Of a stretch of 32,000 nt of DNA, positions 1 to 32,000 are shown in pieces (the stretch's first letter is position 1; the number at the start of each line of letters is the position of its first letter). The position numbers were made by a program, and so were the translations under genes. The stretch lies in the NCBI RefSeq assembly GCF_000017845.1, contig NC_010546.1, positions 90,001 to 122,000 on the forward strand, given 5' to 3'. The notes under the pieces were generated by a model. That model had not been told where the DNA came from. It saw only the letters and a list, made by a program, of their open reading frames with translations, and did no database searches. This stretch comes from Crocosphaera subtropica ATCC 51142. Lineage in GTDB: Bacteria; Cyanobacteriota; Cyanobacteriia; Cyanobacteriales; Microcystaceae.

Positions 1-1
1 T

Positions 2-340
2 GGGAAACTCAAACTCTATCCTTGTCCCATCACTGGGGGGATTGATCAAGGAGAAACCCCAGAACAAGCAGCTATTAGGGAAGTTGAGGAAGAATCGGGT
101 TTTTCAGTGCAGGTTTTGCCTCTCGGTCGATATATTGTCGGGACACAAACTAATGAAATCTGCTATTTATATTATGCTGATGTCACTAAACTAGAGCCAG
201 AAGAAGCGAAACAAGATGGCACTTACTTCGAGTTGATCAGTAAAAATGAATGGCATGATTTTGAGTATTTGAGTCAGTGTGATTATTCAGCTTGTCAGAT
301 AGGGTATTTTCGGTTGAAAAATGTGTTGGATCTTGACTGA
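2..340 (+). CDS. NUDIX hydrolase, 5' end cut by the window edge
   Basis: Frame 2 is open from the window edge. The translation ...PITGGIDQGETPEQAAIREVEEESGF... matches the Nudix box GX5EX7REUXEEXGU. Track ORF 107..340 is the tail of this frame. Confidence 0.8.
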   Translation, partial: GKLKLYPCPITGGIDQGETPEQAAIREVEEESGFSVQVLPLGRYIVGTQTNEICYLYYADVTKLEPEEAKQDGTYFELISKNEWHDFEYLSQCDYSACQIGYFRLKNVLDLD

Positions 341-359
341 GATGATGTGGTAATTGTAA

Positions 360-971
360 TCATCGACTTTTTTCGATGATTCCCTTGAGATCCATCTGGG
401 TATTACAATTAAAAAGAACAGAGCGATCGCTGACAAATAGTTCTTGGACATATTCGCATTGTAACCATTGCTGAAAGGATCGCCCTCCTGCTTGGATAAA
501 GCTCTCTAGGGACGTTAAACAAGAAGAACGATAAAACCCACACAACGGGTCCCACCCTTTTTCATGAAGGGGTAAACAAGCAGTGACTTGATCAGAAACT
601 TGATGTAACTGTTGTAACCATTCCTCGATGGCTTGAGTTGTTAAGTTAGGTAAATCACAGGCTAACAATAACACCCATTCTGTCTTAACATGGGATAAAG
701 CTTGAGCGAATCCCACTAGCGGACCTTGACTATCTCCCGATGGACATACTTCTTGCAATAGATAACAGCTTGAAGGAACGATCCTTTGATAACGCTCTAT
801 CCAAGGGGTAATAATATAAATAGGGTTAGCATATGCTTGGATTAAGGTAGCACTCCGTTGTAACAAGGGAACGCCTTTAATCTCAATCAGTGCTTTATCT
901 TTGCCCATACGGGAGCTTTTACCCCCTGCAAGGATAATGGCACTAAGAGCGGATTGGAAAGGTTTTTCCAT
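360..971 (-). CDS. mobA: Molybdenum cofactor guanylyltransferase (MobA)
   Basis: 203 aa. The N-terminal ILAGGKSSRMGKDKALIEIKGVPLL is the MobA nucleotide-binding signature, and the length is typical. Confidence 0.85.
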   Translation of the reverse strand: MEKPFQSALSAIILAGGKSSRMGKDKALIEIKGVPLLQRSATLIQAYANPIYIITPWIERYQRIVPSSCYLLQEVCPSGDSQGPLVGFAQALSHVKTEWVLLLACDLPNLTTQAIEEWLQQLHQVSDQVTACLPLHEKGWDPLCGFYRSSCLTSLESFIQAGGRSFQQWLQCEYVQELFVSDRSVLFNCNTQMDLKGIIEKSR

Positions 972-992
972 TTTAAACTATGGGCTAAAGCA

Positions 993-1319
993 ATGAATGA
1001 TCGCCATCATGATCCGTTTCAAGAACAAAAACTAGAAAAGTTACAGCAAATAACTCGTCTAATCCCTGTTGTTGGCTGGATTCCTGCGCTTTGGACAGTG
1101 TATCATCATCAGGGGACTCGTCAAGTCTTATCGGTCAGTCGTTTTTCCCTGCGACTAACGGTTATTTGGGCAATTGCTTATAGCTTACTCTGGTTAAGCT
1201 CATTACAAACATCTGAAACGCTTACGTTACGGTTATTGTATCTCAACGGCTTGCTCACATCGGGTTACATTTTAGTTTGTTTAGGATTAATGTTTCGGGT
1301 TTGGCAGAGAAAAAACTAA
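993..1319 (+). CDS. Hypothetical small membrane protein
   Basis: Track ORF 954..1319. The first 13 codons overlap the mobA start, so the ATG at 993 (MNDRHHD...) is more plausible. There are two or three hydrophobic helices. No family recognised. Confidence 0.45.
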   Translation: MNDRHHDPFQEQKLEKLQQITRLIPVVGWIPALWTVYHHQGTRQVLSVSRFSLRLTVIWAIAYSLLWLSSLQTSETLTLRLLYLNGLLTSGYILVCLGLMFRVWQRKN

Positions 1320-1528
1320 AGTCGTCTTAGTCACACATAACGCCTGATTGCCTATGGGCGTGGTAATATTGGTTAGGGTAGTCTCAAAAGCTAATGATGT
1401 TTGAGTTCTGAATTCCCTTTTGTCTTCTACAATCAATTGACCTCCCGACACCCCTTGTCCCTCTTCGTCGTTTGCCTAGGATAATAGAGAAGCTTGACAC
1501 GAGATGGAGAGCGTCTAATTTTAAGACA

Positions 1529-1717
1529 CTAGAATAGGTCGTTTTTCATCAAATCTCTGATTAGATTGTCTCTAGCCATGATTTGCTGCATGGTGTCGAT
1601 CAAGTAATCAATGACTTGTTCCCGTTCTAAGTCTTGGAACTCCTGCTGTAAGCATTGCAGTTGAAACTGCTGTTCCATCGATAGTTCAAAGGTTTTTGCG
1701 TCCATGATAAACTCCAT
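1529..1717 (-). CDS. nblA: Phycobilisome degradation protein NblA
   Basis: 62 aa (or 58 aa from the internal Met at 1705). The LSMEQQFQLQ motif and the approximately 60-aa helical size are characteristic of NblA. Confidence 0.8.
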   Translation of the reverse strand: MEFIMDAKTFELSMEQQFQLQCLQQEFQDLEREQVIDYLIDTMQQIMARDNLIRDLMKNDLF

Positions 1718-1761
1718 TAGTAAATTGATAGTTAGTGAAATTGTTATGGGTCAATAGAGAA

Positions 1762-1926
1762 CTATTTGCCCAAGTTGCGAACCACATTTGTTTTAATCAT
1801 TAATAGTCGTGATGCTTGAATCAACAAATCTAATGCTTGTTCCCGACTCATTTGAGTGGCCGCATCACGAATCCGTTTCATCTCAAATTGTTGTTCTAAG
1901 GTTAGATTGCAAGAGGTGTTTTCCAT
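1762..1926 (-). CDS. nblA: Second NblA paralog (54 aa, below the ORF-track cutoff)
   Basis: Hand translation of the minus strand gives MENTSCNLTLEQQFEMKRIRDAATQMSREQALDLLIQASRLLMIKTNVVRNLGK. It has the same LTLEQQF motif. ATG is at 1926..1924 and the stop at 1764..1762. It lies in tandem upstream of the other nblA. Confidence 0.7.
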   Translation of the reverse strand: MENTSCNLTLEQQFEMKRIRDAATQMSREQALDLLIQASRLLMIKTNVVRNLGK

Positions 1927-2631
1927 AATGACTCCTTGATTGATGACAAACAGGGTATTGAGATATATAGGTGGACAGTTAGCTTTGTAACTTGTCTTTT
2001 AATATAAAGCAATGTAACAAAGATTTGACAGGATGTCTACCTTATGTATAAATCATAGCGACTAATCCTGGGTTCTACAAGTTCCTGTTGCCTTTCAGAT
2101 AGATTACCCACCTAAGTTGAATAACTATGCACATAACATCATTTTTAGCAAGTCTTTTGCCGAAAAGTTGCTCAAAGTGAACAAAAGTGGTAATAATATA
2201 CTGAAAAGATGACAACATAAAAAAGTTACACTGTAGCCTCTGGGGTGAAAAAGATAGATAATAAGTAGCACTAACTCAAATGCTTCTATCAAATCATGGA
2301 AAAACTATCATTATTTTTTAGGGAATTATTTGACGAATCGTCTATACATTCTGTAATAATTTAAGAGGGCATTATCCGTTCAATCCATTTCTATTCAATC
2401 GAACGCCGAATAAGCCAAGTCTCAATGATTCAATTGCCTGATCTGAGTATCGTTAAAGAAAAATTGATTTTAATGACACAAGCCAATAAAAGGCAAGCAA
2501 GTTTTGGTTATGGCGTAGGAAGTCATGGTAAAGTTATTTCTTGTTTCCTATGCACCTACAATCAAACAAAACCCAAACATGGGCAATTTATCAAGTTTTT
2601 TATCAACTCAATTACTGGAGGTATCTCTTAA

Positions 2632-3084
2632 ATGCCTATTCGCTTATATGTAGGTAATTTACCCAAAGAAAACCTAGAACGCCAAACCTTGGAGGAACTA
2701 TTTGCTGATGGAGGCGAAATTGTATCCATTAAGGTGATCAAAGAACGCAAAACCGGCAAATGTCGTGGCTTTGCCTTTGTTACCGTTCCTAACGATGAAT
2801 TAGCTGACGCATTTATTGAAAAATACAATGGTCAGTCCTTTATGGATAATGATCTCAAAATTGAGAAAGCATTGCCCCGCAACAAAGGAAAAGACTCACC
2901 TAATGAGGGAAATGCGGACAATAAACCTGCTACTAAATCCAAAAAAGGTGGCGGGAAAAAACGCAATACTCGTTCTTCTTCATCTAGTAGCAGTTCTTCT
3001 AACGAAAGCTTTCAACCCGATCCCCGTTGGGCTGATCAATTAGCACAACTCAAAGAAATGCTGGCAGCGTCTTCTAATAACTAA
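2632..3084 (+). CDS. RRM-type RNA-binding protein (cyanobacterial Rbp) with a Lys/Ser-rich C-terminal tail
   Basis: RNP2 is LYVGNL and RNP1 is CRGFAFVTV. GGAGG lies about 10 nt upstream of the ATG. The tail contains an S9 run rather than a Gly-rich tail. Confidence 0.9.
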   Translation: MPIRLYVGNLPKENLERQTLEELFADGGEIVSIKVIKERKTGKCRGFAFVTVPNDELADAFIEKYNGQSFMDNDLKIEKALPRNKGKDSPNEGNADNKPATKSKKGGGKKRNTRSSSSSSSSSNESFQPDPRWADQLAQLKEMLAASSNN

Positions 3085-3211
3085 GGGATGGAAAAGAGAT
3101 AAGGGATGGATGGTATGGCCCGATATAGTTGATTGAAGGCTAGGTCATCCCCTATTCTTAATTCCATAAACTGTATAAAATGACACCAATAATTATTTTA
3201 GGAGATCGTCC

Positions 3212-3913
3212 ATGTCAGATCCGATTGTGATGATGAAACAAGAGGTGGGTAAAGCAGCAGCAGCCCGTGTTAAATCAGATTCGATTGTGGGTTTAGGAAC
3301 AGGGTCAACCACTGCCTACGCCATACAATATATTGGTGAACGGTTACAATCGGGAGAATTAAAGAATATTGTCGGCGTTACTACTTCGTTTCAAGCAGAG
3401 GTCTTGGCGAGAAAGTATAATATCCCCTTAAGCACTCTAGATGTGGTTGATCGCATTGACATCGCCATTGATGGGGCTGATGAGGTTGATCCTCAAAAGA
3501 ACTTAATCAAAGGTGGCGGTGCAGCCCATACCCAAGAAAAAATTGTTGATAGTTTAGCAGAACAGTTTATTGTAGTGGTTGATGGCGGTAAACTGGTGGA
3601 TAAGTTGGGGTCAACTTTTTTATTACCTGTTGAGGTAATTCCTAAAGCCGTTGTTCCTGTGATGCGTAAATTGGAGCAATTGGGAGGCAAACCAGAATTA
3701 CGAATGGGAGTCAAAAAGGCAGGTCCTGTGGTAACAGACCAAGGTAATTTGGTTATTGATGTGAAGTTCGACAGTATTGATGATCCTGCAACCCTGGAAA
3801 AAACCATTAATAATATCCCTGGTGTACTAGAAAATGGCTTATTCGTTGGGGTTACTGATGTGGTGTTAGTGGGTGAAATTATTGATAATAAACCTGTTGT
3901 CCGAGAAATTTAA
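3212..3913 (+). CDS. rpiA: Ribose-5-phosphate isomerase A
   Basis: 233 aa with [19 protein letters not shown] and [13 protein letters not shown] motifs typical of RpiA. AGGAG lies upstream of the ATG. Confidence 0.92.
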
Positions 3914-3920
3914 CCCTCTT

Positions 3921-3973
3921 CCTGGCGAGAAATCCCTCGCACTGCGTTCCTTGTACGGGGATTTCTCGCCAGG
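3921..3973. repeat. Perfect 16-bp inverted repeat hairpin; probable end hairpin of a decayed IS200/IS605 element
   Basis: CCTGGCGAGAAATCCC (3921..3936) is the exact reverse complement of GGGATTTCTCGCCAGG (3958..3973), with a 21-nt loop. It lies 7 nt from the stop of the tnpA relic. No T-run follows it. Confidence 0.6.
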
Positions 3974-3980
3974 GCATAAC

Positions 3981-4135
3981 TTACTGGGGAGACTTTTGGT
4001 TTTGGATATACTTCTTGATAACTTCTAAGGGTGCGCCACCAGTAGAAATCACACAATAAGAACTTGACCATAAGACAGGCTTTTGACACTCACACGGGTA
4101 GAACCGCGTGTGATTCTTCCATCTAGCCCCCAAAA
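3981..4135 (-). pseudogene. tnpA: IS200/IS605-type TnpA (Y1 transposase) C-terminal relic
   Basis: Minus-strand translation gives ...KPVLWSSSYCVISTGGAPLEVIKKYIQNQKSPQ* with the stop at 3983..3981. This resembles the conserved C-terminal helix of IS200 TnpA, which carries the catalytic Tyr. Upstream frames are broken by stops and no HUH half is present. Confidence 0.6.
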
Positions 4136-4204
4136 AGAGTAGGATCAAATAGAGACAGTTGGATGTACTCTATTTGCTCTTTCTGAGTATTCATGAAGTT
4201 CGGG

Positions 4205-4536
4205 GGTGTGCCAAGCACCCCATAATTTAAGTCGGATGAATTTATTACAAAAGCATCTTTCTTTAGACTTAAATTACAGTGGAAACCATCATATTGAGCA
4301 AGATTTCTGGATGCGTTTAAATCCGAGTTTTGATATGGAGAAGAACTACAAACCCATCACATCATAAAAGTAAAAGATGGGGGTGATGACAACATAGAAA
4401 ATCTAACTCACATTCACAAATGTTGTCATATCCATATACATTCTGGAAAGCAGGGAGCTTGAGCCGTATGATGAGAAATTGTCAAGTACGGTTCTTAGGG
4501 GAGGGTAGGTATGGTGACATACCTCCTTTACCCGAC
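4205..4536 (+). mobile_element. Group II intron 3' fragment A (degenerate HNH coding remnant plus domain V/VI)
   Basis: A frameshifted HNH remnant reads ELQTHHIIKVKDGGDDNIENLTHIHKCCHIHIH. Domain V-like GAGCCGTATGATGAGAAATTGTCAAGTACGGTTC lies at 4461..4494. It is followed by a GTGA-looped hairpin (domain VI-like) ending near 4536. Confidence 0.65.
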
Positions 4537-4737
4537 AATGCTTGCTTATCCTGCATTATTCATGAAGAAAAAACAAAACCTAAAAAATAAGAAATTGGCA
4601 TCAAAAATGATTTTTTATGAAATGGATTTTTTTAAAATCGTGAATCTGGCTAATCCAATCACTAAAAACTAGCTAAAAAGTGGAAAAAATACTAAATTCA
4701 TGTCATACAGACACACCAATCCCATGAGACATAGATG

Positions 4738-6137
4738 TTAGGAAAAAGTTAATTGTTGACCCGAAGATAATCGTTGTACCATTAAGAGAATGTCATCCCG
4801 AAAAGGACAATGAGCAGCTAATTCTACTAGAGTTCTTCTCACAGAAACAGTAACTTTAGAGCTATTTTTATAATGGTTTCCCTCAAACGAGAAACTTGAG
4901 CCATCCCCAATCTCGTCCCTTCGGCAGAAGCCCGAAGTTCAAGCATTAAAATATAAGCTGCTTGGCATAAAAATAAGCGAAATTGATTAACAATAAATTT
5001 ATGGTAACTGAGACGATCTGCATTAATGCCTAGTTTCAATTCTTTAATTCGATGCTCAGAACTTGCCCCTCTTTGAACATAAAAATTATCGTAAAGTTCT
5101 TGCGGTTCTGTTTCCAAATTAGTCACCAAAAATCGAGGATTACTACCTTTTTTAAGCCATTCTGCTTTCATGACAATTCGACGAGGAGCTTTCCAAGTTT
5201 TGGCAGCATAATATACATCATCAAACAGCGGATGCGACCCCGCGCCGTCGCACGGCGCAAGGGAACGCGCACCAAGCAAACGAGCCTTATCTTGAGTCCG
5301 AAAATACTGTAATCTAGCTAGGTCAAGAAGATAATTAATTTTCCTTTTTAACACAGCATTTTTACTAAAGCCAAAAACATATTTTATATCTTTTTGTTCG
5401 CAAAGATTCATGATTTCAGGTAAAGAAAAACCTCCATCTCCTCGCAAAATTATTTTCACAGATGGCCAAGCTTTTCTTAAACGCCAAAACAGCCATCTTA
5501 GTAACCCTAAAACCCCTTTACCTGCGTGAGAATTTCCTGGTCTTAAGTGTAAAAGTAAAGGATAACCACTTTTGGCTTCATTAATTAAGACAGGAAAATA
5601 AATTTGATGTCCATAGTAACCATGAAATAAGCTCAATTGTTGGTGTCCATGAGTATAAGCATCAAATCCATCTATATCTAATACTATTTGTTCTGGATCT
5701 GAGGAATAATTTTGAAGAAATTTATCGACAAAAAACCGACGTATCCTTTTAATTTCTTGTTTAGTTATTCTATTTTCTAGGCGACTAATCGTCGGCTGAC
5801 TTGCTAATAATTCTGCTTCCATTTTGGGAATTTTATCACAAATAATTTTAAAAATTGGGTCATGACGTAAGTAATTACTATCATTCGTATCTTCATATCC
5901 TGCTGCTATTTGATAGATTCTTTGACTTATTAACTGAAATAGTGGATGTTTAACTTTATGTTGTTCTCTTTCATCTTCTAAGCAATCGGCGATTCCTTGA
6001 CACACTTTCCAATTTTCTTCTCCTTGCTTTAGCAATAATAATCCCGCATCTGTACTTAAATCTAGTCCAGAAAACTTGACCTCTAATGGTTTCTTCGTCT
6101 TAAAATTAAAGGGGAGTTTTTTGGAAAATGTTTTCAT
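4738..6137 (-). pseudogene. IS1380-family DDE transposase, frameshifted near the 3' end and carrying a GC-rich hairpin insertion
   Basis: Track ORF 4839..6137 (432 aa) ends ...ETIIKIALKLLFL*. The +1 frame continues KVTVSVRRTLVELAAHCPFRDDILLMVQRLSSGQQLTFS* to 4738, which looks like the normal C-terminus of this family. The N-terminus (LSTDAGLLLL, QRIYQIAAGYEDTNDSNYLRHDP) is typical of this group. Confidence 0.6.
5234..5268. repeat. 35-nt GC-rich hairpin module, copy A (inside the IS1380 transposase)
   Basis: The sequence is GCGACCCCGCGC-CGTCGCACG-GCGCAAGGGAACGC. Both arms are identical to copy B at 10126..10160. It encodes the in-frame segment APCDGAGS within an otherwise AT-rich gene. Confidence 0.6.
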
Positions 6138-6352
6138 GAATAATCAATGGATTTATCTAACTTTTATTCCTCCCTTTATTATAGTTTATTCTGAACTTTT
6201 TGAAAGCATTGTTTTAACTTATTCTTGATAATTCAAAAATAAATAATTAGTAAGAGATTAAAATTACAGACTGTTGTTCGGTTGAAATCTCTATATTCGT
6301 TATGGGATAAGGCTTTTAGGTTTTTTTTTCATGTTTTCATGAATAATACAGG

Positions 6353-6800
6353 CTAGTGTATTGGAGTACAAGAATGGGCAAAAATCCTGAGATGCCAAAG
6401 CGAACAGCATCACTGCTCAAAAAGCAAAAAGGGAAATGCGCCCACTGTGGACTGTTCTTTAAAGATGAAGACACTATAGAGTTAGACCATATCATTCCTA
6501 AGTCGAAAGGTGGAAAGAATGAATATAAAAATTGGCAACTACTCCATAGACACTGCCATGACGAAAAGACCAGAACAGATGGAAGTCTGGAAAGGTCTGG
6601 TAACAAAACTGGTTGTAACAGTACCATACCAAAACAACTATCAGATATCCCATCTAACTACAGATGGATAAACGATATGCTTGTGACGGCGTACTAATGA
6701 CAATAGCCGTTTTACTGAGGAGCCGTATGATGCGAAAGTATCAAGTACGGTTTTGGAGAGCAGTGGAGAAGGTGACTTCTTCACTGACTTTACTGTCCTC
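6353..6800 (+). mobile_element. Group II intron 3' fragment B (HNH domain of the intron-encoded protein plus canonical domain V and domain VI)
   Basis: The HNH ORF is cut at its 5' side by the IS end. Domain V is GAGCCGTATGATGCGAAAGTATCAAGTACGGTTT at 6720..6753, with a GAAA tetraloop. A GTGA-looped hairpin follows (CAGTGGAGAAG/CTTCTTCACTG). The 3' boundary is approximate. Confidence 0.7.
6356..6697 (+). pseudogene. C-terminal fragment of a group II intron reverse transcriptase/maturase (DNA-binding plus HNH endonuclease region only)
   Basis: The translation is VYWSTRMGKNPEMPKRTASLLKKQKGKCAHCGLFFKDEDTIELDHIIPKSKGGKNEYKNWQLLHRHCHDEKT, an HNH motif. No RT domain is present upstream. The frame opens only 9 nt before, at the IS boundary. 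Confidence 0.75.
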
Positions 6801-6929
6801 TGAGCAGGCCCACGCACCCAAACGGTGTGGAGGATTTGCTAAAGACTGGGAGGTGAAGCGACAGAAACCTCGGACGTAGCAAAGCGCAGTCCGTAGGTAG
6901 TTCATGAAAATCTTATCGAACAATCTCAT

Positions 6930-6962
6930 GAGGACAATAATGATTGTCCTCTTTGTTGTTTT
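6930..6962 (+). terminator. Rho-independent terminator-like hairpin
   Basis: A perfect 9-bp stem GAGGACAAT/ATTGTCCTC (6930..6938 and 6943..6951) has a 4-nt loop and is followed by TTTGTTGTTTT. Confidence 0.55.
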
Positions 6963-6967
6963 ATGGA

Positions 6968-7285
6968 CTACTGACTATGAATATCTTGATACAAATAAAA
7001 ATTAAAAACATCAAATAAACCTCCAACCATAGCACAAGTTACCCCAATGGTTAGCATTCCTTGTACGGGGTATCCTTCTCCAAAGGTAGAAAGAAAGGAT
7101 AACATCAGTTCTTGTCCAATTTCACCTAGGATAGCAATTCCTGGAATATAACTGACGGTTAGTAATGTTCCTAAAATTCCCCCTACAAACAACACAGGGG
7201 TAACAAAACTCAATAACACACTTAAGAATAGGGAACGAATTAAATTAGACACAGTGGCCATCTCCCAATTACTACAGCCAAACAA
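6968..7285 (-). CDS. Small hydrophobic membrane protein (hypothetical)
   Basis: 105-aa ORF with three predicted helices rich in G/L/V. The start may be the internal Met at 7261 (MATVSN...). Confidence 0.5.
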   Translation of the reverse strand: MFGCSNWEMATVSNLIRSLFLSVLLSFVTPVLFVGGILGTLLTVSYIPGIAILGEIGQELMLSFLSTFGEGYPVQGMLTIGVTCAMVGGLFDVFNFYLYQDIHSQ

Positions 7286-7640
7286 ATCGTGAACTTTGAT
7301 TTGTTATACTAGCTCTTCTTTTACAATAAGTGCTTTTTGTTTGTCTAGGGGTTAATGTGACAAAATCTTAAATCTTTATTAAAAAACTTGGCAAATAGCA
7401 ATTAAATGATAGGTGTTTGTGGCGATATTGCTACATTTCATCAACTTATTCAACTCATGTATTACGTTATATTAATTTTTGTCTCTGACTATTAAGTTAT
7501 CAAATCCCCAACAGGAAGGGGACAAAAACATTTTGAGAAAATCTTAAATTTTTAATAAATTCAGAACAGTTTTGTCTTAATCAAGGAACTCTACACTAAA
7601 ATTTTATCAATCCTTTTATTTCTGATTTAGGATAATTTTT

Positions 7641-9500
7641 ATGTTCTCTACTCCGTCGCAATGGTTTTCTTTTAAACTGGCTTTATGCTGTAGTAGTGGC
7701 TTAATTATGGCTATTTATAGCCTAATTTTGGTCAATTTAATTCATCAAGATAATTCAACAAATAATAGTAAAGTAACATCAACTCACCTTGAACAAGAGA
7801 GAAACTGTCAATTTTCTGCTTCTGAGTCCCATAGTAATTTGCCAAAATTAGGATTAACTATTAATTCTTCTGCTTTAGTAAGTCAAACTGTTTTTTCTGA
7901 TATTGATTTAAACTTACAAGACTGTTTAAATGGGATTATTTCTGTGGGAAAGTCTCATCATAAACAACAATTAATTATCTCCCCAACCACATTTCCTGTA
8001 TTATGGAACGCAGCTAAGAATGCTAATCAAGCTATTTCTAAACCCTTTCCCTATATTCATGAAAGTGCTAGAGCAGCCAAGGTTCCGATTTTCATGTATC
8101 ATGATATTCTACCCAAAAAAGAAGTCTTTTTTGATGTTACACCCGAAGAATTAGAAAACCATTTTAAGTACATTCAAGAAAAGGGGTTGACTCCCATTAG
8201 TCTTGATTTATTACTCGACCATTTACAAAAAGGAATTCCCCTACCAGATAAACCCATTTTACTCAGTTTTGACGATGGTTATGGAGGCCATTATGACCAT
8301 GTTTATCCCTTATTGAAAAAGTATAATTATCCTGCTGTTTTCTCGGTGTATGTGAAGAAAATGGATGGAACAACAGCCCGTTCTAGTTTAACCTGGGAAC
8401 AATTACAACAACTAGCCGATGACCCCTTAATCACCATTGCTTCTCATACCATTAGTCATCCAAGAGATTTAAGAGAATTATCCGATGATGAATTATTTCA
8501 AGAAGTAATGATGTCCAAAGAAATTCTAGAAGAAAAATTAGGGATTCCCATTAAATATTTTACCTATCCCGAAGGAAAACATGATGCTAGGGTCAAACAG
8601 TGGGCGATGGCTGCTGGTTATAAAATGGCGTTATCGATGTCTAATGAAGAAGAAATATTCGCAGGAGAATCTCCCGATTTATTAAGTATTGGTCGTTTTG
8701 GTCAATCACAATTACAAGTGGTTTCTGGTGATGCTTGGGGCGGTTATCCGGGAGAACATTTAGATGGTGGATTTAATTTTACGGCTACGATTACGAAACG
8801 AGAACATCAGATTGATGGGATAGAATTGGTTATTATTAACGGCGGTAAACCCAGTACCATTCATGCTGATAGTCGGTATCAAGTATCAGAAATTATGGCT
8901 AAAAGTGAGGCAGTTGCTGCAGTTGATGGGGGGTTTTTCTCTTTAAAATATCTAGACTCCAACGTAATGATAGGACCGGTGATGAGTCAAGGGGAAGAAT
9001 TTACGCCAGGAAATCAGAGTGAAAATCCCAGATTGAATGGTCGGCCGTTAGTTTTAATTAGCGATCAATGGGTTAAGTTTGTCCCCTTTGATGCAGACAT
9101 TCATAACACTTGGGCAGGGGTTGCTAATGAATCTGATGAGGGTGAATTTATCACAGATACCTTTGTGGCAGCAGCTTGGTTAGTGAAAGATTCTTTGGCA
9201 CAACCCTATGAAAGTTTTGGTAATTTATTTGATTTTCATGTTCCTCGACACCGTGCTTTTTGGGGGATTCATCGGTCAGGACAACCCATGATAGGGGTTT
9301 CTAAAAATCCAGTTGATTCTATACAATTGGGACACATTTTACAGCAATTAGGGTTTAGGGATGCGGTTATGTTAGATTCAGGGGCGAGTACATCTTTAGC
9401 TTACAAAGGGGAATCTTTGGTGGGTTATATTCCCCGTCCCGTTCCCCATGTGGTGGTATTATTACCCTCTGTATCTTCTTTGTTGGAAACTACAGAGTAA
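7641..9500 (+). CDS. Membrane-anchored polysaccharide deacetylase (NodB domain) fused to a phosphodiester glycosidase-like (DUF2233/NAGPA) C-terminal domain
   Basis: There is an N-terminal TM helix. NodB motifs are LLSFDDGYGGHYDHVYPLLKKYNYPAVFSV and ASHTISHP. The C-terminal PRHRAFWGI...VMLDSGASTSL resembles phosphodiester glycosidase family proteins. Confidence 0.75.
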   Translation: MFSTPSQWFSFKLALCCSSGLIMAIYSLILVNLIHQDNSTNNSKVTSTHLEQERNCQFSASESHSNLPKLGLTINSSALVSQTVFSDIDLNLQDCLNGIISVGKSHHKQQLIISPTTFPVLWNAAKNANQAISKPFPYIHESARAAKVPIFMYHDILPKKEVFFDVTPEELENHFKYIQEKGLTPISLDLLLDHLQKGIPLPDKPILLSFDDGYGGHYDHVYPLLKKYNYPAVFSVYVKKMDGTTARSSLTWEQLQQLADDPLITIASHTISHPRDLRELSDDELFQEVMMSKEILEEKLGIPIKYFTYPEGKHDARVKQWAMAAGYKMALSMSNEEEIFAGESPDLLSIGRFGQSQLQVVSGDAWGGYPGEHLDGGFNFTATITKREHQIDGIELVIINGGKPSTIHADSRYQVSEIMAKSEAVAAVDGGFFSLKYLDSNVMIGPVMSQGEEFTPGNQSENPRLNGRPLVLISDQWVKFVPFDADIHNTWAGVANESDEGEFITDTFVAAAWLVKDSLAQPYESFGNLFDFHVPRHRAFWGIHRSGQPMIGVSKNPVDSIQLGHILQQLGFRDAVMLDSGASTSLAYKGESLVGYIPRPVPHVVVLLPSVSSLLETTE

Positions 9501-9580
9501 TTGTCTTGGGTTCTCCTTAAATTTTAAGGTAATTTTTAAAAAATTCTAAGAATATCTATCAGCAATTAAAATGCAAATAA

Positions 9581-9734
9581 ACAAATTTAGTGATCAAAGA
9601 AGATATAAAACCCCAGATTCGAGAACGTATTTTAGAGGAGACGGTTTATGTCTCGTGATCTTAAACTTTATCTTACTGATATTTTAAATAGTATTGAAAA
9701 TTATAGGAAAGAATTGAATAACGTAACTTTTTGA
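9581..9734 (+). pseudogene. Relic of an MNT/HepT (nucleotidyltransferase/DUF86) toxin-antitoxin pair
   Basis: The frame ending at 9656..9658 reads ...IKEDIKPQIRERILEETVYVS*, an MNT-like C-terminus. It overlaps an ATG at 9648 encoding MSRDLKLYLTDILNSIENYRKELNNVTF*, a DUF86/HepT-like N-terminus. Both are only short fragments. Confidence 0.5.
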
Positions 9735-9754
9735 ACAAAATCGTTGAGCGCAGT

Positions 9755-9784
9755 CCCCATCTAAAATCTTTGATTTAGATGGGG
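9755..9784. repeat. Left-end subterminal hairpin of the IS200/IS605 element
   Basis: In CCCCATCTAAAATCTTTGATTTAGATGGGG, CCCCATCTAAA pairs with TTTAGATGGGG. Confidence 0.7.
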
Positions 9785-9990
9785 TTAGCGAAACCAGTAA
9801 ATAAAAGCGAAGCATCCTGATTCTGGTTGTTCTTGGTTTTGTACATATTCAATAAGTCGTTCTAAGGGAGCTTGTGCGCCAACACTAATAATGGCATAAC
9901 TACTTGACCAAAATTGAGGATTAGAACCCCAATAAAATTGAGATAAATGTTTAGAGTATTCAGAACGTAAACGGCGAGAAGTAACAGTTT
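9785..9990 (-). pseudogene. tnpA: 5'-truncated IS200/IS605 TnpA (Y1 transposase) fragment
   Basis: Minus-strand translation gives TVTSRRLRSEYSKHLSQFYWGSNPQFWSSSYAIISVGAQAPLERLIEYVQNQEQPE...*. The C-terminal half with the catalytic-Tyr helix is present. There is no Met, no HUH motif, and an in-frame stop at 10009..10007. Confidence 0.65.
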
Positions 9991-10018
9991 TTATATTATT
10001 AACTAATTACATAACTAA

Positions 10019-10047
10019 TTGATATTTTTCAGTATATATGGTAGAAT
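10019..10047 (+). promoter_or_regulatory. Sigma70-like promoter upstream of tnpB
   Basis: TTGATA (10019..10024), a 17-nt spacer, then TAGAAT (10042..10047), about 30 nt upstream of the first ATG of the tnpB ORF. Confidence 0.4.
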
Positions 10048-10078
10048 AATATCAAGTTGATAAAGTTTTAGTCGTGTT

Positions 10079-11539
10079 ATGGGCAAGTCTAAAGCTAAAC
10101 CCAAAACTAAAAAGAAAAAAGACGAGCGACCCCGCGCGATTGAATCGCGCAAGGGAACGCTCGAGTACGACTCTATGATTCGCACAGATGTCTGGAATCT
10201 CAATGTGACATCATCCCAAAAAAAGCTATTATTATTGACAGTTGCAGAATATAGAAAATTCTTAAAACCTTTAGTTTTTATTGTTAATGCAGAATGGAGA
10301 ACAATTGGTAATCTCACCGATAAAGAGAAAGTCAATTATCTAGAGAAATCCATTCATGTAACTAACAAAAATCCCAAGGCTAAATATTTATATTATCAAA
10401 AAGTTATCAATAAATATCCATCGTTTCGGAAGTTTCCGAGTTATTTAAGAAGAGCAGCAATAGCTGATGCTATTGGCATTGTTTCAAGTTTTCAGACTCG
10501 TTATAGAGAATGGCAATCAGGGATAAGAAAATATAGAAAAGTTAGACCTCCTCGCTTAACAGCTATGTGTCAATCTTATCCTGCTTTATATAAAGGTCAA
10601 CAAGTTAAATATAATAATGATTATCAAAATGTTGACCTCAAAGTTTGGAATGGTTCGGATTGGGTATGGTTAGAAAAAGTCCCAGTTAAAGGTCATGGAC
10701 TTAACCGACATAAAGTGATAGGAAATCAAATGAAATCACCAGCCTTGGTGGTTAATGCTAAGACTTGTCAGCTTTCAATGCCAGTTAAAGTTAAACCGAT
10801 AAAAAAGGAGGATTCAGACTATGTTTGTTCTGTAGATTTAGGCATTAACAATGCAGCAACTTGTTCAATTGTTGGACGAGACGGTACTGTAAAAGCTCGG
10901 AAATTTATCAATCCAGCTAGAGACATAGACCGTAGAAATAAGCGAAAAATGATGATTGCTAAAAAGTCAAAGCAGACTCACCAAAAGACAGGAAAAAAGT
11001 TTGTTAAAGGCTTTTGTCAAGGTATTTATCGAAAATCAAGCAATATTAATTTAGAGATTTCTCGTAAAGTAGCTAGACAAATTATTGAGTTTGCTAAACT
11101 TCATAATGTTAAAGTAATCGTTATGGAAAACTTAGCAGGATGGAAAGCTAAGGGAGGAAAAAAAGGCACTTTAATGAGACAAAAGTTTCATTTATGGTGT
11201 CATCAAAAAATTGTAGAGATTTTAAATAACCGATGGGCAGAATTAGGGGGAGATGTGCAAACAATTAACCCTAAATATACCAGTGCTTATGCCTTTGATG
11301 GTAGTGGAAAAGTTAAACGAAATAAAAAGAATTATTCTTTATGTACTTTTTCTTCTGGTAAACAATATAATGCTGATCTTTGCGCCTCATATAACATCGG
11401 AGCAAGATATTGGTATTCTGTCTTAATTGGTGATAAGTATTTCTCTAGGGTATTTGTTAGCGAAAGTCCTACAAATACATTGCGAACACCAATAACTCTA
11501 GGGACACTCAGGGGTCTAAAATCTTCTGGGTGCAAGTGA
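10079..11539 (+). CDS. tnpB: TnpB-family RNA-guided nuclease-like protein (IS605 OrfB); the core probably starts at Met33 (10175)
   Basis: RuvC-I is CSVDLGINNAAT, RuvC-II is KVIVMENL and RuvC-III is YNADLCASYNIGAR. The start MIRTDVWNLNVTSSQKKLLL is typical of TnpB. The 32-aa Lys-rich leader contains GC-hairpin copy B. Confidence 0.8.
   Translation: MGKSKAKPKTKKKKDERPRAIESRKGTLEYDSMIRTDVWNLNVTSSQKKLLLLTVAEYRKFLKPLVFIVNAEWRTIGNLTDKEKVNYLEKSIHVTNKNPKAKYLYYQKVINKYPSFRKFPSYLRRAAIADAIGIVSSFQTRYREWQSGIRKYRKVRPPRLTAMCQSYPALYKGQQVKYNNDYQNVDLKVWNGSDWVWLEKVPVKGHGLNRHKVIGNQMKSPALVVNAKTCQLSMPVKVKPIKKEDSDYVCSVDLGINNAATCSIVGRDGTVKARKFINPARDIDRRNKRKMMIAKKSKQTHQKTGKKFVKGFCQGIYRKSSNINLEISRKVARQIIEFAKLHNVKVIVMENLAGWKAKGGKKGTLMRQKFHLWCHQKIVEILNNRWAELGGDVQTINPKYTSAYAFDGSGKVKRNKKNYSLCTFSSGKQYNADLCASYNIGARYWYSVLIGDKYFSRVFVSESPTNTLRTPITLGTLRGLKSSGCK
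10126..10160. repeat. 35-nt GC-rich hairpin module, copy B (in the tnpB leader)
   Basis: The sequence is GCGACCCCGCGC-GATTGAATC-GCGCAAGGGAACGC. The flanks GA...TC extend the outer stem (GAGCG/CGCTC). Confidence 0.6.
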
Positions 11540-11541
11540 AT

Positions 11542-11571
11542 CCCCATCTATAATCTCTGATTTAGATGGGG
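11542..11571. repeat. Right-end subterminal hairpin of the IS200/IS605 element
   Basis: CCCCATCTATAATCTCTGATTTAGATGGGG differs from the left copy at 2 of 30 positions. Confidence 0.7.
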
Positions 11572-11600
11572 TGTGTTCAATAAAATTAAATCTCAAAACA

Positions 11601-12233
11601 ATGTTACCGACTATAACTCCAGACACAATCGATCTTCCAGCAGGAACAATTTTAAAGTTTCCTGGGACTTTAGCCGATTATGAACACCTTTTAAAGCAAG
11701 TAGGCGATCGCTCAATTCCCCGCATTCGTTTTCGAGATAACCATATTCTACTGATGAGTCCTTTCCCTGAACACGCTAATGAAATAGATGTCATATCAAA
11801 TTTAATTAAAGCAATGTTGGGCTATCAAGGGGAAGATTGGCAAAGCTTTCACCCGGTAACGTTAAAGTATGGCAAAATACCAGGATTAGAACCCGATGCT
11901 TGTTTTTATATCGAGAACTATCAAGCCATACTGGGAAAACGTAAGCTAGATATGAGTATCGATCCGCCACCAGATTTAGCGATAGAAATTTATGTTGCTT
12001 CTTTGACTAACATTGAAAATTACATTTCTTTGGCAATTCCTGAAGTCTGGATTTACAAAACGAATGAATTACATATCTATCATTTTACTGAGAACCACTA
12101 TATAGAAACTAATAATAGTTTTATTTTTCCTGATTTTCCTGTCAAAGAGATTATTTCTTACTATGTTGATCGCGCTTGGCAAGTTGGTTCATCGGTTGCT
12201 TTGAGAGATTTTAATCAAACTTTATCTCATTGA
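11601..12233 (+). CDS. Uma2-family (DUF820) PD-(D/E)XK putative endonuclease
   Basis: ILLMSPFPEHANEIDVISNLI, EPDACFYI and PPDLAIEIYVAS...IPEVWIY fit the Uma2 pattern. The track start at 11571 (GTG) sits in the IS hairpin, so the ATG at 11601 is preferred. Confidence 0.75.
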   Translation: MLPTITPDTIDLPAGTILKFPGTLADYEHLLKQVGDRSIPRIRFRDNHILLMSPFPEHANEIDVISNLIKAMLGYQGEDWQSFHPVTLKYGKIPGLEPDACFYIENYQAILGKRKLDMSIDPPPDLAIEIYVASLTNIENYISLAIPEVWIYKTNELHIYHFTENHYIETNNSFIFPDFPVKEIISYYVDRAWQVGSSVALRDFNQTLSH

Positions 12234-12244
12234 TGAACTGATAT

Positions 12245-12360
12245 ATAGCGTTTCCCGAACTCATAAGGTACACCTAAAATTCAACTGCTGACTCCTGACT
12301 CCTGACTCCTGACTCCCAAAACTAGAAAACTTTGTACCTCACAAGTATGGGAATTGCTAT
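12245..12360. repeat. MITE-like element: imperfect inverted repeats flanking a (CTGACTC)x4 heptamer array
   Basis: ATAGCGTTTCCCGAACTCATAAGGTACA (12245..) matches the reverse complement of 12333..12360, ATAGCAATTCCCATACTTGTGAGGTACA. Four exact CTGACTC units lie at 12288..12315. Confidence 0.6.
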
Positions 12361-12365
12361 AGTAT

Positions 12366-13163
12366 TTAAACGGTTTTTTGAACCCCTGGAAAATGTCGAT
12401 GTTTGGCGTAGAATCCTAATAAGATAACTAGGATAATAATAACAGTTCCGATGCCTAAATAACTAGGAACCCAAAAAGAGGTTTCAATGTGATTAATTTG
12501 ACCGGGTTCTAGTTGCCAACTGGTTTGGGTATAGTTAGGATTAGATTCGCTATTTAAGTTACTCGTTTTATCCAAATTTCTTACTCGTAAAGGGGCGTTT
12601 AAAACAAATTCTAAATCCACTAGAGATCCTGGACTAACAATAATATTGCCTTGGTTAGAGAGTACCCCTAAAGCCCTCAAATCAACGTCAATATTCAGCT
12701 TATTTCGCTCAAAAAATATCCAGTTACTTTGTTTGATGGACATCTCCGCTTTCAGTTGCACTAATTCAGGATTTTCTACTTTTAAACCGGAGGCAAGTTT
12801 AGAATAATTAGGGTTAAAGAAGTGGTTAAATTTATCGGTTAATTCTTGACCATTACTAAAAGGAATTCTCACAATAATTTCTTCATCAGAAACTTTTTTG
12901 GCTTTTCCTTGTAATGCTTTGGCGCGACTTTCTAAACTATTTAACCATTGATTGGCTTCGGTTTTACTGAGGCTAGTTAACTGTTGGGCTAAGCGAATAT
13001 GTTGTACAATTTCTCCCTGATGTTGCTCATAAAAATTTACCCCAACATCGTACCGAACACATCCCGTTAATAAAACTAATATACTGACAATTAGAGGTAG
13101 AAATAACTGTTTTAATATCCCTCTTTTATTTTTGTTTTTAGTCACTTTAGTTTGATAATTCAC
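12366..13163 (-). CDS. Conserved cyanobacterial lipoprotein-like protein with a C-terminal TM anchor (possibly DUF3153)
   Basis: There is an N-terminal signal with lipobox LLTGC and a C-terminal hydrophobic helix GIGTVIIILVILLGFY. The DUF number is recalled from memory and is uncertain. Confidence 0.55.
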   Translation of the reverse strand: MNYQTKVTKNKNKRGILKQLFLPLIVSILVLLTGCVRYDVGVNFYEQHQGEIVQHIRLAQQLTSLSKTEANQWLNSLESRAKALQGKAKKVSDEEIIVRIPFSNGQELTDKFNHFFNPNYSKLASGLKVENPELVQLKAEMSIKQSNWIFFERNKLNIDVDLRALGVLSNQGNIIVSPGSLVDLEFVLNAPLRVRNLDKTSNLNSESNPNYTQTSWQLEPGQINHIETSFWVPSYLGIGTVIIILVILLGFYAKHRHFPGVQKTV

Positions 13164-13261
13164 GGTTAGTTTTCCCTTGAAAAATTAACAATTAACGGTA
13201 GCAGTTCTCATTTTTTACGGGTTTAGCATGACTAAACCCCGAAGTTATTTTGTCTAATTAC

Positions 13262-15514
13262 TTAATCATCGTTCCAGTCACCATTATTGCTTGAACTTCC
13301 TCCACTGACGGTGACTAAATCGATTTGTTGCCGATAATAATCGACACTTTTAACCTCAACTTCCACTTCATCTCCTAAACGATAAGCAATATGATTTTTA
13401 CGTCCCACTAAACAACCATGACGGGAACGGTATTCATACCAGTCGTCTTTCAGAGAACTCACATGAACTAATCCTTCTACTAATAAATCTTCGATTTCCA
13501 CAAAGAAACCATAGGATTGAACCCCTGTAATTAACCCCTTAAAAACTTTACCGGTTCGTTCCTTCATTTTTTCTGCTTTTTGCAGTCCTTCTAGGTCTTT
13601 TTCAGCTTCTTCGGCGGTTTTTTCTCGGTCATTGAGATAGGTAACTAAGACATGAAATGTCTCTTCTAACTCTTCTTGCATAGCCGGGGGTAAAACATTC
13701 CAGTTAATGTTACCATGACAGCTACTACTGAAGAGATTAACGCCAGTTTTGGTTTGTCGGGTACGGCGATCGCGTCCATCACTAAAGACTAATTTTAAGA
13801 CCCGTTGAATTAATAAATCAACATAGCGTTTACCAGGGGAGACACAATGGGTGTAACAATCATCATAAGCTAAGCCAAAATGAGATCCGGGGTGACTATT
13901 ATACTTGGATGATTTTAGGGTTTCATGGAGTAAATAACTGAGAACATGAACATGGGAAGATTTCCCTAACATTTGGGTTAAATTATAATAATCTTGGGGA
14001 GTAATTTCTTCTTCCGATTCGAGGGATGCCTCTAACCCTAAATTTTGGGCTAATTTCAATAGGTCTTCTAACTCTTCCCAGTCTGGTTCGGGTTGGGTAC
14101 AATAGATTCCTGGTATGCCTAAAGCCTGAATATGGTTAGCAACTGCTTTATTTGCTAAGACTACCAACTCGGTCAACAGGGAACGAATAGGGGTTCGAGA
14201 AGAGGCAATTAAAGTTCCTACCCTACCCTCATCTTGATAGGGCGATCGTGGTTCTAATTGTAGTTCAAATCCTCCTCGTTGTAACCGTTGGGCTTTAACT
14301 AGGGGACTAAGGGTAAAAAAGAGATGTTTGAGTTTTTCAGCTAGGGGTTGTTGGTGGTCAGGAACTTGCTCTAAATCAGCTAAGATAGACTGAACTTCCG
14401 GATAGGTGAGTTGATGATCCACCCGAATCACTGTGGGTTCAATGCTATATTCTATGAGTTGACCATTTTTATCGAAGGTCATAATCACCGAGATGGTTAA
14501 AAAATCTTGATTGGGTTTTAAAGAATAACGTTCGGTGACGGCTTCGGGTAGCATGGGTAAAACTTTTTCCCCTAGATAAACCGTTGTTCCTCGTTTTTTG
14601 GCGGTTTTATCCAGTAAAGAGTTTGGTTGAATATAGTGGGCAATATCGCTAATATGGACAGCAAATTGCCAGTCATTGTCTTCGGTTTTTTCTAGGGTAA
14701 AGGCCGTTTCGATAAAGGGGAGACAGTCTCGTTTGACATCTTCGGTGAAGGTAAAAGTGAGAACCTCACGCCAGTCGGCCCGTTTTTCTAGGGTTTGGGG
14801 GTCAAAGGTTGTAGGAAGTTCTTTGGCTGCTTGTTCTACTTCGTCACTAAAGGTTTGGGAAAGATCGTGTTTACAGCAGACAATATCGGTATCGGCGGCC
14901 GCTTCTGCATCGCTGCCTAAAATGCGGGTCACTCGTCCAATGGGAGGGTGTTCACCGATGGGATAACGGACCACAGAGACATGAACCAGATGATCCACGG
15001 CTGCCTCTAAGTTACCCCCATTCTGTTCAAGCATTAATTCAAAGAGTAAGCGATCGTCGAGGGGAATGGCTTGATATTTTTCCTCTTCTTTTTTGACCTG
15101 GGCCAATAGAGAGGGGTTAGCCCTTTCTAAAATGAGTCTAACTTCTCCTTCAGGGGAACGGCGACGGGTTCCTTCTTTGATGACTTTGACTAAGACGCGA
15201 TCGCCGTTCCAAGCGTTACTAAGATGGAGTTCTCTCACATAGATGTCTTCTGCATCTTCTTCATCTTGGATAGCGAAGCAAAACCCCTTACTCGAACAGC
15301 GTAACTTAGCTTCTACGAGATCGTCTTCTTTAACTCGACGATATTTACCCCGTTCTTTTTCTAGGATGCCAACTAATTCTAATGCGTCTAGGATGATTTG
15401 TAATTTTTCGACGCTTTCTTCGTCTTCACATCCCAATTTTTTCTCTAGGAGTTTGGCCGCCACCAATTTGTTATCACTGAAGTGGGATAATAATGTAGCG
15501 ATTGAAAATTCCAT
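13262..15514 (-). CDS. RNase II/R-family 3'-5' exoribonuclease with a C-terminal S1 domain
   Basis: 750 aa. It has a central RNB region and the C-terminal S1 motif GLITGVQSYGFFVEIEDLLVEGLVHVSSL. Confidence 0.85.
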   Translation of the reverse strand: MEFSIATLLSHFSDNKLVAAKLLEKKLGCEDEESVEKLQIILDALELVGILEKERGKYRRVKEDDLVEAKLRCSSKGFCFAIQDEEDAEDIYVRELHLSNAWNGDRVLVKVIKEGTRRRSPEGEVRLILERANPSLLAQVKKEEEKYQAIPLDDRLLFELMLEQNGGNLEAAVDHLVHVSVVRYPIGEHPPIGRVTRILGSDAEAAADTDIVCCKHDLSQTFSDEVEQAAKELPTTFDPQTLEKRADWREVLTFTFTEDVKRDCLPFIETAFTLEKTEDNDWQFAVHISDIAHYIQPNSLLDKTAKKRGTTVYLGEKVLPMLPEAVTERYSLKPNQDFLTISVIMTFDKNGQLIEYSIEPTVIRVDHQLTYPEVQSILADLEQVPDHQQPLAEKLKHLFFTLSPLVKAQRLQRGGFELQLEPRSPYQDEGRVGTLIASSRTPIRSLLTELVVLANKAVANHIQALGIPGIYCTQPEPDWEELEDLLKLAQNLGLEASLESEEEITPQDYYNLTQMLGKSSHVHVLSYLLHETLKSSKYNSHPGSHFGLAYDDCYTHCVSPGKRYVDLLIQRVLKLVFSDGRDRRTRQTKTGVNLFSSSCHGNINWNVLPPAMQEELEETFHVLVTYLNDREKTAEEAEKDLEGLQKAEKMKERTGKVFKGLITGVQSYGFFVEIEDLLVEGLVHVSSLKDDWYEYRSRHGCLVGRKNHIAYRLGDEVEVEVKSVDYYRQQIDLVTVSGGSSSNNGDWNDD

Positions 15515-15872
15515 CTAAAAATAGTCCTTGCTAAATGTGAGTGAGTCTGATTGATCTGAAGATAGGAAGATAAACACTGGATCAGTTGATGAGTAATGCT
15601 TTGGTTTAAACTTCACACCCCAGTTTTCTTACAGGTTAACTATCTAAGGTTAAACTGATAGACCCCTAATGGAGTTTCCCCTAGGAACCTTGAATGTCAT
15701 GCTGTAGAAGTACGCTTGAAGGGCAAAGAGAGAGTTGTATCTTTGGAAAGGACGACTGACTCTCGTTGAAGACTCGCTTTGCACCAGAATAGACCAATCT
15801 ACTGAAGCGTTAACTTCTCTTGATAAACTCATCTGATTTATCATTTTACCAAGATAGGGGACATTTTGAATT

Positions 15873-15900
15873 GTGTTCGGTGTTCGGAGTTAGGAGTTCA
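15873..15900. repeat. Degenerate heptamer tandem repeat (STRR-like)
   Basis: The units are GTGTTCG GTGTTCG GAGTTAG GAGTTCA. Confidence 0.5.
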
Positions 15901-16088
15901 GAATAATTAAGTTTTGCAACAAGAGAATCAGGGTTTATAGACTCCTTATAGCAGTTTTCAATTGGGTGTATCAAAATTTCAGTTAAGTCAGTGGACTTCG
16001 ACAGCCTCAGCAACAGGGGAATATTTGCATTTTCATGTTTAATCTATGCAAAGGAGAATTGCTTTATGCTTTAGAGATGTGGATATTG

Positions 16089-16114
16089 TAGGGGTCAACG
16101 GCCGTTGACCCCTA
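16089..16114. repeat. Perfect 26-nt GC-rich palindrome 50 nt upstream of hypF
   Basis: TAGGGGTCAACGG|CCGTTGACCCCTA is exactly self-complementary and sits in AT-rich surroundings. Confidence 0.7.
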
Positions 16115-16163
16115 GGAAAATGTGTCCCTAGACTTTAGGAAATTGGGATTACTTTGTTAGATT

Positions 16164-18458
16164 ATGAACCAGTTGAGACGATTAAAAATTATCATTCAAG
16201 GGGCAGTTCAAGGGGTGGGATTTCGTCCTTTTATTTATCGTTTGGCTACAGAATTAAACTTAAAAGGATGGGTTAATAATTCTGCATCAGGGGTGTTTAT
16301 TGAAGTGGAAGGAACTAAAAAAAATTTAGAAATTTTTTTAACAAGAATACCTCAAGAAAAACCCTCTATTTCCTCTATTAATACCGTAGAAACCACTTGG
16401 CTAGATCCCGTTAACTATACTACTTTTGAAATTCGTCATAGTAGTAGTGGGGAAAAGACAGCCGTAGTTTTACCCGATTTATCCACTTGTTCTGATTGTT
16501 TACAAGAGATTTTTGATCCGAATAATCGACGTTATTTATATCCCTTTACTAACTGTACCAATTGCGGGCCTCGTTACACCATTATTGAGGAATTACCTTA
16601 CGATCGCCCCCACACAACGATGAAAGTTTTTATGATGTGTGAATGCTGTCAAGAAGAGTATGAAAACCCCCTTGATCGGCGGTTTCATGCCCAACCTAAT
16701 GCTTGTCCTGTTTGTGGTCCCAGGTTACAACTATGGAATAAAAAAGGAGACACATTGGCCAATGATAATAATGCCTTAAATTTAAGTATTAATGCTTTAA
16801 AAGACGGCAAAATTTTAGCCTTGAAAGGATTAGGAGGATTTCAATTAGTTGTTGATGGGAGACATACAGAAGCAGTCACACAATTAAGACAGCGTAAACA
16901 TCGGCCCCATAAACCGTTTGCCTTAATGTATGCTTCTTTGGAAGCTATTAAAAATGATTGCGAAGTTAATGGACTTGAAGAAACAATCTTAACCTCTCCT
17001 CAAGCTCCTATTGTTCTCTTAAAACGCAAAAAATCTCAGAGTTTAAGTCCTGAAATTGCTCCTAATAATCCCTATTTAGGAGTCATGTTACCTTCTACGC
17101 CTTTACATCATTTATTACTCTATAAACTGGATTTTCCTATAGTAGCTACCAGTGGCAATCTTGCCAGCGAACCTATCTGTATTGATGAACAAGAAGCTTT
17201 ACAAAGATTAGAAAATATTGCTGATTTATTCTTAGTTCATAATCGTCCAATTCTTCGACCTGTAGATGATTCTGTCGTTAGGGTAATGGGAGAAAAAGAA
17301 ATGGTTATTCGTCGTGCGAGAGGGTATGCGCCTTTTCCTATACAAATTAATGATAATTTACTGAGAAATAATAAGAAAAAGGATCAGTCTATTCCTAATA
17401 TTTTAGCTGTAGGTGGACACTTGAAAAATACAGTTGCTATCATCAAGAATAATCAAGTTTTTATCAGTCAACATATTGGAGATTTAAGTACGCCAGAAGC
17501 CCTAAAATCATTTAATCAAGTTATGGAAAGTTTAAAAACTTTATATGATTTTGATCCAGAAATAATTGTTTGTGATGCTCATCCTGACTATGTATCAAGT
17601 CAATATGCCAAGGCTCAAAATTTACCTTTAATTACTGTGCAACATCATCATGCTCATATTCTTTCTTGTCTAGGAGATAATAACTTAAACCTTCCGATTT
17701 TAGGAGTCGCTTGGGATGGGACAGGATATGGTAATGATCAGACAATTTGGGGTGGAGAATTTTTATTAGTTACTGGTAATCAATATGAAAGAGTAGCCTA
17801 TTTTCGTCCCTTTAAATTACCAGGAGGAGAACAAGCTGTTAAAGATCCGAGAAGAATTGCATTATCTTTATTATCTGAAGTTTCCCAAGAGTTGTATTAT
17901 AAAGAATTACCTTTCTTAGAAACAATTTCGACTAAAGAATTAAACCTAGTTAAACAAATGTTATCCCGTAACCTTAATACCCCTTTAACTTCCAGCGTTG
18001 GAAGATTATTTGATGGTGTGGCCGCCATGATCGGAATTTGTCAAAATGTAACATTTGAAGGACAAGGAGCAATGGCTTTAGAATATGCGATTAATGACTT
18101 AGAAACGGATGCAAGTTATCCTTATGAAATTGAAGATTCGCTTTATCCCTTAGTGATTGATTGGGAGTTAATGATTCACAGTATTATAGAAGATATCCTC
18201 GGTAAGATATCTCATCAAAAAATTGCTGCTAAATTTCACAATACCTTGGTTGACATTATTATTAATATTGCTCAAAGAAGTCAAGAAAAAAATATTATTT
18301 TAACAGGAGGATGTTTTCAAAATAAATACTTAACAGAAAGAGCCATTTTAGGCTTAACACAAGAAAAGTTTACCCCTTTTTGGCATCATAATGTACCCCC
18401 CAATGATGGAGGACTTGCTTTGGGACAAATTGTTGCTGGAATTCATCGTAAAAAATAA
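16164..18458 (+). CDS. hypF: [NiFe]-hydrogenase maturation carbamoyltransferase HypF
   Basis: 764 aa. It has an N-terminal acylphosphatase-like domain (GAVQGVGFRPFIYRLA). Two zinc-finger pairs are present: CSDC...CTNCGPRYTI and CECC...CPVCGPRL. YrdC-like and Kae1-like domains follow. Confidence 0.93.
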   Translation: MNQLRRLKIIIQGAVQGVGFRPFIYRLATELNLKGWVNNSASGVFIEVEGTKKNLEIFLTRIPQEKPSISSINTVETTWLDPVNYTTFEIRHSSSGEKTAVVLPDLSTCSDCLQEIFDPNNRRYLYPFTNCTNCGPRYTIIEELPYDRPHTTMKVFMMCECCQEEYENPLDRRFHAQPNACPVCGPRLQLWNKKGDTLANDNNALNLSINALKDGKILALKGLGGFQLVVDGRHTEAVTQLRQRKHRPHKPFALMYASLEAIKNDCEVNGLEETILTSPQAPIVLLKRKKSQSLSPEIAPNNPYLGVMLPSTPLHHLLLYKLDFPIVATSGNLASEPICIDEQEALQRLENIADLFLVHNRPILRPVDDSVVRVMGEKEMVIRRARGYAPFPIQINDNLLRNNKKKDQSIPNILAVGGHLKNTVAIIKNNQVFISQHIGDLSTPEALKSFNQVMESLKTLYDFDPEIIVCDAHPDYVSSQYAKAQNLPLITVQHHHAHILSCLGDNNLNLPILGVAWDGTGYGNDQTIWGGEFLLVTGNQYERVAYFRPFKLPGGEQAVKDPRRIALSLLSEVSQELYYKELPFLETISTKELNLVKQMLSRNLNTPLTSSVGRLFDGVAAMIGICQNVTFEGQGAMALEYAINDLETDASYPYEIEDSLYPLVIDWELMIHSIIEDILGKISHQKIAAKFHNTLVDIIINIAQRSQEKNIILTGGCFQNKYLTERAILGLTQEKFTPFWHHNVPPNDGGLALGQIVAGIHRKK

Positions 18459-18512
18459 CTGTGTGGTATCAATTTGGTATAATCAAACAATAAAAATGTA
18501 ACCTTAACAAGC

Positions 18513-19490
18513 GTGGATATTTTTGGAAGCTCGGAACCTGCAAAAATCTTAGTGGTGGATGATCACCCTTTTAGTCGTGTTATGGCGGTGGATCTCTTAA
18601 GTGCCAATGGTTATGATGTCATTGAACATGATGGTGTTTCCGATGTCTTTACTACAGTAAGAAGTGTATCTCCTGATCTCATTTTGATGGATATCAAAAT
18701 GCCTAATCATAATGGTTTTGATGTTTGTCAAAAACTAAAACAAAATCAAGATACTCGTTCTATTCCTATTATTTTGATGAGTGTCTCTGATGACAATCAA
18801 TCCCGTCTCAAAAGCCAAGGGGTAATGGCGGATGCTTTTATGAGTAAACCCTTAGAAAGTATCGTTTTATTACCCGAAGTAGAATTATTAGTCCAAAGAA
18901 AACGACTTTATGAATGGCTAGATCAAATCCAGCAAGTATTGTTTTTGATTTCCCAAGCGATTCAACAGCGTTATTCTTCCGAAGGACAATCAAGGATTAG
19001 ATTTGATAAATTAGCACAAGGATTTGGAGAATATCTTAACTTAAATCAAGTAGAAATTAGTGATCTAATTTTAGCCTCTCATCTTCATGATATTGGTACC
19101 GTTGCTATTCCTGATGCAGTGATGATGAAGCAAGGAAAATTAAATGAAGAAGAACGAGAATTAATCAAAAAGCACGTTTTAATTGGGGAAGAAATTTGTC
19201 GTCCTATGCAAAATCGTCGAGGGATCGCTCAAATTATTCGTCATCATCATGAACGTTGGGATGGTAGCGGTTATCCTGATGGGTTAATCGGAGAAAGTAT
19301 CCCTAAATTAGCGCAAATTTTTCAAATTTTAGATATCTACGAAGCATTAACCAGTCAAAGACCTTATAAGCAAGCCTATAGTCCCCAAGAAGCCATAAAA
19401 ATTATCACCGAAGAAGCAGAAAAAGGGTGGCGAAATGTCAAGTTAGTGCAACAATTTGTTGCATTCATGGAAGAAAAAGAACTGGCTTAA
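18513..19490 (+). CDS. Response regulator with an HD-GYP phosphodiesterase output domain
   Basis: The receiver reads KILVVDDHPF...DLILMDIKMP...KP. The HD-GYP part reads HLHDIGT...HHERWDGSGYPDGL. The start codon is GTG. Confidence 0.88.
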   Translation: MDIFGSSEPAKILVVDDHPFSRVMAVDLLSANGYDVIEHDGVSDVFTTVRSVSPDLILMDIKMPNHNGFDVCQKLKQNQDTRSIPIILMSVSDDNQSRLKSQGVMADAFMSKPLESIVLLPEVELLVQRKRLYEWLDQIQQVLFLISQAIQQRYSSEGQSRIRFDKLAQGFGEYLNLNQVEISDLILASHLHDIGTVAIPDAVMMKQGKLNEEERELIKKHVLIGEEICRPMQNRRGIAQIIRHHHERWDGSGYPDGLIGESIPKLAQIFQILDIYEALTSQRPYKQAYSPQEAIKIITEEAEKGWRNVKLVQQFVAFMEEKELA

Positions 19491-19590
19491 AAAATTATTA
19501 AGAGAGATCCCTAAAAAATCTAATTTTGGAGCAATTTTTTAATATAATTATAACAATTGCTGTTAAAAATTATGATAAGGCATTAGAACT

Positions 19591-20076
19591 ATGGGAGACA
19601 AACTTGCAGATATCTTGGAACCTTTGGCTGCTTGGTTCCGTAGTTTAGGAGTACCCGAACCCATTGTTCATTGGGGACACCCAGTTATGATGGGGATTGT
19701 TGTCTTAGTAATGGGTAGTTTTACGGCTTATATGGGGTGGCGCAGTCGTTTCGTTACTGATCCCGAAGTGGTATCAGAAAGTCGTGCTTCTCACCGTCAG
19801 TTGGCTCCTTGGGTGTTTCTTTTCGTTACCCTAGGATATACTGGCGGAGTGCTATCTCTAGTGATGCAACAACATCCTATTCTAAATAGCGGTCATTTTT
19901 GGACAGGAACCGCCGTTATTGGGTTAATGGCCATCAGTGCGATTACGCCTTTAATTGGCTTTAATAGCGATCAAAAAGAAGGTTATCGTGCGTTTCATGC
20001 GTATTTAGGTGGTGTGGTTGCCATTGTGTTAATTGCTCATGGTATTTTAGGATTAAAATTAGGACTTTCTTTATAG
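19591..20076 (+). CDS. Four-helix integral membrane protein (DUF4079-like)
   Basis: 161 aa with four hydrophobic helices and conserved His residues. The family name is recalled from memory. Confidence 0.5.
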   Translation: MGDKLADILEPLAAWFRSLGVPEPIVHWGHPVMMGIVVLVMGSFTAYMGWRSRFVTDPEVVSESRASHRQLAPWVFLFVTLGYTGGVLSLVMQQHPILNSGHFWTGTAVIGLMAISAITPLIGFNSDQKEGYRAFHAYLGGVVAIVLIAHGILGLKLGLSL

Positions 20077-20188
20077 GTTTTTGATTATACAATAATTACT
20101 ATTCCGGTTTCTTAAAAGAGGCCGGTTTTTTATATTCCTTTTAATCATACCTTCCTCCTTGGATGAACATTAGTCGGTAGCACTTTTC

Positions 20189-21349
20189 ATGATGGAAAAA
20201 ACGGCAAAAAATATTATCGAATTGATTTATCAAGCCATTAATAACCGAGAGATTGATCAAGCGATGCAATGGGTTGATGATGATTGCATTTATGAAGATG
20301 TCAACTTTTCTAAGACATTTCAAGGTAAAAAAGCTGTTAAAAGTCTCTTTCAAGAATCCTGTGATAATGTTCCCGATGATTTTAGATTTGTTGTTGATGA
20401 AATTACCACAGGAGATCCCTTAAAAGTTGGGGTTTTATGGCACGTTGAACTAGATAACATTCCTATTCCCAATGGGAGAGGGGTTAGTTTTTATCGAATC
20501 TCAGAAACCACAGGAAAACTTATTTTTGCTAGGGATATTGTTGAACCTCCCCTCAAACCGGGTAAACTATCTTTTATAATCATTCGTTTAGTCACTCCTT
20601 TAATTAGAACCATTTTGAAACAAGATTCTAACCCCCCTGAAACACAATTAATATTATCAAAAGTATTATGGTTTCTCGCAGGAACTTATATTTATATTTT
20701 ACTGTGTTCCTCTCCTAATTTTATTTTACCAGGGGAACCGGTTTGGGCTGTGCAACCAGAAACCATTAAAGAAGTTATCAGCGAATCCATTAATTTTTTC
20801 TTCGTGTTACCGATTCTAAATATGTTAGGAATTTCTGTTATGAAATCTCCTGTGATCCATCCTGCGATCGAAGCACAATTTAACTTTGCTGAAGCTTGGA
20901 TCTTTATGTTTCTGCCTTTATTATTAGCCGATAAACGGGTCAGAGATTTCCCAAAAGTTGCCCTTTGGAGTGTGGCAATGTTTCTTACCAATGTTTTTCT
21001 ATTACCTTATATGGCTTTACGATTTAAACAACCTACTTTAGAAAAAATAGAAGAACCAAATAAAGGACTTTTAGAACGGATTTTTGGATGGACAGGGTTA
21101 ATGGTTGGAATTATTGCCATTGTTTGGTTATTGATAGGAAGATCAGAGTTTGGAGATTTGAGCCAAAGAATAGACTATTTTATGATGCAATTACAAAGTA
21201 GTCGTGTGGTCATTGCTTTTGCGGTGGATATCTTTTTATTTGCTATTTTTCAAATAATCTTAATGGGTGCGGTTATTCCTCCTAAAAATTCACAACGTTT
21301 TTTAAGGTTTATTCCTTTCTTTGGTCTTGCTTTTTGGTTAATTCTGTAA
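20189..21349 (+). CDS. NTF2/SnoaL-like domain fused to a multi-pass membrane domain
   Basis: The N-terminal approximately 120 aa (IELIYQAINNREIDQAMQWVDDDCIYEDVNF...GRGVSFYRI) resemble a SnoaL-like fold. The C-terminal approximately 250 aa are hydrophobic helices. Confidence 0.6.
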   Translation: MMEKTAKNIIELIYQAINNREIDQAMQWVDDDCIYEDVNFSKTFQGKKAVKSLFQESCDNVPDDFRFVVDEITTGDPLKVGVLWHVELDNIPIPNGRGVSFYRISETTGKLIFARDIVEPPLKPGKLSFIIIRLVTPLIRTILKQDSNPPETQLILSKVLWFLAGTYIYILLCSSPNFILPGEPVWAVQPETIKEVISESINFFFVLPILNMLGISVMKSPVIHPAIEAQFNFAEAWIFMFLPLLLADKRVRDFPKVALWSVAMFLTNVFLLPYMALRFKQPTLEKIEEPNKGLLERIFGWTGLMVGIIAIVWLLIGRSEFGDLSQRIDYFMMQLQSSRVVIAFAVDIFLFAIFQIILMGAVIPPKNSQRFLRFIPFFGLAFWLIL

Positions 21350-21369
21350 CAGTGACCAGTGATTACAAA

Positions 21370-21732
21370 TCATACAGCATACTGTTTTAATTCATCTAAA
21401 GAAACCGCTTCTAATGCTCTGATATGAGTTGCTTCTAAAATGACAGGAGGTGCAACCCCTGCCTCTTTTGCCTCTTGCCAACGGGAGACACATAAACACC
21501 AGCGATCGCCTGATTTTAAACCAGGAAAATTGTAAGCCGAGATAGGGGTACTGAGATCATTTCCTTGTTCTTTGGTAAAGGTTAAAAATTCATCGGTAAC
21601 TTGAGCGCATACCACATGAACCCCAAAATCTTGTCCTCCGGTGCGACAATAACCATCACGATAATAACCCGTCATTGGGTCACCACAACACAGTTGTAAA
21701 TCGGTTCCTAATACATTTTTTGCATCTATCAT
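21370..21732 (-). CDS. DUF2237-family protein
   Basis: 120 aa. LCCGDPMTGYYRDGYCRTGGQDFGVHVVCA...GDRWCLCVSRWQEA matches the Cys-rich DUF2237 pattern. Confidence 0.7.
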   Translation of the reverse strand: MIDAKNVLGTDLQLCCGDPMTGYYRDGYCRTGGQDFGVHVVCAQVTDEFLTFTKEQGNDLSTPISAYNFPGLKSGDRWCLCVSRWQEAKEAGVAPPVILEATHIRALEAVSLDELKQYAV

Positions 21733-21816
21733 TGCTTAATTTTCCTATTATTATCTTGCAGTTAGGAGCAATCGAAATATTGTTTAAGTTATAGCGATCG
21801 CTCCTTAAATTGATAT

Positions 21817-22026
21817 TTAACTCACGTCTACATATTCACACAGGGTTTTAGGATTAGGAAACTCATTGCCTTCTGCTTGTAAGCTGTTGAGATGAGCAGA
21901 AATAGAAGCATAAATCGATTTTTTTACCTCTTCTACGGTGTTCCCTACGGCAGAACATTCCGGTAAATCAGGAACATAAGCACCATAATGAAATCTTCCC
22001 TTTTCAATAATTACTGCGTAACGCAT
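21817..22026 (-). CDS. HicB-like (UPF0150) antitoxin-family protein with no obvious HicA partner
   Basis: MRYAVIIEKGRFHYGAYVPDLPECSAVGNTVEEVKKSI is the typical HicB N-terminal fold signature. Confidence 0.7.
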   Translation of the reverse strand: MRYAVIIEKGRFHYGAYVPDLPECSAVGNTVEEVKKSIYASISAHLNSLQAEGNEFPNPKTLCEYVDVS

Positions 22027-22217
22027 GAGCCGTCCTCTTTCTTTTTATTTTTCTTACCTCAATGTTAATACAGCTTTTCTGAGCCATCAGAAGCATAACT
22101 TAAATTTAACGAGTATTGAGTAACGGCTAATTACCAACAGTATTTATGACTTCAGAAGATTAAAATTTCTATTATAATGCTTATCAAATTGTTAATATTT
22201 ATTTAACAAAGAATTTT

Positions 22218-22670
22218 TTAGGCTTCTGCCATTATTTCAATGGGAATTAAAAGGGGTTTAGCATTGTTGGGTTCAATGGTAAATAATACCCGATTCATCC
22301 CAGAAGGACAACACAAGGGATCATCGTTATCATAGCGTTTATATTCTACAAATAAACTCGAAGGACTGGTTAAGAAAATCCTTGCCATATCGCCATCGGT
22401 TCGAGAGTTCATCGGTTGAGGGGATAGAGTTCCTGCAAATTGTTCTCCGACAAAGACAAATGCTTGGTAACCTAAAGGACGACACATTCCGTCTACTCCA
22501 CTCATAGCGGTTATAACAATGGTTTCATCATAGGTTTGTCTTGGACCAAAGAGTTCCCAACCTGCTCTAATAATAGCCCTTTCTTGGGGGGTTTTTGCTT
22601 CTCTTAATTGGTCTTTACATCTATCAACACTGGGAAGTTCAGCATCTATTTTTGGTGCATTAGGAATCAT
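22218..22670 (-). CDS. LppP/LprE-like domain ORF; probably the downstream part of a frameshift-split gene
   Basis: The motif DDPLCCPSG near the C-terminus is reminiscent of the LppP/LprE family. The reading frame stays open for a further 44+ codons upstream of the annotated Met, up to the A13 tract. Confidence 0.55.
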   Translation of the reverse strand: MIPNAPKIDAELPSVDRCKDQLREAKTPQERAIIRAGWELFGPRQTYDETIVITAMSGVDGMCRPLGYQAFVFVGEQFAGTLSPQPMNSRTDGDMARIFLTSPSSLFVEYKRYDNDDPLCCPSGMNRVLFTIEPNNAKPLLIPIEIMAEA

Positions 22671-22795
22671 CTGTCCTATATCATTCCAATTACTTAGTTG
22701 ATCATCTAACCATATTTTTGTTCTTTCCTTAACTGCTTTTTTACTAATAATTTCAATCAGTGACCATTGAAGACTACTACTATCAGCAGGAGGAT

Positions 22796-23485
22796 TTAAT
22801 TTTTTTTTTTTTGAGAAATTCTTAGCTCATAAAAATACCCTGGTTCGTAGTCAAACCCTTCAATTGAACTATAGAAAAATGTCCAGTTATCTTCTAAATT
22901 TTCTTTAATTTGCAAGCATTGTTGAGGTGCGACCCCAATACAATCTACGGTTTCAGGGCTAATATAAACTGTTTTTTCTACAGTTTTATTATTGTTATTA
23001 TTGATGTTCTTGAAGGTTAAAATACCAATTTCTTTTTGTTTGATGTAAGCGATTTGTAATTGTCCTTTTGCATTAATACTGTAAATTTTTGCTCCTTCTA
23101 ATGCTCCTAAAAATAGCATTTCTTGGTTCATGATTTCTTCAGTACAAGCTTTACGAGTTGCAGCAATTAAGCCTACTTTGATGGCATTGTCTTGAATAGC
23201 ATATCCTGCGGTATAACGGTTACAACTTCCACTTCCTGAAACGGTATCTTTCTCAAAAGCAATGGTAGAGTTTTCTTTACCTAAAGTTTGATTTTCAGTC
23301 CAATCAATTAATTGCCATTCTGTTCCTATTAAGGGATTTCTCTTTTGATTCTGTTCTTGATTTTCTGTTGGGTTGACTGGGTTTTCGTTGGCGATCGCAG
23401 CATTAAATTGATGCAAAGGAACTAGGGAAACTGAGAGAAGGATCATCCCTTGAATAATTTTTTTTAGCCCATACTTATTCATCAT
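22796..23485 (-). CDS. Secreted META-domain (HslJ-like) plus DUF4377-like protein, ending inside an A13 tract
   Basis: There is a signal peptide. META-like sequence reads GTEWQLIDW...SGSGSCNRYTAGY. DUF4377-like sequence reads CIGVAPQQCLQIKE...WTFFYSSIEGFDYEPGYFYELRI. The ORF ends QKKKN* in the homopolymer. Confidence 0.7.
   Translation of the reverse strand: MMNKYGLKKIIQGMILLSVSLVPLHQFNAAIANENPVNPTENQEQNQKRNPLIGTEWQLIDWTENQTLGKENSTIAFEKDTVSGSGSCNRYTAGYAIQDNAIKVGLIAATRKACTEEIMNQEMLFLGALEGAKIYSINAKGQLQIAYIKQKEIGILTFKNINNNNNKTVEKTVYISPETVDCIGVAPQQCLQIKENLEDNWTFFYSSIEGFDYEPGYFYELRISQKKKN
22800..22812. repeat. 13-nt homopolymer (T13 on plus, A13 on the coding strand) at the junction of two ORFs
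   Basis: Counted directly from the sequence. One extra A, or a -1 slip, would fuse ORF 22796..23485 to the frame containing 22218..22670. Confidence 0.9.
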
Positions 23486-23602
23486 TTTTGTACTGAAAGT
23501 CTTGTAAATCAGTTAATTACTTAAGTTTTTCTCATTATAACAAACTTTTCTAGACTCATATCTTGCACCTTCGATTAAATTAGCTAGTTTGCAAGGGTTC
23601 AG

Positions 23603-23630
23603 CTATCACCTATCAGCCATCAGCAGTCAG
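23603..23630. repeat. Degenerate heptamer tandem repeat (STRR-like)
   Basis: The units are CTATCAC CTATCAG CCATCAG CAGTCAG. Confidence 0.45.
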
Positions 23631-23751
23631 CTATATTCTGATAACACTGAACGCTGAGTGCGGACGACTTCCGTTATTAAGTTTATTTGTTCTAGTTCAA
23701 GATTTTAGTAGACTCGATGAAAATTAATTGCTGATAGGATAAACCAACTCA

Positions 23752-25290
23752 TTAGGTTAAATTTTTCTCATTTAAAAAATCTTCAACAACTTTATTGACT
23801 GATTGTCTTTCATGATCAACCAGATAGTTAAGTTGCTGCATTTCTTGAGAAGAAATTTGTCCTGATAATTGTTGTATTATTGGACTGAGATTGGGATGTT
23901 CTTTTAATGTTTCTTGATTAAATACGGGAACAGCCTCGTAGGGAGGAAAATAATTTTTATTATCTTTTAACATATATAAATCAAGAACACTAATCAATCC
24001 ATCCGTTGAATTCCCAGCGACTAAATCGACATTTTTTTCTGCTAAAGCACGATACATCAATCCTAATTCCATCGTCTTTGGTTGCTGAGCAAATTGTAAA
24101 TCATAGGTCTTAGACAGTCCAGAATAGCCATCTTCTCTGGCTAAAAATTCGTAACTAAATCCTGCTGTCCATTCGGGGGTATATTGTGCAACATCTGAAA
24201 TTGTTTCAATATTATATTGCTTAGCATCTTCTCCTCTAATTAAAATAGCATAAGTATTTTCAAATCCTAGAGATGGCATTACTTCTAACTTAAATTCTTC
24301 ATTATAAACTTCTTTGATTTCTCCGTAAACAAGATTGGGATTACTAACAGGTTTCCGTTCCAAAATAGCAGTAAAAGCTGTTCCCGTATATTCAACATAA
24401 CCATCTATCTCTTGTGCTTTAACAGCTTCGTGACAGATAAAAGTTCCCCCTAAATTAAAGCGACGATCTACTGTCAAATTACTATTATTTTCAATTTGCT
24501 GTGCTATCATTTCTCCTAAAATAATTTGTTCAGTGAAGTTTTTTGAGCCAATAACAATCTGTTTTTGAGGTTTATTGATTAAACTGAAAACAATAAATAT
24601 TAATGACACAAATGCAAATAAAAATATAAAAACTTTTTGTTTATTTTTTTTCTTTTTTGTATCTGTTTGGGTCAAATTATTCTCTAACCAACCCAGTCCC
24701 CAATCCACTAATAAAGCAATGATGGCTGAGGGGATAGCACCCGCTAAAATCATCGTATTATCGACTGTCGAAAGTCCTCTAAAAATAAATACACCTAACC
24801 CTCCTCCTCCGATGGCTGCTGCAATAGTAGCAATTCCAACACAAATGACAGCAGCAATTCTTACCCCTCCTAAAATCACTTTTAATGCTAGAGGTAATTC
24901 AATTAAAAACAAAATTTTCAAAGGGGTTAATCCTAAGGATTTTCCTGCTTCTTTGACTCCTTTTCTAATTTGAGTAATACCGATATAAGTATTTTTGATA
25001 ATCGGCAGTAAAGCGTATAAAATTAAAGCAATAATAGCTGGTCGTTTTCCAATTCCTCCTAAAAAGGGAACGGTAATCAAAAAACCAAATAAGGCCAAAC
25101 TCGGAATAGTTTGTACTGCATTGGTTACTAACAAAATAGGATTAGCTAATTTGGGATAGCGACTCATGATAATACCTAAAGGAATACCCATACCAGTGGC
25201 TACTATCATGGCAATTAATACTAATGTTATATGTTCTCCTGTTCGTAATAAGATAACTGATGTGGGAGGTATTGACAGTAACAAATTCAT
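23752..25290 (-). CDS. ABC transporter fused permease/substrate-binding protein, osmoprotectant (glycine betaine/choline) type
   Basis: The N-terminal approximately 200 aa form a permease with five or six TM helices. A further TM helix follows, then an OpuAC-like periplasmic binding domain. No ATPase gene is adjacent. Confidence 0.75.
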   Translation of the reverse strand: MNLLLSIPPTSVILLRTGEHITLVLIAMIVATGMGIPLGIIMSRYPKLANPILLVTNAVQTIPSLALFGFLITVPFLGGIGKRPAIIALILYALLPIIKNTYIGITQIRKGVKEAGKSLGLTPLKILFLIELPLALKVILGGVRIAAVICVGIATIAAAIGGGGLGVFIFRGLSTVDNTMILAGAIPSAIIALLVDWGLGWLENNLTQTDTKKKKNKQKVFIFLFAFVSLIFIVFSLINKPQKQIVIGSKNFTEQIILGEMIAQQIENNSNLTVDRRFNLGGTFICHEAVKAQEIDGYVEYTGTAFTAILERKPVSNPNLVYGEIKEVYNEEFKLEVMPSLGFENTYAILIRGEDAKQYNIETISDVAQYTPEWTAGFSYEFLAREDGYSGLSKTYDLQFAQQPKTMELGLMYRALAEKNVDLVAGNSTDGLISVLDLYMLKDNKNYFPPYEAVPVFNQETLKEHPNLSPIIQQLSGQISSQEMQQLNYLVDHERQSVNKVVEDFLNEKNLT

Positions 25291-25331
25291 TTATTCACCT
25301 AATGATTAATTTTCCTAAAAGACTATAACTC

Positions 25332-26312
25332 TTAGGAAAAATGCTGAAAGCTTTTATCTAAACTTAATGCTTCCTCTTGGTTTCCATCTATTAATATCAC
25401 CGATTTTTTTTCAATAATTTTGCCAATGATTTTCCCTTCTTGTCCTATGGTTTTCACCAGTTTTTGTCCCATCTCTTCTGCTAAACATAATACTAATTCA
25501 AAATCTTCTCCTCCATATAACACCCAGTTCAAAGCTTGCGCTGAACTAAACCACTGTGATAACATAGATACACATGGTAGTTGGGATAACTGTATCTGTG
25601 CGCCGACTTCACTCATAGCACAAATCTGCATAATAGCATCCCCTAACCCATCACTACTATCCATCCCTGTAATCGTGTGAGTCTCCATAATCTCCCAAAG
25701 ATGGGGCAGCAAGTCTAAACGGGGTTTAGGGTATTGATGAGCCTTAATCAGCCTATCACGGATGTCTTGACCTAGATTGTTGGCTAAACTAGGATTAAGT
25801 AACAATTCTAATCCACCCCGTGACATTCCATGATACCCGGTGGTAACAATAACATCTCCCGGTTGAGCCGTAGAACGTTTAATAATGCGATTAGGATAAA
25901 CTTCACCTAAAGCTGTGATACTAACGCTTGTCACTTCAGAGCGACAAATATCCCCCCCCACAATCGGTGTGTTATATTCTGCTAAAAGATGACTCATTCC
26001 TTGGTATAAATGTTCTACCCAATCCACAGAGAGGTGTCCAGGTACAGCTAACCCAACGGTAACGCCCAAAGGACTAGCCCCCATTGCTGCGAGATCGGAT
26101 AAATTAGCAGCGATCGCACGCCAACCCACAGACTCAGGTGGGGTTGTGGTTTGGCTAAAGTGTATCCCATCCACCAACACATCAGTTGTTACTACTAGCT
26201 TTTGCTGAGGATTAATGGATAATACGGCAGCATCATCCCCAATTATATCATGGGGACAAAAAGACTTGAGTTTTTTTAGGAGTCCTTGTTCCCCAATATC
26301 CTTAACTTTCAT
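25332..26312 (-). CDS. thiL: Thiamine-monophosphate kinase
   Basis: IGDDAAVL, TTDVLVDGIHF and the AIR-synthase-like fold pattern are present. 326 aa. Confidence 0.88.
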   Translation of the reverse strand: MKVKDIGEQGLLKKLKSFCPHDIIGDDAAVLSINPQQKLVVTTDVLVDGIHFSQTTTPPESVGWRAIAANLSDLAAMGASPLGVTVGLAVPGHLSVDWVEHLYQGMSHLLAEYNTPIVGGDICRSEVTSVSITALGEVYPNRIIKRSTAQPGDVIVTTGYHGMSRGGLELLLNPSLANNLGQDIRDRLIKAHQYPKPRLDLLPHLWEIMETHTITGMDSSDGLGDAIMQICAMSEVGAQIQLSQLPCVSMLSQWFSSAQALNWVLYGGEDFELVLCLAEEMGQKLVKTIGQEGKIIGKIIEKKSVILIDGNQEEALSLDKSFQHFS

Positions 26313-27181
26313 CGTTTATTGCGTAAAGTTGGGTTAAACAGTTCACTAATGCCTTCTCCGATAAAAGATAATCCCACAACCATCGATGTCATGGCCATTC
26401 CAGGGAATAAAGTTGTCCACCAAATACCGGTTGATAAGTCAGGTAATGCTTCTTTGAGATCATGACCCCATTCTGGAACTTCTTCGGGTAATCCTAATCC
26501 CAAAAATCCTAAACCACCTAATACTAAAATAGCATCGGCTGCGTTCAAGGTAAAGACCACAGGAACACTTTGAATAACATTCAAAAATAAATAGCGAGAC
26601 AAAACACGGGTAGGGGTTGCTCCCATGGCTTTTGCTGCTTCGATAAATAACTCATTTTTCACACTGGTGGTATGGTTACGAACAATTCGATAATATTGAG
26701 GAATGTAGGCAATACTAACCGCAATGGCTACATTTAAAATTCCTCGCCCCAAAATAAACGCTAAAGTGACGGACAATAATAGACCTGGGATTGTATAAAT
26801 AGTATCCATAAAAAATAGAAGTATTTTATCAACTTTGCCGCCTAAATATCCACTCACTAAACCAAGGGGTACACCAATTGCCATAGATAAAAACGTTGCT
26901 AAAAAAACAACTTTTAAAGCAGCTTGTGACCCCAAAAGTGTACGAGAAAAGACATCGTATCCTCGAACATTTGTGCCGAACCAATGACGTAAACTAGGAG
27001 ACTCTCCAGGAATATTACTGAGTAAGTCTGTGGGATCTTGTAGAAAGCCAATTCCTTGTAAAATAGGCGCAAATAAAGCAATAAATAACCAAAATAATGT
27101 AATCAATATACCAAGATACATTAATTTTTGAGCAAGACTCAAATGAGAAAAACGCCCTAATGGAAATTTTGATGTTACCAT
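26309..27181 (-). CDS. ABC transporter permease, DppC/OppC type
   Basis: 290 aa with six TM helices and an EAA-like loop (EAAKAMGATPTRVLSRYLFLNV). Its stop overlaps the thiL start by 4 nt. Confidence 0.8.
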   Translation of the reverse strand: MVTSKFPLGRFSHLSLAQKLMYLGILITLFWLFIALFAPILQGIGFLQDPTDLLSNIPGESPSLRHWFGTNVRGYDVFSRTLLGSQAALKVVFLATFLSMAIGVPLGLVSGYLGGKVDKILLFFMDTIYTIPGLLLSVTLAFILGRGILNVAIAVSIAYIPQYYRIVRNHTTSVKNELFIEAAKAMGATPTRVLSRYLFLNVIQSVPVVFTLNAADAILVLGGLGFLGLGLPEEVPEWGHDLKEALPDLSTGIWWTTLFPGMAMTSMVVGLSFIGEGISELFNPTLRNKR

Positions 27182-27340
27182 AAGCTAATTATTTTCAAGC
27201 AATAGATACGAGGAAATTGTAACCCATTATGACAAAATGCAGAACCATTCTATCGTCACTTTATTTTATTCTGGTATAATCTAGATTGTTCGTTATTCAA
27301 TATTCAAAGTTAACTGTAATTAAGATAGAAACAATCATTT

Positions 27341-27661
27341 ATGTCTTCACCCTTTACTGTTGTAATTACAACAACATCAAAAAAAGAAGATGCCAATCAA
27401 ATTGCCAAAACTTTGTTAGAAAAAAAACTAGCAGGTTGTATTCAAATTCTTGGGCCTATAAGTAGTCATTATTATTGGAAAAATGAACTATGTATCGATG
27501 AAGAATGGATTTGTTTAATTAAAAGTAGCCAAAACAATTATCAAACTCTAGAAAAGGCGATTCAAGACATTCATCCTTATGATGTTCCTGAAATTATTAG
27601 TTTACCCATTGTAGAAGGAAGTCAAGGTTATCTGAGTTGGTTAAATCAGCAACTTAAATAA
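27341..27661 (+). CDS. cutA: Divalent-cation tolerance protein CutA
   Basis: 106 aa. LAGCIQILGPISSHYYWKNEL...HPYDVPEIISLPI is the CutA1 signature. Confidence 0.88.
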   Translation: MSSPFTVVITTTSKKEDANQIAKTLLEKKLAGCIQILGPISSHYYWKNELCIDEEWICLIKSSQNNYQTLEKAIQDIHPYDVPEIISLPIVEGSQGYLSWLNQQLK

Positions 27662-27672
27662 TAGTTATTTTT

Positions 27673-28893
27673 ATGGTCATTTCTAAACCAAATCAGCAAT
27701 TAAATATTTCTCTGATTGTTAGTGATTTATCCAGTAAAGGTGCAGGGCGTTGGGGTGGGGCAATTCGACCTTTTTTATTAGCACAAGCTTTACAAAAATT
27801 AGGTCATACTGTTAAAATTTTTGGCATTGCTTATGAAGAAAATGGATTATCAGAATTACCCCGAGAATTCCCCATTGTGTCTATTCCTTGTCCCTATTAT
27901 GCAGGGTTTGGAGGAACTTGGCGATCGCTGAAACAATTATTACCCAAAATTGACGGAGATATCCTCTACGCTGTCAAATTAAAACCCAGTAGCTATGGTA
28001 TTGCTTTACTTAAAAAATATATCAGTCATCGTCCTTTAATCGTGGATATTGATGATTGGGAAATGAGTTGGTTTGGAGGAGATGATTGGCGATACAATTT
28101 TACTGTCAAAGGGTTTATTGAGGATTTATTTAAAGGAAATGCACCCTTGCAACATCCTGATCATCCTTTCTATTTACAACGGATAGAAACATTAGTTTCT
28201 CTAGCGGATCAAATTACCCTACACACCCAATTTATTCAACAACGGTTTGGAGGAACTTATATCCCTAATGGCAAGGACACAGATTTATTTGATCCCCAAA
28301 AATATGATCCCCAAAAAAGCCGTAAAAAATACAATTTAGACAACTATAAAATTTTAATGTTTCCTGGCGCACCTCGGCCTTATAAGGGGGTAGAAGATAT
28401 TTTGATCGCCTTAGAAAAACTCAATAATCCTGAGTTAAAATTAGTGATTGTTGGCGGTAGTCCTTATGATAATTATGATAAAAAGCTACAAGAAACCTGG
28501 GGAAACTGGTTAATTCAACTACCAAAATCCCCTGTTGAGGCGATGCCAGAAATTGTTGCTGCTGCTCATTTAGTGGTGGTTCCCCAACAAGATACACCAG
28601 CAACCAAAGCCCAATTTCCCTTAAAATTAACCGATGGGATGGCTATGGCCAAGCCAATTTTAGCGACTAGCGTTGGGGATATTCCTGAGATTTTAGGGGA
28701 TACTGGTTACTTAGTTGATCCGAGTTCCCCTGAACAGTTAGCCAATCAAATTGACTGGATTTTTAGTCATTTAGAAGAAGCAGAAGCACAAGGACAAAAA
28801 GCGAGAGAAAGGTGTATTAAAGCATACAGTTTACAATCAATGGCCACAATTTTATCTCAAATTCTAGAACCGTTTTGTGGAAGTGGTGATTGA
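27673..28893 (+). CDS. Glycosyltransferase, GT4 (group 1) family
   Basis: 406 aa. The C-terminal half has the GT-B pattern (VVPQQ...FPLKLTDGMAMAKPILATSVGDIPEIL). Confidence 0.8.
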   Translation: MVISKPNQQLNISLIVSDLSSKGAGRWGGAIRPFLLAQALQKLGHTVKIFGIAYEENGLSELPREFPIVSIPCPYYAGFGGTWRSLKQLLPKIDGDILYAVKLKPSSYGIALLKKYISHRPLIVDIDDWEMSWFGGDDWRYNFTVKGFIEDLFKGNAPLQHPDHPFYLQRIETLVSLADQITLHTQFIQQRFGGTYIPNGKDTDLFDPQKYDPQKSRKKYNLDNYKILMFPGAPRPYKGVEDILIALEKLNNPELKLVIVGGSPYDNYDKKLQETWGNWLIQLPKSPVEAMPEIVAAAHLVVVPQQDTPATKAQFPLKLTDGMAMAKPILATSVGDIPEILGDTGYLVDPSSPEQLANQIDWIFSHLEEAEAQGQKARERCIKAYSLQSMATILSQILEPFCGSGD

Positions 28894-28938
28894 TGAAAAA
28901 TTGTGTGGTGTGAGGGTCATTCTTAAAAAGAGAGGAAA

Positions 28939-29622
28939 TTAGTAAGCACCTGTTTTGTTGAGAACAACAAGGACAGTTTTGACAATTAAATGGAGGTCAT
29001 ACCATAAAGACCATTTTTCTTGATAGTTAATGTCCATTTTGACAATATCTTCAAAGTTTTTCACACTTGAGCGGCCATTGACTTGCCATTCTCCTGTGAT
29101 TCCCGGTTTAACATTAAGACGTTGCCAATGATGGGGATCGTATTTTTGCACTTCATCCACAGTAGGAGGACGGGTTCCTACTAAACTCATATCTCCCATT
29201 AAAACATTCCAAAACTGAGGAAATTCATCGAGACTGGTTTTTCTCAAAAATACTCCTAAACAGGTAATACGGGGGTCGTTGGTATTCTTAAAAATATGTC
29301 CTTGGGCTTCATTTTTGACTAAATGTCTCATCTTGTCAGCCCCAACTACCATAGAACGGAATTTCCAAATGCGAAAGGGACGACCATGTAACCCACAACG
29401 AACTTGACTGTAAAGTAAGGGACCCGGATCGGAGATGGACATGATTACCATAATAGGAATAGCAATCATAACCGTTATTATTAACCCGACTAAGGCTCCA
29501 ATAATATCCATCCCTCGTTTCAGTTTACTATTGACCGAAGGATGAAAGGCGTTAAAAGGGTAAGTCGTTTGTGTCACAGCTAAAGAATAGGGGTTTTGAT
29601 TAAAAAAACTATATGCTGTCAT
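28939..29622 (-). CDS. Polyprenyl-phosphate sugar phosphotransferase (bacterial sugar transferase family, WbaP/EpsL-like)
   Basis: There is one N-terminal TM helix. Conserved motifs include RFRIWKFRSM, DEFPQFWNVLMGDMSLVGTRPP and PGITGEWQVNGRS. Confidence 0.88.
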   Translation of the reverse strand: MTAYSFFNQNPYSLAVTQTTYPFNAFHPSVNSKLKRGMDIIGALVGLIITVMIAIPIMVIMSISDPGPLLYSQVRCGLHGRPFRIWKFRSMVVGADKMRHLVKNEAQGHIFKNTNDPRITCLGVFLRKTSLDEFPQFWNVLMGDMSLVGTRPPTVDEVQKYDPHHWQRLNVKPGITGEWQVNGRSSVKNFEDIVKMDINYQEKWSLWYDLHLIVKTVLVVLNKTGAY

Positions 29623-29788
29623 TGCTTTACTAAAATCTGTCTTTGCTCTCTTGATTACCAGAATAAAGGAGGGATGTTATTTTTCATGTCAGCGTTCATG
29701 TTATTTTTTGTATAACTTCCTGTATAAATTCAGGTTAAGAAGACTGATACACTGATCATTATGTATAAGTTATTAGGTAAAACTAATT

Positions 29789-29965
29789 ATGACAACCCAT
29801 TTTATTGAAGCCGAAATCGATCTTCAACAAACTCCCTTGACGACGAAAGAAGCTGTAGAAGCAACGTTACAAGCAGAGGGGGAACCCCTCCGTTGGGCTA
29901 TTACCAAAGTAGACAACGAAAAACAAACCGCCCAAGTCGAAGCTATTGTCACCAAGGATAATTAA
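29789..29965 (+). CDS. Small conserved-looking ORF (58 aa) directly abutting the next gene
   Basis: The hand translation is MTTHFIEAEIDLQQTPLTTKEAVEATLQAEGEPLRWAITKVDNEKQTAQVEAIVTKDN*. It is below the ORF-track cutoff. Its stop at 29963..29965 is immediately followed by the TTG start at 29966. Confidence 0.5.
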   Translation: MTTHFIEAEIDLQQTPLTTKEAVEATLQAEGEPLRWAITKVDNEKQTAQVEAIVTKDN

Positions 29966-31018
29966 TTGAATCATCGTCCTTATACGGCTGTACTAATCGT
30001 TCCCACAGGGATCGGGGCGGCCATTGGCGGGTATGCCGGGGATGCTTTACCCGTCGCTAAAGCCATGGCCCAGGTCTGCGATCGCCTAATTACTCACCCT
30101 AATGTTCTCAATGGGGCGCAACTGTACTGGCCGTTAGACAACACCTTTTATGTCGAAGGGTACGGCTTAGATCGCTTTGCCCAAGGAGACTGGGGTTTAA
30201 ACCCTGTTCACCAGAACCGAGTGGGACTCATTTTGGATCGAGGCATCGAACCTGAGTTAAGAACCCGACACATTCAAGCAGCAGATGCCACGAGAGCTAC
30301 CCTAGGGCTGACGTTAACCGACTATGTCGTCACAGATACCCCTTTACAGGTGGAACTGCGTACGGCTGATTCTGGGGCGAGTTGGGGGACTATTGGCCAC
30401 CCCGATAGTTTACTGCGGGCTGCCCACAAGTTGATCACCCATAGTAAAGCAGAAGCGATCGCCGTTGTTGCCCGATTTCCCGATGATGTGGATAGTTTAG
30501 TCTTAGATAATTATCGTCATGGACAAGGGGTTGATCCCTTAGCCGGGGCAGAAGCAGTGATTTCGCACTTGATTGTCCGTGAATTTCGCATTCCTTGCGC
30601 CCATGCTCCGGCTTTAGAGCCTTTACCCGTAGATGATACCATTTCCCCTCGGGCCGCAGCAGAAGAGTTAGGTTATACGTTTTTACCCTGTGTGTTAGTG
30701 GGGTTAAGTCGTGCGCCTCAATTTGTTACTCAACCTCATCCCTATAGTATTTGGGCTGATCAAGTGGATGCCCTGGTCATTCCTGACACAGCTTGTGGCG
30801 GTAGTGCTATGCTCAGTTTGAGTGAATGTAACACCCGTATTATCACCGTTACCGACAATACCACTGCTCTTAATGTGACTCCCCAAGACTTGGGAATAGA
30901 GGCAATTGCGGTAAACTCGTATTTAGAGGCGTTGGGTGTTTTGTCCGCTCATAAAGCTGGCATAAGTATTGATGCCTTACGTCCTGTTGTTTGCTCTATT
31001 TCTCAAGCCTGTGACTAA
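29966..31018 (+). CDS. Conserved cyanobacterial/plant protein of unknown function (DUF3326-like)
   Basis: 350 aa with a TTG start. VPTGIGAAIGGYAGDALPVAKAMA is the N-terminal motif. The gene is visibly more GC-rich than all its neighbours. The family number is recalled from memory. Confidence 0.7.
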   Translation: MNHRPYTAVLIVPTGIGAAIGGYAGDALPVAKAMAQVCDRLITHPNVLNGAQLYWPLDNTFYVEGYGLDRFAQGDWGLNPVHQNRVGLILDRGIEPELRTRHIQAADATRATLGLTLTDYVVTDTPLQVELRTADSGASWGTIGHPDSLLRAAHKLITHSKAEAIAVVARFPDDVDSLVLDNYRHGQGVDPLAGAEAVISHLIVREFRIPCAHAPALEPLPVDDTISPRAAAEELGYTFLPCVLVGLSRAPQFVTQPHPYSIWADQVDALVIPDTACGGSAMLSLSECNTRIITVTDNTTALNVTPQDLGIEAIAVNSYLEALGVLSAHKAGISIDALRPVVCSISQACD

Positions 31019-31034
31019 TCCAAATTCGTCCGAT

Positions 31035-31604
31035 ATGGAACCGTTAACCCGTACCCAAATTTTAGTGGTTATGGGAGTAACGGCCATTATTTTGTTAATT
31101 ATTGCTAAAGTTTGGCAATATTTTGGCTCCGTTGCTTTAATCAAGATTCAATTGTCTCCTGATGGGCTATTGTATGGGGCTGCTTTAGCAGGAGTGATCA
31201 TTGTTGCAAGTAGTATCATTTATCGTGTCTGGCCAGCTTATCGTCAAAGTGCAGATGCTTATCTAGAATTGGTGTTAAAACCTTTAGTCTGGCCCGATTT
31301 AATTTGGTTAGGTTTATTACCTGGCCTTAGTGAAGAATTATTGTTTCGTGGGGTGATGTTACCGGCTCTAGGATACGATTTATTAGCTGTTATTTTATCT
31401 AGTGTCGTCTTTGGGATATTACACTTAAGTGGTTCCCAACAATGGCCTTATGTGGTTTGGGCAACGTTAGTGGGATTTGCCCTTGGTTATAGTGCGTTAA
31501 TGACGGATAATCTCTTGGTACCAATTACTGCTCATATTATTACTAATTGGATGTCAAGTACGCTCTGGAAGTTTAACCATAGAACCAGTGATGCTTCTTC
31601 TTAG
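31035..31604 (+). CDS. CPBP-family intramembrane glutamic endopeptidase (CAAX protease-like)
   Basis: SEELLFRG, FGILH and ITAHIITN motifs are present. The track start at 30969 overlaps the upstream gene, so the ATG at 31035 (MEPLTRTQ) is preferred. Confidence 0.8.
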   Translation: MEPLTRTQILVVMGVTAIILLIIAKVWQYFGSVALIKIQLSPDGLLYGAALAGVIIVASSIIYRVWPAYRQSADAYLELVLKPLVWPDLIWLGLLPGLSEELLFRGVMLPALGYDLLAVILSSVVFGILHLSGSQQWPYVVWATLVGFALGYSALMTDNLLVPITAHIITNWMSSTLWKFNHRTSDASS

Positions 31605-31635
31605 TTAATTGTTTCAATTTAATTTGTGCTGTGAT

Positions 31636-32000
31636 ATGGAAGTTCAATTTAGAGAGTTTAATCCGTTTGATTTGTGGATTTGGTTAGAGTTTGAAACTGT
31701 CCCTTCTCCTATGGAAAGACAATATGTAGAAGAGGTATTTAATTCCTGGTTTTATTTAGGGAAATTGGGAGGGTTTAATGCTGAAAATCTCCAAGTCCAA
31801 GACATGGGGGTTGAAATTAGTTACATGGATTACGATACCAAAGTATCCGATGACATGATGATGGCCCCAATGCACAATATGGCAGAGTTTGAATACGAAG
31901 GAGTGTGGGGTCGTTGTTGGTTTGATCTTGGCACCAGTGATTTAATTGCTCTCGATATTTTGATCAATGCGTTGACTCAATTAAGTCGAGAGTTAATTGT
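31636..32000 (+). CDS. Conserved cyanobacterial/plastid-lineage protein (DUF3531-like), 3' end cut by the window edge
   Basis: The ATG is at 31636 and the frame is open to the window end. The translation is MEVQFREFNPFDLWIWLEF...EYEGVWGRCWFDLGTSDLIALDILINALTQLS. It is absent from the ORF track because no stop falls in the window. Confidence 0.6.
   Translation, partial: MEVQFREFNPFDLWIWLEFETVPSPMERQYVEEVFNSWFYLGKLGGFNAENLQVQDMGVEISYMDYDTKVSDDMMMAPMHNMAEFEYEGVWGRCWFDLGTSDLIALDILINALTQLSRELI

Follow-up and report, generated by a model that had tools for sequence, protein, structure and literature searches.

A 35-nt GC-rich module found twice in part of the Crocosphaera subtropica ATCC 51142 genome is probably the core of a cyanobacterial family of hairpin elements, 45–51 nt long, which are non-autonomous, mobile, and recognized by their fold. 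The window, meaning the whole 32,000-nt stretch analyzed (NC_010546.1, positions 90,001–122,000; coordinates below are positions within it), has exact matches to GCGACCCCGCGC-N9-GCGCAAGGGAACGC at 5234–5268 (copy A) and 10126–10160 (copy B), both on the + strand. A reading made from the sequence alone had picked out the two modules at these same positions and proposed that they represent a small structured element that belongs to neither host gene. This was borne out: close homologs of both transposases lack the segment. The pattern gave no match in 100 dinucleotide-preserving shuffles. No further matches were found in the window with up to three mismatches. A candidate third copy at 840–882 (covariance-model E = 0.34) falls within a conserved part of the mobA reading frame and was put down to chance.

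Copies in two transposase genes

Copies A and B are likely to be independent insertions, one in an IS1380-family transposase gene and the other in a tnpB gene. The host of copy A, identified by ORF and homology, is a 432-aa DDE transposase ORF on the − strand (4839–6137), identical to cce_0105 over 398 aa and shorter at its C-terminus than 449-aa relatives. The probable host element extends from 4547 to 6355, between 32-nt imperfect inverted repeats (I1; 4547–4578 and 6324–6355) that are 78% complementary. Copy B is located in an IS200/IS605-family tnpB of 486 aa on the + strand (10079–11539, likewise from ORF and homology), where it occupies codons 15–30, within a Lys-rich N-terminal region. 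The copies are read through as ...LAPCDGAGS... and ...DERPRAIESRKG..., respectively; since the first of these frames is on the − strand and the second on the + strand, copy A is antisense and copy B sense to its host gene. The peptides, the open host frames, and the opposite orientations are all as the sequence-only reading had them.

The 35-nt size that it proposed for the unit is too small, as the inserted sequences are 45–51 nt and the outer stem runs past the 35-mer. The copy A core (exact pattern match, fold, and covariance model, 69.3 bits, E = 1.6e-14) is part of a 51-nt insertion, or 17 codons, at 5228–5278 on the + strand, consisting of GCGGAT, the core, and GCACCAAGCA, and classed as tailed subtype 1b. 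Its boundaries come from a DNA alignment with two uninterrupted IS1380 copies and one filled copy (loci L124, L125, and L126), and a protein alignment has a 17-aa gap opposite it in 11 of 12 homologs, the reverse of what would be expected if the segment were conserved coding sequence. Since the junction can be shifted by the dinucleotide CA, 5226–5276 is an equally possible position. An A-rich target, ATCAAACA, adjoins the unit on its 5′ side in the DNA alignment (5220–5227, + strand), and the empty site reads ATCAAACA^AACGAG. Gaps of 51 nt also appear when the transposase genes at L052 and L056 are each compared with L118, where the homologs are only 70–72% identical and the ends of the L056 copy are not exactly determinable.

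The copy B core was likewise identified by exact pattern match, fold, and covariance model (57.5 bits, E = 9.8e-12). Its tnpB exceeds the closest tnpB genes without an interruption (L123 and L005) by 15 codons, and this length comparison together with the outer stem of the fold (CGAGCG/CGCTCG, continuing past the 35-mer) gives a probable inserted unit of 45 nt at 10122–10166 on the + strand. It consists of ACGA, the core, and TCGAGT, and is classed as tail-less subtype 2. The ACGA recurs immediately after the unit (10167–10170), which may reach 10169, giving 48 nt.

Structure and covariation

In both window copies the fold pairs GCG with CGC, CCC with GGG, and the two sides of an inner stem, with the copy A core laid out as GCG-AC-CCC-[7-bp stem, 3-nt loop]-AA-GGG-AACGC. 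Of the stems originally described, the compensated pairs and the two outer pairings hold, while the 6-bp inner stem is in fact one of 7 bp: in each copy it has GCGC, two differing compensated pairs (C-G/G-C in copy A, G-C/A-T in copy B), and a common T-A pair, closed by a 3-nt loop. In copy B it is GCGCGAT/ATCGCGC with the loop TGA.

Over the family as a whole the fold is one imperfect hairpin. Its outer stem is free in sequence apart from a G-C pair at the end; next come an asymmetric internal loop that is conserved (AC opposite AAYG), the CCY/RGG helix, a bulge of 2 nt, and an inner hairpin fixed in length at 17 nt and free in sequence. A metagenome scan with the inner stem left free gave 60 distinct centers and about 25 inner-stem sequences, nearly all folding as either 7 bp with a 3-nt loop or 5 bp with a 7-nt loop, at a constant total length. 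Paired cells make up 86.4% of a model-fitted alignment, against 72.5% in shuffles. Covariation among copies, which the original reading had offered as a check, is clear: both sides change in 13 of 18 pairs, compared with none of 500 shuffles, and the covariation score reaches 0.283, compared with 0.062 for shuffles and no more than 0.067 with the partners slid. The outer stem covaries too (GGT/ACC, AAGT/ACTT, CAG/CTG, CCGAG/CTCGG). Only about 16 nucleotides plus the tail are conserved, and the search pattern, which demanded exact arms, is in part responsible for how nearly invariant the arms look. Counts of wobble pairs (G-U vs. A-C) gave no unbiased call of the folding strand, being too few or biased by the same pattern.

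No known family was recovered for the module in Rfam, either at the gathering score in a scan of the window or at E ≤ 10 with a 141-nt query, and a literature text search with either arm or its reverse complement brought up only papers on other subjects.

Distribution and subtypes

Copies elsewhere number in the hundreds. The suggested pattern search turned up at least 120 further loci with exact arms, essentially all of them cyanobacterial and from about a dozen named genera, and at least 120 metagenome contigs match when the inner stem is left free. The hosts belong to the Chroococcales, Pleurocapsales, Oscillatoriales, and allies; there are no Nostocaceae genomes among the at least 120 exact-arm loci listed. 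Among complete genomes, ESFC-1, Waterburya (OZ244627.1), and C. subtropica ATCC 51142 are rich in copies. Carriage by phages or plasmids was considered and rejected, with a single match among 2.9 million viral contigs and another on a plasmid, in Chondrocystis. A query of concatenated encoded peptides found nothing useful in the protein database.

The main subtype is tailed (GC-hairpin-AAGASA) and 51 nt long (type 1), while type 2 units are probably 45–48 nt. In outline the element reads GCGACCCC...GGGAACGC. A second nested micro-element, CCYTCGAATGGGG, was dropped as a candidate because it occurs only twice in 1.45 Mb.

Insertion sites and nesting

Type 1 junctions are clean, with no target duplication beyond one to three ambiguous bases. 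The target is either directly 3′ of an A-rich run or at unpaired positions of another copy. In a sample of 52 type-1 and 111 metagenome copies the A content of the 5′ flank is 60–100% over the five positions −1 to −5, and the tail hardly varies. Type 2 copies have no A-run at the 5′ flank. In three tnpB genes whose flanking DNA is only 48–77% identical, copies that are 92–96% identical follow the same ATGGTNAAAAA at the same codon.

Nesting is common to both types, type 1 entering another copy after the AA bulge and type 2 in the terminal loop. Type 1 is found three deep (L027, L119, and L095) and type 2 up to five deep (L079, L064, and L041). Type-2 nested arrays gain 44 nt per level, an increment that simple insertion could not produce and that counts against the explanation preferred here. 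Copies also sit in heptamer arrays (CAATAAC, GGGAATA, GGCAACA, CAACAGT, and AAAATTG), in some cases exactly between repeat units. Nested and heptamer targets have only one or two A residues (CAA^, ATA^, ACA^).

Genic context and orientation

Roughly 75–80% of exact-arm copies are outside long ORFs and 25 of 121 are deep inside them, with all three frames used, while 26 of 52 type-1 copies are inside called ORFs; the in-ORF copies may partly share ancestry, and these counts are not fully independent. The transposase hosts are mostly tnpB genes, with DDE transposase genes as well; the tnpB excess arises at least partly because the preferred A-run target falls in a conserved TnpB motif. Nine of about 24 typed in-ORF hosts are ordinary genes (mutL, modBC, and genes for CHAT/STAND proteins, a glycosyltransferase, and a GGDEF-EAL protein). 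The suggestion that the element parasitizes mobile elements thus stands insofar as it does occupy transposase genes, and falls as to specificity. That it regulates them gained no support, the one hint being the terminator-like shape of its opposite strand. The core and tails are free of stop codons in all six frames, with some inner-loop variants carrying a stop; as the length is divisible by three and a stop codon is usually absent, in-frame copies can persist inside genes.

Type 1 copies within genes are strongly oriented, with sense-to-antisense ratios of 24:2 in genomes and 27:7 in metagenomes, where A5/T5 asymmetry alone predicts 61:39. For type 2 the ratio is 6:8. On the − strand both window copies score as resembling a terminator, a GC hairpin followed by a U-run. 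Intergenic copies showed no preferred position or direction relative to the ends of neighboring genes. Orientation was not correlated with flanking GC skew over 102 loci (p = 0.74; skew is a weak proxy in cyanobacteria), so the replication-strand bias typical of IS200/IS605 elements is not seen.

Comparison with known repeats

The element resembles both small dispersed repeats (SDRs) and REP elements and fits the full definition of neither, SDR1–8 and GTAG-15/16 having been compared by description. SDR1–8 were reportedly described by Elhai and coworkers (in Genome Research in 2008) from Nostoc punctiforme and its relatives. As originally suspected, the element resembles them: it has a hairpin with compensatory changes, nests in itself, and sits in heptamer arrays and mobile elements. 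SDRs are very small hairpins that nest in one another and occur in heptamer repeats and mobile elements, with no known enzyme (see PMC5861425 and PMC4390886), and they are reported only from Nostocaceae. They differ in size, at 21–27 nt compared with 45–51 nt, and in their reported confinement to Nostocaceae, whereas the element is found in the Chroococcales, Pleurocapsales, Oscillatoriales, and allies.

REP families are described for six Cyanothece strains, including ATCC 51142, by Di Nocera et al. (2013; PMC3733652), and RAYT/REPIN systems are present in Nostoc (Bertels and Rainey, 2011; PMC3116915). Both REPs and the element are GC-rich imperfect palindromes in many copies, with covarying stems and complex loops, and for both the proposed mode of movement is as single-stranded DNA by means of a trans-acting tyrosine transposase. 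REPs, however, are extragenic, carry an unpaired GTAG/CGTC tag, usually form inverted doublets, and flank a RAYT gene, whereas the element is untagged, without doublets, and often inside ORFs, with no RAYT found in about 0.9 Mb sampled around copies. GTAG flanks no type 1 copy and occurs only at type-2 nested junctions, and a TCGTC beside the type-2 stem belongs to the outer helix, not to an unpaired tag. The only locus with two opposed copies (L047) was considered as a possible REPtron and rejected as an inverted duplication at a scaffold gap.

The Rickettsia palindromic elements (RPEs) are about 100–150 bp long and restricted to Rickettsia. They are said to have been reported in protein-coding genes by Ogata and coworkers in 2000. 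Both kinds of element are palindromic and inserted in frame, with a length divisible by three, adding a peptide and leaving the host ORF intact. The sequences are unrelated, however, and nesting and the A-run target are features of the present element; neither is a known feature of RPEs.

With IS200/IS605 elements and the derived PATEs the element shares, in type 1, the lack of a target duplication and entry 3′ of a short specific sequence, and presumably also dependence on a hairpin and single-stranded targets. Those elements, however, carry a pair of dissimilar subterminal hairpins and measure 200 bp or more, compared with a single hairpin and about 50 nt. The end hairpins of an IS605 element at L013 are unrelated to the present one, and GC skew, a weak proxy here, gave no replication-strand signal. 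MITEs (Nezha, Correia/NEMIS, ERIC, RUP) are similarly short, non-autonomous, dispersed, and often structured, but are over 100 bp long, with DDE-matched terminal inverted repeats and target-site duplications, none of which apply here. The − strand has the shape of an intrinsic terminator; intergenic copies have no preferred direction with respect to genes.

Possible modes of spread

The most likely candidate for the mobilizing enzyme, though a tentative one, is a single-strand DNA transposase of the HUH/Y1 class, of the IS200/IS605-TnpA or RAYT kind. Such an enzyme, acting in trans, would recognize the fold of the element moving in single-stranded form, cutting after an A-rich target and again after the similar A-rich tail (AAAAA^GCGGT-core-GCACCAAGAGA^N). 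Copies antisense to a gene would be selected against because their opposite strand, a GC hairpin with a U-run, has the shape of an intrinsic terminator. All-against-all clustering of ORFs at 116 loci found no recurrent dedicated neighbor gene; the clusters near copies comprise generic families together with tnpB, DDE transposases, and four IS605 tnpA genes of the ordinary kind, and no Y1 transposases other than these ordinary TnpAs were found near copies. Derivation from IS605 ends was also considered, and rejected because the left and right end hairpins of L013, the only IS copy examined in this respect, are unlike the element.

Several other explanations were weighed against a fold-recognized DNA element. 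The one given most room, though unlikely, is copying through RNA: an opposite-strand transcript would end at the hairpin and U-run, its U-tail would pair with the A-run at a nicked target, and a resident reverse transcriptase (from a group II intron, a retron, or a relative) would copy it in, making the element a retro-copied terminator and a bacterial analog of SINEs. Such a route would explain the constant position directly 3′ of an A-run, the fixed 3′ boundary (the 5′ end of the RNA), the keeping of fold rather than sequence, and the terminator-like opposite strand. The host genomes are rich in retroelements, the window alone having two matches to group II intron domains V–VI in an Rfam scan. 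Elhai and coworkers reportedly favored RNA intermediates for SDRs in 2008, which also counts for it. However, the one or two A residues of nested and heptamer targets are too few for pairing with a U-tail, copies cut short at the tail end did not turn up in any clear series, A-run and orientation bias are both lacking in type 2, and no reverse transcriptase gene recurs near copies. The more specific proposal of a mobile intrinsic terminator, with an RNA of about 50 nt reverse-transcribed into A-runs by target-primed synthesis as a counterpart of SINEs, appears improbable.

Also weighed was a REP/REPIN-type repeat served by a domesticated RAYT and belonging to the tagged repeats catalogued in Cyanothece (GTAG-15/16), a reading that is decidedly improbable here: the GC-rich imperfect palindrome, the REP-like size and complex loop, the REP families of Cyanothece including ATCC 51142 (PMC3733652), the RAYT/REPIN systems of Nostoc (PMC3116915), and the TCGTC beside the type-2 stem on the − strand all suit it, but the unpaired GTAG tag is absent, covariance-model matches are singletons or nested and never inverted doublets, 21% to 50% of copies are inside ORFs, and in about 0.9 Mb sampled around copies there was no RAYT-like gene flanked by them. 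A functional cis-acting RNA (terminator, attenuator, stabilizer, or protein-binding hairpin) retained by selection on the host or IS and not currently mobile would account for the conserved internal loop and bulge, which suggest a protein-binding surface, for the terminator-like opposite strand, and for same-site copies far better conserved than their flanks. It is very improbable in view of the presence/absence differences between related genes, nesting up to five deep, the unrelated contexts with three reading frames and both orientations, the lack of preferred position or direction among intergenic copies, and the absence of any Rfam match at E ≤ 10. Chance similarity, or ordinary coding sequence conserved in both transposases, has nothing beyond the open reading frames in its favor; with zero chance matches expected, homologs without the segment, and hundreds of copies elsewhere, its probability is negligible.

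Significance

Ever since the description of small dispersed repeats in 2008 it has been asked how repeats too small to encode anything are spread, a question that has been answered only in part for REPs. The present family offers an unusually clean handle on it, with many genera, a sharp fold, a fixed length, a recognizable target, and exact junctions; the element is a concrete substrate for biochemistry, and the covariance model can be used for phylogenetic profiling toward the enzyme. It also adds 15–17 residues in frame to real proteins, among them MutL, ModBC, STAND/CHAT proteins, and TnpB, which gene callers take for ordinary sequence. It offers a marker of recent activity and exchange among cyanobacterial genomes, and may plant terminator-like hairpins inside genes. 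If the RNA-copied terminator were the true explanation, terminators and 17-residue peptide insertions would be being seeded across cyanobacterial genomes.

The two window copies and their hosts

The two modules lie on the + strand where the sequence-only reading placed them, at 5234–5268 (copy A, in an IS1380-family transposase gene at 4839–6137, − strand) and 10126–10160 (copy B, in a tnpB at 10079–11539, + strand), with the same arms (GCGACCCCGCGC / GCGCAAGGGAACGC) and unlike 9-nt centres. Host frames are open at both (a 432-aa IS1380-family ORF and a 486-aa TnpB), and the copies do differ in orientation relative to their coding strands, A being antisense and B sense. Database proteins identical to those encoded here assign the window to Crocosphaera subtropica (Cyanothece) ATCC 51142. 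No further core matches were found in the window at up to three mismatches, nor any in window shuffles. A covariance-model match at 840–882 (+, 12.8 bits, E = 0.34), which keeps AC-TCC...AA-GGG-AACG, was rejected as chance; it falls in a gene for a MobA-like NTP transferase (PF12804), where the coding sequence is conserved.

Alignment to uninterrupted transposase copies showed that both segments are insertions, absent from most IS1380 relatives and from the TnpB relatives compared. For copy A, 17 residues (LLGARSLAPCDGAGSHP) are exactly missing from 11 of 12 aligned IS1380 homologues (63–92% identical) and present in one 90%-identical relative. In the DNA alignment two empty copies have CGTT-TG-TTTGAT, and at this point 51 bases are added in the window and in one other filled copy; this comparison puts the inserted unit at 5228–5278 (+), as GCGGAT-core-GCACCAAGCA at ATCAAACA^AACGAG, with junction ambiguity limited to the dinucleotide CA. 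Copy B is in the Lys-rich N-terminus of TnpB, where relatives have a KKKK run directly joined to (P/Q/L)(D/N)SMIRTDVW, and its nearest two relatives are, at the DNA level, 15 codons shorter than the window gene. This excess fits a 45-nt unit at 10122–10166 (+), ACGA-core-TCGAGT followed by a repeated ACGA, or possibly one of 48 nt if the ancestor was one codon shorter. The 35 nt originally proposed as the unit is thus too small, the inserted unit being 45–51 nt.

The ORF of the IS1380 transposase stops some 34 residues before the end reached by its 449-aa relatives (...IALKLLFL* vs. ...IAAKVTVSVRRTLVELAAHCPF...), and this copy is probably decaying. Two matches to group II intron domains V–VI (Rfam RF00029; 4459–4536 and 6718–6793, both +, 58.8 and 59.4 bits), sharing a 33-nt repeat with 91% identity, bracket the IS1380 element, whose left inverted repeat starts some 10 nt past the first; the IS may lie immediately past the 3′ end of an intron, or have intron remnants on either side. 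The window TnpB belongs to a cyanobacterial subfamily whose members give a strong match to PF27142 (Aq_aa04) and weak ones to OrfB_IS605 and Cas12f1-like_TNB. One relative (L123) has a divergent 74-aa Y1 transposase remnant upstream; in the corresponding 580 nt of the window no ORF is as long as 80 aa.

Range and architecture of the family

A scan for the exact arms around any 9 nt, covering one genome per species, gave at least 120 further loci. Among the matches listed all named hosts are cyanobacteria, including ESFC-1 (15 loci), Crocosphaera, Cyanothece BG0011, Xenococcus, Hyella, Waterburya, Okeania, Lyngbya, Lusitaniella, Chroococcus, Baaleninema, Elainella, Dactylococcopsis, and strains SU2/SU3. 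The 126 exact-arm copies listed have 34 different centres, and their flanks define a unit longer than 35 nt with two main architectures. Type 1 is tailed, with GCGGT-core-GCACCAAGA(C/G)A and GCGGAT-core-GCACCAAGCA as its two 51-nt forms; type 2, (WW)G(A/G)CGA-core-GCGAG(T), is tail-less. In other copies the outer arms are unlike these but complementary (CTGGT/ACCAG, AAGT/ACTT, GAGCA/GCTGT, GGTCAG/CTGACC, GCCGAG/CTCGGC). The module has no match in Rfam, and the element was not found there or in the searchable literature.

Four copies in Waterburya sp. OZ244627.1 have flanking sequence in common, without differences over more than 25 nt (gaacttttagca(a/g)ccaaaaAGCGGT...GCACCAAGACAtcagaaattagata), and here the element has evidently been amplified passively inside a larger repeated sequence. 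At two loci (L062:579–652 and L038:2119–2210) copies are split by another short GC-rich segment containing CCYTCGAATGGGG; since this occurs only twice in the 1.45 Mb of compared sequence, no family could be established for it.

Fold and covariation

In copies A and B the outer GCG/CGC and CCC/GGG pairings are as proposed, but the inner stem has 7 bp with a 3-nt loop rather than 6 bp. The compensatory change claimed between them holds for two of the three variable inner-stem pairs. Covariation was already evident among 99 unique exact-arm copies, both in the outer stem and at the three free pairs of the inner one. The decisive test of structure was a metagenome scan (at least 120 contigs) in which only GGTGCGACCCC...GGGAACGCGCACC was fixed and the inner stem left free. 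The copies listed have 60 distinct centres and about 25 unrelated inner-stem sequences (e.g., GCTGGGG/CCCCAGC, GATGAGT/ACTCATC, GGTGATT/AATCACC, TCGGAGG/CCTCCGA). Nearly all inner hairpins are 7 bp with a 3-nt loop or 5 bp with a 7-nt loop, and the total, counting a 2-nt bulge, is almost always 19 nt. In the model-fitted alignment, 86.4% of cells are paired, vs. 72.5% in shuffles, and 13 of 18 pairs have changed on both sides (0 of 500 shuffles). Covariation scored 0.283 in this alignment, vs. 0.062 for shuffles and no more than 0.067 with the partners slid. Non-exact copies in the genome loci behave alike, and their middle helix can also be CCT/AGG. The constant features are G-AC-CCY ... NN-RGG-AAYG-C, the total length and, in type 1, the tail; selection therefore acts on the fold of a single strand, with its specific internal loop and bulge.

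Location and orientation within genes

Of 121 unique exact-arm copies listed, 25 are deep inside long ORFs, in all three frames; by a looser gene call, half of type-1 copies are within ORFs. Typed hosts include about 10 TnpB, four DDE transposases and nine ordinary genes (a MutL linker, ModBC, three CHAT/STAND, Uma2, a PMT_2 glycosyltransferase, a GGDEF-EAL and one unknown). Core and tails lack stop codons in every frame, type 1 amounting to 17 codons, although some inner-loop variants have one (e.g., TGA in the copy B loop). A PMT_2 ORF of Lusitaniella coriacea (L042:1703–3868), open over 722 codons, apparently has at least two element-derived peptide segments (...APRPRAADKAQGNARQ..., ...AVRPRAAERRATPRRRQGARERASS...).

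Type 1 within ORFs is strongly biased to the sense strand (24:2 in genomes, 27:7 in metagenomes), while A5:T5 on sense strands is only 61:39 and type 2, without an A-run, is 6:8. On its opposite strand, type 1 has the form of a GC hairpin with a T-run after it, and for both window copies a terminator-like signal is called on the − strand. The obvious explanation for the bias would be selection against a terminator planted in the mRNA. Orientation does not track flanking GC skew, and intergenic copies have no preferred direction relative to neighboring genes.

Targets, nesting and movement

The five bases 5′ of type 1 are mostly A and its AAGASA tail is nearly invariant (52 genome and 111 metagenome copies). 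Type 1 is also found exactly between heptamer units in GGGAATA, GGCAACA and CAACAGT arrays, and within itself exactly at GCGCAA^GGGAAC, right after the bulge, up to three deep and adding 51 nt per level. Type 2 nests to a depth of up to five, entering the terminal loop behind CCGTAAG; in both types the nested copy enters the fold where bases are unpaired. Type-2 nests at L079 (~7560–7830) and at L064 and L041 (ESFC-1 and a Spirulinaceae MAG) grow by exactly 44 nt per level (25 left, 19 right), and their junction, ...GCGAGTAGCAAGGG, is missing 2–3 nt of the outer sequence; a plain insertion event is therefore not a sufficient account of them.

Two more filled-vs.-empty pairs in DDE transposase genes differ by 51 nt, and another, in a probably decayed gene, by 52 nt. 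In three diverged tnpB genes (L063:1484–2722, L094:7087–7998 and L111:3793–5055, from ESFC-1, a Crocosphaera MAG and an unclassified MAG), type 1 follows the same ATGGTNAAAAA, a codon pair of the TnpB GM(V/I)KN motif. These copies are 92–96% identical, the adjoining 300 nt just 48–77%; on the simplest reading they would be independent, recent insertions at one conserved target, which would explain part of the excess of tnpB hosts. In a fourth tnpB (L078) a type-2 copy sits within a few codons of this point, oppositely oriented, and the motif looks like an insertion hot spot. An opposed pair in an ESFC-1 scaffold (L047, 2393–5031) was rejected as a biological inverted pair: its identical flanks surround an N run and duplicated cobyric-acid-synthase-like coding sequence, and the pair probably arose as an assembly artefact where the scaffold has a gap.

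Possible mechanism and relation to known elements

The unit would move as a single strand recognized by a trans-acting enzyme, in the order target, cleavage, hairpin, target-like tail, cleavage. Because this pattern is what HUH/Y1 transposases (IS200/IS605 TnpA, RAYT) produce, they are ranked first, although no such gene among ORFs neighboring the copies could be tied to the element, the end hairpins of one resident IS605 copy (L013) are unrelated to it, and flanking GC skew gave no replication-strand signal. The main rival is an RNA route, in which a reverse transcriptase would write a terminated transcript of the opposite strand back into DNA at A-runs; this accounts neatly for the A-run target but leaves the A-poor nested and heptamer targets without explanation.

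Elhai's small dispersed repeats are reportedly 21–27 nt long, with compensatory hairpins, and are said to nest in themselves, in heptamer arrays and inside other mobile elements. The suspected resemblance, compared by description, holds point for point in behavior, but the element is outside their size range and reported host range. Of four REP/REPIN features, tested or partly tested, extragenic location, the tag and inverted doublets are lacking, and no flanking RAYT was seen in about 0.9 Mb around copies. The REP families GTAG-15/16 are reported for Cyanothece (PMC3733652), and the comparison with them is by description. Rickettsia palindromic elements add peptides in frame as this one does, but are otherwise unrelated.

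The sequence-only interpretation names the right kind of element but draws it too narrowly, as the unit is 45–51 nt and its hosts extend beyond mobile elements. The element is a fold-constrained unit of about 50 nt that integrates precisely, without duplication, preferring A-rich or unpaired targets, and it has been recently active in several lineages.

Follow-up and report, generated by a model that had tools for sequence, protein, structure and literature searches.

Organization of the cce_0121/cce_0120 locus

On the minus strand of the 32-kb stretch of Crocosphaera subtropica ATCC 51142 DNA analysed here (the window, in whose coordinates all positions are given) lie two neighbouring ORFs that GenBank and RefSeq annotate as separate genes. 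The upstream ORF, cce_0121 (22796..23485), encodes a 229-aa product in the 0 frame, which consists of a signal peptide (residues 1–33, 23387..23485, cut after AIA, with the corresponding semi-tryptic peptide seen), a META domain (PF03724; residues 51–146, 23048..23335, E = 9.5e-23) and the N-terminal part of a DUF4377 domain (22805..22966). Its C-terminus reads ...GFDYEPGYFYELRISQKKKN*, the last residues being QKKKN and the stop codon the TAA at 22796..22798. The downstream annotated ORF, cce_0120 (22218..22670), encodes 150 aa and contains an LppP/LprE domain (PF14041; 22269..22535). The domain is rich in Cys and its family is one of exported lipoproteins; cce_0120 nevertheless has no signal peptide.

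The 3′ end of cce_0121 is formed by a run of 13 A on the coding strand (T13 on the plus strand, 22800..22812), which is the putative recoding site. As the original prediction had read from the sequence, the −1 frame continues after this tract as KKKKLNPPADSSSLQWSLIEIISKKAVKERTKIWLDDQLSNWNDIGQ-M... and passes without a stop into cce_0120, down to the TAA at 22218..22220. The sole stretch open in both frames is a shift window at 22799..22826, which starts after the TGA at 22827..22829 in the −1 frame and ends before the 0-frame TAA, and the second frame does open about five codons ahead of the tract (four full codons and a partial one). Between the tract and cce_0120 is a bridge of 43 codons in the −1 frame (22671..22799), which has no start codon of its own and codes for the final part of DUF4377 plus a linker. 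The third (+1) frame is closed by TGA-TAG-TAG-TAG at 22774..22785, arising from the codons GAT-AGT-AGT-AGT, and the product of a shift in the wrong direction would end there, five codons past the tract. Addition of a single A to the tract gives a conceptual fusion protein of 422 aa, whose tryptic bridge peptides are LNPPADSSSLQWSLIEIISK and IWLDDQLSNWNDIGQMIPNAPK, the latter crossing the annotated Met of cce_0120.

The suggestion that the homopolymer cuts the DUF4377 domain in two is borne out by a profile search of the fused translation, which finds the domain incomplete before the tract: PF14302 matches the 229-aa ORF over positions 1–54 of 75 (72.8 bits) and the conceptual fusion over positions 1–75 of 75 (97.8 bits, a gain of 25 bits), positions 55–75 being matched in the fusion only. 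The fusion also matches META (79.3 bits) and Lipoprotein_21 (PF14041, LppP/LprE; 64.8 bits, positions 2–86 of 87), giving the domain order META, DUF4377, LppP/LprE with each match above its gathering threshold. In an AlphaFold2 model (m99225cf69fad), the N-terminal part of DUF4377 contributes strands at residues 169–181, 189–194, 202–204 and 217–227, and the last long β-strand of the domain, fused residues 239–251 (SLQWSLIEIISKK; 22734..22772), falls in the −1 frame, with a mean pLDDT of 95 for residues 241–250 and of 64 for residues 231–240. On this model the short form would lack the last DUF4377 strand, and the domain may be non-functional there; in CipA, disruption of the last DUF4377 strand is predicted to destabilise the domain (AlphaFold2 model; PMC9361855). 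A PDB fold search with the model matched META structures only (the NMR structures 2kts and 2la7) and gave no functional lead for DUF4377 or LppP.

The A13 tract is not there by chance. No other A/T run in the window reaches 10 nt, and in 151 kb of DNA from the clade all A/T runs of at least 10, as well as all coding A/T runs of at least 9, are located at the orthologous tract site, the iid expectation being 0.07 for a run of at least 13. Because AAA already accounts for 87% of Lys codons in these genes, an unbroken A-run carries little weight by itself. The tract has exactly this length in the independent Logan assemblies SRR26036487 and SRR26036489 (loci L029 and L030) as well; together with the GenBank genome, which predates both read sets, this makes three data sets that agree on A13 in ATCC 51142. 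The T13 on the plus strand was also considered as an antisense terminator and rejected, no hairpin preceding it on that strand.

Conservation of the split and selection on both frames

Comparison of tract length and gene structure in sister strains, as the original prediction had proposed, revealed the same split at a run of A9 to A13, at syntenic loci, in 17 distinct sequences of the Crocosphaera/Cyanothece clade (the window, L003–L009, L018, L021, L031–L034, L036, L038 and L039). A −1 shift is needed in all 17 and a +1 shift in none, a count that does not amount to 17 independent events because the lineages are phylogenetically related. No split gene has a run shorter than A9, and every one carries an in-phase A_AAA_AAA slippery heptamer; the tract is read in the 0 frame as CAA AAA AAA AAA AAT in the window, as CAA AAA AAA AAT in the A10 genomes and as AGT/GCT AAA AAA AAA TTx in L021 and L033. 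The A10 run is identical in 11 distinct lineages that are separated by dS of 0.4–1, and where tract length differs the phase is kept, either through a difference of three (A13 versus A10) or through substitution (A9C, A9G). An allele in the +1 phase (A9/A12 + TTAAAT) was not found in a metagenome scan whose pattern admitted lengths of 8–16. The split is present in Sanger-era, Illumina and long-read assemblies as well as in metagenomes. A listing of homologous proteins omitted cce_0121 and cce_0120 even though both are in the collection, hence absence from that listing is not evidence of absence.

Three relatives have the gene in frame, namely L001/L041 (A11), L028 (A9, at a coverage of only 3x) and SU2, and the split is therefore dispensable. 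The tree pairs every one of these in-frame genes with a split sister (bootstrap 100, 89 and 100), that of L001/L041 being the A10 gene L007, so the split state is old and most parsimoniously ancestral. Only sister-pair supports (100, 89, 100 and 93–96) were used from the tree, since the bootstraps of 0–4 at deep rooted clades are a rooting artefact. The outgroups Microcystis and Pannus possess intact single-ORF orthologues with no A-run. A truly decayed copy of the gene, which has lost its 3′ part, occurs in L027.

Values of dN/dS are 0.19 upstream of the tract, 0.235 in the bridge (36 genome pairs) and 0.16 downstream, at dS of 0.4–1.4, and the roughly 200 downstream codons, bridge included, contain neither stops nor indels. 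As judged from these substitution patterns, both sides of the tract, including the bridge, are under purifying selection. Of 14 genomes examined, 12 have the 0-frame stop no more than one codon from the run, and all 14 close the third frame within 1–7 codons.

There is no ATG, GTG or TTG in the −1 frame of the shift window, and depending on the genome the first canonical −1-frame start is reached only +13 to +98 codons past the tract. Six split genomes have Q, K, T or S in place of the cce_0120 Met, and in five of these no canonical start occurs before the LppP domain has begun; CCY0110 and BG0011 are strains that lack this Met. For L021 and L033, the opening of the −1 frame falls within the A-run itself. 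By these sequence comparisons the downstream frame is without a conserved start. In ATCC 51142 an ATG at 22668..22670 has an AGGA 3 nt upstream, and for this reason cce_0120 peptides could stem from independent initiation in that strain; a weak test found no promoter-like match between the tract and this ATG. By the original prediction's own account, orthologues whose upstream ORF stopped at the identical position and whose downstream ORF had its own start or signal peptide would speak against it. The stop position is indeed shared, but because the downstream ORF has neither a conserved start nor a signal peptide, that pattern does not hold as a whole.

Translation products and alternative explanations

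Both ORFs are represented in the ATCC 51142 proteome, cce_0121 by 16 peptides and 381 observations and cce_0120 by 6 peptides and 44 observations (58% coverage), in a search whose database comprised annotated proteins only; each recorded peptide comes from one annotated ORF, and none spans the junction or falls in the bridge (PMC3043056). The semi-tryptic peptide A.NENPVNPTENQEQNQK.R was seen 16 times, placing signal peptide cleavage at AIA|N (PMC3043056, Table S1). The downstream frame is thus translated in vivo and the N-terminal part is exported. The cce_0120 peptides probably derive from the fusion protein, and the spectral ratio of about 0.1–0.15 would then correspond, as a crude estimate, to a long-form fraction of about 15%. 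The short form accumulates highly (381 spectra) and is therefore not simply degraded.

Several readings of the split were offered at the outset, and the comparative evidence bears on each of them. Homopolymers are error-prone on some platforms and the original genome dates from 2008, but the chance that the A13 reflects a sequencing or assembly indel, or a recent pseudogenising slip, is negligible: A13 recurs in two independent Logan assemblies and thus in three data sets, and the split recurs in 17 lineages across sequencing technologies; with dS reaching 1.4, dN/dS stays near 0.2 and some 200 downstream codons are free of stops and indels, the downstream protein is detected in vivo, and the decayed copy in L027, with its 3′ part lost, looks different. 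Slipped-strand phase variation at the DNA level, whereby an in-frame (A14 or A11) subpopulation exists and the consensus displays the OFF majority, would be in keeping with the mutability of A10–A13 homopolymers, with an exported product such as many phase-variable genes encode, and with the toggling of frame in evolution between L001/L041 and their sister L007. This explanation is nonetheless improbable, given that A10 is fixed in 11 lineages over dS of 0.4–1, that all split sequences are in one phase, which length changes preserve, with no +1-phase allele found at lengths 8–16, and that A13 is constant in all three ATCC 51142 data sets. An exact look-up of the fused protein in its A11, A14 and A17 states among ~15 billion public proteins returned none, a result that counts against a fused DNA allele but says nothing about RNA, and the spectral ratio would demand an implausibly large ON subpopulation. 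Phase-variable loci such as Mycoplasma p78 (poly-A) and those of Neisseria and Haemophilus (poly-G/C) do share with cce_0121 a homopolymer in a gene for an exported protein and occasional in-frame relatives, but at cce_0121 tract length and phase are fixed and there is no mixture of ON, OFF(+1) and OFF(−1) states.

The two annotations might also be taken at face value, as a META protein that retains a degenerate remnant of DUF4377, followed by an LppP gene with its own start, and such a reading is supported by GenBank and RefSeq, by the ATG and nearby AGGA at 22670 in ATCC 51142 and by the separate detection of the two products in the proteome. It is, however, very hard to sustain. The Met has been lost in six split genomes and in five the first start falls inside the LppP domain, the bridge 5′ of the ATG is under purifying selection (0.235) and completes both the DUF4377 profile and its fold, cce_0120 has no signal peptide in spite of its exported-lipoprotein-family Cys-rich domain, and single-ORF orthologues are intact in Microcystis, Pannus, SU2 and others. 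A recoding that is tolerated and not programmed deserves more weight, even if it too is unlikely. Under this alternative an ancestral one-base deletion in a Lys-rich linker is rescued by leaky slippage and the product ratio is non-adaptive; its sequence logic equals that of poly(A) rescue in Buchnera and Blochmannia (PMC5009743) and of a chloroplast atpB mutant (PMC8254509), the short form is missing a β-strand and may be non-functional for DUF4377, and the in-frame revertants L001, L028 and SU2 are viable. Set against it, in the large populations of free-living cyanobacteria the A10-to-A11 reversion, which is frequent, should soon go to fixation if additional full-length protein were an advantage, and the −1 state nonetheless persists in 17 lineages with only three reversions; 12 of 14 genomes have the 0-frame stop within one codon of the run, the third frame is shut within 1–7 codons, and the short form is abundant (381 spectra).

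Proposed recoding mechanism and its relatives

In all likelihood, cce_0121 and cce_0120 together form a single gene whose product, an exported META-DUF4377-LppP/LprE protein, is expressed through selectively maintained −1 recoding on the poly-A run. At least 17 lineages have retained this −1 break under purifying selection, and for this reason the full protein would be made through slippage of the ribosome or of RNA polymerase, the break being neither an error nor the mark of a dead gene; as selection kept the arrangement clade-wide, the site would be programmed, or failing that an obligatory one that is stably maintained, and not an on/off switch. Of the options first put forward, the programmed −1 frameshift, with a short product of 229 aa and a long one of about 420 aa, is accordingly the one that draws comparative, structural and proteomic support. 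It is proposed that standard decoding halts one codon past the run and yields the 229-aa precursor (~196 aa after signal-peptide cleavage), an abundant short form without the last DUF4377 β-strand and the entire LppP domain, and that a minority of products enter the −1 frame to give the 422-aa full-length protein. The shift might occur either through a ribosome slipping back one base on A_AAA_AAA or through RNA polymerase adding one A to the transcript. The latter, to which the original prediction gave no name although it falls under its "one extra A", is a serious alternative to slippage by the ribosome. The window's A13 exceeds A9, a length with demonstrated RNA polymerase slippage: A9 works in Thermus thermophilus dnaX, and slippage-prone runs are listed as An with n > 7 (PMC3711429).

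Searches for accompanying RNA signals gave little. When the 60 nt before and the 70 nt after the tract were folded for 15 genomes one by one, the results were inconsistent and yielded no conserved stimulatory structure, and RNAalifold on 12 genomes likewise detected none (consensus −4.96 kcal/mol, one covarying pair), the weak features being a 7-bp hairpin ~30 nt upstream, which contains a covarying pair, and a 6-bp hairpin ~27 nt downstream. No conserved SD-like motif was found near the tract, and an Rfam scan at E ≤ 1 gave no match. In the GeneTack scheme, orthologues with programmed ribosomal frameshifting (PRF) share site position and shift direction (PMC3711429), as they do at this locus; orthologues in the class of programmed transcriptional realignment (PTR) may shift either way, but here the direction is −1 only.

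Among the cellular, non-mobile genes of bacteria, conserved recoding is a rarity, and the cases usually cited are prfB, dnaX, csoS2, copA, some chelatases and the T3SS genes of Shigella. In Shigella flexneri mxiE, spa13, spa33 and mxiA, a run of nine A/T gives rise to a C-terminally extended product at 25–30%. Like the present locus, these are non-IS chromosomal or plasmid genes, and they belong to envelope/secretion biology, but their runs are T9/A9, slippage at the RNA level is proven and deep conservation across many species is lacking. The dnaX gene (Thermus thermophilus; Chlorobi-type; Antonov et al. 2013, PMC3711429) is similarly chromosomal and non-mobile, has A9–A10 between its frames, requires the shift for its longer product and conserves the run among orthologues. 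It differs in that it encodes a cytoplasmic replicase subunit with a tau/gamma stoichiometry, whereas the cce_0121/cce_0120 product is exported, and in that slippage in T. thermophilus is experimentally transcriptional, whereas a ribosomal and/or RNA polymerase route is proposed here. The Mg-chelatase (chlD/bchD-type) fs-genes with A7–A11 (PMC3711429; PMC9227772) also show a −1 shift conserved across genera, annotation as two adjacent genes and fused single-ORF homologues elsewhere, and their efficiency rises with run length, A7, A9 and A11 supporting 10%, 40% and 63% −1 shifting in E. coli reporters (PMC3711429). They are, however, of another family and clade, with none reported in cyanobacteria, and both of their products are functional subunits, whereas the short product of cce_0121 has an incomplete domain.

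A coding oligo-A also offsets a one-base defect in Buchnera and Blochmannia (Tamas et al. 2008 via PMC5009743), where 12–50% of transcripts of poly(A) tracts are corrected, and in the chloroplast atpB mutant I-iota (PMC8254509), where a 13-A tract that needs −1 is corrected to about 18% in planta and the −1-on-13-A configuration was corrected best. Those mutations are of recent or laboratory origin, and the genomes that carry them are tiny and dominated by drift; unlike them, the split of cce_0121/cce_0120 has been kept over dS of about 1 in free-living bacteria whose genomes are large and whose repair is intact. Chloroplasts derive their translation and transcription machinery from cyanobacteria, and the locus offers a natural substrate for the question, raised by the atpB work, of whether it is the ribosomes or the RNA polymerase of cyanobacteria that slip on oligo-A. 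With respect to the protein itself, CipA of Acinetobacter baumannii and HslJ (PMC9361855, PMC11724541) are exported META or META-DUF4377 proteins in which the last DUF4377 strand is structurally important, but they are ordinary single ORFs with neither an LppP/LprE domain nor recoding.

Every Crocosphaera genome is at present annotated with two unrelated "hypothetical" genes at this position, one of them an LppP/LprE "lipoprotein" without a signal peptide, and literature searches on the gene, its accessions, DUF4377 and frameshifting or slippage in Crocosphaera/Cyanothece found no earlier description. The known cases of recoding have each informed how product ratios are set, and the present one comes with an unusually clear evolutionary record of 17 split lineages, three reversions and intact outgroups that lack the run, in a clade that includes a well-studied model diazotroph, ATCC 51142, with about 1,400 public MS runs (PXD001860 / MSV000079053). 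Whether the poly-A run is moreover an adaptive, clade-wide programmed signal that sets the ratio of two exported isoforms is a more tentative matter, the likelihood of which we place somewhat below even. If this adaptive reading is true, the locus would represent conserved −1 recoding in a non-mobile cyanobacterial gene, of which no described case was found; the truncated META isoform, with a DUF4377 sheet one strand short, would itself serve some function, and recoding efficiency might be tunable, between A10 and A13 or with growth state in a diel nitrogen-fixer.

The split gene and its domains

As the original prediction described, ORF 22796..23485 (-) (cce_0121, 229 aa) ends in an A13 run on the coding (minus) strand (T13 at 22800..22812 on the plus strand), terminating as ...YELRISQKKKN-TAA, and inspection of the ORFs and tract found all of the described features in the sequence. 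The -1 frame is closed by a TGA at 22827..22829 and is open from 22826 for 202 codons to the TAA at 22218..22220, reading (S)KKKKLNPPADSSSLQWSLIEIISKK...GQ and continuing through the ATG of ORF 22218..22670 (-) (cce_0120, 150 aa). Conceptual translation with one extra A gives the expected long product, a 422-aa fusion in which META is followed by DUF4377 and then LppP/LprE (Lipoprotein_21). The DUF4377 boundary given in that prediction was correctly placed, since the Pfam profile is matched over positions 1-54/75 in the 229-aa ORF (72.8 bits) vs 1-75/75 in the fusion (97.8 bits). In an AlphaFold2 model of the fusion (mean pLDDT 83) the tract lysines 226-229 lie at the end of strand 217-227, and the last long strand of the DUF4377 sheet, residues 239-251 (SLQWSLIEIISKK), is encoded in the -1 frame. 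The downstream part lacks a signal peptide. For Crocosphaera subtropica ATCC 51142, public annotation lists two ordinary genes (cce_0121, ACB49473.1; cce_0120, ACB49472.1), and no publications describing this site were found. The downstream neighbour, cce_0119 (PF15919; 21817..22026, minus strand), encodes a 69-aa HicB-like antitoxin of which proteome peptides cover 84%; an obvious HicA partner was not noticed alongside, and the gene is at the same position only in CCY0110, SU3, and BG0011.

The A13 run and both ORFs are reproduced exactly in two independent Logan assemblies (SRR26036487 and SRR26036489). No other A/T homopolymer in the window reaches 10, and in 151 kb of clade DNA all runs of 10 or more, as well as all runs of 9 or more within a long stop-free stretch, represent the orthologous tract site. 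Besides the tract, the window has a single A/T run of at least 9, an intergenic T9 at 6321..6329 between ORFs 4839..6137 (-) and 6356..6697 (+).

Split and in-frame relatives

Orthologous loci were collected from tblastn-confirmed GTDB genomes, contigs encoding database proteins, and a metagenome pattern scan, and the split recurs at the same position in 17 distinct sequences. The window carries A13; an A10 run ending ...CAA AAA AAA AAT TAA is found in CCY0110, SU3, BG0011, MO_202.B2, 06_in_wi, 03_out_wi, C. watsonii WH 8501, and loci L034, L036, and L038; Alani8 has A9C, a watsonii-like metagenome contig A9G, and UBA12306, UHCC 0190, and two Logan contigs A9. The shift needed is -1 (or one extra A) in 17/17 and +1 in none. 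In UBA12306 (TAG TAA AAA AAA ATT) and locus L033 (GC TAA AAA AAA ATT) the -1 frame opens inside the run, so that the shift is only possible on the A's. Two C. watsonii-type metagenome contigs, Ga0064014_10018 and Ga0064013_1015, differ in the last tract base (A9G vs A10), a substitution that preserves both frames and converts the last -1-frame lysine codon to AAG; the tract thus varies naturally through substitutions and not through changes in length. Besides the A10 split, Cyanothece sp. BG0011 (NZ_PRLH01000190.1, ~5465..5480) has a second frame break next to an A7 run at about codon 160; this break is likely a long-read homopolymer error, the record being a 'unitig' assembly.

Genes in frame were found at L001/L041 (A11), L028 (A9, at a coverage of only 3x), and SU2 (AAAACAAAAA, an interrupted run), each having exactly one nucleotide more than its split sister, with which it pairs in the neighbour-joining tree (bootstrap 100, 89, and 100). 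Orthologues in the outgroups Microcystis and Pannus are intact and without the run, and synteny is kept throughout for the upstream genes, an OpuAC-permease fusion and thiL. On these sequences a single gain of the split with three later reversions (4 events) is more parsimonious than at least six independent gains.

Expression of the downstream frame

Frame-restored proteins align with 0 indels and 0 stops over ~200 codons past the tract. The dN/dS values (Nei-Gojobori, 36 pairs from nine split genomes, BG0011 excluded) are 0.19 for the upstream part, 0.235 for the 43-codon bridge, and 0.16 for the downstream part, with dS of 0.4-1.4. The bridge (22671..22799) runs from the tract to the window's ATG, contains no start codon, and completes the DUF4377 domain whose first four strands sit in the other frame; because purifying selection acts on it in the -1 frame, translation appears to enter it from the upstream ORF. 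Where the -1 frame has its first ATG/GTG/TTG is not conserved: the position ranges from +13 to +98 codons past the tract and in five genomes falls within the LppP domain.

Stöckel et al. (2011; PMC3043056, Tables S1 and S2) list both ORFs in their proteome of ATCC 51142. For cce_0121 there are 16 peptides with 381 observations, all within residues 34-166, including the semi-tryptic A.NENPVNPTENQEQNQK.R (16 observations; Table S1), which shows experimentally that signal peptidase cleaves after AIA (residue 33, site 23387..23389). For cce_0120 there are 6 peptides, observed 44 times and covering 58% of the protein, which extend from K.IDAELPSVDR to VLFTIEPNNAKPLLIPIEIMAEA at the C terminus (PMC3043056). 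From the peptides of both ORFs and the signal-peptide cleavage it follows that the -1 frame is translated and the protein exported. Spectra were searched against annotated proteins only, so that bridge or junction peptides could not appear. The downstream/upstream ratio of observations per mature-region residue is ~0.15, which gives a very rough figure for the long-form fraction if downstream peptides derive solely from the fusion, and suggests that the short form accumulates.

The reading of the split as two separate genes, with cce_0120 initiated at its own ATG, is possible from these proteome data alone but is contradicted by the bridge, by a start that is not conserved, by the absence of a signal peptide, and by a domain divided between the two ORFs. 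Nor do the other options raised in the original prediction fare well. A sequencing or assembly indel was rejected, A13 being present in three ATCC 51142 data sets and the same split in 17 sequences, together with the evidence from selection and the proteome. A recent pseudogenising slip was likewise rejected, since dN/dS is 0.16-0.24, the downstream part has no stops or indels, and protein products are detected; the relaxed selection that defines a pseudogene is not seen. True decay at the locus is exemplified, unlike in the split genes, by the MAG Crocosphaera sp. MO_188.B44 (5001..5513), where the orthologue stops after ~residue 171 and the tract and LppP part are gone, a genuine loss of the gene's 3' part with upstream synteny intact. 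Slipped-strand phase variation is unlikely, as the tract is fixed in length and phase, whereas a phase-variable locus would be polymorphic, length differences being of 3 nt or substitutions; A13 is constant in all three ATCC 51142 data sets, and a scan allowing lengths of 8-16 found no +1-phase allele. The serious residual question is whether the frameshift is tolerated rather than adaptive, as the viability of the three revertants and the incomplete fold predicted for the short form would allow. Against this, the -1 state persists through dS ~1 in free-living bacteria, whose tracts must often revert from A10 to A11, and in these comparisons such persistence argues for selection on the arrangement.

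Probable slippage by the ribosome or RNA polymerase

Expression of the downstream frame most probably occurs through non-standard decoding at the poly-A run. Either the ribosome would slip -1 on A_AAA_AAA, or RNA polymerase slippage on the run would add one A; both routes fit the sequence, with a slight edge for ribosomal slipping. An in-phase A_AAA_AAA heptamer is present in 17/17 split genes and counts for ribosomal frameshifting. On the same side stands the evidence from chloroplasts, which are of cyanobacterial descent: there a 13-A oligo-A tract needing -1 is the best-corrected configuration (~18% in planta), with cDNA heterogeneity absent at 5% sensitivity (PMC8254509). The strictly conserved direction of the shift (17/17 being -1), which GeneTack uses as a criterion for PRF (PMC3711429), also counts for the ribosomal route. 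Polymerase slippage is favored by the retention of at least 9 A's in every split gene, slippage having been shown at A9 in T. thermophilus dnaX and proposed for A10 dnaX genes (PMC3711429), by the differing codon phase of the run start, and by the lack of any conserved stimulatory structure, SD-like element, or Rfam motif found. Endosymbiont poly(A) tracts, which give 12-50% corrected transcripts (PMC5009743), also count for the polymerase route. Substantial efficiency is expected by either route because E. coli reporters show -1 shifting of 63% at A11, 40% at A9, and 10% at A7 (PMC3711429).

In 12/14 genomes the 0-frame stop is no more than one codon from the run, and the third (+1) frame closes within 1-7 codons in 14/14. 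In the window a TGA-TAG-TAG-TAG in the third frame (22774..22785, minus strand), derived from the conserved GAT-AGT-AGT-AGT (D-S-S-S), ends any wrong-slip product 5 codons past the run. A small hairpin (GGTTTGACTACGAACC) followed by a U-rich stretch (22842..22857, minus strand), ~30 nt upstream of the run, was matched by a terminator scan and is the sole helix with a compensatory change in a 12-genome alignment (A-U in 6, G-C in 5); it may be incidental, as it overlaps the most conserved protein motif, GFDYEPG.

The slippery run, the -1 overlap geometry without a start, and the conserved position and direction are the sequence features of a -1 recoding site and support the programmed -1 shift among the options first proposed. 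Two-ORF dnaX genes with A9/A10 runs, Mg-chelatase fs-genes with A7-A11 runs, and the Shigella T3SS slippage genes work in the same way as this site, which also resembles the rescue by poly(A) tracts in endosymbionts and chloroplast atpB. In this non-mobile cyanobacterial gene, which encodes an exported META-DUF4377-LppP/LprE protein, the poly-A run is a genuine and conserved site of -1 recoding; this matters since cellular cases of recoding are few and the evolutionary record of this site is clean.
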